In this document: positions 1-64,000 of the stretch, piece after piece
Position numbering within the stretch: the stretch's first letter is position 1
Layout of the letters: every line of letters begins with the position of its first letter
Origin: an uncultured Oceanospirillaceae bacterium
GTDB taxonomy: Bacteria > Pseudomonadota > Gammaproteobacteria > Pseudomonadales > Balneatricaceae
NCBI GenBank assembly: GCA_965366045.1
Contig: CBDUDU010000001.1
Span: 20,044-84,043, forward strand
Length of the DNA stretch: 64,000 bases
Reading direction: 5' to 3'
The notes under the pieces: generated by a model
Seen by the model: only the letters and a program-made list of their open reading frames with translations
Database searches by the model: none
What the model was told of the DNA's origin: nothing
Position numbers and translations under genes: made by a program

Positions 1-1
1 A

Positions 2-688
2 ACGACCAGCCAAGACGAAATTTATGACCGCACAGCGAAAGGTGAAAACTATTTGCTAGAGGTGGATAAACATGTGGTTGTGCCAACCGGCAAAAAAATT
101 CGTTTCTTAATTACAGCTAATGACGTTATCCATGCTTGGTGGGTGCCAGAAATAGCAGTTAAGAAAGATGCCATTCCAGGTTACATCAATGAGTCATGGG
201 CCATCATCCCCGAAGGCCAAGAAGGCCTATATCGTGGCCAGTGTGCTGAGTTATGTGGTGTTGACCATGGCTTTATGCCGATTGTCTTGGAAGCCGTCAC
301 GCCAGCCGAATATCAAGTTTGGTTGGTTGATCAGCGAGCTGCGGCAGAAGCCGAAGCAGCAGCTGCCTTAGGCGACTTTAGCCATGAAGAACTGATGACT
401 AAAGGTGCCGATGTATATGCTCGTAGTTGTGCAGCCTGTCATGGCGTACAGGGAGCGGGTATGGGCAGTGTATTCCCAGCCTTAGTGGATAGCCCAATCG
501 CCACCGGCGACGTGGCAGCCCACATCGATATCGTTATCAATGGTAAATCTGGCACCGCTATGCAGGCCTTTGCGGCTCAGCTCAGCGAAGTGGATTTAGC
601 CGCGGTAATTACTTATGAGCGAAACGCTTGGGGTAACGATGCCGGCGATACGGTGACTCCAAAAATGATCATTGACGCGAAACAATAG
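2..688 (+). CDS. coxB: cytochrome c oxidase subunit II with C-terminal cytochrome c domain (5'-partial)
   Basis: CuA motifs DVIHAWW and CAELCGVDHGFM, then CAACH heme motif; frame is open to the window start. Confidence 0.95.
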   Translation, partial: TTSQDEIYDRTAKGENYLLEVDKHVVVPTGKKIRFLITANDVIHAWWVPEIAVKKDAIPGYINESWAIIPEGQEGLYRGQCAELCGVDHGFMPIVLEAVTPAEYQVWLVDQRAAAEAEAAAALGDFSHEELMTKGADVYARSCAACHGVQGAGMGSVFPALVDSPIATGDVAAHIDIVINGKSGTAMQAFAAQLSEVDLAAVITYERNAWGNDAGDTVTPKMIIDAKQ

Positions 689-699
689 GAGGCTCGATT

Positions 700-2283
700 A
701 TGACAACTGCGACCGATCAACACGACGATCACGGCCATCATGGGCCTGCTAAAGGCATCATGCGCTGGGTATTAACTACAAACCATAAAGACATTGGTAG
801 TATGTATTTATGGTTCTCATTCATCATGTTGTTTATTGGCGGCACTATGGCGCTGATTGTCCGGTCTGAATTGTTTCAGCCGGGTATGCAACTGATCGAA
901 CCTGAGTTCTTTAACCAAATGACCACCATGCACGGCTTAATCATGGTGTTTGGTGTCATTATGCCAGCCTTCGTCGGGTTGGCTAACTGGATGGTGCCGC
1001 TTATGGTAGGCGCGCCAGACATGGCGTTGCCACGTATGAACAACTGGAGCTTCTGGATTTTACCATTCGCTTTTGGGATGTTGTTGTTCACCTTATTTAC
1101 CGAAGCCGGTGCACCCAACTTTGGTTGGACGTTTTATGCGCCGCTGTCCACTACCTACGCACCGAGCAGTGTGACTTTCTTCATTTTTGGTGTACACATG
1201 ATGGGTATTTCTTCCATTATGGGTGCCATCAATATCATTGCAACTATCTTAAACCTTCGGGCGCCGGGTATGACCTTGATGAAGATGCCGCTGTTTGTAT
1301 GGACTTGGTTGATTACCGCTTATTTGCTGATTGCAGTAATGCCGGTATTGGCTGGTGTGGTAACCATGATGTTGATGGATATTCACTTTGGCACGAGCTT
1401 CTTTGATGCGGCTGGTGGTGGTGATCCCGTATTGTTCCAACACGTATTCTGGTTCTTTGGTCATCCTGAAGTATATATTATGATCTTGCCTGCGTTTGGT
1501 ATTGTCTCGCAGATCATTCCTACCTTTGCTCGTAAGCCATTGTTTGGTTATGCGTCGATGGTATACGCCACTTCGTCTATAGCCTTCTTGTCGTTTATTG
1601 TTTGGGCACATCACATGTTTACCGTGGGGTTACCGCTGCAAACAGAACTGTTCTTTATGTACGCCACCATGTTGATTGCTATACCAACTGGCGTAAAGGT
1701 CTTCAACTGGGTGTCTACCATGTTTAGGGGGTCCATGACCTTCGAGACGCCGATGTTGTTTGCCCTGGCTTTTGTCGTATTGTTTACCATCGGCGGTTTC
1801 TCTGGTTTGATGTTGGCGATTGCGCCTGCAGATTTCCAGTACCATGACACTTACTTTGTAGTGGCTCACTTCCACTACGTGCTAGTGCCAGGCGCATTGT
1901 TCGGCATTATTGCTGGTGTGTACTATTGGTTGCCTAAGTGGACAGGTCATTATTACGACGAAAAGCTGGGTAAATTCCATTTTTGGATGTCCTTCATTGG
2001 TGTAAACGTTACTTTCTTCCCTATGCACTTTGTTGGCTTAGCGGGCATGCCTCGCCGTATACCCGACTATGCGCTGCAGTTTGCCGACTTTAATGCCATT
2101 GTCACCGTTGGTGCCTTTGTGTTCGGCTTCTCTCAGTTGATTTTGCTCTACGCAGTTATAAAATGTATCCGCGGTGGTGAGCAGGCCAGTGATGAGGTTT
2201 GGGAAGGGGCGGAAGGTTTGGAATGGACTCTTCCATCACCAACGCCTTACCACACTTTTGCTGAAGCACCAGAAGTTAAGTAG
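700..2283 (+). CDS. coxA: cytochrome c oxidase subunit I (A1 type)
   Basis: NHKDIG, WFFGHPEVY, VWAHHMF, VVAHFHYV motifs. Confidence 0.98.
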   Translation: MTTATDQHDDHGHHGPAKGIMRWVLTTNHKDIGSMYLWFSFIMLFIGGTMALIVRSELFQPGMQLIEPEFFNQMTTMHGLIMVFGVIMPAFVGLANWMVPLMVGAPDMALPRMNNWSFWILPFAFGMLLFTLFTEAGAPNFGWTFYAPLSTTYAPSSVTFFIFGVHMMGISSIMGAINIIATILNLRAPGMTLMKMPLFVWTWLITAYLLIAVMPVLAGVVTMMLMDIHFGTSFFDAAGGGDPVLFQHVFWFFGHPEVYIMILPAFGIVSQIIPTFARKPLFGYASMVYATSSIAFLSFIVWAHHMFTVGLPLQTELFFMYATMLIAIPTGVKVFNWVSTMFRGSMTFETPMLFALAFVVLFTIGGFSGLMLAIAPADFQYHDTYFVVAHFHYVLVPGALFGIIAGVYYWLPKWTGHYYDEKLGKFHFWMSFIGVNVTFFPMHFVGLAGMPRRIPDYALQFADFNAIVTVGAFVFGFSQLILLYAVIKCIRGGEQASDEVWEGAEGLEWTLPSPTPYHTFAEAPEVK

Positions 2284-2828
2284 TGACAGACTCACCAAAA
2301 ACAGGCTTTAAGGCAGGTAAAACCGCCTTAAAGCTAGTGTTGGCGGCAGTTGCAATGTTTGGCTTTGGCTTTGCATTGGTGCCTTTGTATGATGTGTTTT
2401 GCGAATTCACAGGTATCAACGGTAAAATTACCGGTCCTGTTGAACGAGTTGAACAGTGGGTAGATACTAGCCGTACTATTAAGGTGCAGTTTATTACTAC
2501 AAATAACGCGGGTATGCCGTGGGAGTTTGAAGCGCTTGAAGAAGAAATTGAAGTACACCCAGGGGCATGGACGCAAGTAGAGTTTTGGGCCTTAAACCCA
2601 ACTCAGCAAGACATGGTGGGCCAAGCGGTACCCAGTGTATCGCCTTCGGAAGCCACAGAGTATGTGCAAAAAACAGAATGTTTCTGTTTCAGTCAGCAAA
2701 CGTTAGCAGCAGGAGAAGGGCGTAAAATGCCGCTCATCTTTGCTCTTGATCCGAAGCTGCCGCCGCATATTCGTACGGTGACGATGTCTTACACAATATT
2801 TGATGCGGGGGCCTTTGCTGAAAAGTAA
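2283..2828 (+). CDS. ctaG: cytochrome c oxidase assembly protein CtaG/Cox11
   Basis: N-terminal TM with LYDVFC, KTECFCF copper motif, operon position. Confidence 0.95.
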   Translation: MTDSPKTGFKAGKTALKLVLAAVAMFGFGFALVPLYDVFCEFTGINGKITGPVERVEQWVDTSRTIKVQFITTNNAGMPWEFEALEEEIEVHPGAWTQVEFWALNPTQQDMVGQAVPSVSPSEATEYVQKTECFCFSQQTLAAGEGRKMPLIFALDPKLPPHIRTVTMSYTIFDAGAFAEK

Positions 2829-2903
2829 GGTTTTCGCCTTTTAAAACAAATTTAAGGCTGTATTTTACAGCCCAATAATAAGTCTTCGACCAAGGAGCAA
2901 TAC

Positions 2904-3791
2904 ATGGCAACATCCAGTTATTACGTACCAGAAAGCAGCCGCTTTCCGATTATGGCGAGTTTAGGCTTGTTTGGTATGGCATCAGGCGCAGGTGGCATGA
3001 TGAATCACATGAGTGCAGGGGAATCAGGTTATGCTTTCCCGCATTATGTGTTTTTCGCCGGGGCTTTGTTATTAGCCTATGTGCTATTTACATGGTTCAG
3101 TAAAGTTGTAACCGAAAGCCGTGCAGGCATGTACAGCCCACAAATGGACCGGTCTTTCCGTTGGGGTATGGGCTGGTTCATCTTCTCTGAGGTGATGTTC
3201 TTCGCTGCATTCTTTGGTGCGCTACTTTATGTACGTCAATGGGCGGGCCCTTGGTTAGATGGCCAGGGTGATAAGGCCAGTACACATATGTTGTGGCCAA
3301 GTTTTGATTATGCTTGGCCCATGTTTAATAACCCAGCTGGTGCCGATCTGCCTGGTCCTAACGCGGTTATTGACCCTTGGCATATTCCACTATTGAATAC
3401 TGTGCTGTTAATGTCTTCTAGCGTGACGCTCACCTTTGCTCACCATGCATTAAGGGCCATGCAACGTGGACGCACCATATTTTGGTTGGCGTTTACCGTA
3501 ATTCTTGGCGCCATCTTTGTTTATTATCAGGTGTTGGAATACATTGAAGCGTATACCGAGTTAGGCTTGACCTTAGACTCAGGTATTTATGGCTCTACCT
3601 TCTTTATGCTTACTGGCTTCCACGGCGCTCACGTGACTATTGGAGCGTTTATCCTATTTGTTATGTGGCTACGTATTTGTAAAGGTCATTTCACACCGGA
3701 GCAACACTTCGGTTTTGAAGCTGCCGCTTGGTATTGGCACTTTGTGGACATGGTTTGGATCGGTTTATTTATCTTTGTATATATTATGTAA
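2904..3791 (+). CDS. coxC: cytochrome c oxidase subunit III
   Basis: FIFSEVMFF, TGFHGAHV, WYWHFVD motifs. Confidence 0.97.
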   Translation: MATSSYYVPESSRFPIMASLGLFGMASGAGGMMNHMSAGESGYAFPHYVFFAGALLLAYVLFTWFSKVVTESRAGMYSPQMDRSFRWGMGWFIFSEVMFFAAFFGALLYVRQWAGPWLDGQGDKASTHMLWPSFDYAWPMFNNPAGADLPGPNAVIDPWHIPLLNTVLLMSSSVTLTFAHHALRAMQRGRTIFWLAFTVILGAIFVYYQVLEYIEAYTELGLTLDSGIYGSTFFMLTGFHGAHVTIGAFILFVMWLRICKGHFTPEQHFGFEAAAWYWHFVDMVWIGLFIFVYIM

Positions 3792-3809
3792 ATCAAAGTA
3801 TGTAACCCT

Positions 3810-3838
3810 AAAAAGGCAGCTGAATGGCTGCCTTTTTT
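3810..3838. terminator. bidirectional intrinsic terminator
   Basis: AAAAAGGCAGC-TGAATG-GCTGCCTTTTTT between convergent genes. Confidence 0.85.
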
Positions 3839-4052
3839 AATGAATGGCTGCCCAAGGTGAATGAGTGACAAGCTGACCACTCCAAAACCCGTAAGTGACC
3901 ACCAGAACCAATAGTACCACCAGTCCAATGCGATATTTTAGCGAAGTGAGTACCCGTGTAGATCGGTTACCATCTTTGAGCAAGAATATGAAGCCACTAG
4001 TGAGGCTTATTAAGGCCAGTAACAGTAATATGGTAATGACGATTTTAATCAT
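3837..4052 (-). CDS. DUF2909-like twin-transmembrane small protein
   Basis: 71 aa, two TM helices, antisense between coxC and SURF1 as in other gammaproteobacterial cox clusters. Confidence 0.8.
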   Translation of the reverse strand: MIKIVITILLLLALISLTSGFIFLLKDGNRSTRVLTSLKYRIGLVVLLVLVVTYGFWSGQLVTHSPWAAIH

Positions 4053-4102
4053 ACTAAGAACCTCGGGTGGTGTGTTACCAGCGTATACAACCGGTGTATT
4101 GA

Positions 4103-4810
4103 ATGACTATTGTAACTAACGTAAGGCACCATTGGGCCTTGTCTATATTCACGGCATTTTTTTTGCCGCTGACCTTAGTGCTAGGTGTCTGGCAGCTCGA
4201 CCGAGCCGCACAAAAACAAGCGTTGGTTTTGAGCTTAGCAGGCTTGGAGCAGTCCATCCATGTGACTGTTGAAGATAGTTTGGCTCATTTTGTCGACCAC
4301 CAAAGGGTGACACTGAAGGCCCAGTTTATCAAGCCTTATGTTTGGTTTAGGGATAATCAAGTGGTTAAAGGCAAAGTAGGGTACGATGCGGTAGGTTTGA
4401 TTAACGTGGGGCCTGAGTTGTTGTTAGTGAATCGTGGTTGGTTTGCCTCCAATGGCCAAAGAGACCCGTTGCCCAACATAGATTGGCCCACAGATAGCGT
4501 TAACTTAACGGGCCGTTTGGTACCGGTGACTGCCAATCCCTATCAATTGGCGGCAGACATTTACACCGCTGATTACCCGCAATTGGTACAAGCTTTGGAC
4601 ATGCCTCAGCTACAACAACAATTTGAGCGTCCTCTACTGCCGTGGGTGCTCATGTTGGACGCACCCAGCCCTGCATTATTAGAGCCTCACTGGCGGGCCA
4701 ATAGCATGACTGCAGCAAAACATTTAGGGTATGCATGGCAATGGTTTGGCCTAGCTTTAACCCTTTGTTTGCTATATATTTATCGGGTATTTTATTCGCC
4801 ACTACGTTAA
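4103..4810 (+). CDS. SURF1 family oxidase biogenesis protein
   Basis: LGVWQLDRA, LLVNRGW, HLGYAWQWF motifs. Confidence 0.92.
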   Translation: MTIVTNVRHHWALSIFTAFFLPLTLVLGVWQLDRAAQKQALVLSLAGLEQSIHVTVEDSLAHFVDHQRVTLKAQFIKPYVWFRDNQVVKGKVGYDAVGLINVGPELLLVNRGWFASNGQRDPLPNIDWPTDSVNLTGRLVPVTANPYQLAADIYTADYPQLVQALDMPQLQQQFERPLLPWVLMLDAPSPALLEPHWRANSMTAAKHLGYAWQWFGLALTLCLLYIYRVFYSPLR

Positions 4811-4844
4811 TAAAATACGCTACAAAAAAATTAAAGGCATATCA

Positions 4845-5399
4845 ATGAGTTCCAATAAAAGTAATCGATTTACCCTGTACGCTGTGTTTGCGGTAACTGC
4901 AGTGCCTCTGGTGATTGCCATGATCATGTATTTTAATCTTTGGGCTGTGCCCGAAGGCCGGACTAACTTTGGTGAGTTACTCCTACCCCCTGAACAACTT
5001 CAAGACGCTCAATTACAAGGGGCGGACCAGCTTGAGTGGTCGCAAGAGCAGGCTGATAAACGTTGGCTCATGGTTTATGTGACGCAACAGGAGTGCCTCG
5101 AATCCTGTGCTGAAGCCATTCACTTAATAAGACAGATTCATGTGGCCTTGGGTAAAGAGGCACATCGCGTAACGCGTCTTGTAGTGAACCAGCAAGGCCA
5201 AGACGAAGCACAGTTGGTAATAGACTATCCCGCTTTGATTCAATTGAAGAGCTTAGCACCTGACACGTTTATTAATGGGCAGGGCATCTATTTGGTTGAT
5301 CCTCTGGGCAATATCATGATGCACTATGGGGTTGATTTTGTAGGTAAAGAATTGCTAAAAGACCTTAAAAAACTACTTAAAACCTCTAATATAGGTTGA
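4845..5399 (+). CDS. membrane-anchored thioredoxin-like protein of cox cluster (CxxxC)
   Basis: N-terminal TM, CLESC, LVDPLGNIMM, DLKKLLKTS; conserved position after SURF1. Confidence 0.75.
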   Translation: MSSNKSNRFTLYAVFAVTAVPLVIAMIMYFNLWAVPEGRTNFGELLLPPEQLQDAQLQGADQLEWSQEQADKRWLMVYVTQQECLESCAEAIHLIRQIHVALGKEAHRVTRLVVNQQGQDEAQLVIDYPALIQLKSLAPDTFINGQGIYLVDPLGNIMMHYGVDFVGKELLKDLKKLLKTSNIG

Positions 5400-5408
5400 T
5401 TAACGACT

Positions 5409-6455
5409 ATGAACACTGCGGCTACAGCTCCCAAGTGGAGTTTGTTTTTAACCTATATCGCGCTGGCCTTAGTGGCCTGCGTTATTGTACTTGGGTCATG
5501 GACCCGGCTTGCTGACGCGGGTTTAGGTTGTCCGGACTGGCCGGGTTGTTATGGCTCTATATTGGTGCCAGAAACAGCCGCTGAAATAGCCTCGGCTCAA
5601 GCACTGTTTCCTGATGCCCCAGTTGAACCGGCTAAAGGCTGGATGGAAATGACACATCGCTATTTTGCGTCGGCTTTGGGCTTAGTGATATTGATTCTAG
5701 CGGCTTTTTCTTGGGCGCAGCGTAAACGTTTATATTATCCGTTTGTATTAACGCAAGCCTTGTTGGCCATGGTCATTCTGCAAGGCGCATTTGGCGCATG
5801 GACAGTGACATGGAAGTTATGGCCTCAGGTCGTTACAGCACATTTATTTGGGGGTTTTATTACTTTCAGTTTATTGGTGTTATTGCTGATTAAGTTACGC
5901 CGAATGGGTAAGGCAGCTAACCCCTTGCGATTAACTAATATGCGCCATGGTCAACTTAAATTATGGGCATTTATGGCCCTGTTATTAGTTGTGTTGCAGG
6001 TGTTTTTGGGTGGGTGGATGAGCTCTAATTACGCGGCGTTAGCGTGTTCAAGTTTGCCTGATTGTAATGGGTCATGGTGGCCCGCAATGGACTTTTCACA
6101 AGGCTTTAATCTGACCCAATCACTGGGGCCAAATTACCTTGGTGGTTTAATGAACAGTGAGGCACGGCAAGCGATTCATGTCTTACATCGGTACGGCGCT
6201 ATTGTATTGGGATTGTTTTTACTGCTCACTAGCTACCGTTTGATGAGCCAGCAAGACCATCTTTTACGTCGCTTCGGATTAGCCTTTATTGTGCTATTTA
6301 TCCTCCAGTTTGCCTTAGGTTTGGCAAATATATTTTATTTATTGCCTTTGCCTGTGGCTGTGGCGCACAATTTTGGTGGTGCATGTTTATTTGTGCTCGC
6401 CGTGAGTCTTAATTACGTGGCCAATTCTGGCCGAGGACAGCTTGATGAGTTTTGA
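5409..6455 (+). CDS. ctaA: heme A synthase (COX15/CtaA)
   Basis: [17 protein letters not shown], second Cys pair CSSLPDC, HR motif. Confidence 0.93.
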
Positions 6456-7335
6456 GACTAGTGCAACAAGCCCTAAACTAAACTGGCGCGACTATTACGA
6501 AATGTGTAAGCCCAACGTGGTGTTGTTAATGCTGCTGACTTCATTGGTGGGTATGTTTATGGCTGTGCCCGGCATGGTGCCGTGGGACGTACTGGTGTGG
6601 GGTAACTTAGGCATTGCTATGTCGGCTGCGTCTGCAGCCGTGGTGAATCATGTCATAGACCGCCGTATTGATGGCCAAATGGGCCGCACCCACAATCGAC
6701 CCGTGGCAAAAGGCAAGGTAGCACCAGCTCATGCGTTGATTTTTGCCGCTGTTTTAGCGGTGGTGGGCATGGGTGTCTTATACGTTTTGATTAACCCTTT
6801 GACCGCTTGGCTTACTCTGTCTTCGTCGGTGGGGTATGCACTGGTGTATACCCTCTACCTGAAACGAGCCACACCGCAGAATATTGTTATTGGTGGTATA
6901 GCAGGTGCCATGCCACCTTTGTTGGGTTGGGTCGCCGTTACCGGGACCGTGGATCCCAATGCGTTGCTTTTGGTGTTGATTATCTACACCTGGACGCCGC
7001 CCCATTTTTGGGCCTTAGCGATTCACAAGCGTGATGAATATGCCAAAGTGGAAGTGCCGATGTTACCGGTCACCCATGGCCTAGAATTTACCGGCTTGCA
7101 GGTGTTGTTGTATACCGTTTTATTGGTGATTTCCACCATGCTGCCCTATGTCGTAGGCATGAGTGGATTTATCTACCTGGTCGGCGTTACTTTGCTCAAT
7201 ATGCGCTTCTTATATTGGGCTTGGAAGCTCTATCGTGGGGCCTATCAGCAAGCCATGAAAACATTTTGGTTTTCAATCATTTACCTTATGGTCTTGTTTG
7301 CATTGTTGCTTGTGGACCACTATTTGCCGATCTAA
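6442..7335 (+). CDS. cyoE: protoheme IX farnesyltransferase (heme O synthase)
   Basis: [25 protein letters not shown] motifs. Confidence 0.96.
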
Positions 7336-7509
7336 CCTGGGTTAGCTATTGAGGGCCAGCTAAAATCATAATTTGGGTAGTTTTGTCTTTCCTTGTTTAG
7401 CAAAATTTGCTATATAAGAGGTGTGGCACAGGGGATGTTCATTATTAGTTTGGTGAATGATTTTGTGTTACATATCTGACTAATAAAAATAATCCAGATT
7501 GGAATAATT

Positions 7510-8109
7510 ATGATTTTCGAATACATTTGGGACTTGGTCTACCAACCCCAACGTGCCTGGCGTCGCATCCGTCGTCAAAACTACTCTCTTATGCACTGCT
7601 ATACCGCTCAGCTGGTCTGGCTGGCGTTAATTCCACCGGCCGCTTTCTTTATTGGCACCACACAAATGGGCTGGAGTCATGGCGGTAGTGCCTACCACAC
7701 CCTAACTATTGGCAGCGCTCTGCCTATTGCTGTGGCCATGTATGTGGCTATTTTGTTGGGCGTTGCTGGTTTGGCCATTGGTATTCATTGGATGGAGCGA
7801 ACTTATGGTTCGCGCTCAAGTTTTGATACATGCATGGTGTTGGCTACATTTGTTGCTTCACCGGTATTGATTGCTGGCGTCGTCGGCCTATTGCCCATTT
7901 TATGGCTCGATGTGGGCGTGATTATGGCAGCCACCACTATGTCTTGTTACCTCATGTTTGTAGGTGTTCCGGTAATGATGAACGTTTCGGAAGAGCGTGG
8001 TTTCTTCTTCAGTATATCGATCGTCACCGTAGGCCTTTGTGTATTGGTAGGTTTGCTAATTACAGCGGTAGTATTGTCTGCAACCTTCTTGCCTCTAGTT
8101 ATTGCTTAA
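7510..8109 (+). CDS. Yip1/YohC family membrane protein
   Basis: P..AW..I start, five TM helices, GVPVMMNVSEERG motif. Confidence 0.8.
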   Translation: MIFEYIWDLVYQPQRAWRRIRRQNYSLMHCYTAQLVWLALIPPAAFFIGTTQMGWSHGGSAYHTLTIGSALPIAVAMYVAILLGVAGLAIGIHWMERTYGSRSSFDTCMVLATFVASPVLIAGVVGLLPILWLDVGVIMAATTMSCYLMFVGVPVMMNVSEERGFFFSISIVTVGLCVLVGLLITAVVLSATFLPLVIA

Positions 8110-8124
8110 CGTCCTTTAAATGCT

Positions 8125-8149
8125 AGTTCCCGTGCCTTGCGCGGGAACT
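8125..8149. repeat. GC-rich 10-bp hairpin (terminator- or REP-like)
   Basis: AGTTCCCGTG-CCTTG-CGCGGGAACT, no U-tract. Confidence 0.45.
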
Positions 8150-8212
8150 CCTACCTCAGCATACATTTGGTGTTATACTGCGCCTCCACTTTTATCACTG
8201 CAGTATTTTCCT

Positions 8213-10582
8213 ATGAACTACGCCTTTTTTGCCACTTGCCCCAAAGCCATGGAGTCTATCCTAGCTGATGAACTTAGCCCCTTAGGCGCTGAAGATATCA
8301 AGCTAACCCAAGGTGGCGTCTACTTTAATGGTGACTTAAAGGTAGGCTACAGCGCCTGTTTGTGGAGCCGTTTGGCTAACCGTGTTTTGATGTTGTTACA
8401 CGATGAAGCCGTAGACAGCGTAGACGAACTTTATGACGCCATAGGTAAGGTGGATTGGACTGAGCACTTTGATAGTGATCAAACCTTCTTAGTCGACTAT
8501 GCGGGCCGTATGCGAGGCATAGATAACACTCACTTTGGTGCTCTTAAAGTTAAAGATGCCATTGTCGACCAGTTCCGTGCCAAGGGTGAATTGCGCCCTA
8601 ACATCTCAAAACAAGAACCTGATATTCGTATTAACGTTTTTGTTACCAAAGGTCGCGTACGTATTAGCCTTGATTTATCCGGCGAGAGTTTACACAAGCG
8701 TGGCTATCGCCGTGAAGGTGGTATGGCGCCACTGAAAGAAAACCTTGCAGCAGCACTATTGATTCGTGCCGGTTGGCCAGCAATGGCGGCCGCGGGTAAA
8801 CCTTTAATGGACCCTATGTGTGGTTCTGGTACGTTTTTAATTGAAGCTGCGATGATGGCTTCTGATACTGCCCCAGGCTTGTTGCGTTGGCGTTTTGGTC
8901 TACAAACGTGGAAGCAGCACAATGTAGAATTGTGGCGTGAAATTTGGGATGCGGCGGAATTACGTAGAGAAGCAGGCGAAGCCGCATCTAGCAGTGAAAT
9001 CCATGGCTATGATGGTCAGCCTAAAGCGGTGTCTAAGTGCCGTGAAAACTTAAAACAAGCCGGGATGACCGATCGAATTCGTGTCAGTCATCGCGAACTA
9101 AAAGATTTAAAACCGCTGACTCACAAGGCGGAGCAGCAGGTTGGTTTGGTGATTACCAATCCACCCTATGGCGAGCGGTTAAGCGAAGTCGCCGATATTC
9201 AGTATCTCTATCAACATTTAGGTGAGCGCCTAAGCCAAGATTTTGTGGGCTGGCAATTGGGTGTATTTACCGGCAACTTAGAGCTAGGAAAAGCCGTTGG
9301 ATTACGCTCTCATAAACAATATGCCTTTTACAACGGTGCTATTAAAAGTTCGTTGTTGATGTATAACCTGGAAATGACTAACCGCTTTGCAGATCGGCGT
9401 GAAGCGAGCGGTGAAATTCCATTGCAAGCGCTCAGTGAAGGTGCGCAAATGTTTGCTAACCGCGTGGTCAAAAACCGCAAACAGTTTAGTAAATGGGTTA
9501 AACAGCAGAAAATTGAATGTTACCGCTTATATGATGCCGATATGCCAGAGTATGCAGTGGCTATCGATGTGTATGGTGATTGGTTGCATGTACAAGAATA
9601 TGCCGCGCCTAAGACCGTTGATGCAGACAAAGCGCAGAGACGTTTAGAAGAAGTGATGTTGGCGTTGCCACAGGCGATGCAAGTCCCATCCGAACGCATT
9701 GTATTGAAGCAGCGTCGCCAACAAACCGGCAAAGATCAATACCAAACACACGATGAGAAAGGCGAATATATTCAAGTGCAAGAGGGTGGCTGTAAGCTGC
9801 TGGTTAACCTTAATGATTATTTAGACACAGGTTTATTTTTAGACCATCGCCCAGTACGACAAAAAATCCAACAACAGTCCCAGGCTAAACGTTTCTTGAA
9901 TTTGTTTTGTTATACCGGCACAGCAACCATGCATGCGGTACAAGGTGGTGCCCGTAAGTCCTTAAGTGTGGACATGTCTGCGACTTATTTGTCTTGGGGT
10001 AAAAAGAACCTTGCCTTGAACGGTTTTAGCGATCAAGTACATCGTTTTGAACAGCATGACTGTATGGAGTTTATTAAGATCCATAAAGGTGAATATGACT
10101 TAATTTTCCTTGATCCACCGACCTTTTCAAACTCAAAGAAAATGGTAGGTGTGTTAGATGTGCAGCGAGACCATGCGTGGATGATCCATAAGGTGATGGA
10201 CTTGTTAGCCGAAGATGGCTTGTTAATCTTCTCTACCAACTACCGTCGTTTCGAACTGGACGAAAAGGTAGAGCAGCATAATCATGTGGTAGATATTAGC
10301 GATGAAACCTTAGACAAAGACTTTGGTCGCAATAAGAAAATTCACCGCTGTTGGGAAATTCGTAAGTACAAGCCTGAAGTGGTTGTAGAGTCGGAATTCT
10401 ACAACGCAGACTATGCAACGTCTCAACCTGCAGCTAAGGCTAGGGAAGCCGCTCAGCTGGCTGATAAACCTGTTGCGCGACCTGGGGTGGTGACTGCTAA
10501 ACCAGAAGTCGAGCCGCAAGTGAAGCCAGAAACCAAGGACAAAGCGAGCTTTAATCCTTGGTTAGATAAAGGCGAGCGGTGA
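8213..10582 (+). CDS. rlmKL: bifunctional 23S rRNA methyltransferase RlmK/RlmL
   Basis: THUMP domain, DPMCGSGT, TNPPYGER, TGLFLDHR, LNLFCYTG, DPPTFSNSK; start placed at MNYAFF. Confidence 0.96.
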   Translation: MNYAFFATCPKAMESILADELSPLGAEDIKLTQGGVYFNGDLKVGYSACLWSRLANRVLMLLHDEAVDSVDELYDAIGKVDWTEHFDSDQTFLVDYAGRMRGIDNTHFGALKVKDAIVDQFRAKGELRPNISKQEPDIRINVFVTKGRVRISLDLSGESLHKRGYRREGGMAPLKENLAAALLIRAGWPAMAAAGKPLMDPMCGSGTFLIEAAMMASDTAPGLLRWRFGLQTWKQHNVELWREIWDAAELRREAGEAASSSEIHGYDGQPKAVSKCRENLKQAGMTDRIRVSHRELKDLKPLTHKAEQQVGLVITNPPYGERLSEVADIQYLYQHLGERLSQDFVGWQLGVFTGNLELGKAVGLRSHKQYAFYNGAIKSSLLMYNLEMTNRFADRREASGEIPLQALSEGAQMFANRVVKNRKQFSKWVKQQKIECYRLYDADMPEYAVAIDVYGDWLHVQEYAAPKTVDADKAQRRLEEVMLALPQAMQVPSERIVLKQRRQQTGKDQYQTHDEKGEYIQVQEGGCKLLVNLNDYLDTGLFLDHRPVRQKIQQQSQAKRFLNLFCYTGTATMHAVQGGARKSLSVDMSATYLSWGKKNLALNGFSDQVHRFEQHDCMEFIKIHKGEYDLIFLDPPTFSNSKKMVGVLDVQRDHAWMIHKVMDLLAEDGLLIFSTNYRRFELDEKVEQHNHVVDISDETLDKDFGRNKKIHRCWEIRKYKPEVVVESEFYNADYATSQPAAKAREAAQLADKPVARPGVVTAKPEVEPQVKPETKDKASFNPWLDKGER

Positions 10583-10583
10583 G

Positions 10584-11792
10584 TTAGTCAGCCGACGTGG
10601 CGCCGATGTTATGAATACTTAAGTCGGCGCCGTTCAACTCTTGTTCTTCGCTTAAACGTAAACCTACCGCCATTTTCACACCACCATACACCAGTATGCC
10701 ACCGACGACGGCGATGGTTAGGCCTAGTACTGTGCCTATTAGTTGCGACATCAAGCTCACACCGCCTAATCCACCTAAGGCCTCTAAACCAAAGATGCCA
10801 GCGGCAATGCCGCCCCATACGCCACACAAACCGTGTAATGGCCACACGCCTAGCACGTCATCGATCTTCCAACGATTTTGAGTGAGGATGAAGGCATATA
10901 CAAACAACCCGCCAGCAATTAAGCCTACAGCTAAGGCGCCGACGGGGTGCATTAGGTCAGAACCTGCGCATACCGCCACTAAGCCAGCCAGTGGGCCGTT
11001 GTGAACGAAGCCAGGGTCATTTTTGCCTACCACCAAGGCTGCGATAGTGCCGCCAGCCATGGCCATTAGGGTGTTCACAGCCACCAAACCACTGATGCCA
11101 TCTAAGGTTTGTGCAGACATCACGTTGAAGCCAAACCAACCAATGGTAAGGATCCAAGAACCCAGGGCTAAAAACGGGATGCTGGAAGGTGCGAAAGCCA
11201 CTAACCTACCCTTGCGGTAGCGGCCTTTGCGAGTGCCAAGCAGCACGACAGCCACTAATGCTAACCAACCGCCTACGCCGTGTACAACCACGGAACCAGC
11301 AAAGTCGTGAAAACCCACGCCAAATTGAGTTTCGAGCCAGCTCTGGAAACCGTAATTGCCGTTCCAAGCTATGCCTTCGAATATGGGGTACACCAGACCT
11401 ACCGTTAATGTGGAGGCCACTAACAATGGCCAAAATCGAGCTCGTTCTGCAATACCACCAGAAATAATTGCGGGTATGGCGGCTGCAAAGGTCATTAAAA
11501 AGAAGAACTTCACTAGCTCATAGCCATTGTTGGCACTTAGCGCTTGGGCACTAGCAAAGAAGTGTTGATCGTAGGCAATCCAATAACCGACAAAGAAGTA
11601 TGCCAGGCAAGAAAAACCAAAGTCGGTCATGATCTTTACTAATGCATTGACTTGGTTCTTGTGGCGCACGGTGCCAACTTCCAAAAAGGCAAAGCCTGCA
11701 TGCATGGCAAGCACCATAATGGCGCCCAGTAAGATGAACAAGGTGTTGGAACTTTGCACCAGGGTGGCGACTGCGTTAGTTGTGGTATCCAA
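10584..11792 (-). CDS. amt: ammonium transporter (Amt family)
   Basis: DFAGSVVVH, GWFGFN, DDVLGVWPLHG twin-His motifs; TTG start with GGA RBS. Confidence 0.95.
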   Translation of the reverse strand: MDTTTNAVATLVQSSNTLFILLGAIMVLAMHAGFAFLEVGTVRHKNQVNALVKIMTDFGFSCLAYFFVGYWIAYDQHFFASAQALSANNGYELVKFFFLMTFAAAIPAIISGGIAERARFWPLLVASTLTVGLVYPIFEGIAWNGNYGFQSWLETQFGVGFHDFAGSVVVHGVGGWLALVAVVLLGTRKGRYRKGRLVAFAPSSIPFLALGSWILTIGWFGFNVMSAQTLDGISGLVAVNTLMAMAGGTIAALVVGKNDPGFVHNGPLAGLVAVCAGSDLMHPVGALAVGLIAGGLFVYAFILTQNRWKIDDVLGVWPLHGLCGVWGGIAAGIFGLEALGGLGGVSLMSQLIGTVLGLTIAVVGGILVYGGVKMAVGLRLSEEQELNGADLSIHNIGATSAD

Positions 11793-11826
11793 GGTAATTC
11801 CTTAATGTGGCAAACTAAATTAATAT

Positions 11827-11843
11827 TGCACTTTAATGGTGCG
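11827..11843. promoter_or_regulatory. NtrC-like binding site
   Basis: TGCACTTTAATGGTGCG resembles the TGCAC-N7-GTGCA consensus; a second half-site AATGGTGCG lies near 11867. Confidence 0.55.
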
Positions 11844-11919
11844 CTCGGGTTGCCCAACTGATAGTTAATGGTGCGTAAAGGTGCCCATTGCAGGTTGGCA
11901 AGCCGTTAAGGCTTAATAT

Positions 11920-11935
11920 TGCAAAGACTGTGCCA
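11920..11935 (-). promoter_or_regulatory. sigma54 (-24/-12) promoter of amt
   Basis: minus strand TGGCAC-AGTCT-TTGCA, an exact consensus match. Confidence 0.85.
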
Positions 11936-11955
11936 GTTACGCTTTTTGCAGGCAT

Positions 11956-11980
11956 AAAAAAACCACCCAAAGGTGGTTTT
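11956..11980 (-). terminator. gltA intrinsic terminator
   Basis: AAAACCACC-loop-GGTGGTTTT followed by a T-run on the minus strand. Confidence 0.85.
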
Positions 11981-12001
11981 AAGCGTACCAAGTCATGAAA
12001 G

Positions 12002-13279
12002 TTACTTGGTAGGGTATGGGCGCTGAGGTTCGCCGGTATATAGCTGGCGAGGGCGACCAATGCGGTACGAGCTGTTAAGCATTTCGTGCCAATGGGAAAT
12101 CCAACCTACCGTACGTGCTAGGGCAAAAATTACCGTAAACATAGACGCTGGGATACCAATTGCCTTGAGGATGATGCCAGAGTAGAAGTCGACGTTAGGG
12201 TAGAGTTTACGCTGAATAAAATATTCATCTTCTAAGGCGATTTGCTCTAGACGCTTAGCAATTTGAAGTAATGGATCGTTTTCTACGCCCAGTAGTTCTA
12301 ATACTTCGTCACAGGTCTCACGCATAACCGTGGCACGTGGGTCAAAGTTCTTGTAAACACGGTGGCCAAAGCCCATAAGGCGGAATGGATCGTTTTTGTT
12401 TTTCGCTTTGGCAACAAAGGCATCGATGTTTGATACGTCACCAATTTCTTCGAGCATGTCTAGTACCGCTTCGTTAGCGCCGCCATGAGCGGGGCCCCAT
12501 AGTGCAGCAATGCCGGAGGCGATACAGGCAAATGGATTGGCGCCGGAAGAGCCTGCCAAACGAACGGTAGAGGTAGAGGCGTTTTGCTCGTGGTCAGCAT
12601 GCAGCATAAAGATCTTGTCCATGGCGCGAGCCAAGACAGGATCGATGTTGCTTTCTGCTGTAGGCTTGCCAAACATCATGTGTAAGAAGTTTTCGGCATA
12701 GTTTAAATCATCGCGTGGATAGATAAACGGCTGGCCTATAGAGTACTTGTAACACATGGCTGCCAAGGTAGGCATTTTCGCAATCAGGCGGTGAATGGCT
12801 TTTTCGCGGTGATCAGGGTTCGAGTTGTCTAGTTGGTCATGGTAAAAAGCAGACAAAGCACCCACAACGCCACACATGATGGCCATTGGGTGTGCGTCAC
12901 GACGGAAGCCATTGAAAAAGTGCATTAATTGTTCATGCACCATGGTGTTGTTGGTGATGTTGGCGGTAAATTCTTCCAGCTGCTCGGCTGATGGCAGTTC
13001 GCCGTGTACTAATAAGTAGCAGGTTTCAATGTAGCTCGAGTTAGCAGCTAAGTCTTCTATGGCGTAACCACGGTGTAATAAAATGCCGTTATCGCCGTCA
13101 ATGTAAGTGATTTTTGATTCACATGAAGCAGTCGACACAAACCCTGGATCGTAGGTAAAAAGGCCTTGGCTTACCAGTTGGCGTACATCGATAACATCGG
13201 GGCCGGTGCTGCCAGAATAAATGGGCAGTTCAATGGGGTCCATACCTTCTACGTGAAGAGTGGCTTTTCTGTCGGGCAT
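12002..13279 (-). CDS. gltA: citrate synthase (type II)
   Basis: [37 protein letters not shown]. Confidence 0.98.
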
Positions 13280-13758
13280 TTGATGGCTCCTAAAAGGTTG
13301 AATTGGAATATTGGCTGAGTTAGCGCCAAATACCGAGGGCTACTATAGCGTTAGTACATAGCTAAAAATAGCGGACGAAAGTCGTACTCATCCAATAACT
13401 GGAGCCTATCTTACCTTAGTTGAGGCTTAGGAATGATTCGGCATAGTGATTGTAGTTATAATTACTGGTGATGTAGAGGGTCGCGGCTATAGCGCTAGGA
13501 TTATATGATCCCCTTATTGAGACGCTTTGTAAAGTGTTGCTGAAGGTAGGGAGGGGGCTGATAATCCCTTGGAGCTTGGTTTTAGGGTTATCTGTAAGCA
13601 CCATAAAAGATTTCATATACGACTAAAGGTTGCGTTGTTTTCTATGCCTCAAATCACTATACTTGCGCCCTACGTGACGCTGACAGCTAAGTAAGTGTCG
13701 AATTAACGTAGTTATTGTATCTTTAGTTAACCCTAATTTCAGCCAAGAGCAGGTAGCC

Positions 13759-14136
13759 GTGAGCGATAAAAGACCCGTTAATCTTGATTTAGGCACATTC
13801 AAACACCCACTTATTTCTGTGGTTTCTATATGCCACCGTATTTCTGGTGTGGTGTTGTTTGTTGGCCTTGTTTTCCTTTTTTGTTTGTTTGATACGTCCT
13901 TAAGTGGAGCAGAGGGTTTTGCTTCTGCCCAAGATACCATGCAAACCAGTTTCGTTGCCCAGTTTATTACGTGGGGCCTGTTGAGCGCACTAGGGTTTCA
14001 CTTTAGTGCCGGTATGAAGCACCTGGTAATGGATGTTGGTGTTGGTGAAGAACTCGATTCTGCCAATAGCGCCGCCAAGATGGTTGTTGGCCTTACCATT
14101 GTGTTGGCTGTATTAGCAGGAGTTTGGGTATGGTAA
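13759..14136 (+). CDS. sdhC: succinate dehydrogenase cytochrome b556 subunit
   Basis: KRPVNLDL, HRISG, MKHLVMD; GTG start. Confidence 0.95.
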   Translation: MSDKRPVNLDLGTFKHPLISVVSICHRISGVVLFVGLVFLFCLFDTSLSGAEGFASAQDTMQTSFVAQFITWGLLSALGFHFSAGMKHLVMDVGVGEELDSANSAAKMVVGLTIVLAVLAGVWVW

Positions 14137-14477
14137 CTACAATTACTAATTTGGGTCGTAGCGGTTTGTACGACTGGCTATTGCAACGTATCAGCGCGGT
14201 AGTGTTAGCACTTTATTCTGTGTTCATGGTGGCTTATTTGCTGTTTAATCCGCAGTTAGATTATGCCCAGTGGGATGCCTTGTTTGGCATGACCAGCGTG
14301 CGCATTTTTAGCTTGATGGCGCTATTGTCTTTAGGTGCCCATTGTTGGATTGGCTTGTGGTCGGTGTCTACCGATTATATCAAGCCGTTTGTATTTCGTT
14401 TTGTATTTCAAATGGTGGTTGGCGTATTAATGTTCGTCTATACCGTTTGGGGTGTTCAGTTGTTATGGGGTCTATAA
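14130..14477 (+). CDS. sdhD: succinate dehydrogenase membrane anchor
   Basis: GRSGLYDWLLQR, HCWIGLW, TDY motifs. Confidence 0.95.
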   Translation: MVTTITNLGRSGLYDWLLQRISAVVLALYSVFMVAYLLFNPQLDYAQWDALFGMTSVRIFSLMALLSLGAHCWIGLWSVSTDYIKPFVFRFVFQMVVGVLMFVYTVWGVQLLWGL

Positions 14478-14480
14478 GTC

Positions 14481-16256
14481 ATGTCTAACTCGTTACGTAA
14501 AATGTCTTATGAAGCCATTGTAATTGGTGGTGGCGGTGCAGGCATGCGTGCCGCATTGCAGCTTACCGAATCAGGCTTAAAAACAGCCTGTATTACTAAA
14601 GTATTTCCTACCCGTTCGCATACGGTATCGGCGCAAGGTGGAATCACTTGCGCTATCGCCAGTAATGATCCCAATGATGATTGGCGCTGGCACATGTACG
14701 ATACCGTTAAAGGTTCGGACTACATTGGCGACCAAGACGCCATTGAATACATGTGTAGTGTAGGCCCTCAAGCCGTGTTTGAGCTTGATCATATGGGTTT
14801 GCCGTTTTCACGCACCGAAGAAGGTCGCATTTACCAGCGCCCATTTGGCGGTCAATCAAAGAATTTTGGTGAAGGTGGACAGGCTGCTCGTACCTGTGCC
14901 GCAGCCGATCGTACCGGCCACGCGTTGCTACACGCCTTGTATCAGGGCAACTTGAAAGGCGGAACTACATTTTTAAATGAATGGTTTGCCGTAGATATGG
15001 TGCAAAATGATGATGGTGCCATAGTCGGTGTCATTGCTATTTGTATTGAGTCTGGTGAAACTGTTTATATCGAAGCTAAAGCCACGGTGTTAGCTACTGG
15101 CGGCGCAGGCCGCATTTTCCAATCGACCACTAACGCCCTGATTAACACAGGCGACGGCGTGGGTATGGGCTTGCGTATGGGTCTACCCGTGCAAGACATG
15201 GAAATGTGGCAGTTTCATCCTACCGGTATTGCCGGCGCAGGCGTATTGGTGACCGAAGGTTGCCGCGGTGAGGGTGGTTATCTTATCAATAAGGATGGCG
15301 AACGCTTTATGGAGCGTTATGCGCCTAATGCTAAAGACCTCGCTGGTCGTGACGTTGTCGCTCGCTCCATGGTTATGGAGATCCTTGAAGGTCGTGGTTG
15401 TGGTGAGAATGGCGATCACGTATTCCTTAAGCTTGATCATTTAGGTGAAGAAGTGTTGGAAAGCCGCCTCCCGGGCATCTGCGAGCTATCGCGCACCTTT
15501 GCTCACGCCGATCCAGTATTCGAACCCGTACCTGTAGTACCAACCTGTCACTATATGATGGGTGGTTTACCGACGAACATTGGCGGTCAGGTGTTGTACC
15601 CAGAGTCTGAAACAGAAACCCGCGTCATTGATGGCTTATATGCCTGTGGCGAAGTGGCTTGTGTGTCGGTGCATGGTGCCAACCGTTTGGGTGGTAACTC
15701 ATTGTTAGACTTGGTTGTATTTGGTCGTGCTGCGGGCATTCAAATTGAAAAATCAATGCGCGAAGGCTATAAGGTTGAGTCGGCCACTCAGGCCAACTTA
15801 GATGCCGCTATGGCGCGATTGACTGCCTTGAATGCATCTGAATCAGGCGAAAATATCTCTGACGTACGTGAAGAGCTTCAGAAAACGATGCAACTTTATT
15901 TTGGTGTGTTCCGCGAAGGCGAGAGCATGCAAAAAGGCTTAGGTCTTTTGCGTGAGCTACGTCTCAAGGTCAATAATTTATACCTGAAAGATAAAACTGG
16001 TGCGTTTAACACCGACCGTATTGAAGCTCTTGAGCTGCAAAATTTATTTGAAGTGGCGTTTGCTACGGCGATCGCAGCAGAAGAGCGTAAGGAAAGTCGA
16101 GGTGCTCACGCGCGTAATGACTTTACTGAACGTGATGACGAAAACTGGTTGAAACATTCTGTGTACTATCCGACAGAAGAGCGAATTGGTAAGCGCGAGG
16201 TGAACTTCTCACCCAAGACCGTTGATGCTTTCCCACCTAAAATTCGTACTTATTAA
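14481..16256 (+). CDS. sdhA: succinate dehydrogenase flavoprotein
   Basis: [29 protein letters not shown]. Confidence 0.98.
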
Positions 16257-16267
16257 GGAGTAGTGAC

Positions 16268-16972
16268 ATGTTAACAGTAAGTGTATATCGCTATCACCCA
16301 GAGCTAGACAAAAAACCTTACATGCAAGACTTTCAAGTTGATACCGGTGGTAAAGACTTGATGGTATTGGATGTGTTGAACATGCTTAAGGTCCAAGACA
16401 GTGGTTTGGCCTATCGTCGCTCATGCCGAGAAGGTGTGTGTGGTTCTGACGGTATGAACATCAATGGCGTTAACGGTTTGGCTTGTATTACACCGCTTTC
16501 TGCTTGTGTAAAAAACAACAAGCTGATTTTGCGTCCGTTACCCGCATTGCCGGTTATCCGTGACTTGGTTATCGACATGGATCAGTTCTACAAGCAATAT
16601 GAAAAGGTGAAGCCTTTCTTGTTGAACGATACCCCTGCGCCCGCCATTGAGCGTTTACAGTCCCCTGAAGAGCGCGAAAAGCTTGATGGTCTATACGAGT
16701 GTATCTTGTGTGCCTGTTGTTCTACAGCGTGTCCTTCTTTTTGGTGGAACCCAGATAAGTTTATCGGCCCATCTGGCTTGTTACAGGCGTACCGCTTCTT
16801 AGCGGACAGCCGTGATACTGCTATGGAAGAGCGTTTGGCCGACTTGGATGATCCGTTTAGTGTGTTCCGTTGCCACGGTATTATGAACTGTGTCACGGTA
16901 TGCCCTAAAGGCTTAAACCCAACCAAAGCCATTGGTCATATCCGTAATATGTTGTTAGCGCGAGCAACCTAG
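16268..16972 (+). CDS. sdhB: succinate dehydrogenase iron-sulfur subunit
   Basis: SCREGVCGSD, CILCACCSTACP, CHGIMNCVTVCP. Confidence 0.98.
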   Translation: MLTVSVYRYHPELDKKPYMQDFQVDTGGKDLMVLDVLNMLKVQDSGLAYRRSCREGVCGSDGMNINGVNGLACITPLSACVKNNKLILRPLPALPVIRDLVIDMDQFYKQYEKVKPFLLNDTPAPAIERLQSPEEREKLDGLYECILCACCSTACPSFWWNPDKFIGPSGLLQAYRFLADSRDTAMEERLADLDDPFSVFRCHGIMNCVTVCPKGLNPTKAIGHIRNMLLARAT

Positions 16973-17131
16973 TTGATACCTGCGCTTGAGTTTGGGCTTC
17001 GTTAAAGGGGCTCTAGGTCAGGTATTTGGATATAATTAGTTTTATTGCTTAACCCTGTAACGCGTAGCGGGTTATAATGGACGCGTTTGGTTAAGCTTGA
17101 CCACAAACAAAGATTATTTGGTGATACCAAA

Positions 17132-19969
17132 ATGCAAGACAGCATGATGGAGCTGCAGAGGCGCGAGTCTCACTTTTCTGATGGAAACTTTGCGTACATG
17201 GAAGAAATGTACGAAACCTATTTGCGTGATCCCAATGCTGTACCTGAGCAATGGCGACAAGAGTTTGATCAATTACCCCGAGTGCCTGAAACCATTGTTG
17301 GTGACGTGCCTCACTCTATCGTTAAAGAACACTTTCTTCTTTTAGGTAAGAATCAAAGCAAATCTCACCCGATTCAAACAGCGAGTTTAAGTAGCGATCA
17401 TGAGCGCAAACAAGTGCGAGTGATGCGCTTAATCAACGCCTATCGTGTACATGGTCACCAAGTTGCTAGCTTAGACCCGTTAGAACTTAAACCTAAAGAA
17501 GTGGTGCCAACACTCGATTTACATTTCCACGAGCTATCAGCAGCCGACTTAGACACCGTATTTCAAGTGGGTGCATCATACTTAGGCAAAGAAGAAATGC
17601 CTTTGTCTGAGATTATTGCGGGCCTTGAAGAAACTTACTGCTCAACGGTAGGCTGTGAATACAGTCACATCGTTAATACCGACGAAAAATTATGGATTCG
17701 TCAACGTGTAGAGTCGGTTCGTAGCCACCCTAAACACACGGCTGAAAAGCGTACGCATATTTTTGAACGCCTAATTGCGGCAGAAGGCCTTGAAAAATAC
17801 CTTGGATCTCGCTTTGCTGGAGCCAAGCGCTTTGGTTTAGAAGGTGGCGAAACGCTCATTCCTATGCTGGATAATATTATCCAACGCTCGGGTAGTAGCA
17901 AAGCCAAAGAAATCGTTATCGGCATGGCTCATCGTGGTCGCCTTAATGTATTAATCAATATTTTTGGTAAAAACCCAGTTGACTTGTTTGAGGAATTTGA
18001 GGGCAAACGCCCGCTCAATACCTCGGGCGATGTAAAGTACCATCAAGGTTTTTCTACCAACGTAAATACCCCAGGTGGCGAAGTGCACATGGCTTTGGCC
18101 TTTAACCCGTCGCACTTAGAAATTGCCAACCCGGTTGCTGAAGGCTCAGTACGAGCGCGTCAAGATCGACGTAAAGATACCGAAGGCGACACAGTGCTAC
18201 CCATTTGTTTACATGGTGATGCAGCGTTTGCTGGTCAGGGCGTGGTTATGGAGACGTTACAAATGTCTCAAACCCGTGCCTATAAAACCGGCGGTACCAT
18301 CCACATTGTGATTAACAACCAAGTGGGTTTCACCACCAGTAAAAAAGAAGACGCCCGCTCAACGCCATATTGTACTGACGTGGCTAAATTTGTAGACGCA
18401 CCTATCTTCCACGTTAACGGGGATGACCCTGACGCGGTGGCCTTTGTGTCTGAATTGGCGCTGGATTACCGCAACGAGTTTAAACGCGACGTTGTCATCG
18501 ATTTGGTTTGTTATCGCCGCCGTGGTCACAACGAAGCGGACGAGCCTTCGGGCACGCAGCCGCTCATGTATAACGCCATTAAGGCGCGTAACACAGTGGC
18601 TACTTTATACGGTCAACAGTTGGTTTCGGAAGGTGTGCTTACCGCTGCCGATATTTCAGCCTTTCAAGACGACTATAGAGACGCGCTCGACAACGGCGAG
18701 CACGTTGCTAAGGCCTTGGTTACTGTGCCAGACAAAAGCTCATTTGTAGACTGGAAACCCTATCTAGGCCACCAGTGGACCGCTCCAGGGGACACTCGTG
18801 TTGCCAGTGAAGTACTTAAAGATCTTGGTCAGCGCCTTGATCAGGTGCCCGCTGGTTTTGTAGTACAGCGACAAGTTAAAAAGATTCTTGATGATCGTAT
18901 GAAGATGGCTGCAGGTGCGGCGGAAATTAACTGGGGTTTTGCCGAAGTGATGGCTTATGCTTCACTGGTCGAAGAAGGTTATCCTATCCGTTTAACGGGC
19001 CAAGATGTTGGCCGCGGCACCTTCTCTCATCGGCATGCAGTTTTGCATGATCAAAAGGGGAGTGGCGCTTACGTGCCGCTGCGCAATTTGTCTGATCAGC
19101 AGCCAGAATTTACTATCTTTGATTCCTTGTTGTCCGAGGAGGCAGTACTAGCCTTTGAATACGGTTATGCCTCCACTGCTCCCGAAGGCCTAGTGGTATG
19201 GGAAGCGCAGTTTGGTGATTTTGCCAACGGTGCCCAAGTGGTGATAGATCAGTTTATCACCAGTGGTGAACACAAGTGGGGCCGCATGTGTGGTCTCACC
19301 ATGTTGCTACCCCACGGCTACGAAGGGCAAGGCCCAGAGCACTCCTCTGCACGCTTAGAGCGCTACTTGCAGTTGTGTGCTGAACATAACATTCAAGTTT
19401 GTGTGCCCACCACGCCGTCACAAATATTCCACTTGTTACGCCGTCAAGCCATTCGCCCGATGCGTAAGCCTTTGATTGTCATGACGCCTAAGAGTTTGTT
19501 GCGTCATAAAGTGGCTGTGTCTAATTTAGACGATTTGTCCGAAGGTGCATTCCAAACTGTAATTGACGATATAGACAATCCCAATAAAGCCGATGTAAGG
19601 CGTCTGGTGTTGACCGCAGGTAAGGTTTATTACGACTTATTGGAGCAGCGCCGTTTAGGCGAACTAGACCATGTTGCCATTGTGCGTATTGAACAACTGT
19701 ACCCGTTCCCGGAACAGCGTTTGGAAGAAGTCTTGGCGCAATATCCAAATTTGGAGCTGACGGTTTGGTGCCAAGAGGAACCACTTAACCAAGGTGCTTG
19801 GTACTGTAGCCAGCATCATATGCGTAAGGTTATTCAGAAGGTGAAACCGCGCTTGGATTTGATAGCTGCATCAAGACCAGCATCGGCAGCACCCGCATGT
19901 GGCTATATGTCCGTGCACCTTGAAGAACAGCAGCACTTAGTGGCCCAAGCCTTGGGTTTAGAATCATGA
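17132..19969 (+). CDS. sucA: 2-oxoglutarate dehydrogenase E1
   Basis: GMAHRGRLN, HGDAAFAGQG, WEAQFGDF, PHGYEGQGPEHSS; ATG after GGTGA RBS. Confidence 0.98.
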   Translation: MQDSMMELQRRESHFSDGNFAYMEEMYETYLRDPNAVPEQWRQEFDQLPRVPETIVGDVPHSIVKEHFLLLGKNQSKSHPIQTASLSSDHERKQVRVMRLINAYRVHGHQVASLDPLELKPKEVVPTLDLHFHELSAADLDTVFQVGASYLGKEEMPLSEIIAGLEETYCSTVGCEYSHIVNTDEKLWIRQRVESVRSHPKHTAEKRTHIFERLIAAEGLEKYLGSRFAGAKRFGLEGGETLIPMLDNIIQRSGSSKAKEIVIGMAHRGRLNVLINIFGKNPVDLFEEFEGKRPLNTSGDVKYHQGFSTNVNTPGGEVHMALAFNPSHLEIANPVAEGSVRARQDRRKDTEGDTVLPICLHGDAAFAGQGVVMETLQMSQTRAYKTGGTIHIVINNQVGFTTSKKEDARSTPYCTDVAKFVDAPIFHVNGDDPDAVAFVSELALDYRNEFKRDVVIDLVCYRRRGHNEADEPSGTQPLMYNAIKARNTVATLYGQQLVSEGVLTAADISAFQDDYRDALDNGEHVAKALVTVPDKSSFVDWKPYLGHQWTAPGDTRVASEVLKDLGQRLDQVPAGFVVQRQVKKILDDRMKMAAGAAEINWGFAEVMAYASLVEEGYPIRLTGQDVGRGTFSHRHAVLHDQKGSGAYVPLRNLSDQQPEFTIFDSLLSEEAVLAFEYGYASTAPEGLVVWEAQFGDFANGAQVVIDQFITSGEHKWGRMCGLTMLLPHGYEGQGPEHSSARLERYLQLCAEHNIQVCVPTTPSQIFHLLRRQAIRPMRKPLIVMTPKSLLRHKVAVSNLDDLSEGAFQTVIDDIDNPNKADVRRLVLTAGKVYYDLLEQRRLGELDHVAIVRIEQLYPFPEQRLEEVLAQYPNLELTVWCQEEPLNQGAWYCSQHHMRKVIQKVKPRLDLIAASRPASAAPACGYMSVHLEEQQHLVAQALGLES

Positions 19970-20019
19970 ATGGGTTAATTGGTCATACCCACATTATCAT
20001 TAGAGCGAAGGGATAAACC

Positions 20020-21222
20020 ATGTCTATTGAAATTAAAGCCCCATCTTTTCCTGAATCTGTGGCTGATGGCACTATTGCTACATGGCACAAGCAGCCAGGA
20101 GAGGCGTGTACACGCGATGAGCTAATCGTTGATATCGAAACCGACAAGGTGGTGATGGAAGTGGTTGCGCCTGCCGATGGCAGTTTGGAAGAGATTGTTA
20201 TGCCAGAAGGCAGTACTGTACTAAGCAACCAGTTAATTGCTCGCTTTAGTGCAGGCGCCGCCGGCGCTTCAGCCACTGCGCCAGTAGCTGCACCGCAAGA
20301 AGCAGAAGCAGCTGGTCACTCAGATGTGAGTGGCCCGGCAGTTCGTAAATTGCTTCACGAAAATAACCTCAATGCTAGCCAAATTACAGGTACGGGCAAA
20401 GATGGTCGGTTATTAAAAGAAGACGTATTAAATCACTTGAAAAACGCAGCCGTGGCAACCCCTGCAGTGTCTGCACCTGCTCCGACTGCCAGTGTGGCGG
20501 CCTCAACTGGCCCAGCACATCGCACCTCGCGTCGTGTGCCAATGACTCGTATGCGTTCTACCATCGCTAAGCGTTTGGTGTCGGCGCAAAATGATGCGGC
20601 TATGTTGACCACTTACAACGAAGTGGATATGTCACCTATTATGGCCTTGCGTAAGCAGTATAAGGCGCAGTTTGAAAAAGCGCATAACGGCACTCGTTTA
20701 GGCTTCATGTCTTTCTTTGTTAAGGCCGCAGCAGAAGCGTTAAAACGTTTTCCAGCGGTCAACGCGTCGCTAGATGGCAATGATATGGTCTATCACGCTT
20801 ACCAAGACATCAGTGTTGCAGTCTCCACAGAGCGAGGCTTAGTGGTGCCTGTGTTACGTGATGTAGAAGCCATGAGCTTGGCAGACATCGAAAAAGGTAT
20901 TGTTGGTTTGGCCACCCAGGCCAAAGAAGGCAAGCTAACCATGGAAGAGATGCAGGGCGGCACCTTTACCATTACCAATGGTGGTATTTTCGGCTCTTTG
21001 TTGTCAACACCCATCTTGAACCCACCACAAACGGCTATCTTGGGTATGCACACCATTCAAGACCGACCGGTTGCCGAAAATGGCCAAGTGGTGATTCGTC
21101 CAATGATGTATTTAGCCTTGTCATATGACCACCGGATGATTGACGGCAAGGAAGCAGTTCAGTTCTTAGTTACCATTAAGGAATTGCTGCAAGACCCAGC
21201 GCGTATATTACTTGAAATCTAA
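20020..21222 (+). CDS. sucB: dihydrolipoamide succinyltransferase E2
   Basis: lipoyl motif [13 protein letters not shown]. Confidence 0.98.
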
Positions 21223-21276
21223 ACTCGCGTTTAAACTATAGCCTTCGCTGTGATCCAGTGCGCGCTTTCTATTTGA

Positions 21277-22731
<1,455 letters not shown>

Positions 22732-22771
22732 CTATTAACTCAAATTTAAATTTAAATAAACAGGCAGTAGA

Positions 22772-23941
22772 ATGAATCTTCATGAATATCAAGGCAAACA
22801 ACTGTTTGCCCAATACGGCTTGCCCGTATCTACGGGTATCGCCGTAGATACAGCCGAAGAAGCCATTGCGGCTTTTGATCAAATTCCGGGTGATACCGTG
22901 GTGATTAAAGCCCAGGTACACGCAGGTGGTCGCGGTAAGGCAGGCGGTGTTCAGCTCGTTTCTTCCAAGCAGGAAGTGGCTGATTTCGCTAATAAATGGT
23001 TAGGCAACCGTATGGTTACCTTCCAAACTGATGCAGACGGTCAACCCGTTTCAAAAGTTTACATTGAGCCTTGTACTGATATCGATCAAGAATTATACCT
23101 TGGCGCAGTTGTTGACCGTAGCAGTCAGCGCATTGTATTTATGGCGTCTACCGAAGGTGGCGTAGAAATTGAAAAGGTGGCTGAAGAGACACCCGAAAAA
23201 ATTCTTAAGGCTGAAATCGACCCGTTAACTGGCGCGCAACCGTACCAGGCTCGTGACTTGGCGTTTAAATTGGGCCTTCAGGGCAACCAAGTTAAACAGT
23301 TCACCAAAATCTTTATCGGTTTGGCACAATTGTTCCAAGACAAAGATTTAGCATTGCTAGAGATCAACCCATTAGTAGTAACTAAGCAAGGCGATTTGCA
23401 CTGTTTGGACGCTAAGGTAGTGATTGACAGCAACGCTGTGTATCGCCACAAAGACATTCAAGCCATGCATGACCCAAGCCAAGACGACCCACGCGAAGCG
23501 CATGCGGCATCTTGGGAGCTAAACTATGTTGCTCTAGATGGCACCATTGGTTGTTTGGTGAACGGCGCAGGTCTAGCCATGGGCACCATGGATATTGTTG
23601 CTACCCACGGTGGCTTCCCGGCTAACTTCCTGGACGTAGGGGGCGGTGCAACCAAAGAGCGTGTTACCGAAGCGTTTAAGATTATCTTGTCTGATGAGCG
23701 TGTTAAAGCAGTATTGGTGAACATTTTTGGTGGTATTGTGCGTTGTGATTTGATTGCAGAAGGCATCATTGGCGCTGTTAAAGAAGTTGGCGTAAGTGTA
23801 CCTGTAGTTGTGCGTTTGGAAGGTAATAACGCAGAACTAGGTAGTCAGAAATTGGCCGAAAGTGGCCTTGATATTATTGCCGCCACCAGCTTGGCTGGCG
23901 CAGCCCAACAAGTGGTTTCTGCAGCTGGAGGTGAAGCATGA
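22772..23941 (+). CDS. sucC: succinyl-CoA synthetase beta subunit
   Basis: [24 protein letters not shown]. Confidence 0.98.
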
Positions 23942-24813
23942 GTATCTTAATTAACAAAGACACTAAGGTGATTTGCCAAGGTTTCACTGGTGGTCAAGGT
24001 ACTTTTCACTCTGAGCAAGCCATTGAATATGGTACTAAAATGGTTGGCGGTGTAACACCGGGCAAAGGTGGCACTACACACCTTGGTTTGCCAGTATTCA
24101 ACACCGTTGCAGAAGCGGTTGAAGCTACCAGCGCTGAAGCCTCGGTGATTTATGTACCTGCTGCCTTTTGTAAAGATTCTATCCTTGAGGCCGCTAATGC
24201 TGGCATTAAGTTTATTGTTGCTATTACCGAAGGTATTCCAACCCTAGATATGTTGCAGTGTAAGGTTGTCTGCGACCAACTTGGCGCTCGCCTAGTTGGA
24301 CCTAACTGCCCGGGTGTGATTACACCGGGTGAATGTAAGATCGGTATTATGCCTGGTCACATTCACTTACCAGGTAAAGTAGGTATTGTATCTCGTTCTG
24401 GTACTTTGACTTACGAAGCCGTTAAGCAGACTACAGATTTTGGTTTTGGTCAGTCTACTTGTGTGGGTATTGGTGGTGATCCAATTCCAGGTACTAACTT
24501 TATTGACGTACTTGAATTGTTTGAAAAAGATCCAGCCACTGAAGCTATCGTTATGATTGGTGAAATTGGCGGTACTGCAGAAGAAGAAGCTGCAGCTTAC
24601 ATTAAAGCTAGCGTCACTAAGCCGGTTGTATCTTACATTGCTGGTGTAACTGCACCTGAAGGCAAGCGTATGGGCCACGCTGGCGCGATCATCTCTGGCG
24701 GTAAAGGTACTGCAGACGAGAAGTTTGCAGCCTTGAACGATGCCGGTGTTAAAACCGTGCGTTCTTTAGCTGAAATCGGCGCAGCACTTAAAGAAGTGAC
24801 CGGCTGGAGCTAA
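23938..24813 (+). CDS. sucD: succinyl-CoA synthetase alpha subunit
   Basis: QGFTG, GPNCPG, RMGHAGA. Confidence 0.98.
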
Positions 24814-24839
24814 GCTTTAGTTAATTACATTCTTTAAAC

Positions 24840-24866
24840 AAAAGGCCACCTTCGGGTGGCCTTTTT
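24840..24866. terminator. bidirectional terminator between sucD and metG
   Basis: AAAAGGCCACC-TTCG-GGTGGCCTTTTT. Confidence 0.9.
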
Positions 24867-24877
24867 GCGTTTGGACA

Positions 24878-26929
24878 CTAACTAACGCGAGTACCGGCCA
24901 CTGCGCCTTGGTCTGGCTCTAATAAATAAATACCTTCATCGCCACCGGCGGCCAAAATCATACCCTCTGAAACACCAAATTTCATCTTTCTTGGGGCCAG
25001 GTTGGCGACTAAAATAGTCATTTTGTCAGTGAGGTCTTCAGGCTTGTAGCTCGACTTAATGCCCGACAAGACTTGGCGGGTTTTGCCACCCAAATCCAAC
25101 TCTAGACGTAATAGCTTGTCGGCACCTTTAACGGCTTCGGCTTTGATGATACGTACTACTCGCAAATCGACTTTAGCGAAATCGTGGAAATTAATCTCTG
25201 CGGAGATTGGGTCTACTTCAAGCGGTGTGGCTTTAGCGATTGGTTTTTGCTTTTCTTTGAGGGCTAACTCTTTGGCCACTTCAACCTTGGAATCGTCTAA
25301 CATCGCATCTATCTGGCTGGCTTCGATACGCGTCATCAAAGGTTTGAATTTGTTGATGCCGTGATTAGTTAAGGGTGTATTTAGACCAGACCACGCAAGG
25401 TCATCGTTGAGGAACTTGGCGGCATTGTCGCTCATCATCGGCAAAACAGGCTTTAAATAGATCATTAACATGCGGAACAGGTTAAGGCCTGTAGAACAAA
25501 TGTCCTGCACTTGTTGCTCGCTACCTTCTTGTTTGGCCAATACCCACGGCTCTTTGTCAGCAATGTATTGGTTAGCTTGGTCGGCTAATGCCATTATGGC
25601 TTTAATGGCTTTGCCAAATTCACGGTTTTCGTAATAGGCAGCAATAGTTTTCTGTTCATTGGCGAAACTTGCGACCAGTTTCGGTTCACTTACAGTGTTG
25701 CTGAGTTGACCGTCAAATTTCTTGCTGATAAAACCGGCGCTACGGCTGGCAATATTAACCACTTTGCCCACTAAGTCGGAATTGACTCGCTGCATAAAGT
25801 CTTCCAAATTTAGGTCTAGGTCGTCTACCTTGTTATTTAGTTTGGCGGCAAAATAGTAACGTAAGTATTCCGGTTGTAAGTGACGCAGATAGGTGCCAGC
25901 TTTAATGAAAGTGCCACGAGACTTAGACATCTTCTGGCCGTTTACTGTAAGGAAACCGTGGGCGTAAACGGCAGTTGGGGTACGAAATTCTGCAGCGTGT
26001 AACATCGCTGGCCAAAACAAACCATGGAAGTTGATGATGTCTTTACCAATAAAGTGATACAGCTCGGTATTGGAGTTTTTATTCCAGTAGTGATCAAAAT
26101 TGAGTTCTACTGTGCGTGCACATAGGTTCTTAAAGCTTGCCATGTAGCCTATAGGGGCGTCTAACCATACGTAAAAGAACTTGTTTTCTTGACCTGGAAT
26201 TTCAAACCCAAAATAGGGCGCATCACGGCTGATATCCCACTCTTGTAAACCAGAATCCAACCATTCTGCCAGTTTGTTGGCAATTTCGCTTTGTAAGCTG
26301 CCACTTCGAGTCCAGTCTTTAAGCATGGCTTCAAAGTCGGGTAGTTTAAAGAACAGGTGTGTGGAGTCTTTCTGAACCGGAGTGGCACCAGAAATGGCCG
26401 ATTTAGGGCTGATTAAATCAGTAGGCGAATAGGTTGCGCCACACGCCTCGCAGTTATCGCCATACTGGTCTTCGGTTTTACATTTAGGGCAGGTGCCTTT
26501 GATAAAGCGGTCGGCTAAAAAAAGCTGTTTTTCTGGGTCAAAGGCTTGGGTAATGGTGCGCGTGGCAATGTGGCCTTTGGCTTCGCAGGCCTTATATATG
26601 TATTCCGAAAACTCGCGATTTTCTGGCGAATGAGTTGAGTAGAAATTATCAAACGACACTTTGAAGTTAGCGAAGTCTTGTTCGTGCTCTGCTTGTACAT
26701 TGGCAATCAATTGTTCGGGCGTGATACCTTCTTGTTCAGCGCGTAACATAATTGCGGTGCCGTGGGCATCGTCGGCACAGACGTAATGACAGGTGTTACC
26801 TATATGGCGCTGAAAGCGTACCCAAATGTCGGTCTGAATATACTCCAGCATGTGTCCCAAGTGGATGGAGCCATTGGCATAGGGAAGGGCGCTAGTTACA
26901 AGTATTTCGCGTGCTGGAGTGTGTGTCAT
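24878..26929 (-). CDS. metG: methionyl-tRNA synthetase
   Basis: [11 protein letters not shown], zinc knuckle CPKC/CEAC, KMSKS, C-terminal tRNA-binding domain. Confidence 0.98.
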
Positions 26930-26989
26930 GTGGTCGCTTCAAGTGGTTTATACAAATCAACCTCTATTGTACAAAACATAGCCTTGCCC

Positions 26990-26998
26990 TGCTATAAT
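26990..26998 (+). promoter_or_regulatory. extended -10 promoter element for trmA
   Basis: TGcTATAAT about 50 bp upstream of the trmA start. Confidence 0.5.
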
Positions 26999-27047
26999 CC
27001 TCGCCAATTAAAATGCCTCAAACGGCAAACCTTTAAGGAGTGTGCCT

Positions 27048-28166
27048 GTGGCCCTTGAGCCCATACAAACGGATCAATACCCAGCCTTACTGGAGGCTAA
27101 AACAGCCCGCATCCAAGCGTGTTTTGATGAGCTAGGTGATTTCACCGCAGATATGCCCTTGGAAGTGTATCCGTCTAAGCCGCAGAACTACCGTATGCGG
27201 GCAGAGTTTCGTTTGTGGCATGATGATGGCGACTTGTTTTATGCCATGTTTGCTGTGGGTAATAAACGTGAGCCGATTCGTATTGAATCGTTTCCTCAGG
27301 CCAGTGAGTCTATTAATGCTCTGATGCAGCCCTTGTTGGACGGCGTTAAAGCGTCCACGATACTGCGACATAAACTGTTTCAGATGGACTTTCTCAGTAG
27401 CCAGCGTGGCGAAATACTAGTCAGTCTGCTGTACCACAAACAGTTGGGCGACGATTGGCTTGCCGAAGCAGAACAGCTTAGGCAAAAACTGGGTATTAAC
27501 ATTATCGGTCGTGCGCGCAAACAAAAACACGTGTTAGGGCAAGGTTACATCATGGAAACCTTGCAAGTTGGTGCGCAGCAGTTCCATTATCAGCAGGTAG
27601 AGAACGCCTTTACCCAACCCAATGCCAGTGTTAATGAGCAGATGATTGCTTGGGCATGTGAAAGCGTAGAACGCTACCCTCAGTCGATTAAACCCGATTT
27701 GTTGGAGCTATATTGTGGCAATGGTAATTTCACGTTGCCTTTGGCGGGCCAATTTCGCAAGGTCATGGCCACCGAAATTGCCAAGTCATCGGTGAATTCA
27801 GCACACTTTAACTTAACAGAAAACAACATCGATAATGTCACTATTGTGCGCTTATCAAGCGAAGAAATGACGCAAGCACTAGCCGGTGTTAGGGCCTTTA
27901 GGCGTTTGGCTGATGTAGACTTAAATAGTTTTGATTTTGGTACTATTTTAGTAGACCCCCCACGTGCGGGTTTGGATCCTGATACCTTGGCATTAGTACA
28001 ACAGTTTGATCAGGTCGTCTATATTTCCTGTAACCCCGAAACCTTGTTAGACAATTTGCAGCACCTCAAGCAAACCCACTCGCTCAAGCGTTTAGCTTTG
28101 TTTGATCAATTCCCTTATACCCACCATGCCGAATGTGGTGTGGTACTCCATAAACATAACACATAG
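27048..28166 (+). CDS. trmA: tRNA (uracil-5)-methyltransferase
   Basis: YRMRAEF, ELYCGNGNF, DPPRAGL, YISCNP, FDQFPYTHHAECG; GTG start chosen on AGGAG spacing (27042 is an alternative). Confidence 0.95.
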   Translation: MALEPIQTDQYPALLEAKTARIQACFDELGDFTADMPLEVYPSKPQNYRMRAEFRLWHDDGDLFYAMFAVGNKREPIRIESFPQASESINALMQPLLDGVKASTILRHKLFQMDFLSSQRGEILVSLLYHKQLGDDWLAEAEQLRQKLGINIIGRARKQKHVLGQGYIMETLQVGAQQFHYQQVENAFTQPNASVNEQMIAWACESVERYPQSIKPDLLELYCGNGNFTLPLAGQFRKVMATEIAKSSVNSAHFNLTENNIDNVTIVRLSSEEMTQALAGVRAFRRLADVDLNSFDFGTILVDPPRAGLDPDTLALVQQFDQVVYISCNPETLLDNLQHLKQTHSLKRLALFDQFPYTHHAECGVVLHKHNT

Positions 28167-28174
28167 GCAGCATC

Positions 28175-29002
28175 ATGACTGACTCTAGGCCTGAGGGCTT
28201 ACAACAAATTAAACACATCGTCGCAGTAGCTTCTGGCAAAGGCGGCGTAGGCAAATCAACGACTACTGTTAACTTGGCATTGGCCACGGCTCAAGCGGGC
28301 TATAAAGTAGGCATTTTAGATGCGGATATCTATGGCCCTAGCCAAGGTTTGATGCTGGGCATTGCCGAAGGTACCCACCCAGAGACTATGGAAGAAAAAT
28401 GGTTTGTGCCCATTGATGCCTATGGGATTAAGGTCATGTCTATGGCGTTTTTGGTGGATGCTAATTCGCCTATGGTGTGGCGTGGGCCTATGGCTGCAGG
28501 CGCGCTGCAGCAGATGTTGCTGCAAACTCAATGGGGAAAGTTAGACTATTTGTTTGTTGACATGCCGCCGGGCACTGGTGATATCCAATTAACCTTGTGT
28601 CAAAAAGCACAGGTTTCAGGCAGTGTAATTGTCACTACGCCACAAGATCTGGCCTTGCTTGACGCCCGTAAAGGCATTGAGATGTTCAGCAAGGTTAACG
28701 TGCCGGTGTTGGGTGTAGTGGAGAACATGAGCACTCATGTTTGTAGCAACTGTAATCACGAAGAGGCCATTTTTGGTTCTGGCGGCGGCGCTGCTTTAGC
28801 CCAGCAGTATGGTACTGAGTTACTCGCTAGCTTGCCGTTAAGTATGGCCATTAGGCAGCAAGTGGATAGCGGTAAACCTACGGTAATGGCAAGTCCACAG
28901 GCCGCGGCAACTCAAACCTACAAACGTTTGGCTAATACGCTAGTATTAAAGCTAGATGGTATTGCTCAAGTAATGCCTAGTATTTCTATTGACGAAGATT
29001 AA
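28175..29002 (+). CDS. apbC: Fe-S cluster carrier ApbC/Mrp
   Basis: SGKGGVGKST, DADIYGPS, DMPPGTGD, ENMS..C..C. Confidence 0.95.
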   Translation: MTDSRPEGLQQIKHIVAVASGKGGVGKSTTTVNLALATAQAGYKVGILDADIYGPSQGLMLGIAEGTHPETMEEKWFVPIDAYGIKVMSMAFLVDANSPMVWRGPMAAGALQQMLLQTQWGKLDYLFVDMPPGTGDIQLTLCQKAQVSGSVIVTTPQDLALLDARKGIEMFSKVNVPVLGVVENMSTHVCSNCNHEEAIFGSGGGAALAQQYGTELLASLPLSMAIRQQVDSGKPTVMASPQAAATQTYKRLANTLVLKLDGIAQVMPSISIDED

Positions 29003-29008
29003 AGACTT

Positions 29009-29593
29009 ATGCGACTCAGTGACAAAGATATCATCGCCGCCTTAGACAGCGGCCATCTCGCCATAGAACCACGCCCAGATAATAGCGTCATTACTGGCGT
29101 GAGCGTCGACTTACGTTTGGGTAACAGTTTTCGTGTATTTAAAGACCATGCCCGGCCTTTTGTGGACGTAAGCGCCAGTCGCGAGGAAATTAATAATACG
29201 CTAGAAGCGATTATGAGTGACGAAATCATTATCGCCGAAGATGAAAGTTTCTTTTTGCATCCAGGCGAACTCGCTCTAGCCGTAACCTTAGAGTCGGTGA
29301 CTATACCGGATGACCATGTGGGTTGGCTGGACGGCCGTTCTTCCTTGGCCCGTCTTGGGTTGATGGTGCATGTAACCGCCCATCGGATCGATCCGGGTTG
29401 GAGCGGCGCCATTGTGTTAGAGTGTTTTAATAGTGGTAAGTTACCGTTGGCGTTGAAACCCAACATGACTATAGGTGCCATTAACTTTGAGACGCTTTCG
29501 AGCCCTGCATTACGGCCTTACAACAAACGTGTTGATGCCAAGTACAAAAACCAACACAGTGCTGTTGCTAGCCGTATAGACCAAGACAGTTAA
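29009..29593 (+). CDS. dcd: dCTP deaminase
   Basis: [29 protein letters not shown]. Confidence 0.97.
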
Positions 29594-29597
29594 CGAG

Positions 29598-29700
29598 CCG
29601 GTTGCCCCTGTGCTGCTCCAGAAGTTGCGTGATTTGCAGGCTTACGGCTATGCTAAGGATTACTTAGTAGGTGGTATGCCCGCATGGCGCTGGTGCTTCA
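29598..29700 (+). pseudogene. possible rhodanese-domain C-terminal remnant
   Basis: two frames join to GCPCAAPEVA/(R)DLQAYGYAKDYLVGGMPAW; no start codon. Confidence 0.35.
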
Positions 29701-29721
29701 GTGCCGTACAGCGTAGGGCTA

Positions 29722-30990
29722 TTAGTTAAGCCAGTTATCAAGTTGTGCCAAGTCATCGCTGCTTAATACGCCACTAACTTGCTTCAAACGAAGTTGGTTC
29801 AGCACTAAGTCTAAGTGGGCATTAGCCAAATTTCTTTGAGCAGCAAACACCAACTTCTCTGCATCTAAAAGGTCGCTAATATCCCTCAAACCGAGTTCAT
29901 ATTCTTTAGTCTTTCCAGACAGTGATGATTGCACCGATGCTAATAGCAGGGTATAGGCCTGAATTTGGTGTCTGTTGGTCTCTAAGGACTGGTGCCAGCG
30001 TCTTACTTGCTGCAGGGCTGAACGCTGTATAGCTGCGCCTTGTTGTTGACTTGCATGCCAATTTTCTTGTGCTTCCATGGTTTGGGCTTTATTCAAACCG
30101 CCATCGTATAAAGTGCCCGAAACTGCAATACTCAATGTTGTGGTATCTGTATTTAAAGTGGCGCTGCGGCTATAGGCTTGCGTCAAGCTGATGCTGGCTT
30201 TGGGGTAGAGCCCAACATCCTTCGCCTGGTAGTTGTGGTACGCCTGCTGAGTGCTAAAACCATTGCTAACAATGTCTAAATTATTGGCGTTAGCCAGTTG
30301 AAACCATGCTTGTAAGCTTTCATTAGGGATCAGTTGTGGCCCAAAATCTGCCGATAAGCTATCTAGGTGCTCCGTTAACGGTTGGTTGGTGAGGTTTTCT
30401 ACGTCTGTGCGAGCTAGGTTTAGGTTTTGCTGTGTCTGCAATAAGGCCACTTGCAGCTGTTGTACGTTAGCCTGCACGTCTTGCAGCTGGATATTGCTGG
30501 CTAAACCCACATCCACTAGTTGTTGTGTTTGTTTTAGCCGTTGTTGAATGGCTTTCAGTTCTGCTTGGCTAGAAGCTAGCTGGCGTTGCTGTTTTAACAC
30601 AGCAAAATAACGTTCTATCACCGAAAAAATAAGGCTTTGCTCGGATTTTTCAAAATTACTACGGGCACTTGCGGCACTTTGTTGGGCAACTTTCATGCCG
30701 TAATAGGCGTCTAACCTTAACGGCAGGACAATTTGTACACTATAGTTGTGACTGTCAGCACGGGCATCCAATGGCAAGCTCTGGTTAAAGTTGGCGCTGA
30801 CCTGAGGCATGACCGCACTTTCTGCTTGAGGAATGATCTGTAGCTTAGCATTGAGGCTATGTTGGGCCGCCAAATAGCTTGCATCATTAGCTTGGGCTTG
30901 TTGATACAGGTCTTGCAGTTGGCCGGCTTGGGCGCCGCTGGTGGCAATAAGAGTGACGAAAAAGGCGACAAGACGTGGTGAATAGGCCAA
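29722..30990 (-). CDS. TolC family outer membrane protein
   Basis: signal peptide ending AQA, L.DLYQQA..ND, repeated OEP helical pattern, YELGLR...DLLDAE. Confidence 0.88.
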   Translation of the reverse strand: MAYSPRLVAFFVTLIATSGAQAGQLQDLYQQAQANDASYLAAQHSLNAKLQIIPQAESAVMPQVSANFNQSLPLDARADSHNYSVQIVLPLRLDAYYGMKVAQQSAASARSNFEKSEQSLIFSVIERYFAVLKQQRQLASSQAELKAIQQRLKQTQQLVDVGLASNIQLQDVQANVQQLQVALLQTQQNLNLARTDVENLTNQPLTEHLDSLSADFGPQLIPNESLQAWFQLANANNLDIVSNGFSTQQAYHNYQAKDVGLYPKASISLTQAYSRSATLNTDTTTLSIAVSGTLYDGGLNKAQTMEAQENWHASQQQGAAIQRSALQQVRRWHQSLETNRHQIQAYTLLLASVQSSLSGKTKEYELGLRDISDLLDAEKLVFAAQRNLANAHLDLVLNQLRLKQVSGVLSSDDLAQLDNWLN

Positions 30991-31081
30991 GGGTATTCCT
31001 TATGTGTGGGTTTAACACGGTAAGGCCACAGTGTAACCAAACCTTGCGCTCAGGGCTATTGGCTTTACTTAGCTTTGCAGA

Positions 31082-31816
31082 CTAGCTTTCAAGCCAGATC
31101 AGTTGCTTTAGATTAAGCTGATAACGTTTGCCGTCGGTTTCTTGTTGTACAATACGTACAATGCTGTAATCCAATGCTGGGGCAAACCATATCCAAGTCT
31201 GCCTATCTGAATCGGAGCCTCGATCTCGTTTAATGCGTATGGTGTTATATTGGCCTAACGGTGTCTCAATTTTCTCCTCGCCATCGGCGATGAAACGATA
31301 TGTTTTCAACAGCCCACCATCGGCCACATCGTAAGCGTAAGCCAGCTCCTTTGGATGGGCTTCAAGGTCTAGCTGAAGACGCAGTTGAACGCTTTGTTTG
31401 TCTAAGGTATGGGGCACAATAGCCATCTTCCACGCTTTGCCTTGGGCGGTATTGGTTACTTGTCGGTTGGCCCAGTCGAACGCCACTTGCACATCACGTG
31501 TTTTATGCAACAGCTTACGTTGGTACTGGTAGTGGCGTGGGATGATAGCGCCGTCTTGATAGTTGAATAAGCTTGATTCAGACAAAGACGCGACCATGGC
31601 AGTGGCTTTGGTGGTCAGGAGTAAACTGCCATCACTGTTGATTATTAAACTACGTTTGGCTTGGCCAGACAAGCTGATACCGACGTCCCATTGGCTGCTA
31701 TAGATGGCTTCAAAAGGCCTTAGCTGTGCAGCGCTATTGGTGCTCCATACTAATAACAACAGAAAACCTAAACAAAGGTCGGGTAAATTTATCCATGTAC
31801 GCATAATGTTGGGCAT
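31082..31816 (-). CDS. DUF3108 domain protein
   Basis: secreted beta-rich protein, WFAPALDY..VRI.Q, position next to purN; start uncertain. Confidence 0.8.
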   Translation of the reverse strand: MPNIMRTWINLPDLCLGFLLLLVWSTNSAAQLRPFEAIYSSQWDVGISLSGQAKRSLIINSDGSLLLTTKATAMVASLSESSLFNYQDGAIIPRHYQYQRKLLHKTRDVQVAFDWANRQVTNTAQGKAWKMAIVPHTLDKQSVQLRLQLDLEAHPKELAYAYDVADGGLLKTYRFIADGEEKIETPLGQYNTIRIKRDRGSDSDRQTWIWFAPALDYSIVRIVQQETDGKRYQLNLKQLIWLES

Positions 31817-31856
31817 TGCAGTTCCTGGCTGTATCCACATTGTAGTTGTTATTAGT

Positions 31857-32522
31857 TCAAGACTGGTAGGCTAAACCCCGTGCTGGAAGGGGTTGGCCGT
31901 CTACAGTGACCTGGTCGTGACTCAGGTTTAGACGTCCCTCACAAAACCATTTGATGGCAATGGGGTAGATAATGTGTTCTTGCACTAATACTCGAGCAGC
32001 CAGCGTGGTTGGCGAATCCCCTCCTAACACCGGCACTAATGATTGTAAGACAATGGGGCCGCCATCAAGTTCACTGGTCACAAAATGAACACTAGCACCA
32101 TGCTGCTCAACTTCGGCCTCAAGCGCCCGTTCGTGGGTGTTTGTGCCTTTAAAGAGGGGCAGTAGTGACGGGTGAATGTTGAGCATACGGCCGTGGTAGT
32201 GATCTGTTAGCTGCGGCGTAAAAATACGCATAAATCCAGCCAATACCACGAGTTCAGGTTGCTTGTCGTCAATAGCGTGTATGAGCTCACGATCAAACGC
32301 TGCACGACTACTGTATTCAAGGTGGTTTACCACTTGAGTAGGGATGCCCGCTTTACTGGCACGCAGTAAGCCCTTGGCGTCTGGTGTGTTGCTTATAACC
32401 AAATCGATAGTAGCATCGATAACACCCTGAGCTATGGCGTCCATCAAGGCTTGAAGGTTGCTACCACCGCCAGAAATAAGTACCACAATGCGTGGCACTT
32501 GGTGCAAAGTTTGTTGATGCAT
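31857..32522 (-). CDS. purN: phosphoribosylglycinamide formyltransferase
   Basis: SGGGSNLQA, LAGFMRI, NIHPSLLP, HFV..ELDGGP. Confidence 0.97.
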   Translation of the reverse strand: MHQQTLHQVPRIVVLISGGGSNLQALMDAIAQGVIDATIDLVISNTPDAKGLLRASKAGIPTQVVNHLEYSSRAAFDRELIHAIDDKQPELVVLAGFMRIFTPQLTDHYHGRMLNIHPSLLPLFKGTNTHERALEAEVEQHGASVHFVTSELDGGPIVLQSLVPVLGGDSPTTLAARVLVQEHIIYPIAIKWFCEGRLNLSHDQVTVDGQPLPARGLAYQS

Positions 32523-32543
32523 CAGTAAGGTCCGTGGCTGCTG

Positions 32544-33590
32544 TTAGCGCAATACTACGGCTTCGTCTGCACCGCTGTTTTTTTCTATGTGGCCAATGAC
32601 CCAAGGTTGCTCTTGGCATGCGGTCAGTGCATCCAGAGTCTTTTGTTGGTCTTCTTTAGCAACCACAATAACCATGCCGACACCGCAGTTAAAGGTGCGG
32701 TACATTTCGGTGTCTTCAACGTTGCCGTTAGTTTGTAGCCAATCAAATACGGCTGGTTTCTGCCAAGACTGAGTGTCCAATACGGCCACACTGTCTGCGG
32801 GTAAAACACGGGGGATATTTTCTAACAAACCGCCGCCAGTAATGTGCGAAAGGGCGCGAACATCCACTTGCTTGAATAATTCTAATAGGGCTTTAACGTA
32901 TATACGCGTTGGCTGCATCAGTGCTTCGCCAAGGGTGGTGTCACCAAGGTTTTGGTGTAAGTCGGCGTTTCTGACTTCGATGATCTTGCGAATTAACGAG
33001 TAACCGTTGGAGTGGGGGCCCGATGCGGGTAAACCAATTAGTACATCTCCTGCGGCCACTTTGGAGCCGTCAATTATCTTGCTTTTTTCAACAATACCTA
33101 CACAAAAGCCAGCAAGGTCGTAATCTTCGCCTTCGTACATGCCAGGCATTTCGGCAGTCTCGCCGCCAACTAGAGAAGCGCCTGCTAGCTCGCAACCTTC
33201 GCCAATGCCACTCACTACGCGGGTGGCGATGTCAACGTCCAGCTTACCTGTGGCATAGTAGTCGAGGAAAAACAGTGGTTCTGCACCGGCTACAATTAAG
33301 TCGTTTACACACATGGCCACTAAGTCGATACCAATGTGGTCGTGTCGATTTAGTTCTAGCGCTAGTTTGAGCTTAGTGCCTACACCGTCTGTGCCAGAAA
33401 CTAACACCGGTTCATGGTAGCCTTTAGGTAACTCGAACAGTGCACCAAAACCACCTAAGCCCGCCATAACTTCTGGCCGACGGGTACGACGTGCCACACC
33501 CTTGATGCGTTCGATCAACGCGTTGCCGGCGTCGATGTCGACACCCGCGTCTTTGTAACTGAGAGGAGTGTTAGCTGCTTGAGTGCTCAT
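32544..33590 (-). CDS. purM: phosphoribosylformylglycinamidine cyclo-ligase
   Basis: [35 protein letters not shown]. Confidence 0.98.
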
Positions 33591-33769
33591 AATGAGAATG
33601 GCCTAAGATGATTCATAATAGAGCGCGTATTTTATCATCCTCTTGCCTGTTGAGCACCCGCTTAAACACCAAGTTTTGGCATTTATTGAGTTTTTGTTGG
33701 TGGATGCTGGGCGACGAATTGACTATAGTGGGGTTTAGATTGGTTTTTCACTCAGACTAAAGCGATTAC

Positions 33770-34876
33770 ATGAACTTATTGTTACCTAAACTCTTGTTGT
33801 TACGACAACCAATAACCCTACTATCTGTGTTTGCCGTGATGTGGGCAAATTTCGCGCAGGCCCAAACGGTAAATGGCCTATACCAAGCGAGTGTGGTGAT
33901 TGAAAACCAATCAAACCGTCAGGTGCTGGCCGCAAAAAAGACTGGTTTTGCTAGTGTGTTGGTTAAAGTTACGGGTCAAACCATGAGCCTTAATAATGCC
34001 AAATTTAGACAAGCCTTGGTTATCCCAGAGGATTACTTACAGCGCTTTTCATTTGCCACCCAGGTCATTGAAGGACAAGAAAAAGCCGTATTGAAATTAA
34101 CCTTTGACCCACTTAAGGTGGATCAGCTAATTACCGTAGCGGGCATGACTGTTTGGGGCGCAGAAAGGGCGGCCGTGCTGGTTTGGTTGGTTCAGGAAGA
34201 CCACGGTGAGCAGCGTATTGTTAATGATGATGGGCACCCTGTGGTGGCGCAAATTAAGGCACAATCTGAGGCTCGCGGGTTACCATTGGTGTGGCCATTA
34301 CTGGATTTAGATGATCAGTTGGCGATTGATGCGGGTGCGCTGTGGGGGTTGTTTAGAGACCCTATTACGTCTGCTTCTCTGCGCTATCAAGCCGATGCAA
34401 TTTTGATCGGTCGTGTGTATAAAGGCGATCAGCAACAATGGCAGGTGAAATGGAATTTTTGGTTGGACAATAGCGAGCAACAATGGGCGTCTAAGGGCTC
34501 CAACCTGGAGCAGTTAATTATCCCACTACAAGAGCGTTTGGCCACCAGTTTAGTAGCAAAGTTTGCGATGCCTAGTAAAGCTGAAGCAGCGGTTGGGTTA
34601 GCTGTGGGTCAACAAGTGTTAGTGGAGGTGGAACAAGTATCCAGTTTAGCCGATTATGCCCAAATACAGGCCTTGCTGGAGGCCGTTTCTGGGGTCAGCC
34701 ATGTGCAACTGTATGCGGCTAACGTTGAGCAATTGGTGTTCCGTTTATTCACCGATGGCCACTTGTCTCAGGTGAAATCCACACTAGAATTGAAGCGTCG
34801 GCTGCTACCCGTAAAAAACGAGGACAGCTCGCAGTTGTCTTTAACGTATCCCTTATGGCGTTACGTGTGGCGTTAG
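33770..34876 (+). CDS. DUF2066 domain protein
   Basis: signal peptide, LY.A.V, VLVKVTG, P.W...R..VLVWL, LPL.WPLLDL.D; divergent from purM. Confidence 0.85.
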   Translation: MNLLLPKLLLLRQPITLLSVFAVMWANFAQAQTVNGLYQASVVIENQSNRQVLAAKKTGFASVLVKVTGQTMSLNNAKFRQALVIPEDYLQRFSFATQVIEGQEKAVLKLTFDPLKVDQLITVAGMTVWGAERAAVLVWLVQEDHGEQRIVNDDGHPVVAQIKAQSEARGLPLVWPLLDLDDQLAIDAGALWGLFRDPITSASLRYQADAILIGRVYKGDQQQWQVKWNFWLDNSEQQWASKGSNLEQLIIPLQERLATSLVAKFAMPSKAEAAVGLAVGQQVLVEVEQVSSLADYAQIQALLEAVSGVSHVQLYAANVEQLVFRLFTDGHLSQVKSTLELKRRLLPVKNEDSSQLSLTYPLWRYVWR

Positions 34877-34908
34877 TAGCTACTATTGGTAAATAAAAGG
34901 AAATTAGA

Positions 34909-35973
34909 ATGACACAATCCCAGACCTGGCTGCTTATCGTGGTGAGCCTTATTATTGTCATGCTTTTGTACAGCTTGCAGGCGGTGTTAACCCCGTTTTT
35001 TGTGGGCATCGGTATCGCTTATATGGCTGACCCGTTTGCCGATCGATTAGAGGCACGCGGATGGTCGCGTACGCTTGCCACTTGTGTGGTATTTTTGGTG
35101 TTAACCCTTACTGTGGTGGCAATGTTGGTTGGCTTAGTGCCTTTGGTGGTGAAGCAAATTCAAACCCTAATTTACATGCTGCCGCAGGTTGAAACTTGGT
35201 ATAACTTGGTGTTGTTACCTTGGTTACAAGACACCCTGGCGATCGATATTAAAAGCCTAAAGCTAGACATTGTTACTGAAGGCCTTGCTGCCGAGTGGAA
35301 GCAGGCTGGTGGTATCATTTCACGGTTAGTAAAATACGCTACATCCTCGACTATCAGCCTTATTTCAACCTTAGGTTCCATGGCCATGGTGCCGGTGGTG
35401 GCGTTTTACTTGCTGCGCGATTTTGATTTGCTAACCGGCAAAATCAATGCCTTGTTACCACGTAATATTCAACCCAAGGTGAGCGCTTGGGCGAACGAGA
35501 GCGACGAGGTATTGGCGGCTTTTGTTCGGGGCCAGTTGCTGGTGATGCTGTGCCTAAGTGTTATTTATGCCTTGGGACTGAGCTTACTGGGCCTCAACTA
35601 CGCTTTGCTGATTGGTATCTTGGCAGGCTTAGCGAGCATCGTGCCTTATTTGGGTTTTGCTGTGGGGATAGCCGCGGCCATGATCATCGCTTTGTTCCAA
35701 TTTGACGGTTATGGGCCGTTAATGATGGTGTTTGCAGTGTTTGGCGTGGGCCAACTAATCGAGAGTTTTGTACTGACCCCGTTATTGGTAGGTGATCGTA
35801 TTGGTTTACATCCTGTGGCCGTTATATTTGCCATATTGTCCGGTGGCCAATTGTTTGGTTTCCTCGGGGTGCTCCTGGCCTTACCCGTTGCGGCTGTGAT
35901 TATGGTATTGTTACGCCATCTTCACACCGGCTATATTAATAGCCCACTTTATGGCCAACAGGACCCTGAATGA
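34909..35973 (+). CDS. AI-2E family transporter
   Basis: multi-TM, PVVAFYLLRD, FVRGQL, LTP.LVGDRIGLHP. Confidence 0.92.
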   Translation: MTQSQTWLLIVVSLIIVMLLYSLQAVLTPFFVGIGIAYMADPFADRLEARGWSRTLATCVVFLVLTLTVVAMLVGLVPLVVKQIQTLIYMLPQVETWYNLVLLPWLQDTLAIDIKSLKLDIVTEGLAAEWKQAGGIISRLVKYATSSTISLISTLGSMAMVPVVAFYLLRDFDLLTGKINALLPRNIQPKVSAWANESDEVLAAFVRGQLLVMLCLSVIYALGLSLLGLNYALLIGILAGLASIVPYLGFAVGIAAAMIIALFQFDGYGPLMMVFAVFGVGQLIESFVLTPLLVGDRIGLHPVAVIFAILSGGQLFGFLGVLLALPVAAVIMVLLRHLHTGYINSPLYGQQDPE

Positions 35974-36722
35974 TTGCACCTTCTGCAACTGTAACACCGG
36001 CTAAACCAACCACCAGTTGCTCACCTCAACTCACATTAGGCGTCACCTTAAATGCCCAACAGCAATTAGGTGACTTTAATTTTAGTGGTGCGCCTGCGTT
36101 GTTAAAAACCTTAGAGACGTTGGTGTTTTCTCAGCACGGAGAATGTTTGTACGTGTATGGCCAAGCTGGTGTAGGCAAAAGCCATTTATTGCAGGGTTGT
36201 GTGTTAATGGCACAAGAGGCTGGCGCAGACACGGTCTTTATAAGTGGTACAGAATTGCTAAAAATACCTGCTCAGCAAGCAAACGAGTGCCTTGCGGGTT
36301 TAGAAGGCGTGTCCTTGTTGTGTATAGATGATTTAGACCAACTGATTGCCAATTTAGACTGGGCCCAAGCATGGTTTCATCTATACAATCAACTCATGCA
36401 ACGGGGTGGCTGCATAGTCGCGTCTTCTAATAGCAGCCCACGGCAGGTAGACTGTGCTCTTGAAGACTTGCGTTCACGACTGCAGTTAGCCAACGTGTTT
36501 CAGTTGCAGCCCTTAGATGACGACGCCTGTGCGCTAATGTTGCAAACCAAGGCGAAACAAAAGGGTTTAGAGTTAAGTGATGAGCTCGTGGCCTTTGTGT
36601 TAGCGCGTAGTGCTCGGGGCTTGCCCAATTTGCTGGCCGTGTTAGACCAGCTGGATGCAGCGTCTTGGCATGAAAAAAGGCGCATAACCATTCCTTTTGT
36701 AAAACAAATCATGCGCTGGTAG
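35970..36722 (+). CDS. hda: DnaA regulatory inactivator Hda
   Basis: QL.L clamp motif, GQAGVGKSHLL, DLRSRL, RRITIPFVK. Confidence 0.9.
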   Translation: MIAPSATVTPAKPTTSCSPQLTLGVTLNAQQQLGDFNFSGAPALLKTLETLVFSQHGECLYVYGQAGVGKSHLLQGCVLMAQEAGADTVFISGTELLKIPAQQANECLAGLEGVSLLCIDDLDQLIANLDWAQAWFHLYNQLMQRGGCIVASSNSSPRQVDCALEDLRSRLQLANVFQLQPLDDDACALMLQTKAKQKGLELSDELVAFVLARSARGLPNLLAVLDQLDAASWHEKRRITIPFVKQIMRW

Positions 36723-36758
36723 TTTTTATTAAGGCCGGCAGTAACAAGGATTAACAAC

Positions 36759-37478
36759 ATGGGATTGATTTATAGTGCTGGGCTGGTGGCCAGTTTGGTA
36801 TTGTTGTCAGCCTGCAGTAGTACACCGCAGCAAGTTGAACCACAAGTGAGCGATACGCAAGACCCGTGGCAGCAATTGAACCGTAAAACCCATGTTTTTA
36901 ATACCGTGTTAGACGAAAAATTGCTAGTGCCGGTGGTGAACGTTTATAAAGACGTGGCTCCAGACCCAGTAGAAAAGGGCGTGACTAACTTCTTTTCTAA
37001 CTTGAGTGATGTGGGCAACATGCTTAATCATGGTTTGCAGTTTAAACCGCTACAAGTCGGTAAAGACCTAAGCCGCTTGGTAATCAATACCACCCTTGGT
37101 TTGGGTGGCTTAATTGATGTTGCATCAGACTTAGGCATTTACCAACAACCGGAAGACTTTGGGCAAACCCTGGGTTATTGGGGTGTTAAGCCCGGACCAT
37201 ATTTAGTACTACCATTTTTAGGGCCAAGTACTTTAAGAGACGCTGGGGCCACACTAATCGATGCAGGATCGAGCCCCATCAATCAATATGACCCGGTAGT
37301 ACACCAGTTTGTGATCTACGGTTTTCTAGTGATTGACCATCGGCGCCAACTGGGTGACCTAGAAACCTTGATTAGCGGCGACCCTTACGTCTTTATACGT
37401 GAGGCATACTTACAGCGACGTGAGTACCTGATAAGTGATGGGGTGCCGAGCGAAGATGATGAGTTTGATGATTTTTAA
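36759..37478 (+). CDS. mlaA: VacJ/MlaA lipoprotein
   Basis: lipobox LSAC, DPW..LNR, EDFGQTLG.WG, GPYLVLPFLGPST.RD. Confidence 0.93.
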   Translation: MGLIYSAGLVASLVLLSACSSTPQQVEPQVSDTQDPWQQLNRKTHVFNTVLDEKLLVPVVNVYKDVAPDPVEKGVTNFFSNLSDVGNMLNHGLQFKPLQVGKDLSRLVINTTLGLGGLIDVASDLGIYQQPEDFGQTLGYWGVKPGPYLVLPFLGPSTLRDAGATLIDAGSSPINQYDPVVHQFVIYGFLVIDHRRQLGDLETLISGDPYVFIREAYLQRREYLISDGVPSEDDEFDDF

Positions 37479-37571
37479 GACTACGACTATAGTTCTACTT
37501 GTCAACGGCAAGTAAAGAGCATATTGTTGCGCTATTAGGCTCACGTTACCGAGTCTGGAGTAAGTAGTACT

Positions 37572-38765
37572 ATGGAACCTGACGTCAGTCAGATCCTGAT
37601 CGTTGCAGACGATCTCGACCTTAAACACCAGTTGACACAACATTATGCGGCCCACGCTTATCATGTGACGTCCACAAATGACCCAATGCACGCCTTGGAC
37701 TATTTAACCCAAGAAGCGGTGACCTTGGTATTATTTCAATATCATCAAAATCAACCCACCTTAACTGCACTGCTTCAAGATATGCTTGAAAAGTGCGCCG
37801 AAATCCCTCTTGTTGTACTCACAGAAATTGACGGTGTAGAAACCATCACCAACTTGTTGCGCCTAGGGGTAACGGATGTGTTTGATTTGCCTGTAAGTGC
37901 TATGGCTGAGTTAGATGTTAGCGTCAATCGCCATGTCCAGCGCTCGAAATTATTCTACGAAAACGTTCGTTACCGCCAAGAGCTAGAACTGGTTCACCGT
38001 CAGGTGAACAAAAATCTAGCGGAATTGCAGCAAGACCAAATAGCAGGGCGCTTGATTCAGCAACGGATGATGCCGCCAGAGTCCTGTAGTATCAATGGTC
38101 TTACCATGCAGCGATATATGAAGTCTTCGCTGTATTTAAGTGGTGATTTTATTGACCATATTCGCCTTGATGACGACAGAGTGTTGTTTTATCTAGCGGA
38201 TGTTTCTGGCCACGGTGCCTCCTCTGCATTTTTAACCGTGTTGCTGAAAAATATTACTAATCGTGTGGCCCGCGATTTGCTTGCGGCTGATGGGCAGGGC
38301 GTAATTTCACCCGCTAAGGTAATGACGCAAATTAATGGTGAACTGTTAGATTTTGATATGGATAAACACATGACGATCTTTATGGGCGTAATGGACTGTA
38401 ACAGCGCCCATCTAACTTACTGTGTGGGCGGCCATATGCCGATGCCTCTGTTGTCACAACAGGGTGAAGTTGAGTATCTGCAAGGCATAGGCAGCGGCCT
38501 ACCCGTGGGTTTGTTTGAAGACGCGGAATATACCGATTTGGAACAGCAAATGGCACCGGATTTTAACTTGCTGTTGAGTTCTGACGGTATTTTTGAAGTA
38601 TTGCCCAGCGATCAGTTGGCCGATAAAGAAGACCAGCTACGGAGTATGTTTAAACTCGGTGGCAGTAGTTTAGACGGGTTGGTTGATGCTTTGCAGCTTG
38701 ACCAGCTCGATGCGGTGCCCGATGACATTGCTTTGCTAAATATGTGTGGTACGCAACATGCTTAA
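37572..38765 (+). CDS. RssB-like receiver + PP2C/SpoIIE phosphatase
   Basis: receiver-like N-terminus; GDFID, ADVSGHG, SDG, DDI phosphatase motifs; synteny with vacJ, rssC and tal. Confidence 0.85.
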   Translation: MEPDVSQILIVADDLDLKHQLTQHYAAHAYHVTSTNDPMHALDYLTQEAVTLVLFQYHQNQPTLTALLQDMLEKCAEIPLVVLTEIDGVETITNLLRLGVTDVFDLPVSAMAELDVSVNRHVQRSKLFYENVRYRQELELVHRQVNKNLAELQQDQIAGRLIQQRMMPPESCSINGLTMQRYMKSSLYLSGDFIDHIRLDDDRVLFYLADVSGHGASSAFLTVLLKNITNRVARDLLAADGQGVISPAKVMTQINGELLDFDMDKHMTIFMGVMDCNSAHLTYCVGGHMPMPLLSQQGEVEYLQGIGSGLPVGLFEDAEYTDLEQQMAPDFNLLLSSDGIFEVLPSDQLADKEDQLRSMFKLGGSSLDGLVDALQLDQLDAVPDDIALLNMCGTQHA

Positions 38766-39249
38766 AGGCCGTATCTTAGTAGTAGACCATGACGGTACTC
38801 ACGTATTGAAATTTTTGGGTGATGTACGGCTCACTTTATGCCCAGCCTTGGATCAGTATTTAGACAACATCTTTAACAGCCGCCACTTTAAAACCATATT
38901 AATAGATCTTACCGAAACTCAAGGTATAGATTCGACATCGTTAGGTATGCTGGCAAAAATGTCTATTCGGATGAAAAAACAAATGGGTTTTGTACCCACC
39001 TTGGTGTCTGTTAATGACAACATTACCCGCGTATTGCTGAGCATGGGGTTTGAAAAAGTGTTTGTATTGGTAAAGCACTTAGATGAAGACCCAGAGCCCA
39101 TGCAAGAACTGGCAGAAGGGGACTTTTCTGACCTCAGCGTACAACAAAAAGTACTAGAGGCGCACCGTACTCTGATGGGCATGAACCAAAAAAACCGCCA
39201 AGAGTTTAAAAACCTGGTGGATGTTTTAGAATCTCAGTGTGTGATCTAG
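38758..39249 (+). CDS. STAS-domain anti-sigma antagonist (RssC-like)
   Basis: [11 protein letters not shown]....[17 protein letters not shown]. Confidence 0.88.
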
Positions 39250-40190
39250 CCTAACAAGGCTTCCAACTTTTCCTGATCCCGAGTGAAGTTACGAATGCCT
39301 TCTGCTAACTTCTCAGTGGCCATAGCATCTTCATTGTGCATCCAGCGAAAATCAGCTTGGTTTAAACTAAGCTTAGCTTGCGCTTCAATCACTTGTTCGC
39401 CATTTAGCTGTTGAACAAGCTCGCCTGAGTCGTCTGCTAAATCCTGCATCAGGGCAGGGCTAATGGTCAAACGGTCACAACCAGCAAGTTGTTCAATTTC
39501 TTGTGTGTTTCTGAAGCTGGCGCCCATGACGACAGTCTTGTAACCATGTTGTTTGTAGTAATCAAAAATTTTGCTTACCGAAATAACACCAGGATCTTCT
39601 GCCGGCTCAAAACCATCCACCTTCATAGACGCTTTGTACCAATCCATAATGCGGCCTACAAAGGGTGATATGAGATAAACCCCCGCTTCGGCGCAGGCAA
39701 TGGCTTGGGCAAAACTAAACAATAAGGTTAAGTTGCAGTTGATGCCTTGTTGTTCAAGCTGTTTTCCGGCTTGAATGCCTTCCCATGTAGAGGCGATTTT
39801 AATCAATACGCGGTCTTTATCGATACCTTGTTGCTGGTATAGATCAATGATTTTTAGCGCCCGAGTTACGGTCGCTTCGGTGTCGAAAGACAAACGAGAA
39901 TCCACTTCTGTAGAAATTCTGCCAGGTACAGCGCTAAGAATTTCTTTGCCAATAGCGACTGCAAGGTAATCACAAGTATTGTCCATTTGTACTTGGCTGT
40001 TACCGCCTTGAGAGGCCGACCATTGCTTAGCCTCAGTTAATAAGTGGGCGTAAGCAGGCATTTGAGCAGCTTTTAATACTAACGATGGGTTAGTGGTGGC
40101 GTCTTGTGGTTGGTATTGCTTAATGGCTTCTAATTCGCCCGTGTCGGCTACTACGGTGGTCATGGCTTTAAGCTGTTGTAGTTTATTCAT
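39246..40190 (-). CDS. tal: transaldolase
   Basis: [31 protein letters not shown]. Confidence 0.98.
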
Positions 40191-41206
40191 TGTGGGTCAT
40201 CAATCTCTTTTGTAGGTGTTGGCGCTAGTTCAACTAAGTCTAATGCGTCGTACATCACTTGTATGTTGGCGTTGGTGCCATGGATATTATCACTAATATG
40301 GCGGCGTAGGGCACGGGCTCCGGGTATTCCTTGAAATAGACCCATAATATGACCACTCATATGGTGTAGTGAGGTACCTTTTTCGTGTTGTTGCTGCATG
40401 TAAGTAAAGTAGGCCAAGGCCGCAGTTTTTCGCTCGGGAACAGCTAGGTGACTTGCAAACAGTTGTTGGTCCACCTCAGTTAGCAAGGCGCTGTTGTGAT
40501 AAGCGGCACGGCCTAACATGACCCCATCCACATGCTGCAGGTGTTGTTTACAGGCATCGAGGTTATCGATACCACCATTAATGACAATTTCCAAGTCTGG
40601 AAAGTCTGCTTTTAGGCGATACACTTTGTCGTATTGCAAGGGCGGTATGTCACGATTTTGTTTAGGTGATAGACCTTTCAATATGGCATTGCGAGCATGC
40701 ACCATGAAGGTGTCGCAGCCGCTTTGGCTGACGTGATCAACGAAGCTGGCTAACACATCGTAACTGTCTTCATTATCAATACCTATGCGGTGCTTAATGG
40801 TAACTGGGATGTCTACCGACTCAATCATGGCCGACATACAGTCGCTCACCAACTGCGGGTGAGCCATAAGGCAGGCGCCTATCATGTTGTTTTGTACTTT
40901 ATCGCTTGGGCAGCCGACATTAAGGTTTATTTCGTCGTAGCCATAGTCTGCGCCAATGCGGGCACATTGTTCCAACTCCTGGGTATTAGAGCCGCCTAGC
41001 TGGAGAACGACTGGGTGCTCTACATCGGCATAACCCAATAAGTATTCTTGATCGCCGTTAAGAATAGCGCCAGTGGTGATCATTTCGGTGAACAACAACG
41101 CATTTTGGCTGAGTTGTCGTGCCAAAAAACGGTAGTGCCGGTCTGTGACATCGATCATTGGCGCCACAGAAAACCGACGATTCAGGCGTTGATTGCTACT
41201 TGTCAT
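40187..41206 (-). CDS. dusA: tRNA dihydrouridine(20/20a) synthase
   Basis: [35 protein letters not shown]. Confidence 0.95.
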
Positions 41207-41209
41207 GGT

Positions 41210-42142
41210 TTAGTAGCCTGTATTGCGGTTGATTAAACCGGTAATAGGTTGATTTGATAATATGGCCTTAAGCTTGCTACCAATTTGTTGCACACAGACG
41301 TGATGTTCAGACTGAGCGGCACAATGAGGTGTTAATAGTATTTTTGAGTGCTGCCAAAATGCATGTTGCGGATCTAACGGTTCTTGTTCAAACACGTCCA
41401 ACACGGCACCACGTAAATGGCCTGAATCCAATAAATTGATAAGGTCTGCGGCAACTATGTGCCCGCCGCGGGCACCATTAATTACCACTGCGCCCATTGG
41501 TAGTTGGCTTAAATGCTGATGGTTGAGAATGCCCCGAGTTGCAGGGGTTAGGGGCAGTAAACAGCATAGGGCATCGGTACGTTGGAGGAACTCCTGCAAC
41601 TGATCATCGCCGGAATAGGTGGTCAGACCCTCGAGGTGTTTTTTACTTCGGCTCCAGCCGGCAACGTCAAAACCATAAGCTTTTAAATGGTCTGCCAGGT
41701 GGCTACCAAGCTGGCCTAAGCCTAATATGCCTACTCTAAATTGTTGAGGCGATTTAACGGCATTAACCTGCCAATGGTGTTGCTTTTGTTGTTGCTGGTA
41801 CAGGTCCATGTCTCGGTAGTAATGCAGCAAAAAGTAACTAAAATACTCGTTCATCTGCTGCGCCATGCCGCCGTCTTCTATACGTATAATTTGCACCTGT
41901 TCAGGCACTGCAGGGTTACTTAGTATGGCATCTACGCCGGCACCTAAATTAAACACCGCCTTTAGGTTAGGGAAGCGCTGGAAATAAGCCGAGCTAGGTT
42001 GCCAAACAATACCGTATTCAACCGCTTGAGTATCAACAACGCTGTGCCAATCTTGGATGTTAAGTTGTGGAAATTGACGTTCGAATTCAGTGAGCCAAAG
42101 GTGGTTTGATTCACTGTCAGTAAATAATGCACAGGGGTTCAT
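41210..42142 (-). CDS. ghrA: glyoxylate/hydroxypyruvate reductase A-like 2-hydroxyacid dehydrogenase
   Basis: GAGVD, GILGLGQLG, NGARG, LDVFEQEPL, TPH.AA; ATG overlaps the azlD stop (TAATG). Confidence 0.85.
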   Translation of the reverse strand: MNPCALFTDSESNHLWLTEFERQFPQLNIQDWHSVVDTQAVEYGIVWQPSSAYFQRFPNLKAVFNLGAGVDAILSNPAVPEQVQIIRIEDGGMAQQMNEYFSYFLLHYYRDMDLYQQQQKQHHWQVNAVKSPQQFRVGILGLGQLGSHLADHLKAYGFDVAGWSRSKKHLEGLTTYSGDDQLQEFLQRTDALCCLLPLTPATRGILNHQHLSQLPMGAVVINGARGGHIVAADLINLLDSGHLRGAVLDVFEQEPLDPQHAFWQHSKILLTPHCAAQSEHHVCVQQIGSKLKAILSNQPITGLINRNTGY

Positions 42143-42459
42143 TAGATCATCATCCATTTAAAAATAACAAAGCTGAGCATACCCACCACAATAGTTGTGA
42201 GCAAATGCTGGCGCCAAAACCCAACGACACCAGCGACTAAGGCTGCCCAAAAGTAGGGGTTGGCAAAACTTACATCAAGCTGGCCATTAGGCATTAATAT
42301 TAACGGCGCAATAATAGCGGTTAATACCACTGGCGGCACAAAGGTGAGTGATTGATTGAGCCATAGAGGGAAGCGAATGCGGCCCGCCATAGCAAACATA
42401 ATATAGCGCACGGGAAAGGTGACCAGCGCCATGCCAGTAATCATTAAGGTTTCGTTCAT
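42142..42459 (-). CDS. azlD: AzlD family membrane protein
   Basis: [22 protein letters not shown]; ATGA-coupled to azlC. Confidence 0.85.
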
Positions 42460-43202
42460 AACTTGCGCTCCTCGGTGGCGGCCGCCGTTGCCTTTGCGAG
42501 TCGAATGCGGATGTCGATCTGTTGGCTGGCGTAGCCGATACAAATGCCAGATAAGGCGGCGATGACTAAACCTAACTGGTGTGGTAAGTCACGTAGCACT
42601 AATGCAAAAGCCGCCGCGCTGATCACCGATAACCACATGGGTTTATTACGCAAGTAAGGGATTACCAGGCCTAAAAAGGTCACCGACATGGCAAAATCTA
42701 AGCCCCACTGAGTCATATCAGGGAACAGCTCCCCTAAACCAATACCCAGCCAAGTACACACTTGCCAGTTGCTATACATAGCCACTATCGAGCCTAAAAA
42801 GAACCAGTGGGCGTGCTTCGTGTCTGAACGGCCTAAATACCGACTGTTAACGGCTGCAAAAGACTCATCGGTTAATCCAAAGGCTAATACGGCGCGCCAA
42901 GCCTGAGATAAATGACTCACCTTGTCCACCAGCGATGTGGCATAGAGCAAGTGGCGTAAATTCACTACAAAGGTGGTGGCCACGATAAGAACCGGGCCCA
43001 CGCCCGCTGCTAATAACCCCACCGCAATAAACTGAGATGAACCTGCAAATACAAATAACGACATGGCCATAGCAGCCAAGATGGACAGGCCGCTGGGTTC
43101 TGCCAAAGTGCCAAAAATAATGCCAAAAGGAATAGCTCCAATGATTAACGGAATAGTGGCTTTAGCGCCGTTGATAAATTCTGTGGACTTGCTTAAGAAC
43201 AT
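42456..43202 (-). CDS. azlC: AzlC family branched-chain amino acid exporter
   Basis: [28 protein letters not shown]. Confidence 0.92.
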
Positions 43203-43362
43203 GGCTAAGGTCGAGTGGAGAAACTAAACAGCCATTATACTAGCACTGATAAAAGGAGCAATTGTTTCGCAATCGTTTGCTATGATAAAAGTGCCGTTCG
43301 TCATAGGCCATTGGTCGCTTACAATGGACGGTCAGGCGGTTACAGGTACATCATGAATAAAT

Positions 43363-43677
43363 GTGAATGCTTATGCCATACAGCACCCAGGTTCAGATGA
43401 TCGCCAAAGTATCCAGTCGGTTGGCGTGCATTTGATAAGACTCTGTTTATTTTTAGAACACGGACTTACACCAGAAAATGCAAATGACGCCATGCTCGCC
43501 GCCGGTAAAAATAAGAGTTCGTTCTATGTTCTCGAACCACCAAAAACATTAGGGTCAATCACTGCAGCAGATATAGTGAAGGAACAAACAGTGGATGGGC
43601 ATAAAGCCGCTGTACGAAAGAGGGCTCAAGAGGCTTGGAACACATGGTCACAGCATCATGAGACTATTAGGATGTGA
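43363..43677 (+). pseudogene. N-terminally truncated DUF5946-like protein
   Basis: NAYAIQHPG...SVGVHLIRLCL pattern recalled from DUF5946; GTG start with no RBS and no recognisable N-terminal part. Confidence 0.5.
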
Positions 43678-43772
43678 TGACCAAAAAGATAAATCACCCA
43701 GATTGAACCGAGTATGGTGTAAACGTCAGTTATGGCCTTCAAAACTAGAGACTTGCTCTGGTGTTGTTACCC

Positions 43773-44696
43773 TCAATAATGCGATTTTTCTGGGTAGATT
43801 GGGCTGTCTTTTTGGCGCCACAGGGTTTGTTTTATGAGGCTCCAGTAGCTCCTGTAATAATAACCGCCATTACGCTGCAGGATTGATTGGCGATGGCATT
43901 GCCAGTGTCCATACACCATAAACCATGGCATCTGAGGGAACTCGTGGTGCACCTGATGTATGTTTACATTCATAAACAATACGCGGGTAAACCAAGAGCC
44001 CTCCACAATGGCGCAACGCTCATGGTTATTGTCGCCGGGCCTGTGCTCGGCATAAGATCTGGCTAAGGTGAGACTTAAACCTGGCCATACGCAAAACACC
44101 AGGTATTGCCACCACAGAATCCCTTGGCTGTGGAGCCACATCATCATTGCGCTCACTAAAAAAAGGTGTAGCCCCCAGTTGTTCCAGTCGTAAAGCTTGC
44201 CCTTGACTAACTGTTTTACTTCACTGTGTAAAAAAAGCCCCATTACCAGCCACGGCCCAATGATCATGCGGCCCATAAACGTGTGGTTAACCCGCCACAA
44301 TTTCCGCATTAAACGCCCCATGGAGTGCCATTTTCTGGGCCAGTGATAGTAGCTTTCTGGGTCTAACCCAGGTTGGGTTAGAACAGTCGTTTGGTGGTGT
44401 AAGAGATGGTGGTCGCGGTATTGGTAATAGGGTATCCACATGCTTAACGGTGGCCAGCCTAAGGCATCGTTAAGGCGCTTCCATGGGCTTGGGTGGCCGT
44501 GTATGAGTTCGTGTTGGATGCTGCCATGTAGGCACAACAGAAGCGCGCAAAGGGGCGAAACCAACCACCAAGATAGTAAACTGGCGTAATTCATTAACAT
44601 GACCCAAGCCCCATAAACGCCTACCATCAATGCCCAAGTGGGCCAGTGATGACGCTGCCATAGTGGACTCAGTTTGGTTTCTGACGTGTGCTGCAT
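43773..44696 (-). CDS. fatty acid desaturase family membrane di-iron enzyme
   Basis: His boxes HGSIQHELIH, RDHHLLHH, HQVHH; TM helices. Confidence 0.9.
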   Translation of the reverse strand: MQHTSETKLSPLWQRHHWPTWALMVGVYGAWVMLMNYASLLSWWLVSPLCALLLCLHGSIQHELIHGHPSPWKRLNDALGWPPLSMWIPYYQYRDHHLLHHQTTVLTQPGLDPESYYHWPRKWHSMGRLMRKLWRVNHTFMGRMIIGPWLVMGLFLHSEVKQLVKGKLYDWNNWGLHLFLVSAMMMWLHSQGILWWQYLVFCVWPGLSLTLARSYAEHRPGDNNHERCAIVEGSWFTRVLFMNVNIHQVHHEFPQMPWFMVYGHWQCHRQSILQRNGGYYYRSYWSLIKQTLWRQKDSPIYPEKSHY

Positions 44697-44795
44697 GGCT
44701 ATTAGGCTTAGGCTTGATTGTTGAAGGGTTGCAAGATAGCCTAGCGGTTACATTGTGACAATAGACACTTATTGCGCATTCTCAATATTTTGGTG

Positions 44796-44816
44796 TGTTG
44801 GTACAACATATGTTGT
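44796..44816. promoter_or_regulatory. overlapping palindromes, candidate XRE operator
   Basis: TGTTG-GTA-CAACA overlapping a perfect ACAACATATGTTGT in a divergent spacer. Confidence 0.55.
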
Positions 44817-44848
44817 TTAGGTACAAATGTTACTGGCGATTGAGGTAA

Positions 44849-45712
44849 ATGATGAACAGCCAAGAAAGGGTATTCCGTGTGCAGATATTTCGCAGCAGGC
44901 TTTTACAAGCCATGACTAACAGAAATATCAAACGCTCAGGCCTAGCTCAAGCCATTGGTGTGGACCGGTCAACCTTATCTCAATTGTTAGCCACAGATAA
45001 TGACCGCTTACCTAGAGTAGATACTCTCATGGCGATTGCATCTAAACTGCAGATTAGTGTGGATTGGTTGCTTGGTTTAACCAGTGAAGCGCGCTCTGGC
45101 GCAGAAATATTAAGCCAATCGTTGCAATTGACGCCAAGTTTGCCGCTGCCTTCCGATGGCAGTTTAAGGCTTTGGCACAAAGAGGCGGTGGGTAGCAAAG
45201 TTCGTTATGTGCCGGCTAATTTACCAGACTTGGTTAAAACCCAAGCTGTATTGGCCTGTGAATATGGCCAGTTTGAAAACGTGAGCCTAGAGCAAGTGAT
45301 GGAAACCACCAAAGAACGTTATCAAGCGACCCTACAGCCGGGTAGTGATCTGGAAATTTGTATGTCGGTACAGCGCTTGGAAGGCTTTGCTAACGGTGAA
45401 GGCATGTGGCAAACCCTGAGTGTTACAGATCGACGTGATCAATTAGAGTGGTTTGCTCAAGTGGCCGATGAGCTTTATCCAAAATTGCGGCTATATTTAT
45501 TTAATGAAAGTCGCAACTACGCCTCACCTTACACAATTTTTGGTACTAAGCGCTGCGCTGTATACCTTGGGCATATGTATTTTGTATTTAATACCACGGA
45601 CCATGTGCAAACGTTAACGGGCCATTTTGATGGGCTAATACGGGCGGCTGAGGTTCAGTCTCATGAGTTGAAAGATTGGATACATAAGTTGCTTAAAGAG
45701 ATGGGAGAATAG
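44849..45712 (+). CDS. XRE-family HTH regulator with large C-terminal domain
   Basis: LAQAIGVDRSTLSQL...P..DTL..IA..L.ISVDWLLGL. Confidence 0.88.
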   Translation: MMNSQERVFRVQIFRSRLLQAMTNRNIKRSGLAQAIGVDRSTLSQLLATDNDRLPRVDTLMAIASKLQISVDWLLGLTSEARSGAEILSQSLQLTPSLPLPSDGSLRLWHKEAVGSKVRYVPANLPDLVKTQAVLACEYGQFENVSLEQVMETTKERYQATLQPGSDLEICMSVQRLEGFANGEGMWQTLSVTDRRDQLEWFAQVADELYPKLRLYLFNESRNYASPYTIFGTKRCAVYLGHMYFVFNTTDHVQTLTGHFDGLIRAAEVQSHELKDWIHKLLKEMGE

Positions 45713-45715
45713 GTC

Positions 45716-46534
45716 TTGGCGCTAATTTGTGCATACCCGATGTATCAGATGCCTGAGTTGGAGGCGGTGGTTAGTGCTTGGTGGCAGTCTCTGCGCCAAC
45801 ACCTCTTGGCTCAAGGCTTGAGTGCTGGGGACCTACCTAATCTGTTGGTTGAACCAGAGAACTACTATGCCCATTGGCGTAAACCTAACCTGTTGTTGAG
45901 CCAAACCTGTGGTTACCCGTTGACTCACGAGTTACAAAATCAGGTCCAATATGTCGCTACTCAAAGCTACCAAACGGCCTACACCAAAGGGCCCAACTAC
46001 TGCAGCCTAGTATTGGTTCATAAAAAAAATAGCGCAAACCATATCAGCCAACTTAAATACACACGGCTAGCAGTAAATAGCGAGGATTCGCAATCTGGTT
46101 ATCACGCTTTAAGACGGTTTATTGCACCTCTCGCAGGCGGTGAACGGTTTTTTTCTGAGGTGGTTCACTCAGGAGCACACCGGCAGAGCATGGTCCTAGT
46201 GGCAAACGGCGAGGCCGATGTTTGCGCTGTTGATTGTGTCACTTATGGCTTATTGCAAACCCATGCACCAGCCACGATAGCCAACTTACGTGTTTTAACT
46301 CACACACAAAGTACGCTAGGGTTGCCTTACGTTACCAGTTTGGCTACGTCACCAGCGACACTGAGCAAGCTTAGAAGCGGTCTTGCGGCAGCCGCATTAG
46401 ACCCGGCGCTAAAATCAATACGGCAGCAGTTGTTGATGGGGCCAGTTGAGGTGATAACGGGGCTATATCCGTACCAAGAAATAATCAATCAAGCCCAGCA
46501 GGCCAATGAATTAGGTTACAAGCAGTTAGTTTAA
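45716..46534 (+). CDS. PhnD/SsuA-fold binding-protein-like, no signal peptide
   Basis: LLLSQTCGYP, Y.S.VLV, AVNSEDSQSGY, SGAH..S..LVA.G.ADV.AVDCVT. Confidence 0.8.
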   Translation: MALICAYPMYQMPELEAVVSAWWQSLRQHLLAQGLSAGDLPNLLVEPENYYAHWRKPNLLLSQTCGYPLTHELQNQVQYVATQSYQTAYTKGPNYCSLVLVHKKNSANHISQLKYTRLAVNSEDSQSGYHALRRFIAPLAGGERFFSEVVHSGAHRQSMVLVANGEADVCAVDCVTYGLLQTHAPATIANLRVLTHTQSTLGLPYVTSLATSPATLSKLRSGLAAAALDPALKSIRQQLLMGPVEVITGLYPYQEIINQAQQANELGYKQLV

Positions 46535-46550
46535 GAGAGAGAAAATTTAT

Positions 46551-47090
46551 ATGGCATACAGCGATATATTGCAGTTTTGGTACACAGAAATAGCACCACG
46601 TAATTGGTTTATTAAAGACTTAGAGTTCGACAAAATGCTCAAACGCCGGTTTGGCTACCTTCATCAGTGCGCAAGTGCAGGAGAGTTGGAAAGCTGGCGC
46701 CAAAAACCATTAGGGCGGTTAGCCGAAGTCATTGTGCTGGACCAATTTTCGCGCAACTTATTTAGAAATTCTGCCCAGGCCTTCGCATACGATGCCCAAG
46801 CGCTTACCTTGGCCCAAGCTGCTATAACTGCAGGGCATGATTCAGATATGTTGCCGCAACAAAAGTCTTTTTTGTACATGCCGTTTATGCACAGTGAATC
46901 GGCAAAAATACATCAACAAGCCGAACAATTGTTTAATCAACCAGGGTTAGAAAATAACTACGAATTTGAGCTTAAGCACAAAATTATCATTGATCAATTT
47001 GGCCGATACCCACACCGTAATAAACTGTTAGGTAGAACTTCAACCCCTGAAGAACTGCAGTTTTTGAGTGGGCCTAGGTCTTCGTTTTAA
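46551..47090 (+). CDS. DUF924 family protein
   Basis: ILQFW, LAEVIVLDQFSRN, F.YMPFMHSE, FGRYPHRN..LGR.ST.EE. Confidence 0.9.
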   Translation: MAYSDILQFWYTEIAPRNWFIKDLEFDKMLKRRFGYLHQCASAGELESWRQKPLGRLAEVIVLDQFSRNLFRNSAQAFAYDAQALTLAQAAITAGHDSDMLPQQKSFLYMPFMHSESAKIHQQAEQLFNQPGLENNYEFELKHKIIIDQFGRYPHRNKLLGRTSTPEELQFLSGPRSSF

Positions 47091-47261
47091 GGGTGGTGGC
47101 AAGTAACTTATATAGATTCACAGCATAGCCCACTATTAGAACTAAAGAGCGGCAGGCACTCTTTTTTGTAACCGAGATGGAAATTCCAAAATAAACGCCT
47201 ATACTTTTCAAAGCGTTGGGAGTGGAAGGTTTAGTTAAGAATAATTAGTAGTGCCGCGCTC

Positions 47262-47415
47262 TAATAATTATTTGCTGTTTTTGTTGTGGCTACAATGATA
47301 ATTTTAAGTCCAGGCTCTGGTGTTATTCTTACACTTACGAATTAAGTTCGTTATGGTATGTCTGGCGCTGTTGGAAGTATTGTAGGTATTGCTGTAGGCA
47401 CATTTAGCTAGGCAC
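47262..47415 (+). pseudogene. LysE/RhtB family translocator remnant
   Basis: NYLLF/(frameshift)VVATMIILSPGSGVILTLTN*VRYGMSGAVGSIVGIAVGTF; in-frame TAA at 47343. Confidence 0.7.
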
Positions 47416-47503
47416 AAGAAATGTCCAGCAGGTACTTGTAGAATGGACATGCAGACTGCTTAGGACAGGCATGGACGTAGATAAGTTAAATTAAAAGATC
47501 GAT

Positions 47504-48121
47504 CTATATATTCGATTTCTGTATAAGGTTGCCCCCTCGCCAAACGTATAAAGCCAGCAGTGGCTCACCTGATGTGCGCATTGAGTGTTTGATGTTACTG
47601 GCATGATAAATTAGTGGACAAGGGGCAACATGTTGCCAGCCTTTTTCTTCGTGATACCACTCAGCGGTTCCACTGAGTGGAAAGTATAATTCCTCCGCCA
47701 CGTGCCAATGCTCAGGGTAGGTAACATTATCACCAAAAAGAACTAGTCCACTTGATAACACATCGCTATGCCAATATGCATCGGGGCCTAGAAACTTTAT
47801 CCACCCATATTGCTGTAAAAATTCTTCACCAAAATCTTCTTCGGAGTACGTCTGATTGAAATGTAAATTAGATTTACTATCGATCATACGTTCGATTAAA
47901 GGCTGGTTTTCTTCAGGGGCCTGTTTTGCCATTTGTGACAAATAACATAATACTGGTAGACTTTTTGGCGCTAACATTCGGTCAGGCTTTTTCAAATCCA
48001 ACGCCGGTATTAAGCTGCACCAATCGGGCGGGCACCTTTGCCTTAGCTGAGCCAACCATAGGTCAGCCAGAGCCGACAAGCCAAGTGTGATTTTAGAATT
48101 ATTTGTAGTATCAGATTTCAT
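47504..48121 (-). CDS. cupin of the DMSP-lyase (DddQ/DddL-like) family
   Basis: YPEHWHVAEELY.PLSG cupin motif 1, HASNIKHSMRT motif 2, PLLALYVWRG. Confidence 0.75.
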   Translation of the reverse strand: MKSDTTNNSKITLGLSALADLWLAQLRQRCPPDWCSLIPALDLKKPDRMLAPKSLPVLCYLSQMAKQAPEENQPLIERMIDSKSNLHFNQTYSEEDFGEEFLQQYGWIKFLGPDAYWHSDVLSSGLVLFGDNVTYPEHWHVAEELYFPLSGTAEWYHEEKGWQHVAPCPLIYHASNIKHSMRTSGEPLLALYVWRGGNLIQKSNI

Positions 48122-48482
48122 ACAACACATTCTACCCAGATAGTATCTTGTGCCGATAGCCTAATTTATGTGGTTAAGCCTCACAGTTCCGAAATAACTA
48201 TTCACTCAGTTTTTAAACTAGTCGCCACAATATACACCAGCTTGATTTATGTTTAGTACAGCAACTGAACTAGACTTTAAATGGGTGGATGGGCACTGTT
48301 AACTCAGGCCATGAATAGCATCGAGCTGATTAGGCAGATTAATACTGGTCGCTGAAGAACTGCCCCAGTAATTTATAAGGAACATAATAATGAAAAGTAT
48401 AAATTTCCAACTACTTAGATCCAAAACATAATTACAGCTAGATTACACGCTGACAAGAAGGTTAAGTGCCTTTTGGTCGCAG

Positions 48483-49787
48483 CTAACCCCAAATATGTTT
48501 GTTCTGTCGCGTTGCTGGCCCATTGTTTGCGTTTCTGTCTGGTGCATCGCTTGTGGGTTTGCTTTTAGTCCGGTGCGTGGTTTTGGGCTGAGGCGGCTTA
48601 CTCTTGCGTATGTAATTCAAAATTGAAACGGGCACTACCTTTCTAACAACAAAACCTTCAATCTCTTTGCGCTTGATAATATGGTTTAAGCGGCTTTCTA
48701 TGGCGCACAGGTTTTTAAAGTCGCCCCATGCCACAAACGAGATAGCTTCGCCCGAGGCTCCAGCACGGCCTGTGCGACCAATACGGTGAATGTATTCTTC
48801 TGGCTTAAACGGTAAGTCATAATTTACCACCCGGCTAAGCTCACCAATATCGATACCGCGGGCAGCAACGCCTGTGGCGACTAGGTATTTTAGTTTGCCA
48901 GATTTAAAATCAGCTAAAATCTTTTCTCGACTGGCTTGGCTTTTGTCACCATGAATAGCGTCTGCTGCTATATCGCGTTTTGCTAGTTGGTCTACCAGCT
49001 TGGCCGCACCGTGCTTCTTCTCGATAAAAATGAGCGCCTGGTCCCATTTTTGATCGTTGATAAGATGGCTAAGTAGAGCAGATTTTCTGTCTTTATCTAC
49101 CGTGATTAGCCACTGGTCGATATTCGGTGCTGTGGTGGTTTTTGGTGAGACGGTTATTTCAATAGCCGGTTGGCTCATGTCGTTGTCTGAAAAACCATCA
49201 GCAAGGTGGCGCACTTCGTCGCTCATGGTGGCGGAAAATAGCAGGTTTTGACGACTTTGGGGCAGGCGGTCAATAATCTTATTCACTTCGTTACCAAAAC
49301 CCATGTCGACTATTCTGTCGGCTTCGTCTAATACCAGAACTTCTAATTCGTCAAAATGTAATGCCCGCTGGTGGGCCAAGTCCAGTAGTCGGCCTGGTGT
49401 GGCTACCAATATGTCAATGCCTTCGATCAGGCGTTGTTTTTGTGGTTCGGTATCAACGCCACCATATACGGCCATAGAGCTTAGATTTAAGTGTTTGCCA
49501 TAGTCTGCAATATTGGCAGCCACCTGCACGGCTAACTCACGGGTGGGGGTGAGAATAAGCGCGCGTATACGTTTGCCACGTAGTTTACGATCTTGGTTAA
49601 ACTTCTCCAATATCGGAAGAACAAAAGCAGCGGTTTTACCAGTACCCGTTTGAGCGGTCGCAATGAGGTCTTTACCCGCAATAACGGTGGGTATAGCTTG
49701 TTTTTGAATAGGTGTAGGAGACGTATAGCCCAAACCTTCGATTGCTTGTAGAAGGGGTTCGCATAATCCAAGGTTTGAAAATGACAT
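48483..49787 (-). CDS. DEAD-box RNA helicase (RhlE-like)
   Basis: Q motif, AQTGTGKT, PTRELA, DEAD, SAT, ARGID, HRIGRTGR. Confidence 0.95.
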   Translation of the reverse strand: MSFSNLGLCEPLLQAIEGLGYTSPTPIQKQAIPTVIAGKDLIATAQTGTGKTAAFVLPILEKFNQDRKLRGKRIRALILTPTRELAVQVAANIADYGKHLNLSSMAVYGGVDTEPQKQRLIEGIDILVATPGRLLDLAHQRALHFDELEVLVLDEADRIVDMGFGNEVNKIIDRLPQSRQNLLFSATMSDEVRHLADGFSDNDMSQPAIEITVSPKTTTAPNIDQWLITVDKDRKSALLSHLINDQKWDQALIFIEKKHGAAKLVDQLAKRDIAADAIHGDKSQASREKILADFKSGKLKYLVATGVAARGIDIGELSRVVNYDLPFKPEEYIHRIGRTGRAGASGEAISFVAWGDFKNLCAIESRLNHIIKRKEIEGFVVRKVVPVSILNYIRKSKPPQPKTTHRTKSKPTSDAPDRNANNGPATRQNKHIWG

Positions 49788-49895
49788 AGTTGCTCAGGTA
49801 AATGTTGGTAAAGAGTATGTACGGCATTATATCAGTATGGTGGTGGGTTTTGTTCTCTAGTGCTGTATTGGTGGCATTCTGTCTCGGTTTCACTT

Positions 49896-49911
49896 ATATT
49901 GTATACAATAT
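49896..49911. promoter_or_regulatory. GntR/FadR-type operator upstream of puuE
   Basis: perfect 16-bp palindrome ATATTGTATACAATAT with core TTGTATACAA. Confidence 0.75.
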
Positions 49912-49936
49912 TATGTACAATGTAGAAAAAGGTACC

Positions 49937-50860
49937 ATGACCGAAACATATCCCAGAAATTTGATTGGCTATAATGGCCAGCCTCCTAAAGTAGAATGGC
50001 CCAACAAAGCCCGTGTGGCCTTGTCTTTTGTGCTTAATTACGAAGAAGGCGGCGAGCGTTGTGTTTTACATGGCGACAGCGAGTCAGAAGCATTTTTATC
50101 TGAAATTATTGGGGTGCAACCTTATCAGGGTGTGCGCCACCCAAGCATGGAATCTATTTACGAATACGGCAGCCGCGCTGGTGTTTGGCGTATTTTGGAG
50201 CTGTTCAAAAAAAACGACATTCCGCTTACCGTCTTTGCTATTGCCATGGCGGCTCAACGCCATCCAGAAGTAGTGCAAGAAATGCACGCACATGGCCACG
50301 AAATCTGTAGCCATGGTTTACGTTGGATCGACTACCAATACATGGATCCACAGCTTGAGCGTGAGCACATGTGTGAAGCTATTGAGATCCTGACTCAAGT
50401 CACCGGCGAACGCCCTTTAGGTTGGTATACAGGGCGTAATAGCCCCAATACCCGTGATTTGGTAATGGAAGAGGGTGGCTTTGTTTACGATTCAGACGAC
50501 TATAGTGATGACCTGCCATTTTGGAGCCGTGGTTTAAATGGCAAGGGCGAGCCTCATCTTGTGATTCCTTATACCTTGGACACTAACGACATGCGTTTTG
50601 CTACGCCACAGGGGTTCCACACCAGCGAACAGTTTTTTCAATATTTAAAAGACGCTTTTGATGTGCTTTACGAAGAAGGCGCCTCAGCTCCTAAGATGTT
50701 ATCTGTTGGTATGCATTGCCGTTTGTTGGGTCGACCAGCTCGGCTTAAAGGCATTCAACGCTTCTTAGAGTACATAGGCCAGTTTGACGACGTTTGGTGT
50801 GCTCGCCGCATTGATATTGCTCGCCATTGGCAGCAGCACCATCCTTATGGAGGCGAATAA
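49937..50860 (+). CDS. puuE: allantoinase PuuE (polysaccharide deacetylase fold)
   Basis: YPRNLIGY, LNYEEGGE, ES.YEYGSRAG, GWYTGR.SPNT, SVGMHCRL.GRP. Confidence 0.95.
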   Translation: MTETYPRNLIGYNGQPPKVEWPNKARVALSFVLNYEEGGERCVLHGDSESEAFLSEIIGVQPYQGVRHPSMESIYEYGSRAGVWRILELFKKNDIPLTVFAIAMAAQRHPEVVQEMHAHGHEICSHGLRWIDYQYMDPQLEREHMCEAIEILTQVTGERPLGWYTGRNSPNTRDLVMEEGGFVYDSDDYSDDLPFWSRGLNGKGEPHLVIPYTLDTNDMRFATPQGFHTSEQFFQYLKDAFDVLYEEGASAPKMLSVGMHCRLLGRPARLKGIQRFLEYIGQFDDVWCARRIDIARHWQQHHPYGGE

Positions 50861-50861
50861 A

Positions 50862-51377
50862 ATGGCAGACTTAGCTAGCTGTACGCCAAGCCAGTTGTCA
50901 CGCAGTGCGTTTGTTGAACACTTTAAAGACCTGTACGAGCACTCGCCTTGGGTTGCCGAAGGGGTGTTTGATGGCGGTGTTTCCGTTGACTTGGATCAGT
51001 CTTCAGCACTGTTGATCGCGTTTAAAAACGTGATGTTGGGTGCACTTAAGGAGCAACAGCTAGCTCTTATTTGTTCTCACCCAGATTTAGCCGGTAAGGC
51101 TGCTATTCGGGGTGAACTTACTGCAGCGTCTACGTCTGAACAGGCTGGCGCAGGCATTAGTGAGTGTTCAGCAGCTGAGTTTGAGCGCTTTACCCAATTG
51201 AATGATGCTTATAAAGCCAGGTTTGGTTTTCCCTTTATTAAAGCCGTGAAAGGCAGTAACCGGCATCAAATATTAGCCGCATTTGAAAGCCGTATTGATA
51301 ACAGTGCTGAAGCTGAGTTTGCCCAAGCCCTCACAGAAATTAACAAAATCGCCAGCTTTCGTTTGGCCGATATGTAG
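50862..51377 (+). CDS. uraD: OHCU decarboxylase
   Basis: LYEHSPWVAE, HPDLAG, S.SEQAGAG, YKARFGFPFI.AV, I..IA..RL. Confidence 0.93.
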   Translation: MADLASCTPSQLSRSAFVEHFKDLYEHSPWVAEGVFDGGVSVDLDQSSALLIAFKNVMLGALKEQQLALICSHPDLAGKAAIRGELTAASTSEQAGAGISECSAAEFERFTQLNDAYKARFGFPFIKAVKGSNRHQILAAFESRIDNSAEAEFAQALTEINKIASFRLADM

Positions 51378-51398
51378 TCGCATTATTTAGGATTTTTT

Positions 51399-52433
51399 AT
51401 GACCCAAACCACAGAACAACGCCCACATAACCCATACGCACGCATGACCAATTTGGCCGATGCGCGTTTAGGTGCCGAAGCCATTCACTGCACAGACGAC
51501 TTTTTTGCCGACATGAACCGCATGTTACAAAACCATGACCCTGTGTGGAAAGAAGGCGTGTATGACGACAACGGTAAGTGGATGGACGGCTGGGAATCGC
51601 GCCGCAAGCGTCAACAAGGGCATGACCATTGCACCGTGCGTTTAGGTTTGCCGGGCCGTATTCGTGGCCTTAACATTGATACCAGCTTTTTCACTGGTAA
51701 CTACGCGCCCAGTGTGTCATTAGAAGCTTGTTACCTTGCAGATGGCGACCCAACAGAGGACACTCAGTGGCGCGAAGTGCAAGCAGCGTTAAACTTGCGA
51801 GGCGACAGCCATCATATTCAAGCTATTAACTGCAACGATGTATTTACCCATGTGCGTTTCCACATGTACCCAGACGGGGGTGTTGCACGTTTACGTATCT
51901 ATGGCGAAGTGGTTAAAGATTGGGCTGGGCAGGCCAACGATTTAGTTGACCTTGCCGCCATGGGCAACGGCGGCCGTGCCTTGTTATGTAGTGATGAACA
52001 TTTTGGCACCATGGACAATATTTTAGCTCCAGGCCGTGGCATTAACATGGGAGACGGCTGGGAAACCGCCCGCCGCCGTATTCCGGGTTTTGACTGGGTG
52101 ATTATTGCCTTGGGCCATGCCGGTACCGTGAGTGAAATTGAAGTGGACACAGCTCACTTTAAAGGTAATTTCCCCGATTCATGCTCTATTCAAGCGGCCT
52201 TTGTAGAAGGCGGCAGTGATGAACAAATGGCTGCCCAAAGTTTGTACTGGTCAGAACTCTTACCGTCGCAAAAGCTAAGCAAGGATCATATCCACGGTTA
52301 CAGCAATGAAGTGGTTGACCTTGGGCCTGTGACCCATGTGCGGTTAAATATTTTCCCCGATGGTGGTGTGTCACGTTTACGTATTAAGGGGCGGCTCTCA
52401 GGTCACGTTGTGGCCCAAGGTGAAGCCTCCTAA
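51399..52433 (+). CDS. alc: allantoicase
   Basis: DDFFA, DGWESRR, duplicated PDGGV.RLR and DGWETARRR. Confidence 0.95.
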   Translation: MTQTTEQRPHNPYARMTNLADARLGAEAIHCTDDFFADMNRMLQNHDPVWKEGVYDDNGKWMDGWESRRKRQQGHDHCTVRLGLPGRIRGLNIDTSFFTGNYAPSVSLEACYLADGDPTEDTQWREVQAALNLRGDSHHIQAINCNDVFTHVRFHMYPDGGVARLRIYGEVVKDWAGQANDLVDLAAMGNGGRALLCSDEHFGTMDNILAPGRGINMGDGWETARRRIPGFDWVIIALGHAGTVSEIEVDTAHFKGNFPDSCSIQAAFVEGGSDEQMAAQSLYWSELLPSQKLSKDHIHGYSNEVVDLGPVTHVRLNIFPDGGVSRLRIKGRLSGHVVAQGEAS

Positions 52434-52969
52434 TGGCTCAGTCACTTGTTATAGAAGCCTTAACCGCTCAAGCATTTGCAGGTTTTGGCGACGTTATCGA
52501 AGCCCACGCCGGTGATGGGTTTGGGATTAACCAAGGGTTTACCTGGCGCCACCACAAGCTAGCAACGGTGAGTACAGATCAGGCTAACGATGATGCTATT
52601 ATCAGCATATTCAGTAGCAAAAACAGGCCCATGCCTATTGCTATTAATATGATGGAGCGCCACCCGTTAGGCAGCCAAGCGTTTATGCCCTTGAGCGATA
52701 CGCCATTTTTGGTGGTGGTTGCTAAGGCTGGGCCAGAGCCTCAACTAGCCGATCTGAAGGCCTTTGTCACTAACGGCAAGCAGGGTGTGAATTACGGCAC
52801 TGGCGTATGGCATCATCCGTTGTTGATCTTGGCGCCACAACAAGACTTTTTGGTGGTCGACCGCGCTGGAGAAGGCAATAACCTTAATGAAGTGATGTTT
52901 AGTGAAGACCAATGCGCGCAGCTAGACGTGACCGAACTCATTAATAATATAACCACGAATAGAGAGTAA
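52433..52969 (+). CDS. allA: ureidoglycolate lyase
   Basis: LT..AFA.FGDVI, MERHPLGSQAF, GVNY..GVWHHP, FLVVDR. Confidence 0.93.
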   Translation: MAQSLVIEALTAQAFAGFGDVIEAHAGDGFGINQGFTWRHHKLATVSTDQANDDAIISIFSSKNRPMPIAINMMERHPLGSQAFMPLSDTPFLVVVAKAGPEPQLADLKAFVTNGKQGVNYGTGVWHHPLLILAPQQDFLVVDRAGEGNNLNEVMFSEDQCAQLDVTELINNITTNRE

Positions 52970-52971
52970 TT

Positions 52972-54177
52972 ATGGAAGCTCATTTATTAGAATGGCTGAA
53001 CCTAATCATCCGCTGGGTGCATGTCATTGTTGGTATCGCCTGGATTGGTGCCTCCTTCTATTTTGTATGGTTAGAAAACAACCTAGATCGCCAAGTAAAA
53101 AATCAAGATTTGGCTGGTGAGTTATGGGCTATACATGGCGGTGGTATTTATCACCTACAAAAATACAAGTTAGCGCCAGCCACTATGCCAAAACATTTGC
53201 ACTGGTTTAAGTGGGAGGCCTACAGTTCGTGGATTTCTGGTGTGCTGTTGCTCAGTGTGGTGTATTACCTTAACGCCGCAACCTATTTGATTTTGCCCGG
53301 TTCACCTGTTTCGCCTGCTGCAGGCGTGGTCATTGGCTTGGGTAGTTTGATAATGGGTTGGTGCGTTTACGACCTCTTATGTAAGAGTGCGTTACGTCAT
53401 CAGCCTTTGCTGTTGGGCGTTGCCTTAATGGTATTCTTGGTATTAGTGGCATGGGGGTTTAGCCAGTTTATGACAGGCCGAGCAGCATACCTACACGTAG
53501 GGGCGGTGATCGGTACGATGATGGTGGGCAACGTGTTCTATATCATCATGCCTGCTCAGAGAAACTTAGTAGGCGCCATAGAGGCTGGCACAGCACCGGA
53601 TCCAGCATTACCTAAAAATGGTTTGTTACGTTCGCGCCATAACAATTACCTTACTTTACCAGTGATCTTTATCATGGTGAGTAGCCATTTCCCAAGCACT
53701 TACGGGCATGAGTGGAACTGGGTGATTTTACTAGGGCTGTCGCTTGTGAGCGTGGTGGTACGCCATTATTTTAACACCCGTCACAATAGCCAGCAGTTTT
53801 TGTGGGCCTTGCCCGCGGCCGTGTTAGCTTTATTGGTGATGGCCTATGTCACCGTGCCACAAGTTCCGGGGTCTAGTACCGCCAAGTCTACTCAACAAGC
53901 CGAAGTGGTGGCGCCTGTAACCGCGCAACAAGCCCATTACATTGTGGCCACACACTGTGCGACTTGTCATTCGGCTACGCCTTCCCATGCGGCGTTCTCT
54001 ACAGCGCCTGCAGGGTTAATATTCGATTCCATCGACGAGATCAAGCGTTATAAAGATCGTATTTATTTACAATCGGTAGCGAGCCGCATTATGCCCTTAG
54101 GCAATAGTACGGGCATGACTCAAGACGAGCGTGACCAGTTAGGTCGTTGGATTTCCGACGGCGCAAACACTCAATAA
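52972..54177 (+). CDS. puuD: membrane urate hydroxylase PuuD with cytochrome c domain
   Basis: RW.HV..GIAWIG.SFYF, HGGG.Y, RSRHNNYLTLPV, C-terminal CATCH. Confidence 0.92.
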   Translation: MEAHLLEWLNLIIRWVHVIVGIAWIGASFYFVWLENNLDRQVKNQDLAGELWAIHGGGIYHLQKYKLAPATMPKHLHWFKWEAYSSWISGVLLLSVVYYLNAATYLILPGSPVSPAAGVVIGLGSLIMGWCVYDLLCKSALRHQPLLLGVALMVFLVLVAWGFSQFMTGRAAYLHVGAVIGTMMVGNVFYIIMPAQRNLVGAIEAGTAPDPALPKNGLLRSRHNNYLTLPVIFIMVSSHFPSTYGHEWNWVILLGLSLVSVVVRHYFNTRHNSQQFLWALPAAVLALLVMAYVTVPQVPGSSTAKSTQQAEVVAPVTAQQAHYIVATHCATCHSATPSHAAFSTAPAGLIFDSIDEIKRYKDRIYLQSVASRIMPLGNSTGMTQDERDQLGRWISDGANTQ

Positions 54178-54208
54178 ACGCAAATTGGGCTAAAAAAGGA
54201 GCAGTATT

Positions 54209-54562
54209 ATGGGATTTTTAACAACACATGTACTCGACACCGCCCAAGGTGTGCCGGGCAGCAATATGTCTGTAACGCTTTACCGTATAGTGGAGGGTCA
54301 GCGACAGTTATTAAGCCAACAAATAACCAATAGCGACGGCCGCTGCGATGGGCCCTTGTTGCAAGATGAGTCGTTCTGCGTAGGCGTATACGAGCTTGAG
54401 TTTGGTGTAGACGCCTATTTCACCCAAGCTAACGTAGCCCAGCCTAAACCGGCGTTTTTAAGTGATGTAACCCTACGTTTTGGTATTGCTGAAGCAGAGG
54501 AGCACTACCACGTGCCGTTATTGGTGTCGCCCTACAGCTACTCCACCTACCGCGGTAGTTAA
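54209..54562 (+). CDS. uraH: 5-hydroxyisourate hydrolase
   Basis: LTTHVLDTA.G.P, TNSDGR, HYHVPLL.SP, C-terminal YRGS. Confidence 0.96.
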   Translation: MGFLTTHVLDTAQGVPGSNMSVTLYRIVEGQRQLLSQQITNSDGRCDGPLLQDESFCVGVYELEFGVDAYFTQANVAQPKPAFLSDVTLRFGIAEAEEHYHVPLLVSPYSYSTYRGS

Positions 54563-54567
54563 AGCTT

Positions 54568-55257
54568 ATGTCTGAATTGTTGATGAAACAAGATGCGCCA
54601 ATGGATGCCTACCGGCAGTTGTTCGACGGCATCCTGTCACAGCGCCTTGCTCCGGGTACCAAGCTTAATGAAGTCGAGCTTACGTTGTTGTTTGGGGTAA
54701 GCCGAACACTGATTAGGCAGGCACTTCAGCGCTTGCAGCTTGAACAAGTGGTGGAAATTCATAAAAATCGAGGGGCTTTTGTGGCAGCGCCAAGCCCTGA
54801 TTTGGCACAACAGATTTTATTGGCTCGCCACACCATCGAACTGGCCGTGGTGAACTTGGCCTGCGAGCGGTGCACGGCAGGCGATGTTGAGCAGTTGCAG
54901 CATATGATAGACCTAGAGCAACGCGCTATAGATCAAGGCGATATGGCTACGGCTTTACGCCGGTCTGGTGAGTTCCACTTACAGCTGGCAATAGTGGCGG
55001 GTAACCAGCCGTTTGTGCATGCGTTGCGGGGGTTAATCTCTCAAACCTCCCTCATTATCACTATGTATAGCCATGGCGGCGGTAATGCCTGCGCCAGAGA
55101 TGAACATAGCCTTTTGCTAGTAGCGGTAAGTGCGGGGGATCAACAGCGGGCGCGGCAACAAATGGCCCATCACCTCGGCCATATTGCCGCCGGTTGTGAT
55201 TTCAACCAGAGTCCGCAAGTGGCTAACCTCAAGGGCGCGTTTGCTCACCTTAGCTGA
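54568..55257 (+). CDS. GntR-family (FCD) transcriptional regulator
   Basis: L.PG.KL.E..L...FGVSRT.IRQAL..L, NRGAFV, EH..L..A. Confidence 0.92.
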   Translation: MSELLMKQDAPMDAYRQLFDGILSQRLAPGTKLNEVELTLLFGVSRTLIRQALQRLQLEQVVEIHKNRGAFVAAPSPDLAQQILLARHTIELAVVNLACERCTAGDVEQLQHMIDLEQRAIDQGDMATALRRSGEFHLQLAIVAGNQPFVHALRGLISQTSLIITMYSHGGGNACARDEHSLLLVAVSAGDQQRARQQMAHHLGHIAAGCDFNQSPQVANLKGAFAHLS

Positions 55258-55292
55258 ATATTTAGGTTGCTACGTAGGATCTACCTTTAATG

Positions 55293-56108
55293 TTACTTAG
55301 AGCGTTCCAGCTCTAACACATGGCCATAGCGAGTAAGGGTTTGTTGGTTAATAGCGTAGAGCGAATCCAGTAGGTTCATGTGCATGCTGCCTGGACCTAA
55401 GCTCTTGTTGGCGGCTAGTTCTGCCGCTACACCCATAGTGAGTAGCGCTTGTACCGCAGCGTCAAACGCATCGTGGTCTACGGCCATAAAACACGCCATA
55501 AACGCCGTAGTGGCACAACCCATGGCGGAGATGCGGGTTTGCATTTCGTGGCCATTGGCGATCATGATGGTTTTAACACCGTTAGTGACGATATCCGTTT
55601 CGCCTGTTTGCGCAACCACACAACCTTGCTGTAGAGCCAGCTCTTGAGCTGCCATAGGGCTAGATGATCCAGCCAGTGCTTTGATTTCCATGGCATTGGC
55701 GCGGATAACCTGAGGCCTGAATTGTAATAGCTCTACGGCGTAAGCACAGCGCTTCTTAGACGCATGCACCGAAACGGGGTCCAAAATCCAAGGCTTGGAA
55801 TAGTCGTTGGCGGCCTGAATCGCTGGGCGTATAGCCGCTTTGCGGTTGTTGTCCAAGGTGCCAATGTTGATCACGAGGGAGTTAGTTACTGCAACTAACT
55901 CGGTAATTTCTTCTATACCTAGGGTAAAGCATGAGCCTGCACCTACCGCTAAAATCACGTCTGAAGAAATATCCTGAGCCACGGTGCTGGTAATGCAGTG
56001 CACGCGTGAACGTTTGCGGCTTAGGGCTGCTAATGCTTCGGCTGCACCCTTAGCGTAGTGAGCGGTGAGTTCGTTTTGGTGAGCACTAATCGACAAGCTA
56101 TCTGACAT
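55293..56108 (-). CDS. thiM: hydroxyethylthiazole kinase-like sugar kinase
   Basis: VHCIT, LVINIGTL, WILDPV, IRAN..EI, TGETD, GC..TA; start placed at MSDSL after an AAGGA RBS. Confidence 0.8.
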   Translation of the reverse strand: MSDSLSISAHQNELTAHYAKGAAEALAALSRKRSRVHCITSTVAQDISSDVILAVGAGSCFTLGIEEITELVAVTNSLVINIGTLDNNRKAAIRPAIQAANDYSKPWILDPVSVHASKKRCAYAVELLQFRPQVIRANAMEIKALAGSSSPMAAQELALQQGCVVAQTGETDIVTNGVKTIMIANGHEMQTRISAMGCATTAFMACFMAVDHDAFDAAVQALLTMGVAAELAANKSLGPGSMHMNLLDSLYAINQQTLTRYGHVLELERSK

Positions 56109-56280
56109 GGGTATTCCTTGAGTAAGGTCTGGTGTAGAAAAACTACAAGCTGTGGTTATTCTCTCACAGGCGCCTAACTCAGGAAACAGTGAGCCAAACA
56201 AATCAGGTGGGATAATTCATGCTTTTTTGCCAAACTAGCGCTATGCTTAACCTTTCACATTTATCCACAAGGATTTGTTT

Positions 56281-57213
56281 ATGACAATCGCTGACTTAGG
56301 CCAAAGTTTAACGGCCCTGTTTTTCACCATGGCCGCCATATTGGTTATCTTTAAAGGTATTCGTATGGTGCCCCAAGGCCATAACTGGACTGTTGAACGG
56401 TTTGGTAAATATACCCGTACCTTAACTCCAGGTTTACACTTATTGGTGCCTTTCATCGATGCTATTGGCCAAAAGTTAAATATGATGGAGCAGGTGTTGG
56501 ATGTGGATCCACAAGAAATTATTTCGTCAGACAACGCCCAAGTCATGACCGATGCGGTGTGTTTCTTTCAAATACAAGATGCTGCTAAAGCTGCATACGA
56601 AATTAACGACTTGCACAAAGCTATGCAAACTTTGGTGATGACCAATATTCGTGCGGTGTTGGGTTCTATGGAGTTGGACGAAATGTTGTCTAACCGCGAA
56701 CGCATTAATGGCAGCTTGTTGGCTAAGGTTGATGACGCTACCGACCCATGGGGTGTTAAGGTGACGCGTATCGAGATTAAGGACATTGCACCTCCGCAAG
56801 ATTTGGTGACGGCTATGGCCCGCCAAATGAAAGCCGAGCGTGAAAAACGTGCTCAAATATTAGAAGCCGAAGGCGAAAAAGAAGCAGCTATAAAAGTGGC
56901 TGAGGGCCAAAAGCAGTCTGAAATTCTTAAAGCGGAAGGGCAGTTAGAAGCCGCCAAGCGTGAAGCTGAAGCCCGTGAGCGCTTAGCCGAAGCAGAAGGT
57001 AAAGCCACCCAAGTGGTGTCGGAAGCGATTCAAAATGGTGATTCACGCGCGATTAATTATTTTATAGCCCAGAAATATGTAGATGCTTTAGGTAAACTAG
57101 CAGCATCCGATAACAACAAGGTAATGATGATTCCTCTGGAAGCTAGTAGTGTGATTGGCTCTGTGGCAGGTATCAGTGAACTCGTTAAAGACATGGGTAG
57201 TAAAACGTCATGA
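56281..57213 (+). CDS. SPFH/band-7 protein (QmcA-like)
   Basis: VERFGKY...[36 protein letters not shown]. Confidence 0.93.
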
Positions 57214-57665
57214 TTGAATTTTTTGAAGCCATGCAGTTCTGGCATTGGATAATTTTAGCAATTGTACTGATTGCTGGTGAAGCATTAGGCGCTTCTGGGT
57301 TTCTATTGGGGGCCGTCATGGCCGCCTTGGAAGTGGCTCTGATTACTTACATTTGGCCAGATCTTTCGTGGCAGAAACAAATTTCTTTGTTTGCGGTATT
57401 AGCCTTGCTTTGCTCGGTATGGTTTTGGTACCGCTTTAAGAGCTTTAATCAAACCACAGATCAACCCGAGCTTAATGACCGAGCGGCACAGTTAATAGGC
57501 CGCGAGTTTCCCTTAACTCACGAAATGACCGGTGGTCAGGGTAAAATGCAAGTGGGAGACACCCTGTGGCGCGTCGAGTCAGAAAATAACCTATCTGCTG
57601 GCACCCAAGTTAAAGTGGTGGGCAGCCGTGACATGGTTTTGCTCATCGTTAAATCGGGTAGTTAA
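57210..57665 (+). CDS. NfeD family protein
   Basis: TM N-terminus, LN.R..QLIG, G..QVGDT.W OB-fold; ATGA-coupled to the SPFH gene. Confidence 0.9.
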
Positions 57666-57668
57666 GCG

Positions 57669-57790
57669 CTATTGTTTGTCCCTAATTAGCTGGTCTACGG
57701 ACCAGCGACCGGCACCATAAATCAGAATCACTAACATCATTAATCCCCACAACTGGCGGTCCCAATAACCAGCGTCCCAAATGGCTGGGT
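57669..57790 (-). pseudogene. DoxX family (BufD-like) C-terminal remnant
   Basis: PAIWDAGYWDRQLWGLMMLVILIYGAGRWSVDQLI* with no 5' half. Confidence 0.7.
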
Positions 57791-58182
57791 TTGGTCCACT
57801 CGACTAATCATATGGTCAAGTGATTCTTGTGTGTATGGTAGTGGTAGTAGGTCGTTAAAATAACGGCCGTCGGCGGAAATCCAACTCAAATGTTCAGAAA
57901 TAAGCACGGCTCTATGTCTTCAAATAGCGCTTTTAAGGACTTTATGTGATCTAAGTTTAGCGGGTCGGCAGAGCCTAACGACAGGCCAATACCATGACAA
58001 CTAATGGCGTAGTTATGCCGTATTTTGCGGAGCTGATAGTGCCTCTTGCTGTCTTCTTGAAGGTAGTTTTCGTTGTGTGCTTCTAACCAATTTATACTTG
58101 TTGTTGAGTCCATAAAATGGGCGACATGGGGCTGCCGCAAGCCGATGCCCGTGCCTAATAAGGGTAGGCTTGAATAGGCCAT
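57785..58182 (-). pseudogene. DUF692 / MNIO (BufB-like), frameshifted and truncated
   Basis: GIGLR.PH, W.E.H.ENY, HGIGLSLGS; -1 frameshift near 57899 continues as SEHLSW...YFNDLLPLPYTQESL...VDQTQ and then breaks. Confidence 0.85.
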
Positions 58183-58271
58183 GTCGAACACTCCGAGGTA
58201 TGAAGAAAAAATAGGCAAAAGCAAAATTCCCGTTTAGATAATTTACGGCCTAGACAGGCACATCGGTTTAA

Positions 58272-58532
58272 CTACATTGATGCTAAAGAACCGCCAGTTA
58301 AACGCTCACATACGCCACCAGGAAGTACGATGAATGCATCGCTCTGACCATCTTCAGTTGAATGGCCTACACAGGATGATGTGTTGGTTGCGCAGTGATT
58401 GTGGCCGGCCTTGGCAACGCCGTAACATTTCTCTTTTTCTGCCGCTACAGTCGCAGTTGAAGATAAGGCTACGCCAAGCGCGAGTACACTTGAAAGAGCG
58501 GCTGCTGCAACGATTTTTTGAGAGTTTTCCAT
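58272..58532 (-). CDS. DUF2282 (BufA1-like) periplasmic RiPP precursor
   Basis: signal peptide plus EKCYGVAKAG.N.CA.....C.G...........LP.G.C..L.GGS. Confidence 0.88.
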   Translation of the reverse strand: MENSQKIVAAAALSSVLALGVALSSTATVAAEKEKCYGVAKAGHNHCATNTSSCVGHSTEDGQSDAFIVLPGGVCERLTGGSLASM

Positions 58533-58868
58533 GGGTCTCCCTTTAGTTTTGGGTAACGCTAACGACAAGATTTTCTTGCCTTACAAATAACTACGACGAC
58601 AGTTGAAATATAGATTCAACAAATAACAAATATAATGTAGATCTCCCCCATTAGACGTGAGCTTTGCTACAATCGAACTATTAGAAAGTGGAGAATTCGC
58701 TGCCACACAACCCAGTGTCGTATCAAACTAAGTTGCCTTAGCCATAGCCGCTATCATGCATGATTGAAAATATTTTCAGTTTGGCCATTATCCATTGGTC
58801 GTAGAGATTTTTAAGTATTGTCGTTATATGTCCCCGTTGTTGTGGGGTTTATTTTTTGGGAGTAAGTA

Positions 58869-60119
58869 ATGTTTAACAAGTCAGACCGTATTAGTGACTT
58901 TGACCCGGAGATTTGGTCAGGTATTCAAGAAGAAGAGCAGCGCCAAGAAGATCACGTTGAGTTGATCGCTTCAGAGAACTACACCAGCACCCGCGTAATG
59001 CAGGCTCAAGGTTCTGGCTTAACTAACAAATACGCAGAAGGCTACCCGCATAAGCGTTACTACGGTGGTTGTGAGTACGTAGACAAGGTTGAAGTGTTGG
59101 CTATGGAACGCGCTATGAAGTTGTTTGGCGCAGACTACGTTAACGTACAGCCTCACTCTGGTTCACAAGCAAACGCCGCTGTATACCAAGCCTTAGTTTC
59201 TCCTGGTGATACTATTATGGGTATGAGCTTGGCACATGGTGGTCACTTAACTCACGGTTCCCACGTCAACTTTTCTGGTAAGAACTACAACGCTATCGGT
59301 TACGGCTTGAACGATGCTGGCACCTTGGATTACGATGAAATTCAGCGTTTAGCTACTGAGCATCAACCGAAGATGATCGTGGCTGGTTTTTCTGCATACT
59401 CACAAGTAATGGACTGGGCTCGATTCCGCGTAATCGCAGACAGCGTTGGCGCCTACCTATTTGTAGACATGGCTCACGTTGCTGGTTTGATCGCTACAGG
59501 TCATTACCCTAACCCAATGCAATATGCAGACGTTGTCACTACAACTACTCACAAGACACTACGTGGCCCACGTGGCGGTTTGATCCTTGCTAAAGCTAAC
59601 GAAGCGATTGAGAAGAAGTTGAACTCAGCCGTGTTCCCAGGCCAGCAGGGTGGTCCTTTGATGCACGTTATTGCTGCTAAAGCCGTAGCCTTCAAAGAAG
59701 CGCTAGAGCCTTCTTTCACTGAATACCAAGGCCAAGTCTGTGCCAACGCTAAAGTGATGGCAGAAGTATTCCAGTCTCGCGGTTACAAGATAGTTTCTGG
59801 CGGTACTGAGAACCACTTGATGTTGGTAGACCTTATTGCCAAAGGCATTACTGGTAAGGCCGCTGATGCGGCGTTAGGTAAAGCATTCATCACTGTAAAC
59901 AAGAACTCTGTTCCTAACGATCCTCAGTCCCCGTTTGTGACTTCTGGTATTCGTGTCGGTACACCAGCTATTACTACTCGTGGCTTTGGTGTTGAAGAAG
60001 TTCGCAACCTTACTGGTTGGATGTGTGACGTGATGGACAACATCGATGACGAAGCCCTAAACACGGAAGTACGTGGTAAGGTTTCTGAGCTTTGCGCACG
60101 TTTCCCTGTTTATAAATAA
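58869..60119 (+). CDS. glyA: serine hydroxymethyltransferase
   Basis: [34 protein letters not shown]. Confidence 0.98.
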
Positions 60120-60157
60120 ACTCGGAAAAGAGACAAGTAAACTGCGTTTAGCATGTT

Positions 60158-60184
60158 AAAAAGGCCTCTTCTGAGGCCTTTTTT
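60158..60184 (+). terminator. glyA terminator
   Basis: AAAAAGGCCTC-TTCT-GAGGCCTTTTTT. Confidence 0.9.
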
Positions 60185-60200
60185 GTGTGTGAGTGCTGGG

Positions 60201-60291
60201 CGTTATCCTGAACTAAGCCTAAGCTCATCATCCTGAACTTGATTCAAGATCTCAGTAGGCTAGCAGAGATTCCGGCCTACGCCGGAAAGAC
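60201..60291. repeat. REP-like composite palindromic element
   Basis: ATCCTGAACT direct repeat (60205, 60230), ATCCTGAA-CTTGA-TTCAAGAT hairpin, TTCCGGC-CTAC-GCCGGAA hairpin. Confidence 0.6.
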
Positions 60292-60320
60292 TGGAGAGCC
60301 TTTGACGATTCAAAGAGACT

Positions 60321-60942
60321 ATGATTATGCCAAAATTCGAACCGATTCTCGATCAAGCGTTAGCGCGAAAAAAACGGTGAATAAGGACTTGATGCTTTAA
60401 TCTCTGAGCCTTTGTCTGCGCCACGTTTCCTTGAGCAAACGGATGACCGATTTTTTGTCCATGATGACTAAGGTTGTGTTTCAGGCCGGCTTTGTGTGGC
60501 GTGTTATTGACCATAAATGGTCGGATTTTGAAACGGTATTTTTTGGTTTTGATCCCGGAAAAATTATTTTACTAAGTCCAGAGCAGTTAGAAGGATTTGC
60601 TAAGGATGCACGCATCGTCCGTAACTTACAAAAGATAATGACGGTGCCTCATGTAGTCAACTACATTGTCGAGCTGAGTCGTTTACACGGCAGCTATGCG
60701 GCGTTTTTACAGCAGTGGCCTAAGCACGATCTTGCGGGGTTTTATCGGCACTTGAAGCAGGCCGGTAGCCGGCTTGACGGTATGAGTGGGCCACGGATAT
60801 TGCCAATCAGCCTTCCAATAAAAGTGATGTTGCTAAGGTGTCGGATTGTTTTAACCAGTGGCAGGATGAAATGGGTTATTCCTACAATCGGTTAAGCCGT
60901 ATGTGCGCGTGTTCTGTGGGAGAGAATTACACGCCTAAATAG
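60321..60942 (+). pseudogene. DNA-3-methyladenine glycosylase I-like pseudogene
   Basis: DDRFLS.MTK.VFQAGFVW.VI..KW..FE..F.GFDP, IVRNLQKI, GSRL.G; 5' frameshift and stop, internal deletion near 60800, C-terminus resumes in another frame (FNQWQDE...SR..A.SVG). Confidence 0.75.
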
Positions 60943-60961
60943 AAGTGACACCAACGTGTAC

Positions 60962-60989
60962 AAAAAAGGCCTCCATTGAAGCCTTTTTT
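60962..60989. terminator. bidirectional terminator downstream of folD
   Basis: AAAAAAGGC-loop-GCCTTTTTT. Confidence 0.7.
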
Positions 60990-61007
60990 GACGATGAGGT
61001 GCGGTAA

Positions 61008-61889
61008 TTAAGCAGTAGGTAACTCAACGTTGTTATGACGACATGTAGCCACCATTGTGTTGTATAACAAACATGCAATGGTCATGGGGCCAACACCACC
61101 AGGAACTGGAGTGATTGCGCCAGCTACTTTTTCGGCACTTTCAAAATGAACGTCGCCAACTAGCTTGGTTTTGCCTTCTGGTGTTTCGATGCGGTTGATA
61201 CCTACGTCGATTACAGTGGCGCCTGGCTTAATCCAAGAACCTTTAACAAGTTCAGGAACACCTACGGCGGCTACTACGATGTCAGCTTCACGAACTACGG
61301 CTTCAATGTCCTTAGTGCGCGAGTGAGCCACCGTTACAGTACAGCTTTGCTGTAGCAACAAGTTGAACATTGGCTTGCCAACGATGTTAGAACGGCCAAC
61401 AACAACAGCGTTCATGCCCGTAAGGTCACCATGGTAGTCTTGTAGCATCATTAGGCTACCTAATGGAGTACAAGGAATCATGCCTTCGCCGCCAGTAGAT
61501 AACATGCCTACGTTAATTGGGTGGAAGCCGTCTACGTCTTTTGCTGGGTCAATGGCTTCTAGTACCTTGGCAGAATTGATGTGCTTAGGTAATGGCAGTT
61601 GAACCAAAATGCCGTTGATGGCAGGGTCGTTGTTCATGTCATTAATTAAGTTAAGCAAAAACTTTTCTGATGTGGTGTCTTCTAGCTTGTGCTCAATAGA
61701 TGTAATGCCACATTCTTTGGCTTGTTTGCCTTTGCTGCGCACGTACACTTGGCTGGCTGGGTCTTCGCCCACTAGCACAACCGCTAGGCCGGGAACGATG
61801 TTGTGGTCTGCTTTTATAGAAGCGATTTGACCGGTCATTTTTTCACGTAATTTAGCAGCAAACTGCTTGCCGTCAATAAGGTGTGCCAT
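61008..61889 (-). CDS. folD: methylenetetrahydrofolate dehydrogenase/cyclohydrolase
   Basis: [45 protein letters not shown]. Confidence 0.97.
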
Positions 61890-62281
61890 GATGGGATAGC
61901 TCATGTTGGTGGGTAAAACAGCCGTTTTGAAACCTGTTCAAATACCGACTGACAAATTCGACGTGTATTTTAGCCTAATTTTTATACGCTTGTTAGCGGG
62001 TATGCGCCAAATTAGTGGTCTGAAGGGCTGCTTTGGTAAATTATTTACCTGAATTTGATTCAGGCACCATGGGTAATACTCAAGTAACACAAGGGTTTGG
62101 TCGTGCTATGATGCCGTCTTCCCAAGCGGGTCGCAGATTCGACATGGGTCGCGTTTCGATAATGCTTTGTCGTAGTCGAGTTAGCTCAAAAAGGTCATCC
62201 TAGATAATCTAGCGGCCATTACATCGCCATGTGTTGAATCGTCAATACTAGGCAGTTATTTTCCTGCAGGAGTGGTACCTA

Positions 62282-62980
62282 ATGTCCGATGATCAGTACG
62301 AAGAAGACCTCGACCTCAATAGCCTTAATGATGAAGAGCTTAGTGAGCAGATGCACGACGATCTTTATGATGGTATGGAAGAAGAGATTGCCGAAGGTAC
62401 TAACATACTACTCAGTCGTGGTTGGTCACCTAGCCGAGTGCTAAACGACGCTTTGGTAGCGGGCATGACCATTGTAGGCGTTGACTTCCGAGACGGCATT
62501 TTGTTTGTGCCAGAGGTGTTGATGGCCGCTAACGCAATGAAAGCGGGCATGGCTATCTTACGTCCGTTGTTGGCCGAAACAGGTGCAGAACCTGTGGGCA
62601 AGGCGATTATCGGTACTGTTAAGGGCGACATTCACGACATCGGCAAAAACCTAGTGGCCATGATGTGGGAAGGCGCTGGTTTTGAAGTGATCGATCTAGG
62701 CATCAACTGCCCGGTAGAAAAGTACCTTGAAGCGCTTGAAGAACACAAACCCGATATTTTGGGTATGTCTGCGTTATTGACCACCACCATGCCTTACATG
62801 AAGGTGGTTATAGACACCCTTAAAGAGCAAGGTATTCGTGACGACTTCTTAGTATTAGTTGGCGGTGCGCCACTTAACGAAGAGTTTGGTGAAGCCGTAG
62901 GCGCAGACGCCTATTGCCGCGATGCTGCCGTAGCCGTAGAAACAGCGAAGAAGTTAATCGCTGAAAAACGCGCAGCCTAA
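62282..62980 (+). CDS. stand-alone corrinoid (B12-binding) protein, MtbC-like
   Basis: cap domain plus GTVKGDIHDIGKNLV, GMSALLTTTM, VGGAP. Confidence 0.92.
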   Translation: MSDDQYEEDLDLNSLNDEELSEQMHDDLYDGMEEEIAEGTNILLSRGWSPSRVLNDALVAGMTIVGVDFRDGILFVPEVLMAANAMKAGMAILRPLLAETGAEPVGKAIIGTVKGDIHDIGKNLVAMMWEGAGFEVIDLGINCPVEKYLEALEEHKPDILGMSALLTTTMPYMKVVIDTLKEQGIRDDFLVLVGGAPLNEEFGEAVGADAYCRDAAVAVETAKKLIAEKRAA

Positions 62981-62999
62981 GGCCTTGGTGGGGTAACCC

Positions 63000-63626
63000 A
63001 TGCAGCCAGCTAGCCTGCTTATTATTACATGCGGCGCCATCGCTCGAGAAGTAATGGCTGTTGCTAAGAGTAACGGCTGGCAACATTTAAAAGTCACCCA
63101 AATCCCAGCCGAGTTACATAATCGGCCGGATCAGATTCCTGCGGCCGTTGAAAAACGCTTGCAGGCGTATGCCGCAGATTACGATCATGTATTTGCTGCG
63201 TTTGGGGATTGTGGTACCGGTGGGCGATTGGACAAAGTGCTGGATAAGTACGGTATTCAACGCTTGTCTGGTGCGCACTGTTACGAATTTTTTAGTGGTA
63301 GCGACAATTTCGCCGCCATGGCGGAGCAGGAGTTAGGTACGTTTTACCTAACTGATTACCTGGCTAAGCATTTTGAACAGCTCATCATGGAAGGTATGGG
63401 CTTGAACAAACATCCAAAACTCATTGAGTTGATGTTTGCGCACTATAAAAAGCTGGTATACCTAGTGCAAGACCCCGACCGACAGTTAGATCATTTTGCT
63501 GAGGCGGCGGCTGATAAGCTAGGTTTGGAATATGAACGTGTTGAAACAGGGTACGGCCAAATGGCCCAAGAACTGAGCACGCATTATAGCAATTACACAG
63601 AGCAGGTAATTAAATGGCCAACCTAA
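63000..63626 (+). CDS. DUF1638 domain protein
   Basis: I.CGA.ARE, LHNRP..I, .GDCGTGG.LD, GAHCYEF, GTFYLTD.L. Confidence 0.85.
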   Translation: MQPASLLIITCGAIAREVMAVAKSNGWQHLKVTQIPAELHNRPDQIPAAVEKRLQAYAADYDHVFAAFGDCGTGGRLDKVLDKYGIQRLSGAHCYEFFSGSDNFAAMAEQELGTFYLTDYLAKHFEQLIMEGMGLNKHPKLIELMFAHYKKLVYLVQDPDRQLDHFAEAAADKLGLEYERVETGYGQMAQELSTHYSNYTEQVIKWPT

Positions 63627-63913
63627 TCATCGTCATGTGGCGTGACATTCCCGCCCAAGTTATCGTTAAGCAAGGCCGAAAAAGCGCCAAGCGCCCCCTT
63701 GAAGAACGTTTTGAAAAAGCCGTAGATAAAGCCGCAATGAGAGCGGGCCTTTACGGTAGTGATGGGTATTTGTCGGAATGGCGTCGTGATACCACGAGCT
63801 GTGGAGATGACTTGGAAGCGGTGCTAGAAGCCACGGTCACGCAAATACAAACAGACTACACAGATGAACGCCTAGCCGTGCTAGTTGCAGCTGGCGGCGT
63901 TGCTGAAAAATAG
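63614..63913 (+). CDS. 'virulence factor' family small protein of corrinoid clusters
   Basis: WRDIPAQV, L.ERFE.A.D.AAM, YL.EWRR. Confidence 0.8.
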   Translation: MANLIIVMWRDIPAQVIVKQGRKSAKRPLEERFEKAVDKAAMRAGLYGSDGYLSEWRRDTTSCGDDLEAVLEATVTQIQTDYTDERLAVLVAAGGVAEK

Positions 63914-63976
63914 CCGATAATTAGCTGAATCATTGGTTGCAAAACCAGTGTTATTTTCTTTTTTGGAGAAGTACCT

Positions 63977-64000
63977 ATGGCACTAAATGCCGTCGCAGAA
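63977..64000 (+). CDS. start of the next operon gene (3'-partial, unidentified)
   Basis: GGAG RBS plus ATG; only 8 codons are visible. Confidence 0.45.

Follow-up and report, generated by a model that had tools for sequence, protein, structure and literature searches.

The locus described here raises the question of what a membrane enzyme of the desaturase family, a DNA-binding regulator and a protein of the PhnD fold could be doing together when no transporter is encoded beside them. In the window, by which we mean the whole 64,000-nucleotide stretch of DNA from an uncultured Oceanospirillaceae bacterium that was analysed, all three genes are intact in the ORF list. DES, a membrane di-iron protein of 307 aa (PF00487), is encoded on the minus strand at 43773-44696 and lies divergent from two genes on the plus strand, one for an XRE-type regulator (44849-45712, 287 aa, HTH_3) and one for a PhnD-fold, AioX-like cytoplasmic ligand-binding protein (45716-46534, 272 aa, TTG start, PF12974). 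Coordinates, PF00487 membership and His residues agree with an earlier note on this DNA, which had described a desaturase-family enzyme with three intact His boxes divergent from an XRE and PhnD-like pair. The gap between the XRE stop codon and the PhnD-like start is 3 nt (45712 to 45716), as the note had read it, and a GGAG stands 9 nt before the TTG; by its sequence the PhnD-like gene is translationally coupled to the XRE gene and not to DES. ORFs and Pfam matches reveal no ABC permease or ATPase, including those of the PhnC/PhnE type, within ~5 kb of the module, and two claims are thereby borne out, that such genes are absent and that the module is conserved and self-contained, without a transporter partner in the window. 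Around it in the window Pfam identifies AzlC/AzlD, a truncated gene for DUF5946, DUF924 and a cupin of the DMSP-lyase family. Pfam detects no ferredoxin, rubredoxin, Rieske or reductase gene in the window, and no sensor kinase is seen there adjoining the PhnD-like gene, whose partners are the XRE regulator and DES.

Among 41 related genomes the distributions of DES and of the PhnD-like orthologue are identical, as both are found in the same 10 and in no others. The XRE gene is present in 8 of these 10, the remaining two being genomes of the same genus that lack it, and the module as a whole is patchy even within this one genus (10 of 25 genomes). Proteins of the DES type are far more widespread, with matches in at least 593 representatives of species, and among the carriers are cultured strains of Serratia, Pseudomonas, Burkholderia, Rhizobium, Azospirillum and Methylosinus. 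For the comparison of loci we used the 82 nearest to the window protein, which come from Alpha-, Beta- and Gammaproteobacteria, with their genes located by six-frame HMM searches. A PhnD-like gene lies near DES, within about 3 kb, at ~62 of the 82 loci and in four arrangements (15 divergent, 15 divergent with XRE between, 17 co-directional and 10 convergent), and the two genes are more than 3 kb apart at 5 of the 82; 4-nt overlaps are frequent where they are co-directional. Where a genome has no adjacent PhnD-like copy, a strong orthologue is found elsewhere in 11 of 17 cases. Evolutionary distances for DES and the PhnD-like protein are also correlated (r = 0.66, a value matched by 0 of 999 permutations). 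The gene arrangement is not due to chance, because co-occurrence in the genus is perfect and linkage outlasts rearrangement in distant taxa, and together the co-occurrence and linkage data therefore identify the DES-PhnD pair as the conserved core. The XRE gene, found in DES-carrying genomes only, is present at about 28 of the 82 loci; with 8 or more gains or losses along the DES tree, it is accessory to the pair. The three-gene co-occurrence that the earlier note had proposed to check thus holds for the pair, in 10 of 10 genomes and ~62 of 82 loci, and fails for XRE as a fixed member.

The name of the PhnD-like protein needs qualification. It scores 64.6 bits against PF12974 Phosphonate-bd (cut-off 27) and remains below both PhnD cut-offs in NCBIfam, with 41.1 versus 261.1 bits for TIGR03431 and 60.2 versus 112.05 bits for TIGR01098. 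Its nearest solved structures are those of AioX (6esv/6esk/8ed5, E 7e-8), so that the PhnD/SsuA fold assigned in the note is right as a fold, but the closest relatives are the arsenic-oxyanion sensors AioX and ArrX and not PhnD. Of the AioX pocket residues Y88, C106, Y131, S161, S163, H192 and D210 (documented, with Cys106, in PMC5908839) six of seven are kept, and across 59 PhnD-like sequences they are highly conserved as C65 (58/59), Y95 (48/59), S125 (59/59), S127 (55/59), H155 (49/59) and D173 (59/59), unlike the equivalent of Tyr88, which is not conserved. Judged by these residues the pocket is like that of a sensor for a small inorganic oxyanion and, lacking the acidic residues with which PhnD holds an amino group, would be a poor fit to betaine. 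The ORF begins inside the first beta-strand and cannot be extended upstream because a stop directly precedes the start; with such a start there is therefore no room for a signal peptide. The same holds for the type in general, whose more than 100 cluster representatives of 240-285 aa align from residue 2-9. The protein is thus cytoplasmic and, being so, is not a conventional ABC binding protein. The host genome has a paralogue on contig C63, which lacks a DES partner and whose context is uninformative.

DES is a clear member of PF00487 FA_desaturase (93.9 bits, cut-off 29.7). Its first His box (H62-E-L-I-H66-G-H68) is intact, as are the second (H97-L-L-H100-H101) and third (H247-Q-V-H250-H251), and an extra His motif, E217-H218, lies within S-Y-A-E-H; an alignment of 34 homologues shows little or no variation at these His residues, those of the three boxes (8 His) being the type that ligates the di-iron centre in this superfamily. 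It is the only PF00487 gene of the host genome, where it is single copy. The AlphaFold model (pLDDT 92) has as its nearest folds in Foldseek 8xks_K (E 1.5e-4, TM 0.61), 8xqw_M and the FtAlkB structure 8sbb (E 0.017), SCD1 not being among the matches, and a profile search of PDB sequences with the DES alignment gave no match at E <= 10.

The genes that surround the pair are heterogeneous across loci, with importers, methylamine/betaine catabolic genes and GFA/GST as the recurrent neighbours. Methylamine genes (MttB, DMGDH, SoxA/B, BHMT-like, OpuAC, BCCT) occur at 33 of the 82 loci, about 40 %, and their density, counted together with GFA, is ~5x higher up to 1 kb from the module than it is at 3-9 kb. 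In Serratia the DES/PhnD-like pair flanks an OpuAC/CBS-ATPase quaternary-amine importer, all on one strand, and at about 5 loci a GFA gene lies within the XRE-PhnD operon. Lipid genes are absent from the 184 immediate neighbours, and a redox partner (ferredoxin, Rieske or reductase) is absent from the recurrent neighbour families. The five annotated plasmid-borne homologues examined are set among sulfur-acquisition genes instead, with sulfite dehydrogenase, rhodanese and sulfonate/sulfate transporters beside plasmid-borne homologues; we did not adopt a sulfur-scavenging context for the window's clade because sulfur genes occur at only 3 of the 82 nearest loci. MttB is present in 24 of the 25 genomes of the genus and therefore cannot separate carriers from non-carriers, and it was dropped as a phyletic correlate of the module. 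Lyase_aromatic, seen beside only four loci (L030, L031, L053, L116), was too infrequent to count as a meaningful neighbour.

Natural fusions of DES and PhnD hint weakly, from sequence, at a complex of the two proteins. An in-frame DES-PhnD fusion (P0053) is the same in two assemblies, and its DES part contains a nonsense TGA, which is a genuine stop in that genome. Other candidates were set aside: P0062 and P0163 are probably indel artefacts, because their indel-rich contigs are full of split genes, the Amidase-PhnD 'fusion' P0054 lies on a contig of only 1.45x coverage, and P0036 (479 aa) is a read-through call.

Where the XRE regulator is present, its HTH_3 domain (PF01381, 31 bits versus 23) covers residues 20-74 only, and the 434 and P22 repressors match this N-terminus in the PDB. 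It is followed by a conserved domain of about 195-200 aa to which no known domain is assigned, in line with the large C-terminal domain described in the note. Mean column identity is 64 % in an alignment of 27 sequences, with many invariant residues in the C-terminal part. In the predicted structure (pLDDT 87.6) this domain models as a PLD/Nuc-like fold, with Foldseek matches to TrmBL2, Nuc, NucT and PssA at E 1e-3 to 1e-2, of which the top one, TrmBL2 (E 1.2e-3, TM about 0.3-0.5, and 0.30-0.33 over the full length), is marginal; the catalytic HKD motif (H.K....D) was not found in the sequence. In the divergent intergenic DNA a sigma-70-type DES promoter is predicted on the minus strand at 44733-44761 (-35 TTGTCA, 17-nt spacer, -10 TATCTT), and although the consensus match alone is weak we consider it probable. 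Both of its hexamer regions are invariant in the 8 orthologous intergenic regions aligned, and it overlaps the 13-mer CAAGATAGCCTAG, which is invariant in the genus. A perfect 14-bp palindrome, ACAACATATGTTGT (44803-44816), which precedes the XRE start codon by 33 nt, is a candidate XRE operator, and TGTTG/CAACA repeats of the XRE-DES intergenic region are partly conserved in the genus. Across distant XRE-DES intergenic regions there is no shared operator consensus, each lineage having a palindrome of its own, and a common operator was accordingly rejected.

How might these parts work together? The three proteins would form one functional module with a two-protein unit as its core, in which DES may be an oxygenase that faces the cytoplasm and acts on a small polar metabolite, and the PhnD-like protein its specificity or delivery subunit, a reading that we hold to be quite possible though short of probable. 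Telling against it are the lack of a linked redox partner of the kind seen in MocDEF, AlkB-AlkG or XylMA, the varied gene contexts and a pocket that suits a betaine poorly. DES would be a membrane di-iron oxygenase with its catalytic face toward the cytoplasm, where the PhnD-like protein would most likely capture a small polar, oxyanion-bearing metabolite and then either hand it to DES or gate DES. With O2, DES would oxidise this metabolite, either hydroxylating it, for instance on a methyl group with formaldehyde as a product, or desaturating it, and would probably not act on acyl lipids; in the window's clade the substrate is probably linked to methylated-amine (betaine-type) catabolism. The XRE HTH would bind the divergent promoter region, the PLD-like C-terminal domain would probably sense substrate or product, and the regulator would probably control both DES and its own XRE-PhnD operon. 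We infer, as the earlier note did, a ligand-inducible oxidation system. A bolder form of this reading, which we hold to be less likely than not, is that the pair represents a two-component oxygenase of a new class, in which a solute-binding-protein fold, whose usual place is outside the cell in the service of transporters or sensors, captures substrate inside the cell as a subunit of a desaturase-like membrane di-iron enzyme, and that it carries out an undescribed O2-dependent step in osmolyte turnover in hundreds of proteobacterial species. Such a step could be, for example, an oxidative demethylation releasing formaldehyde, with betaine-type or other zwitterionic or oxyanionic osmolytes as substrates.

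Several other explanations have to be weighed against this oxygenase reading. If the adjacency were inherited synteny with no functional link, the genus would look much as it does, since its whole region from DusA to the DEAD-box helicase is syntenic. This explanation is already contradicted by the comparative data, namely the perfect presence/absence match in 41 genomes and a linkage that spans three proteobacterial classes, four arrangements and differing flanking genes, and its chance is negligible. Alternatively, the PhnD-like protein might be a signalling component for XRE, an AioX-like sensor moved into the cytoplasm, with DES only a regulated target and no direct protein link between the two. 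The coupling of the PhnD-like gene to XRE rather than to DES in the window speaks for this, as does the same XRE-PhnD gene order at about 15 loci, and AioX and ArrX, its nearest relatives of solved structure, are binding proteins that act in signalling (PMC5908839). Yet DES and the PhnD-like gene are linked without XRE at more than 40 loci, often with the 4-nt overlap, two genomes of the same genus have the pair and no XRE, and XRE stands beside DES also where the PhnD-like protein is encoded elsewhere, all of which makes such an arrangement improbable. Because the PhnD-like gene stays linked to DES at those loci, a role purely as sensor for XRE is unlikely, and the note's suggestion that the protein presents substrate or senses a signal rather than transporting is upheld as to transport, by the missing signal peptide and the cytoplasmic location, and weakened as to a sensor serving the regulator alone.

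A more serious competitor, albeit an unlikely one, holds that DES truly desaturates or hydroxylates acyl lipids of the membrane and that the PhnD-like protein is an allosteric sensor which switches it in response to a cytoplasmic solute, such as a compatible solute or an oxyanion pool, coupling membrane remodelling to osmotic or nutrient state. The clear PF00487 membership, full His set and desaturase-like fold all suit a lipid enzyme, which DES might indeed be given that the genome has no other PF00487 gene. Bacterial acyl-lipid desaturases usually use a general ferredoxin without a dedicated linked partner, and none is linked to DES; the Serratia operon with its osmoprotectant-type importer would also suit an osmotic-stress regulon. 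Against this, lipid-biosynthesis and acyltransferase genes do not recur nearby, the catabolic neighbours MttB, DMGDH, Sox and GFA crowd next to the module, the distribution is patchy (10 of 25 genomes of one genus), and we know of no characterised lipid desaturase that needs a binding-protein partner. The PhnD-like protein might instead assemble the DES di-iron centre, deliver metal to it or repair it, or might scavenge an oxyanion such as sulfite from the reaction. The conserved Tyr, His, Asp, Cys and Ser of its pocket could coordinate metal, as in the transferrin-like FbpA proteins, which share its fold class, while the sulfite dehydrogenase, rhodanese and sulfonate/sulfate transporters beside the plasmid-borne homologues, and the match of the pocket to sensors of pyramidal oxyanions, would suit a scavenger. 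These roles have a small chance only, as the pocket residues are the AioX/PhnD oxyanion set and match no known iron site, we know of no other membrane desaturase that needs a binding-fold assembly or metal factor, and sulfur genes are all but missing from the nearest loci (3/82). The oxygenase reading, with the PhnD-like protein serving DES directly, is the best of these explanations.

Both protein families are well known; no description was found of the DES/PhnD-like pair in the literature, including searches with betaine/MttB and PGAP product names, and the pairing appears to be new. A 2025 PNAS paper on aerobic betaine demethylation mentions neither gene of the pair. The note's statement that no characterised pathway has this architecture is matched by the literature searched, and to our knowledge no membrane desaturase-superfamily enzyme has a dedicated cytoplasmic binding-fold partner. 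In current annotation DES is a 'fatty acid desaturase' and its partner a 'PhnD/SsuA/transferrin family substrate-binding protein', labels that probably mislead about what the two proteins do. If a small polar metabolite is indeed oxidised (betaine/methylamine, or organosulfur in another branch), the pair would supply a missing enzyme for ocean and soil nutrient cycles and widen the range of known roles for binding-protein folds; if the two-component oxygenase is real, marine methylamine specialists would also have an O2-dependent step.

Finally, each component can be compared with known systems. The regulator may resemble the TrmB family (TrmBL2, 5bpi), in which a DNA-binding domain is joined to a PLD-like, non-catalytic effector-type domain, but TrmB uses a winged helix whereas the XRE protein uses an XRE/Cro-type HTH, and no sequence similarity was detected. 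DES shares with AlkB (8sbb) and acyl-lipid desaturases the three His boxes, a fourth His-containing motif (N-Y-x-E-H-Y-G in AlkB) and the helical membrane fold, but differs in having no linked rubredoxin or ferredoxin and no hydrocarbon or lipid gene context; AlkB-AlkG-AlkT, XylMA and MocDEF all have a linked redox partner, in contrast to DES. MocD, a rhizopine oxygenase, and RtxC belong to the membrane desaturase superfamily. Compared by description only, they are like the proposed DES in being members reported to act on small polar molecules and not on lipids. The mocDEF genes are documented in PMC10107442, and RtxC, dihydrorhizobitoxine desaturase, in PMC6304460. A Rieske ferredoxin and a reductase (MocE/MocF) are encoded beside MocD, and rtxA beside RtxC; for neither is a cytoplasmic binding-fold partner known. 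With PhnD/PtxB (3p7i, 5o2j) the PhnD-like protein has in common PF12974, the Ser-x-Ser-Gly anion-binding motif and Tyr/His pocket residues, although the acidic positions that bind 2-aminoethylphosphonate by its amino group are not conserved, the signal peptide is missing and no PhnC/PhnE is nearby. AioX works in the periplasm, and its signal goes to AioS/AioR, a two-component system (XSR cluster with kinase and response regulator), whereas the PhnD-like protein, only about 25-30 % identical to it, lacks both a signal peptide and a partner kinase, and its linkage is to a membrane di-iron enzyme. AioX/ArxX/ArrX (6esv, 6esk, 8ed5, 6x6b; PMC5908839) are nevertheless its closest counterparts in the PhnD fold, in standing apart from any transporter, and in a pocket that includes the AioX-specific Cys106 absent from PhnD.

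All three open reading frames of the earlier note lie where it had placed them. The membrane di-iron protein gene (DES; 43773-44696, minus strand, 307 aa; PF00487, 93.9 bits) stands next to an XRE-type regulator gene (44849-45712, plus strand, 287 aa), whose product carries HTH_3 on residues 20-74 and has no Pfam assignment for its last 200 residues, and a PhnD-like gene (45716-46534, plus strand, 272 aa; PF12974). The latter begins with a TTG codon 3 nt past the XRE stop codon, the gap already described, with a GGAG 9 nt upstream. As had also been reported, there is no ABC permease or ATPase near the module in the window; the genes around it encode AzlC/AzlD, a truncated DUF5946 protein, a DUF924 protein and a DMSP-lyase-family cupin. 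The DUF5946 gene between AzlC and DES (43363-43677, plus strand) covers only positions 43-141 of the 141-position profile, its N-terminal part being missing, and appears to be decaying or variable (in close relatives it is intact in L014, an 18-residue remnant in L015 and absent from L013). The DUF924 gene (46551-47090, plus strand) comes 16 nt after the PhnD-like gene in the same orientation and is possibly co-transcribed with it in the window; this synteny is kept in most orthologues of the genus, and the distant locus L108 has a 41 % identical DUF924 gene ~0.7 kb from its PhnD-like gene. Over 46500-48500 the GC content drops to 0.41 vs about 0.47, a stretch that includes the cupin gene (47504-48130; PF16867, E 2.8e-25), and a similar cupin lies near DES in one other locus only (L066).

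The module is real, and its conserved unit is the pair of DES and PhnD-like genes. Among 41 related genomes (the window genome, 24 others of its genus and 16 from other families) DES is found in exactly 10, the same 10 encode a PhnD-like orthologue (E <= 1e-63), and the XRE gene is present in 8 of these and nowhere else; in two genomes of the genus a diverged DES (55 %) lies directly divergent from the PhnD-like gene (45 %) without an XRE gene. Outside the genus, distant DES homologues on long metagenome contigs (36-43 % identity) have both partners in altered order: L031 reads XRE<- ->DES->PhnD with a 4-nt overlap, and L030 keeps the order of the window, PhnD<-XRE<- ->DES. This type of DES occurs in at least 593 species (scan of one genome per species). 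Six-frame HMM searches of 82 loci (the best 80 plus contigs L030 and L031) placed the PhnD-like gene divergent and upstream of DES in 15 loci, likewise with the XRE gene in between in 15, co-directional and downstream in 17, convergent and downstream in 10 and >3 kb away in 5, and 20 loci had none. A strong PhnD-like orthologue (E <= 1e-82) is encoded elsewhere in 11 of the 17 checked genomes with no copy at the locus, so that ~90 % of DES carriers own both genes. Pairwise distances of the two proteins correlate (r = 0.66, matched by 0 of 999 permutations), which shows co-inheritance to which shared phylogeny contributes. The XRE gene is present in only about 28 of the 82 loci and, mapped on the DES tree, must have been gained or lost 8 times or more; the regulator is therefore an accessory, and the three-gene co-occurrence envisaged earlier holds for the DES and PhnD-like genes without extending consistently to XRE.

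Some loci depart from a single intact DES. A single in-frame stop is present in each of two copies (TAG in genome G024, C224:7358-8245; TGA in the MttB-linked loci L124/L125, L124 ~2504), suggesting from sequence that module loss is under way in some lineages. Two paralogues share a single locus in some genomes: in the Woeseia locus L064 (7989-13538) they lie on both sides of the PhnD-like gene, and in the Arenicellales MAG locus L035 (6796-8882) the second, apparently broken, is divergent from the first.

On the DES tree the sister of the window protein comes from Aestuariispira insulae, a marine alphaproteobacterium (support 96/81), and both nest within alphaproteobacterial XRE-type modules. 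The window XRE protein is 49-51 % identical to its nearest alphaproteobacterial counterparts. Together this suggests lateral acquisition by an Oceanospirillaceae-like host, with the DES placement made uncertain by the long, compositionally deviant window branch. Using the two window proteins concatenated as a query, and then the resulting fusion candidate P0053 against 1.84 billion representatives, we found three DES->PhnD fusions. P0053, identical in two independent short-read assemblies, runs in-frame from DES via a ~40-residue linker into a full PhnD-like domain; this copy may be decaying, because its DES part has one in-frame TGA, a genuine stop in that organism. The other two (P0062, P0163) may be indel artefacts, as their contigs are rich in split genes, and the fusion evidence for a DES-PhnD link is suggestive only.

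The three His boxes that the earlier note had described as intact are present in DES (H62ELIH66GH68, H97LLH100H101 and H247QVH250H251, together with E217-H218), and these residues are invariant or near-invariant across 34 homologues. Its AlphaFold model (pLDDT 92, pTM 0.89) is closest to the desaturase-like subunits of the algal Ycf2/Orf2971-FtsHi complex (TM 0.61) and also matches AlkB (8sbb, E 0.017); SCD1 was not among the structural matches, and a sequence-profile search of the PDB gave none. DES is the sole PF00487 gene in the 2.3-Mb host genome.

The PF12974 match agrees with the PhnD/SsuA fold proposed for the third protein. Against the NCBIfam models the protein falls far short, with 41 bits where PhnD requires 261 and 60 bits where the phosphate/phosphite/phosphonate binding-protein subfamily requires 112, and its closest solved relatives are the arsenite and arsenate sensor proteins AioX (E 7e-8) and ArrX (E 8e-5), with PhnD and PtxB behind. 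A signal peptide could not be accommodated, since a stop lies immediately upstream and the ORF begins in the first beta-strand. Of the 150 top-ranking cluster representatives that P0053 retrieved, more than 100 are of this type (240-285 aa, aligned from residue 2-9), and thus the signal peptide is missing family-wide. The AioX pocket consists of Y88, C106, Y131, S161, S163, H192 and D210, and its authors stress that C106 is missing from PhnD (PMC5908839). Mapped by HMMER alignment and scored in 59 family members, C106 corresponds to C65 of the window protein (58/59), Y131 to Y95 (48/59), S161 to S125 (59/59), S163 to S127 (55/59), H192 to H155 (49/59) and D210 to D173 (59/59); the Y88 counterpart is not conserved, and Y10 and W54 are invariant and family-specific. 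Whereas PhnD holds the amino group of its ligand via Glu177 and Asp205, the PhnD-like protein, like AioX, has non-acidic residues there. The host genome encodes a second signal-less paralogue, about 38-40 % identical (contig C63:10198-10923; locus L024 7100-7942, minus strand), that retains the SQxC and SQSG motifs and has no DES partner; genes for an LLM-class oxidoreductase, an alpha/beta hydrolase and an MFS transporter are near it, and about 8 members of the genus encode paralogues of this kind.

The C-terminal domain of the XRE protein is highly conserved (mean column identity 64 % in 27 sequences; invariant residues include W109, E138, E169, C171, W187, R195, Y210, P211, R214 and H259). 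Its model (pLDDT 87.6) resembles the PLD/Nuc superfamily (Nuc, NucT, PssA, Zucchini, FAM83B) and the regulator TrmBL2 with marginal statistics (E 1e-3 to 5e-2, TM about 0.5 normalised to target). The HxK(x)4D motif is absent from the protein, and we read the domain as a probable non-catalytic effector domain, for which TrmB-family regulators offer an architectural precedent. In eight orthologous intergenic regions CAAGATAGCCTAG and a GTGACAA block are invariant; on the minus strand they form the -10 (TATCTT) and -35 (TTGTCA) elements of a predicted sigma-70-like promoter for DES. The perfect palindrome ACAACATATGTTGT (44803-44816), 33 nt upstream of the XRE start, is a candidate operator; distant loci carry other palindromes, with no consensus shared among them.

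Pfam families were tallied for the 184 ORFs nearest the module or between its genes at the 82 loci. Parts of ABC importers recur (BPD_transp_1 19, ABC_tran 8, SBP_bac_5 6, OpuAC 5), as do glutathione-linked families (GST 8, GFA 6) and methylamine catabolism (MttB 5, DAO at least 3, homocysteine S-methyltransferase-like 2). Families of ferredoxins, Rieske proteins or reductases do not recur. A second survey, searching the full +/-8 kb of the same loci with seed proteins, found methylamine/betaine genes in 33/82 (MttB, DMGDH-like, SoxA, SoxB-like, BHMT-like, OpuAC, BCCT), glutathione-linked genes in 24/82 and sulfur-scavenging genes in 3/82. Methylamine and GFA ORFs reach 22.8 per 100 kb <1 kb from the module vs about 4.5 at 3-9 kb, a ~5x contrast that serves as a rough internal control and not as a formal test. 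GFA, the glutathione-dependent formaldehyde-activating enzyme family, lies between the XRE and PhnD-like genes in six loci (L044, L070, L073, L078, L105, L126), MttB and the start of DES share 1 nt in L124 and L125, and in two Serratia species DES and the PhnD-like gene flank an OpuAC binding protein, two permeases and a CBS-domain ATPase on a single strand. The host genus is a methylamine specialist: 24 of its 25 genomes carry 2-15 MttB paralogues (7 in the host), and of 16 genomes belonging to the order's other families just one has MttB; being near-universal in the genus, MttB cannot separate module carriers from non-carriers. Lyase_aromatic genes (histidine ammonia-lyase/ergothionase-type) lie near DES or an unlinked PhnD-like gene at four loci, too few to weigh (L030 9442-10953, L031 13246-14799, L116 4619-6274, L053).

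The five more distant homologues examined on annotated plasmids or chromids have sulfur-acquisition surroundings instead: sulfonate and sulfate ABC transporters in Sinorhizobium fredii, a rhodanese gene and a family-2A encapsulin with cysteine-desulfurase cargo in Variovorax, sulfite dehydrogenase and cytochrome c in Methylosinus trichosporium OB3b, and LLM-class monooxygenases in Pantoea and Rhizobium leguminosarum (MsuE in the latter). Branches may therefore use different substrates. On plasmid 3 of Variovorax sp. PBL-E5 (L130, 1-6912) the encapsulin, cargo and rhodanese-domain genes directly adjoin the DES homologue, followed within a few kb downstream by a C-P lyase phn operon.

The reading we tentatively prefer, at somewhat less than an even chance, is that DES acts as an oxygenase on a small polar substrate with the PhnD-fold protein as partner, here under XRE control. 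The di-iron site would face the cytoplasm, as is established for the membrane desaturase superfamily, and the cytoplasmic PhnD-fold protein would be a dedicated partner, taking a small polar, oxyanion-bearing ligand into its AioX-like pocket and either delivering it to DES or gating DES. In the window's clade the substrate would be a compound of methylated-amine metabolism; if a methyl group were hydroxylated, formaldehyde would be set free, and this would account for the GFA genes embedded in some loci. The regulator, with its XRE and PLD-like domains, would sense substrate or product and govern the divergent promoters. Our caution reflects that no redox partner is linked to the module, that the pocket resembles an inorganic-oxyanion sensor more than a betaine binder, and that locus contexts are heterogeneous.

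Of the competing explanations the foremost, though unlikely, is that DES desaturates lipids under allosteric control by the binding protein; no lipid-metabolism family is recurrent among the 184 neighbour ORFs. That the PhnD-like protein is a co-sensor of the XRE regulator would fit their 3-nt spacing in the window, but is weakened by more than 40 loci without XRE and seems improbable. A role of the binding protein in metal delivery or oxyanion scavenging has a similarly slim chance. Chance synteny is barely credible.

Polar substrates have two precedents among known systems, RtxC and MocD. Both are members of the membrane desaturase superfamily, and MocD acts as an oxygenase. RtxC is the dihydrorhizobitoxine desaturase (PMC6304460), and MocD belongs to the rhizopine catabolic operon mocDEF (PMC10107442). 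No description of the DES-PhnD pair appeared in the literature searched, in keeping with the earlier view that no pathway of this architecture had been characterised. Public annotation names DES 'fatty acid desaturase' and its partner 'PhnD/SsuA/transferrin family substrate-binding protein'. Both protein families are already known, and what is new is their pairing and the use of the binding fold inside the cell.

Follow-up and report, generated by a model that had tools for sequence, protein, structure and literature searches.

The Cupin-DLL superfamily is defined by six residues, those of an HxHxxxxExY motif, a histidine of the second motif and a terminal Trp or Tyr, which serve the cleavage of DMSP in DddQ, DddL, DddK, DddW and DddY alike (bioRxiv 10.1101/161257). 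The survey of Lei et al. covers 361 sequences in eight clades, and its authors conclude that dedicated DMSP lyases are a minority among the Cupin-DLLs (bioRxiv 10.1101/161257). DddQ itself has a kcat/KM below 1 M-1 s-1, its DMSP cleavage is argued to be probably promiscuous, and Lei, Tawfik et al. proposed from its gene neighbourhood a part in proline-betaine-like catabolism (bioRxiv 10.1101/161257). Solved DddQ structures come from Roseovarius nubinhibens, Ruegeria lacuscaerulensis and Ruegeria pomeroyi (PDB 4B29, 4LA2/5JSO and 5CU1, respectively).

Here we analyse a gene of this superfamily from an uncultured Oceanospirillaceae bacterium. The window, which is the whole stretch of 64,000 nucleotides of contig CBDUDU010000001.1 that was analysed, belongs to a genome of 2.31 Mb in 125 contigs that is 96% complete, with Candidatus Njordibacter sp. 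Uisw_039 and Uisw_056 as the nearest named genomes. In GTDB, Njordibacter is the genus ASP10-02a, which is abundant in polar waters (PMC12421898; PMC4620155): it makes up about 6-10% of Arctic communities (PMC12421898), and in Antarctic polynya blooms its share of the reads reaches 11% (PMC4620155). A 2026 paper describes the genus, on the basis of annotation, as the main Southern Ocean carrier of DMSP lyases, and we infer that the genes behind such annotations are most likely PF16867 cupins. The cupin of the window may release the climate gas dimethyl sulfide (DMS) in an abundant polar marine bacterium.

The cupin protein and its place in the family

The gene (47504-48130, minus strand) is one ORF encoding a DddQ-like cupin of 208 aa. 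The first-pass annotation placed its end at 48121, which is a second in-frame ATG (M4) and thus an alternative start, and the full ORF reaches 48130. The protein scores 89.4 bits against PF16867 (DMSP_lyase; cut-off 27) and covers profile positions 13-162 of 162, with only 20 bits against the generic Cupin_2 model, and no NCBIfam model matches it at E <= 1. A PDB-wide chain search with the cupin as query returned only DddQ structures below E 0.1 (4b29, E 1e-20; 4la2/5jso, 3e-17; 5cu1, 9e-14). The corresponding phmmer scores against the solved DddQs are 55-78 bits, and the DddK/DddW chains 5tfz and 6a53 gave no phmmer match at E <= 10. By sequence, then, the protein belongs to PF16867 and to the Cupin-DLLs, and the original family call stands.

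The first cupin motif, HWHVAEELY (H141, H143, E147 and Y149; 47684-47710, minus strand), aligns with HSHQAEELY and HEHLPEELY of DddQ and holds predicted metal ligands and the predicted catalytic Tyr. The second (H176, H182 and W197; 47540-47605, minus strand) holds, by the same alignment, the predicted third metal ligand and the active-site Trp. H141, H143, E147, Y149, H182 and W197 align with H123, H125, E129, Y131, H163 and W178 of DddQ, and all six residues that define the Cupin-DLLs are kept; the intact HxH...E and distal His reported earlier are these residues (H141-W-H143-V-A-E-E147-L-Y149, then H182 and W197). H141, Y149, H176 and H182 are invariant in 20 clade members, at least 90% of them retain H143, E147 and W197, and HxHxAEE[LI]Y is present in 31 of the 31 unbroken clade copies examined.

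An AlphaFold2 model of the cupin, built from 19 sequences, has a mean pLDDT of 91.7. Foldseek aligns it with DddQ (4la3, 4b29, 5jsp and 5cu1) over about 195 columns at TM 0.79-0.86 (TMq 0.76-0.79, TMt 0.80-0.86), E 5e-19 to 4e-16 and 23-26% identity. Other cupins match the model over the barrel only (TMq about 0.4), so the protein is predicted to have the complete DddQ architecture, beyond a bare cupin motif. Compared with the Uisw_039 copy the gene has a dN/dS of 0.19, by which it is under purifying selection.

The host genome encodes three PF16867 paralogs, of which A is the cupin of the window, and 24 further genomes of the genus were used to count their distribution. Paralog B is the most widespread (17 of 25 genomes of the genus), C occurs in about 10 of 25, and A is rare. 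With a protein query, copies of A were found in 3 of the 24 congeners, one of them interrupted by stop codons; 16 genomes that represent other families of the order yielded no copy. The cultured isolates Uisw_039 and Uisw_056 carry A and other genomes of the genus are without it; the gene is accessory. Broken A-type copies are seen at L189, L192 and L193, from metagenomes, and at G409:C161:15041-15638, with the EamA...Sel1...mmuM context retained.

Paralogs B and C share the family and the catalytic motif with A, but are distant from it (42-44 bits) and lie in other clades of the tree. Paralog B (contig C2, L114:5778-6419, minus strand, also L001:1432-2073) has 213 aa, scores 117 bits and carries HQHEPEELY. 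Its neighbours encode an MFS transporter, a Zn-dependent dehydrogenase (Zn-ADH) and a mandelate-racemase/MLE-type enzyme, surroundings that recall the dddQ neighbourhood behind the proline-betaine inference of Lei et al. Paralog C (contig C29, L003:1441-2040, minus strand; 199 aa, 60 bits, HRHDALELY) is flanked by a sugar-type ABC importer and a gene of the indolepyruvate:ferredoxin oxidoreductase family.

An exhaustive phmmer search of 1.84 billion cluster representatives (50%-identity clusters) gave 540 at E <= 1e-10, and more than 150 of these 540 (the best 150 reach down to 80.8 bits) outscore every solved DddQ as matches to the cupin. The phylogeny was calculated from 61 rows (IQ-TREE, LG+G4, ultrafast bootstrap / SH-aLRT), with the ratified DddQ clade represented by a proxy from a Leisingera-type genome (L146:3361-4080) and not by the ratified sequences themselves. 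This was the one good proxy obtained from a sample of 401 Alphaproteobacteria genomes and 20 further regions, and its bit scores are 212 with 4b29, 171 with 4la2 and 125 with 5cu1. The other candidates (L141, L140, L131, L146:526-1116 and L150) were discarded, being no or only slightly closer to the solved DddQs than is A.

The window protein falls in a clade of nine marine, mostly gammaproteobacterial sequences (100/100). The proxy clade (99/95) lies within an 11-row DddQ-like group (90/94), and the window clade lies beyond that 90/94 branch, where its partners are sequences of the Mesorhizobium type and others from Alpha- and Betaproteobacteria, many from non-marine sources (89/91). A constrained tree that unites the window clade with the DddQ-like group is worse by 7.6 log-likelihood units, a difference too small for its rejection (p-AU 0.31). 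On this proxy-based tree the window protein is outside the ratified DddQ clade, with a sister placement not rejected, and the clustering with ratified DddQs to be expected under the first reading was not recovered; none of the three Njordibacter paralog types falls in that clade among the 61 rows. No DddL-like affinity emerged from PDB searches with the three paralogs, none of which returned a DddL chain, and A scores 24-48 bits against the two alphaproteobacterial clades that score highest on PF16867, and lies far from both in the tree. The family to which the window cupin adds a member is known but for the most part uncharacterised.

The scan of genome contigs also found a relative with 40-45% identity and the full catalytic motif in 70-odd Mesorhizobium species (L010-L083). 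In one complete Mesorhizobium genome (L017) its neighbours are a 3-hydroxyisobutyrate-dehydrogenase-like gene on one side and cobQ on the other, which offers no functional lead. These relatives form a soil lineage of 'DMSP-lyase-like' cupins without an obvious source of DMSP.

Origin and setting of the locus

The first-pass annotation described the gene as AT-rich, apparently foreign and flanked by scars, and all of this is borne out. Its GC content is 0.431 (GC3 0.402), against a mean of 0.490 (sd 0.022) for 1344 long ORFs of the same genome, only 0.8% of which are below 0.425. Sampled loci of Uisw_039 and Uisw_056 have a GC content of 0.427-0.433, to which the cupin gene is close, unlike its own genome.

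The gene lies in a patch (47410-48413) made up of a putative promoter region, the remnant of a small ORF, the cupin gene itself and a 3' tail. Ca. Njordibacter Uisw_039 has DNA of 90-95% identity to this patch at another location. Positions 47410-48190 match Uisw_039 at 95.1% identity over 782 bp and positions 48193-48403 at 89.6% over 211 bp (blastn), and the 8 kb on each side of the Uisw_039 copy contain nothing that matches the window. When positions 43000-53000 of the window were searched against the two complete Njordibacter genomes, the syntenic backbone of Uisw_039 was found at 1.60-1.61 Mb, with the cupin copy at 2.30 Mb. The backbone (DEAD-box helicase, DUF924 gene and rightward genes) is 72-79% identical to Uisw_039, and synonymous divergence from that genome is 0.107 for the cupin gene against 1.72 for the adjacent helicase.

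Three gene stumps, all matching the Uisw_039 context, mark the patch. At 47412-47441 (plus strand) a Sel1-repeat gene has left its final 9 codons and stop (AQEMSSRYL*), identical in translation to the C-terminus of L004:8690-9964 (minus strand), the gene downstream of the cupin in Uisw_039. A small ORF survives at 48161-48190 (minus strand) as its final 9 codons and stop (GTVRLNHIN*; compared with the product of L004:7631-7969). At 48390-48413 (plus strand) are the first 8 codons of a divergent upstream gene (MKSINFQL, located exactly; compared with the N-terminus of L004:6994-7482, minus strand, MKSMKSMNFQLG). The small ORF, of about 92 aa, precedes the cupin in contexts of the Uisw_039 type (L004, L166 and L167) and has no Pfam or NCBIfam match; the rest of it was taken by a 261-bp deletion, seen as a 261-column alignment gap, with its junction near 48193. 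Contig C25 of the host genome has two stretches about 75% identical in DNA to this ORF.

The upstream region imported with the patch (48131-48389, minus strand) is 89.6% identical to the region 5' of the small ORF in Uisw_039 and is a putative promoter. Because the intervening small ORF has been deleted, this region probably drives the cupin gene now, and it has promoter-like sites on the minus strand at 48302-48274 and 48156-48129, which are consensus matches only.

The neighbours of the gene in the window, identified by reading translations, are presumably a DEAD-box helicase and a DUF924 gene. The slot between the helicase and the DUF924/AzlCD genes (47214-48484) varies across Njordibacter and is occupied here by the cupin patch. 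In Uisw_039 it holds a rhodanese-like gene (identified by eye), two small ORFs and the DUF924 gene, and in Uisw_056 a rhodanese-like gene and a sigma-54-type regulator (both by eye) with a desaturase/XRE/PhnD-like module; neither has a cupin there. Most simply, about 1.25 kb of a Uisw_039-like Njordibacter genome was recently copied by recombination into the variable slot, and the deletion that came afterwards left the present patch of about 1 kb.

An integron cassette or mobile element was considered and rejected: the flanks have no repeats in the genome, no integrase or integron-type site was found, the 3' hairpin is not significant (z -1.1), and the ends of the patch fall inside neighbouring genes of the donor context. 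A functional link between the cupin and the PhnD-like gene at 45716-46534 was also rejected, as their adjacency stems from the recent insertion and does not recur near 33 other clade loci, whose neighbours are partly annotated. Since the patch was dropped between unrelated genes, its neighbours in the window are uninformative on function.

Candidate functions

DMSP is, to our knowledge, the only substrate documented for this scaffold. Scaffold and conserved residues both favour a beta-elimination that depends on a metal and acts on a small onium carboxylate. H143, E147 and H182 would hold Fe, Zn or Mn, to which a small zwitterionic acid, sulfonium or a related onium, would bind by its carboxylate; Y149, aided by H141, would take the alpha-proton, and beta-elimination would free a neutral leaving group and an unsaturated acid, which would be dimethyl sulfide and acrylate if the substrate were DMSP. 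We consider it probable that the window cupin is a lyase of small sulfonium or onium acids. The account that we favour overall, by a lesser degree of confidence, is that of an intact, recently imported accessory Cupin-DLL gene encoding such a metal-dependent onium-acid lyase. Several findings count against it: besides the position outside the ratified DddQ clade, the better-scoring cluster representatives, the absence of DMSP genes from 36 clade loci and the promiscuity argued for DddQ, the gene can be dispensed with, several relatives carry it in broken form, and the nearest relatives outside the clade come from Mesorhizobium of soils and from further Alpha- and Betaproteobacteria that are not marine, for which DMSP is no obvious substrate.

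Recombinant cupin would, on balance, be expected to release detectable DMS from DMSP, but DMSP is rather unlikely to be the native substrate. That role is not to be assumed, since most Cupin-DLLs, and probably DddQ too, are not dedicated DMSP lyases according to bioRxiv 10.1101/161257, the larger group that includes the window clade comes partly from soil bacteria such as Mesorhizobium, no acrylate genes lie near the related loci, and the clade is linked to genes for methionine/sulfonium methyl transfer. The earlier caveat that a different substrate was possible was well placed.

The host does have genes for DMSP use. The first-pass annotation saw no acuI adjacent to the cupin, as is the case, and suggested a search of the genome; this located an equivalog of AcuI (acrylyl-CoA reductase) on another contig, C53 (558 bits, cut-off 440). 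Contig C3 carries two tandem dmdA genes (L112:1392-5000; DmdA equivalogs at 445 and 465 bits, cut-off 410) followed directly by metY (O-acetylhomoserine sulfhydrylase), a dmdA-dmdA-metY layout that suits assimilation of methanethiol from DMSP. No two-domain DddD was found in the host genome. With AcuI and two DmdA proteins, the organism has DMSP in its diet and can deal with acrylyl-CoA, so a lyase role stays plausible.

The cupin could accordingly be a dedicated DMSP lyase that forms a cleavage branch (DMS and acrylate, with detoxification by AcuI) beside the DmdA branch, as DddK does in SAR11. The full catalytic set, the DddQ fold and the dmdA and acuI genes of the host speak for this proposal, but the lyase call for the genus in the 2026 paper is annotation only, the protein is outside the ratified DddQ clade and its sister lineages are in soil bacteria. 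The gene is, moreover, accessory within the genus (3 of 24 congeners), and the precedent of the superfamily is of enzymes that mostly are not DMSP lyases. We collected 36 clade loci from genome- and metagenome-contig scans, 265 kb in all, and clustered their neighbours; AcuI, DmdA or any other acrylate/DMSP gene was absent from these 265 kb. We regard a dedicated DMSP lyase as doubtful. The DMSP-lyase reading first given to this gene is supported in part: by the family, the fold, the six residues and the acuI and dmdA genes of the host, and not by the position in the tree or the neighbourhoods of the 36 loci.

The same neighbourhoods could point to another sulfonium substrate, tied to methionine salvage. 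An MmuM-type homocysteine S-methyltransferase is encoded within three genes of the cupin at 12 of 33 clade loci (PF02574, 262 bits; NCBIfam equivalog NF007020, 373 bits, cut-off 215). At seven loci (L009, L181-L183, L187, L188 and L190) the start of the mmuM-type gene abuts or overlaps the cupin stop and a D-2-hydroxyacid dehydrogenase gene follows, with a YiiD_C thioesterase gene next in three of the seven (L009, L182 and L188). The cupin-mmuM operon is often found downstream of an NnrS gene. In the Uisw_056-type arrangement mmuM is three genes from the cupin on the opposite strand, among EamA, SBP_bac_3, PhyH and amidohydrolase genes, and the pairing thus occurs in two different arrangements. 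The main text of bioRxiv 10.1101/161257, as far as consulted, describes neither the marine gammaproteobacterial clade nor the MmuM link.

The substrate could in this case be, for instance, a derivative of S-methylmethionine or of 4-dimethylsulfonio-2-hydroxybutyrate, processed together with the MmuM-type enzyme and the D-2-hydroxyacid dehydrogenase. However, no mmuM lies near the window copy or its donor type, the host genome has no MmuM ortholog (the best tblastn match is 25% identical), and the linkage could mean shared regulation by sulfur or methyl status and not a common substrate. A methionine-salvage substrate for the window cupin is, in our estimate, unlikely. A bolder form of the idea, which we rate as quite unlikely, is that the clade supplies the sulfonium-cleaving or oxidative step of a new salvage route, working with the MmuM-type enzyme and the D-2-hydroxyacid dehydrogenase on S-methylmethionine- or DMSHB-type compounds, with DMSP cleavage as a side reaction. 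The step might be the release of DMS from 4-dimethylsulfonio-2-oxobutyrate, or the DMSHB-processing activity noted in PMC11306096, for which the enzyme is still to be identified. If this were true, counts of 'DMSP lyases' in polar metagenomes would overstate the potential for DMS.

Breakdown of a betaine-type quaternary amine, with an amine in place of DMS as leaving group, has been inferred for DddQ by Lei et al. (bioRxiv 10.1101/161257). The window and the host genome are rich in methylated-amine and betaine genes: the 2.3-Mb genome encodes 15 GCV_T-domain proteins, mostly DMGDH/sarcosine-oxidase-type fusions of 770-1000 aa, an abundance that points to heavy investment in demethylating methylated amines, and TauD-family dioxygenases and class II aldolases occur near some relatives of the cupin. 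Against this, the present neighbours of the gene stem from a recent insertion and say little, and no mandelate-racemase or DMGDH neighbour was found at the clade loci. Trimethylamine-type groups are also, as a matter of general chemistry, much poorer leaving groups in an elimination than DMS, and we hold betaine breakdown to be improbable. That the cupin is a passenger brought in by recombination, unexpressed or heading for decay, would agree with its accessory distribution, the broken copies in G409, L189, L192 and L193 and the deletion of its upstream partner ORF in the window, but is most improbable given the intact frame with all catalytic residues kept, the dN/dS of 0.19 and the donor promoter region imported along with the gene.

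The Southern Ocean claim is affected in three respects. The genus has three distant paralog types, none of them in the ratified DddQ clade; paralog A is a mobile accessory gene of few species of the genus; and the activities of proven family members differ by up to six orders of magnitude. Estimates of polar sulfur flux are therefore directly affected by the question whether these cupins do produce DMS.

Comparison with known systems

The definition of the Cupin-DLL superfamily, as given in bioRxiv 10.1101/161257, applies fully to the window cupin, whose clade, like most clades of the superfamily, has no assayed member. Like DddQ, the protein is a PF16867 member of the same length class, predicted to have N-terminal helices and a cupin barrel, and it has the same six active-site residues and in addition a Tyr aligned with Tyr120 of DddQ. 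Both are probably cytoplasmic.

Unlike DddQ, which is a Roseobacter protein, the window cupin is gammaproteobacterial. It is only 23-26% identical to DddQ over the structural alignment, and its 55-78 bits compare with 125-212 for the true clade member L146:3361-4080 against the same structures. An N-terminal CPxDW motif is specific to its clade. The cluster of mandelate-racemase-like and DMGDH-like neighbours of dddQ is absent, as far as genes were annotated, from the 33 clade loci and the window.

The window cupin has the metal site and catalytic Tyr of DddK and DddW in common, by prediction, but these small single-domain enzymes are without the N-terminal helical part (Foldseek TMq 0.42-0.45; solved DddK chains have 136-150 residues), whereas the model of the window cupin shows about 90 additional residues, largely a helical region, ahead of the barrel. 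DddY, which is periplasmic, likewise shares the metal site and the Tyr, and its solved chains, at 407 residues, are about twice as long as the window cupin (TMt 0.33).

Follow-up and report, generated by a model that had tools for sequence, protein, structure and literature searches.

We consider it highly likely that the operon which opens with mtgC at the end of the analysed DNA works as the common hub of an MtgBCDE-type network, in which methyl groups are transferred aerobically with the help of cobalamin, and that it serves both demethylation and methionine synthesis. The system as such is already known, and what we describe is a well-preserved new example of it in a small-genome marine gammaproteobacterium without an ordinary methionine synthase. 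By the window we mean the whole stretch of 64,000 nucleotides, positions 20044-84043 of contig C1 of a draft genome (125 contigs, 96.4% complete). The relevant features of the window, and of the contig beyond it, are the following.

58869..60119, plus strand: glyA, serine hydroxymethyltransferase, a C1-folate context gene (PF00464 E 1.8e-172; NF000586 653 bits, above cut-off)
61008..61904, minus strand: folD, methylene-THF dehydrogenase/cyclohydrolase (PF02882, PF00763; NF010785 478 bits, above cut-off)
61905..62281, no strand: divergent intergenic region of 377 bp, with the presumed promoters of folD and mtgC
62282..62980, plus strand: mtgC, stand-alone corrinoid (B12-carrier) protein of 232 aa (PF02607 B12-binding_2 E 1.8e-18; PF02310 B12-binding E 2e-27)
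63000..63626, plus strand: DUF1638 protein of 208 aa (PF07796 E 1.7e-29)
63614..63913, plus strand: PF13769 ('Virulence_fact') protein of 99 aa (E 8e-24)
63977..64000, plus strand: 5' end of metF2, predicted type 4 MTHFR, the gene ending beyond the window at C1:84962
C1:85030-85926 (L002 5031-5927): mtgD (NF005719 360 bits against a cut-off of 259)
C1:86017-88047 (L002 6018-8048): RACo/RamA-like activase (Fer2 with RACo linker, middle and C-terminal domains)
C1:88013-88855: M50-like ORF after the activase gene
C1:88881-89939 (L002 8882-9940), minus strand: convergent gbdR-like regulator (464 bits on the GbdR model against a cut-off of 480)

The first three co-directional ORFs, mtgC, DUF1638 and PF13769, open a six-gene core operon, mtgC-DUF1638-PF13769-metF2-mtgD-RACo, in which mtgC and DUF1638 are separated by 19 nt and the DUF1638 and PF13769 frames overlap by 13 nt. 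The original prediction of a corrinoid, DUF1638 and small-protein operon continuing past the window, divergent from folD and close to glyA, is thus borne out, and the genes it expected downstream, coding for a MetF-like protein, a pterin-binding methyltransferase and a RamA/RACo-like activase, were indeed found there. The order of the core genes is kept across Alpha-, Beta- and Gammaproteobacteria, Actinomycetota and Chloroflexota, and folD, which is divergent from the mtgC operon here, also adjoins the cluster in further loci (L028-L030, L062, L113 and L115). In the intergenic region 61905..62281 no Rfam family reached the gathering score and no B12 riboswitch was detected; the promoter scan of this region gave one promoter-like site per strand, not above shuffles, and the sites of the terminator scan were no commoner than in shuffles.

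The spread of the module is patchy: it occurs in 5 of the 16 genera of the family and, among 16 further families of the order, in one. The best identities outside the genus are to Kiloniellales/Rhodospirillales (59-65% for PF13769, 50-57% for MetF2), and other clusters of gamma- and betaproteobacteria have a MetV+MetF pair in place of MetF2. All this would agree with the recent horizontal gain of an island whose donor was a Rhodobacterales- or Rhodospirillales-like alphaproteobacterium, an origin which we nevertheless regard as unlikely: the module is present in 23 of the 24 species of the genus, the GC content of the operon does not stand out (0.47-0.51, with 0.484 for the genome), and in the tree of MtgC, MtgD and RACo the window's clade belongs to a gamma/beta group (SH-aLRT 95) that is separate from every alphaproteobacterial sequence (95). 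The tree of PF13769 is unresolved, and a grouping with the gamma/beta sequences is not rejected by the AU test (p 0.655). The word 'acquired' in the original prediction is therefore not supported, given the near-universal presence in the genus and the placement of the module among Gammaproteobacteria rather than inside Alphaproteobacteria, and the patchy spread fits either loss or an old transfer. A mosaic, with the PF13769-MetF2 segment swapped in from an alphaproteobacterium, at first seemed to be favoured by the PF13769 tree; we no longer claim it after the same AU result, the constrained tree being the better one.

MtgC possesses the motifs DxHxxG (GDIHDIG), SxL (SALLTT) and GG, and is the sole B12-binding-domain protein of the genome, with the single PF02310 match. 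It shares 73-85% identity with the corrinoid proteins of syntenic clusters across phyla and, judging from this and from the synteny, is probably an ortholog of SPO2160 and PGA1_c13350. Its N-terminus is uniquely acidic: the first 30 residues carry a net charge of -13, while none of 1241 long ORFs reaches -10. The presumed clients of MtgC, including the BHMT-like protein discussed below as MtgE, all bear arginine-rich tails. The last 15 residues of MtgD, RACo and MtgE contain five Arg each (background 1.9%); in six of the seven MttB proteins at least four of the first 20 residues are Arg (background 2.2%), and in the remaining paralogue, on contig C8, the Arg-rich N-terminal stretch lies slightly further in, so that all seven are Arg-rich. 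Such MttB N-termini would complement the acidic tail of MtgC.

The seven genes of the MttB family (PF06253) have intact open frames with no internal stops. Their products score 249-324 bits against the cut-off of 525 of the pyrrolysine MttB model TIGR02369 and the genes have no in-frame UAG, which makes them members of the non-pyrrolysine type. The MttB of contig C99 is 67-74% identical to the MttB found beside MtgC in 33 loci; by this similarity it appears to be the ortholog of the cluster-linked enzyme and is the likeliest candidate for the glycine-betaine enzyme, MtgB. Four MttB genes, one on C86, two on C46 and one on C18, adjoin genes for DAO-FAO_M-GCV_T proteins of about 805-823 aa, of the dimethylglycine (DMG)/sarcosine-dehydrogenase type. 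No equivalog of GbcA was found in the genome, its four Rieske oxygenases scoring 107-156 bits against a cut-off of 670. The seven MttB genes and one stand-alone homocysteine methyltransferase gene answer to the MttB and homocysteine methyltransferases that had been expected downstream, but lie elsewhere in the genome; mtgE and several of the mttB genes are located on short contigs of the draft.

The enzyme encoded by metF2 (L002 4021-4962) matches the type 4 MTHFR of Sphingobium lignivorans SYK-6, S6MTHFR (PDB 7xg9; Yu et al., Commun Biol 2025, PMC11868366), over residues 5-297 (phmmer E 1.4e-46; family profile 4e-80), and the Pfam MTHFR profile gives it just 19 bits. The NADH-blocking and CH3-THF-oxidation motifs of S6MTHFR are kept, namely FLPG (Leu-Pro, loop b2-a3), HCGVG (Cys, helix a8) and YPLGGL (P-x-GGL, loop b8-a11). 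In contrast to S6MTHFR, the genus has a 12-residue insertion, with Leu in the P-F-G-G-L motif of loop b8-a11 and His in helix a8 where S6MTHFR has Phe (F269 and F215). By these motifs the in-operon MTHFR is assigned as a type 4, methyl-THF-oxidising enzyme of the 7xg9 family, and a canonical MetF is encoded separately in the genome. A likeness exists also to MetF2 of the chloromethane (cmu) pathway in Methylobacterium CM4. Like S6MTHFR, the enzyme would be coupled to a demethylase yielding methyl-THF, but here the partner would be corrinoid/MttB-based and not LigM/DesA. In roseobacters the gene that follows PF13769-MetF2 codes for a protein 53-63% identical to MtgD. The genome encodes CobN and CobS; PurU gave no match above cut-off.

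For the substrates, the direction of flux and the regulation we infer the following scheme. One of the seven MttB-family enzymes would demethylate glycine betaine or a related quaternary amine and place the methyl group on Co(I) of MtgC, and MtgD would transfer it further to tetrahydrofolate. Type 4 MetF2 would then oxidise methyl-THF to methylene-THF, with the divergently encoded FolD carrying the oxidation further, and the DMG/sarcosine-dehydrogenase-type enzymes encoded beside the MttB genes may strip the remaining methyl groups. In the opposite direction MtgD would load MtgC with the methyl group of methyl-THF made by the canonical MetF, and MtgE (on contig C117) would form methionine from the loaded MtgC. 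The RACo/RamA-like ATPase, with its 2Fe-2S domain and aided by DUF1638, would re-reduce oxidised Co(II), and betaine-type compounds probably switch the operon on through the GbdR-like regulator. The original prediction of osmolyte methyl groups being channelled to methionine or folate holds in its betaine-type reading, for which all the predicted genes were found, while nothing points to DMSP.

MtgBCDE with RamA, DUF1638 and MetF2 has been described in Ruegeria pomeroyi DSS-3 (Mausz et al., PNAS 2025, PMC12478193), and the three-part methionine synthase of Phaeobacter inhibens (Price et al., PLoS Genet 2018, PMC5764234) is the same system. Genetics and proteomics in these two organisms assigned a dual role to MtgC and MtgD and showed RamA and DUF1638 to be required (PMC12478193, PMC5764234), and MtgBCDE was already reported in marine Gammaproteobacteria, also as operons (PMC12478193). 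Our example shares with Ruegeria and Phaeobacter the stand-alone corrinoid protein, the pterin-binding methyltransferase, the stand-alone homocysteine methyltransferase, the RamA/RACo activase, DUF1638, the divergent MetF2, multiple PF06253 paralogues ('up to seven') and the lack of MetH and MetE. Unlike in roseobacters, where the core is scattered over at least three loci, here it forms one operon. The host belongs to a streamlined 'Oceanospirillaceae' MAG genus, absent from the main text of PMC12478193.

The anaerobic MtgB/MtgC/MtgA systems of Desulfitobacterium hafniense and Methanolobus and the MttB paralogues of Eubacterium limosum have the same chemistry, from MttB through a corrinoid protein to THF; they too rely on a RamA-type activase and let several MttB paralogues share a single corrinoid protein. 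In contrast to them, the host here is aerobic and the system adds DUF1638, PF13769, a type 4 MTHFR and a link to methionine synthesis; its MtgC stays below the cut-off of both NCBIfam models for the anaerobic glycine-betaine MtgC (213.6 bits against 370 on NF047996, 179.2 bits against 310 on NF047995). Fused MetH has homologous homocysteine, pterin and B12 modules, and TIGR02082 gives partial matches of 145-157 bits per protein; here, however, the modules reside on three proteins without the SAM/flavodoxin reactivation domain (PF02965), and reactivation would be of the ATP-dependent RACo type.

Each of the homocysteine, pterin and B12 domains is found once in the genome, on separate proteins, and neither fused MetH (PF02965) nor MetE (PF01717) was found in the 96.4%-complete assembly. 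PF02965 is likewise missing from all 25 genomes of the genus, four of which are single-contig assemblies. The earlier expectation that relatives normally use fused MetH is correct for the family, as it is present in 14 of 16 genera and missing only from this genus and one other (g192); both of these have DUF1638 and the module, and the smallest genomes in the family. Because no MetH or MetE was found, MtgC, MtgD and MtgE are most likely the only methionine synthase of the cell.

One could suggest that the corrinoid system feeds the folate pool only, and that the homocysteine-domain protein (PF02574, 348 aa, contig C117) is a true BHMT, as proposed for SAR11, or that methionine is taken up. The gene of the C117 protein is unlinked to the operon and the score of the protein on NF005718, 'betaine--homocysteine S-methyltransferase', is 482 bits with a cut-off of 338. 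Among solved structures, however, it is far nearer to the MetH homocysteine domain of T. maritima (1q7m, 150 bits) than to BHMTs (47-55 bits), its poly-Arg C-terminal tail is the same as those of MtgD and RACo, and its homologs (51-59% identity) adjoin MttB-MtgC clusters in seven loci (L046, L076, L088, L091, L098, L102 and L115). Furthermore, Mausz et al. argue for assigning this family to MtgE, as one lacking the betaine-binding residues (PMC12478193), and in P. inhibens the orthologous family and the corrinoid protein are needed for methionine synthesis (PMC5764234), so we find a purely catabolic role of the operon quite improbable. That it is, on the contrary, a housekeeping replacement of MetH which the seven MttB enzymes use little or not at all would match the missing MetH and MetE, the fixation of the module in the genus and the methionine-synthesis role of MtgC, MtgD, RamA and DUF1638 in P. 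inhibens (PMC5764234), but seems to us very improbable indeed, given seven intact MttB which need a corrinoid partner, with MtgC the sole one on offer, and which all have Arg-rich N-termini, a methyl-THF-oxidising, non-NADH type of MTHFR predicted in the operon with the canonical MetF elsewhere, and folD and a GbdR-like regulator at its flanks.

Turning to the accessory proteins of the proposed shared hub, residues C11, H40, C71, H93 and C94 of DUF1638 are invariant among 22 orthologs. Its AF2 model (pLDDT 90.2) has a two-lobed Rossmann-like fold with generic structural matches; a PDB profile search gave no match, and the best VIA-align hits, tied at Z of about 8, were racemases, binding proteins and de novo Rossmann folds. 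A relationship to ferrochelatase/CbiK was considered and no assignment made, the Foldseek match (E about 3e-3, TM about 0.3) being suggestive and not significant.

The PF13769 protein, so far unstudied, is a conserved part of the aerobic Mtg cluster. In most of the 80 loci, which come from five classes or phyla, its gene is flanked by DUF1638 on one side and by the MTHFR/MtgD genes on the other, and DUF1638 is present in all 23 sampled genomes that have PF13769. In roseobacters it is encoded by the first gene of a PF13769-MetF2-MtgD operon, and the same three-gene operon is found in the Phaeobacter inhibens records. The AF2 model is confident (pLDDT 94.8) and has no solved structural relatives: the PDB profile search gave nothing below E 0.2, the best Foldseek match had E 0.09 and the best VIA-align hit Z 3.7. 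A three-chain complex prediction with MetF2 and MtgD scored 0.00 and was counted neither way. Fusions of PF13769 are limited to four singleton proteins, one with Fer2 and RACo linker, which are probably gene-calling artefacts. Our literature search for PF13769, IPR025989 and SPO1861 returned nothing relevant, and PF13769 is not mentioned in the main text of PMC12478193 or in the supplementary files searched. In R. pomeroyi, SPO1861 is a GBT-induced 'uncharacterized protein' adjoining MetF2 (PMC12478193); the PF13769 homology search matched Phaeobacter and Ruegeria species and no named R. pomeroyi entry.

We tentatively suggest, as a possibility about which we keep considerable doubt, that this protein, misnamed a 'virulence factor', belongs to the aerobic Mtg hub as an obligatory subunit, not described before, which acts on the folate side. 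Such a reading is based on the co-occurrence with DUF1638, the position upstream of the MTHFR and MtgD genes and the confident fold without a solved relative, and also on the fact that the protein stays with MetF2-MtgD where the clusters are split, as in roseobacters. Its partner may be MtgD and/or the putative methyl-THF-oxidising MTHFR; it may, for instance, set the fate of methyl-THF between oxidation and methionine, or couple MetF2 to its electron acceptor.

The operon provides a clean natural example for the idea, already in the literature, that MetH can be lost in marine bacteria which have a common B12 hub. Points of wider interest are what DUF1638 and PF13769 do, which electron acceptor the type 4 MTHFR uses and on which substrates the seven diverged MttB enzymes act. 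In organisms with this module and without MetH, methionine would depend wholly on cobalamin and the operon, and turnover of betaine-type osmolytes, C1 oxidation and methionine supply would all hinge on one protein of 232 aa.

The original prediction had singled out three genes at the end of the window, for a B12-binding protein, a DUF1638 protein and a small protein, with folD divergent and glyA near, and this reading was correct, coordinates and Pfam matches being in agreement. The genes that it had expected downstream, for a MetF-like protein, a pterin-binding methyltransferase and a RamA/RACo-like activase, are all present past the window end, on the operon's strand and spaced by 63-90 nt. 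The window corresponds to genome C1:20044-84043, and its continuation was taken from C1:80000-99999, fetched as locus L002 (window coordinate = L002 + 59956):

window 58869-60119, +: glyA
window 61008-61904, -: folD, divergent from the operon
window 62282-62980, +: corrinoid protein MtgC (Pfam B12-binding_2, E 1.8e-18; B12-binding, E 2e-27)
window 63000-63626, +: DUF1638 protein (Pfam, E 1.7e-29)
window 63614-63913, +: PF13769 "Virulence_fact" protein (Pfam, E 8e-24)
downstream, operon strand: MTHFR-like protein MetF2, 313 aa (Pfam MTHFR match of only 19 bits)
downstream, operon strand: methyl-THF:corrinoid methyltransferase MtgD, 298 aa (NF005719, 360 bits, cut-off 259)
downstream, operon strand: AcsV/RamA-like activase RACo, 676 aa (Fer2 with RACo-linker, middle and C-terminal domains)
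L002 8014-8856 (C1:88013-88855), +: M50-peptidase-like ORF, 280 aa, overlapping the RACo gene end by 35 nt
past the activase and the M50 ORF, opposite strand: GbdR-like AraC regulator (464 bits, cut-off 480)

MtgC has the His-on B12 motifs DxHxxG, SxL and GG. The M50-like ORF is also found in the closest relative (L028) and is placed outside the conserved core because it is missing from two further loci (L029, L030), where RACo is directly followed by the gbdR-like gene; an unrelated leu operon lies beyond the regulator. The 63-nt spacer that separates PF13769 from metF2 contains a hairpin of terminator type, T-rich at its tail (window 63931-63950, L002 3975-3994, +), which might split the operon or serve attenuation; terminator-like sites are not commoner here than in shuffled sequence. 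Two incomplete ORFs were also noted upstream. The one between glyA and folD (window 60431-60895, +; 154 aa) covers only positions 31-117 of 177 of the 3-methyladenine glycosylase I profile (E 6e-11) and is probably a truncated tag remnant; the other (window 57886-58224, -; 112 aa) aligns with no more than positions 1-85 of the 263-position MbnB/TglH/ChrH (DUF692) profile and is therefore a truncated RiPP-modification gene.

It has been shown that Phaeobacter inhibens uses a three-part methionine synthase, also dependent on a RamA-like protein and DUF1638, for which "no specific proposal" was made (Price et al. 2018, PMC5764234). Glycine betaine demethylation and methionine synthesis alike require MtgC and MtgD in Ruegeria pomeroyi, with MtgB as the PF06253 protein and MtgE as the homocysteine module; N-osmolytes induce MetF2, RamA and DUF1638, the Mtg genes, often operonic, are known from marine Alpha-, Gamma- (SUP05) and Deltaproteobacteria, MetH is missing in about 70% of the carriers, and as many as seven paralogues of PF06253 can share one genome (Mausz et al. 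2025, PMC12478193). The window's system agrees with the latter description in every feature, and it is therefore a system already known from the 2018 and 2025 publications.

The partner methyltransferases were indeed found in the genome (2.31 Mb, 125 contigs, 96.4% complete, GC 0.484), namely seven PF06253 (MttB) genes, 22-61% identical pairwise, with every frame open and every score under the pyrrolysine-MttB cut-off, and a single homocysteine S-methyltransferase, a stand-alone protein of 348 aa on contig C117. The window's MtgC is the only protein with a B12-binding domain, pterin-binding proteins are confined to MtgD and FolP, and neither MetE nor the MetH reactivation domain, which a fused metH would carry, was found in this 96.4% complete genome. 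The proposed channelling of methyl groups to methionine or the folate pool is judged essentially right, its predictions being borne out; DMSP as a methyl source is unsupported. Four MttB genes adjoin DAO-FAO_M-GCV_T proteins of 805-823 aa, an architecture of dimethylglycine/sarcosine dehydrogenase, one adjoins an FMN/FAD oxidoreductase, and LysR or AraC regulators lie near several. Judged by sequence, the paralogue on contig C99 is the leading candidate for acting on glycine betaine; its identity to the MttB that adjoins MtgC, in 33 loci from other taxa, is 67-74%. None of the four GbcA-like Rieske oxygenases (C2:85044-86234, C2:90186-91313, C62:3253-4395, C17:25611-26888) reaches the GbcA cut-off of 670, scoring 107-156 bits, and they may instead act on methylated amines as N-demethylating enzymes of another kind. 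A 428-aa FrhB/FdhB-like (F420 hydrogenase beta-type) protein and a HutD-like protein are encoded 3' of another MttB paralogue (L020 11720-13676, C18:25720-27676), a pairing that is odd in aerobic metabolism and may supply a redox partner. The canonical metF adjoins cobS (cobalamin-5'-phosphate synthase) on its downstream side (C22:22086-23785), so that the biosynthetic MTHFR gene is linked to B12 synthesis genes; CobN is encoded too, and with cobS and CobN both present cobalamin synthesis by the organism is probable.

MtgC carries a net charge of -13 in its first 30 residues, where even -10 is reached by none of the genome's 1241 ORFs that are 250 aa or longer. Five Arg fall within the last 15 residues of MtgD, of RACo and of the C117 homocysteine methyltransferase alike (background 1.9% of long ORFs), and six of the seven MttB paralogues have at least four within the first 20 (background 2.2%), the cluster of the seventh lying slightly further from the N-terminus; no such tails occur on MetF2, DUF1638 or PF13769. 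This pattern fits electrostatic docking, in which the methyl-transfer and repair partners would all bind MtgC via their charged tails. The C117 protein scores 150 bits with the MetH homocysteine domain, versus 47-55 bits for solved BHMTs, and the Arg tail on this BHMT-like protein is independent support for its being an MtgC client, i.e. MtgE. The 157-aa ORF adjoining mtgE (L021 1063-1536, C117, -) matches only positions 344-494 of 495, the C-terminal third, of carnitine 3-dehydrogenase.

PDB 7xg9 is matched both by a profile of 14 MTHFR orthologues (E 4e-80) and by the window's MetF2 alone (E 1.4e-46, residues 5-297). The enzyme in this structure is the Sphingobium lignivorans S6MTHFR, founding member of the "type 4" MTHFRs; it oxidises CH3-THF, scarcely uses NADH and passes electrons to an acceptor still to be identified (PMC11868366). 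MetF2 retains the Leu-Pro, Cys and P-x-G-G-L motifs, and together with the homology this points to an enzyme made for the oxidative (catabolic) direction, while biosynthesis can be served by the canonical MetF.

Among 80 loci from species-representative genomes, gathered with an alignment of PF13769 proteins, the order MtgC, DUF1638, PF13769, MTHFR genes, MtgD, RACo recurs in Alphaproteobacteria (Kiloniellales, Dongiaceae, many Rhizobiales), Betaproteobacteria (Rhodoferax, Rhodocyclaceae), Gammaproteobacteria (SUP05, Steroidobacteraceae, sponge symbionts), Actinomycetota (Planktophila) and Chloroflexota, with MtgC identities of 73-85% between these groups. The MTHFR slot most commonly holds an acetogen-type MetV (PF12225) and MetF (PF02219) pair (47 loci), a single type 4 MetF2 occupies it in 17, including the window's genus, Kiloniellales and roseobacters, and in nine it is empty. 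In a phylum sample of 301 genomes DUF1638 occurs in 43 and PF13769 in 23, every one of which also has DUF1638; the control genome of Bacillus subtilis matches the PF13769 model above cut-off, though it has no DUF1638. In all five genomes examined of the roseobacter family PF13769 stands away from MtgC-DUF1638, as the first gene of a PF13769-MetF2-MtgD operon, found also in two named P. inhibens chromosomes, and RACo is not nearby in four of these five loci. The "uncharacterized protein" SPO1861, adjoining MetF2 (SPO1862) and showing a significant increase under two of the four N-osmolyte conditions (Mausz proteome table, PMC12478193), is probably the PF13769 orthologue. The PF13769 protein is not mentioned in the main text of Mausz et al. 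2025 (PMC12478193), and our literature search found no paper naming PF13769. Its AF2 model (pLDDT 94.8) has three long helices and a four-stranded sheet, and neither structure nor profile comparisons gave a convincing solved relative. We infer that PF13769 is a genuine accessory component on the folate side (MtgD/MTHFR); a tie to the B12-reactivating enzyme instead is not favoured by the roseobacter synteny, given how seldom RACo is close by, but may still hold. As for DUF1638, residues C11, H40, C71, H93 and C94, invariant in 22 orthologues, suggest a metal or Fe-S site; the AF2 model (pLDDT 90.2) is Rossmann-like with two lobes, its structural matches are generic (Z <= 8.5), and tetrapyrrole chelatases are among the weak Foldseek matches, none significant.

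That the module was acquired, as had been proposed, is not supported. In a maximum likelihood tree of concatenated MtgC, MtgD and RACo (37 rows, 1220 columns) the window's clade falls inside a gamma/beta group (SH-aLRT 95), adjoining SUP05 and sponge-symbiont Gammaproteobacteria, with all Alphaproteobacteria on the opposite side (95), and local GC at the operon is ordinary; there is therefore no evidence of recent acquisition from Rhodobacterales, and the data are compatible both with an ancient transfer and with repeated loss. Of the 24 other species in the window's genus (g1), 23 have DUF1638, the sole exception being 53% complete; it also occurs in one of 16 further families of the order and, in the family-wide sample, in five of 16 genera (g1 10/10, g190 9/10, g192 1/1, g193 1/9, g197 1/9); the near relatives are MAGs labelled "Oceanospirillaceae bacterium". 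The MetH reactivation domain is present in 14 of the 16 genera and missing only from g1 (0/10; separately 0/25) and g192 (0/1), both DUF1638-bearing. Genomes of the window's genus at least 90% complete measure 1.9-3.2 Mb, those of most other genera of the family 3-6 Mb, and the absence of MetH in such small genomes fits its loss in lineages that already carried the split system.

What is new here concerns the pattern of MetH loss inside one gammaproteobacterial family, the assignment of the MTHFR to type 4, the seven MttB paralogues, and the two proteins PF13769 and DUF1638.
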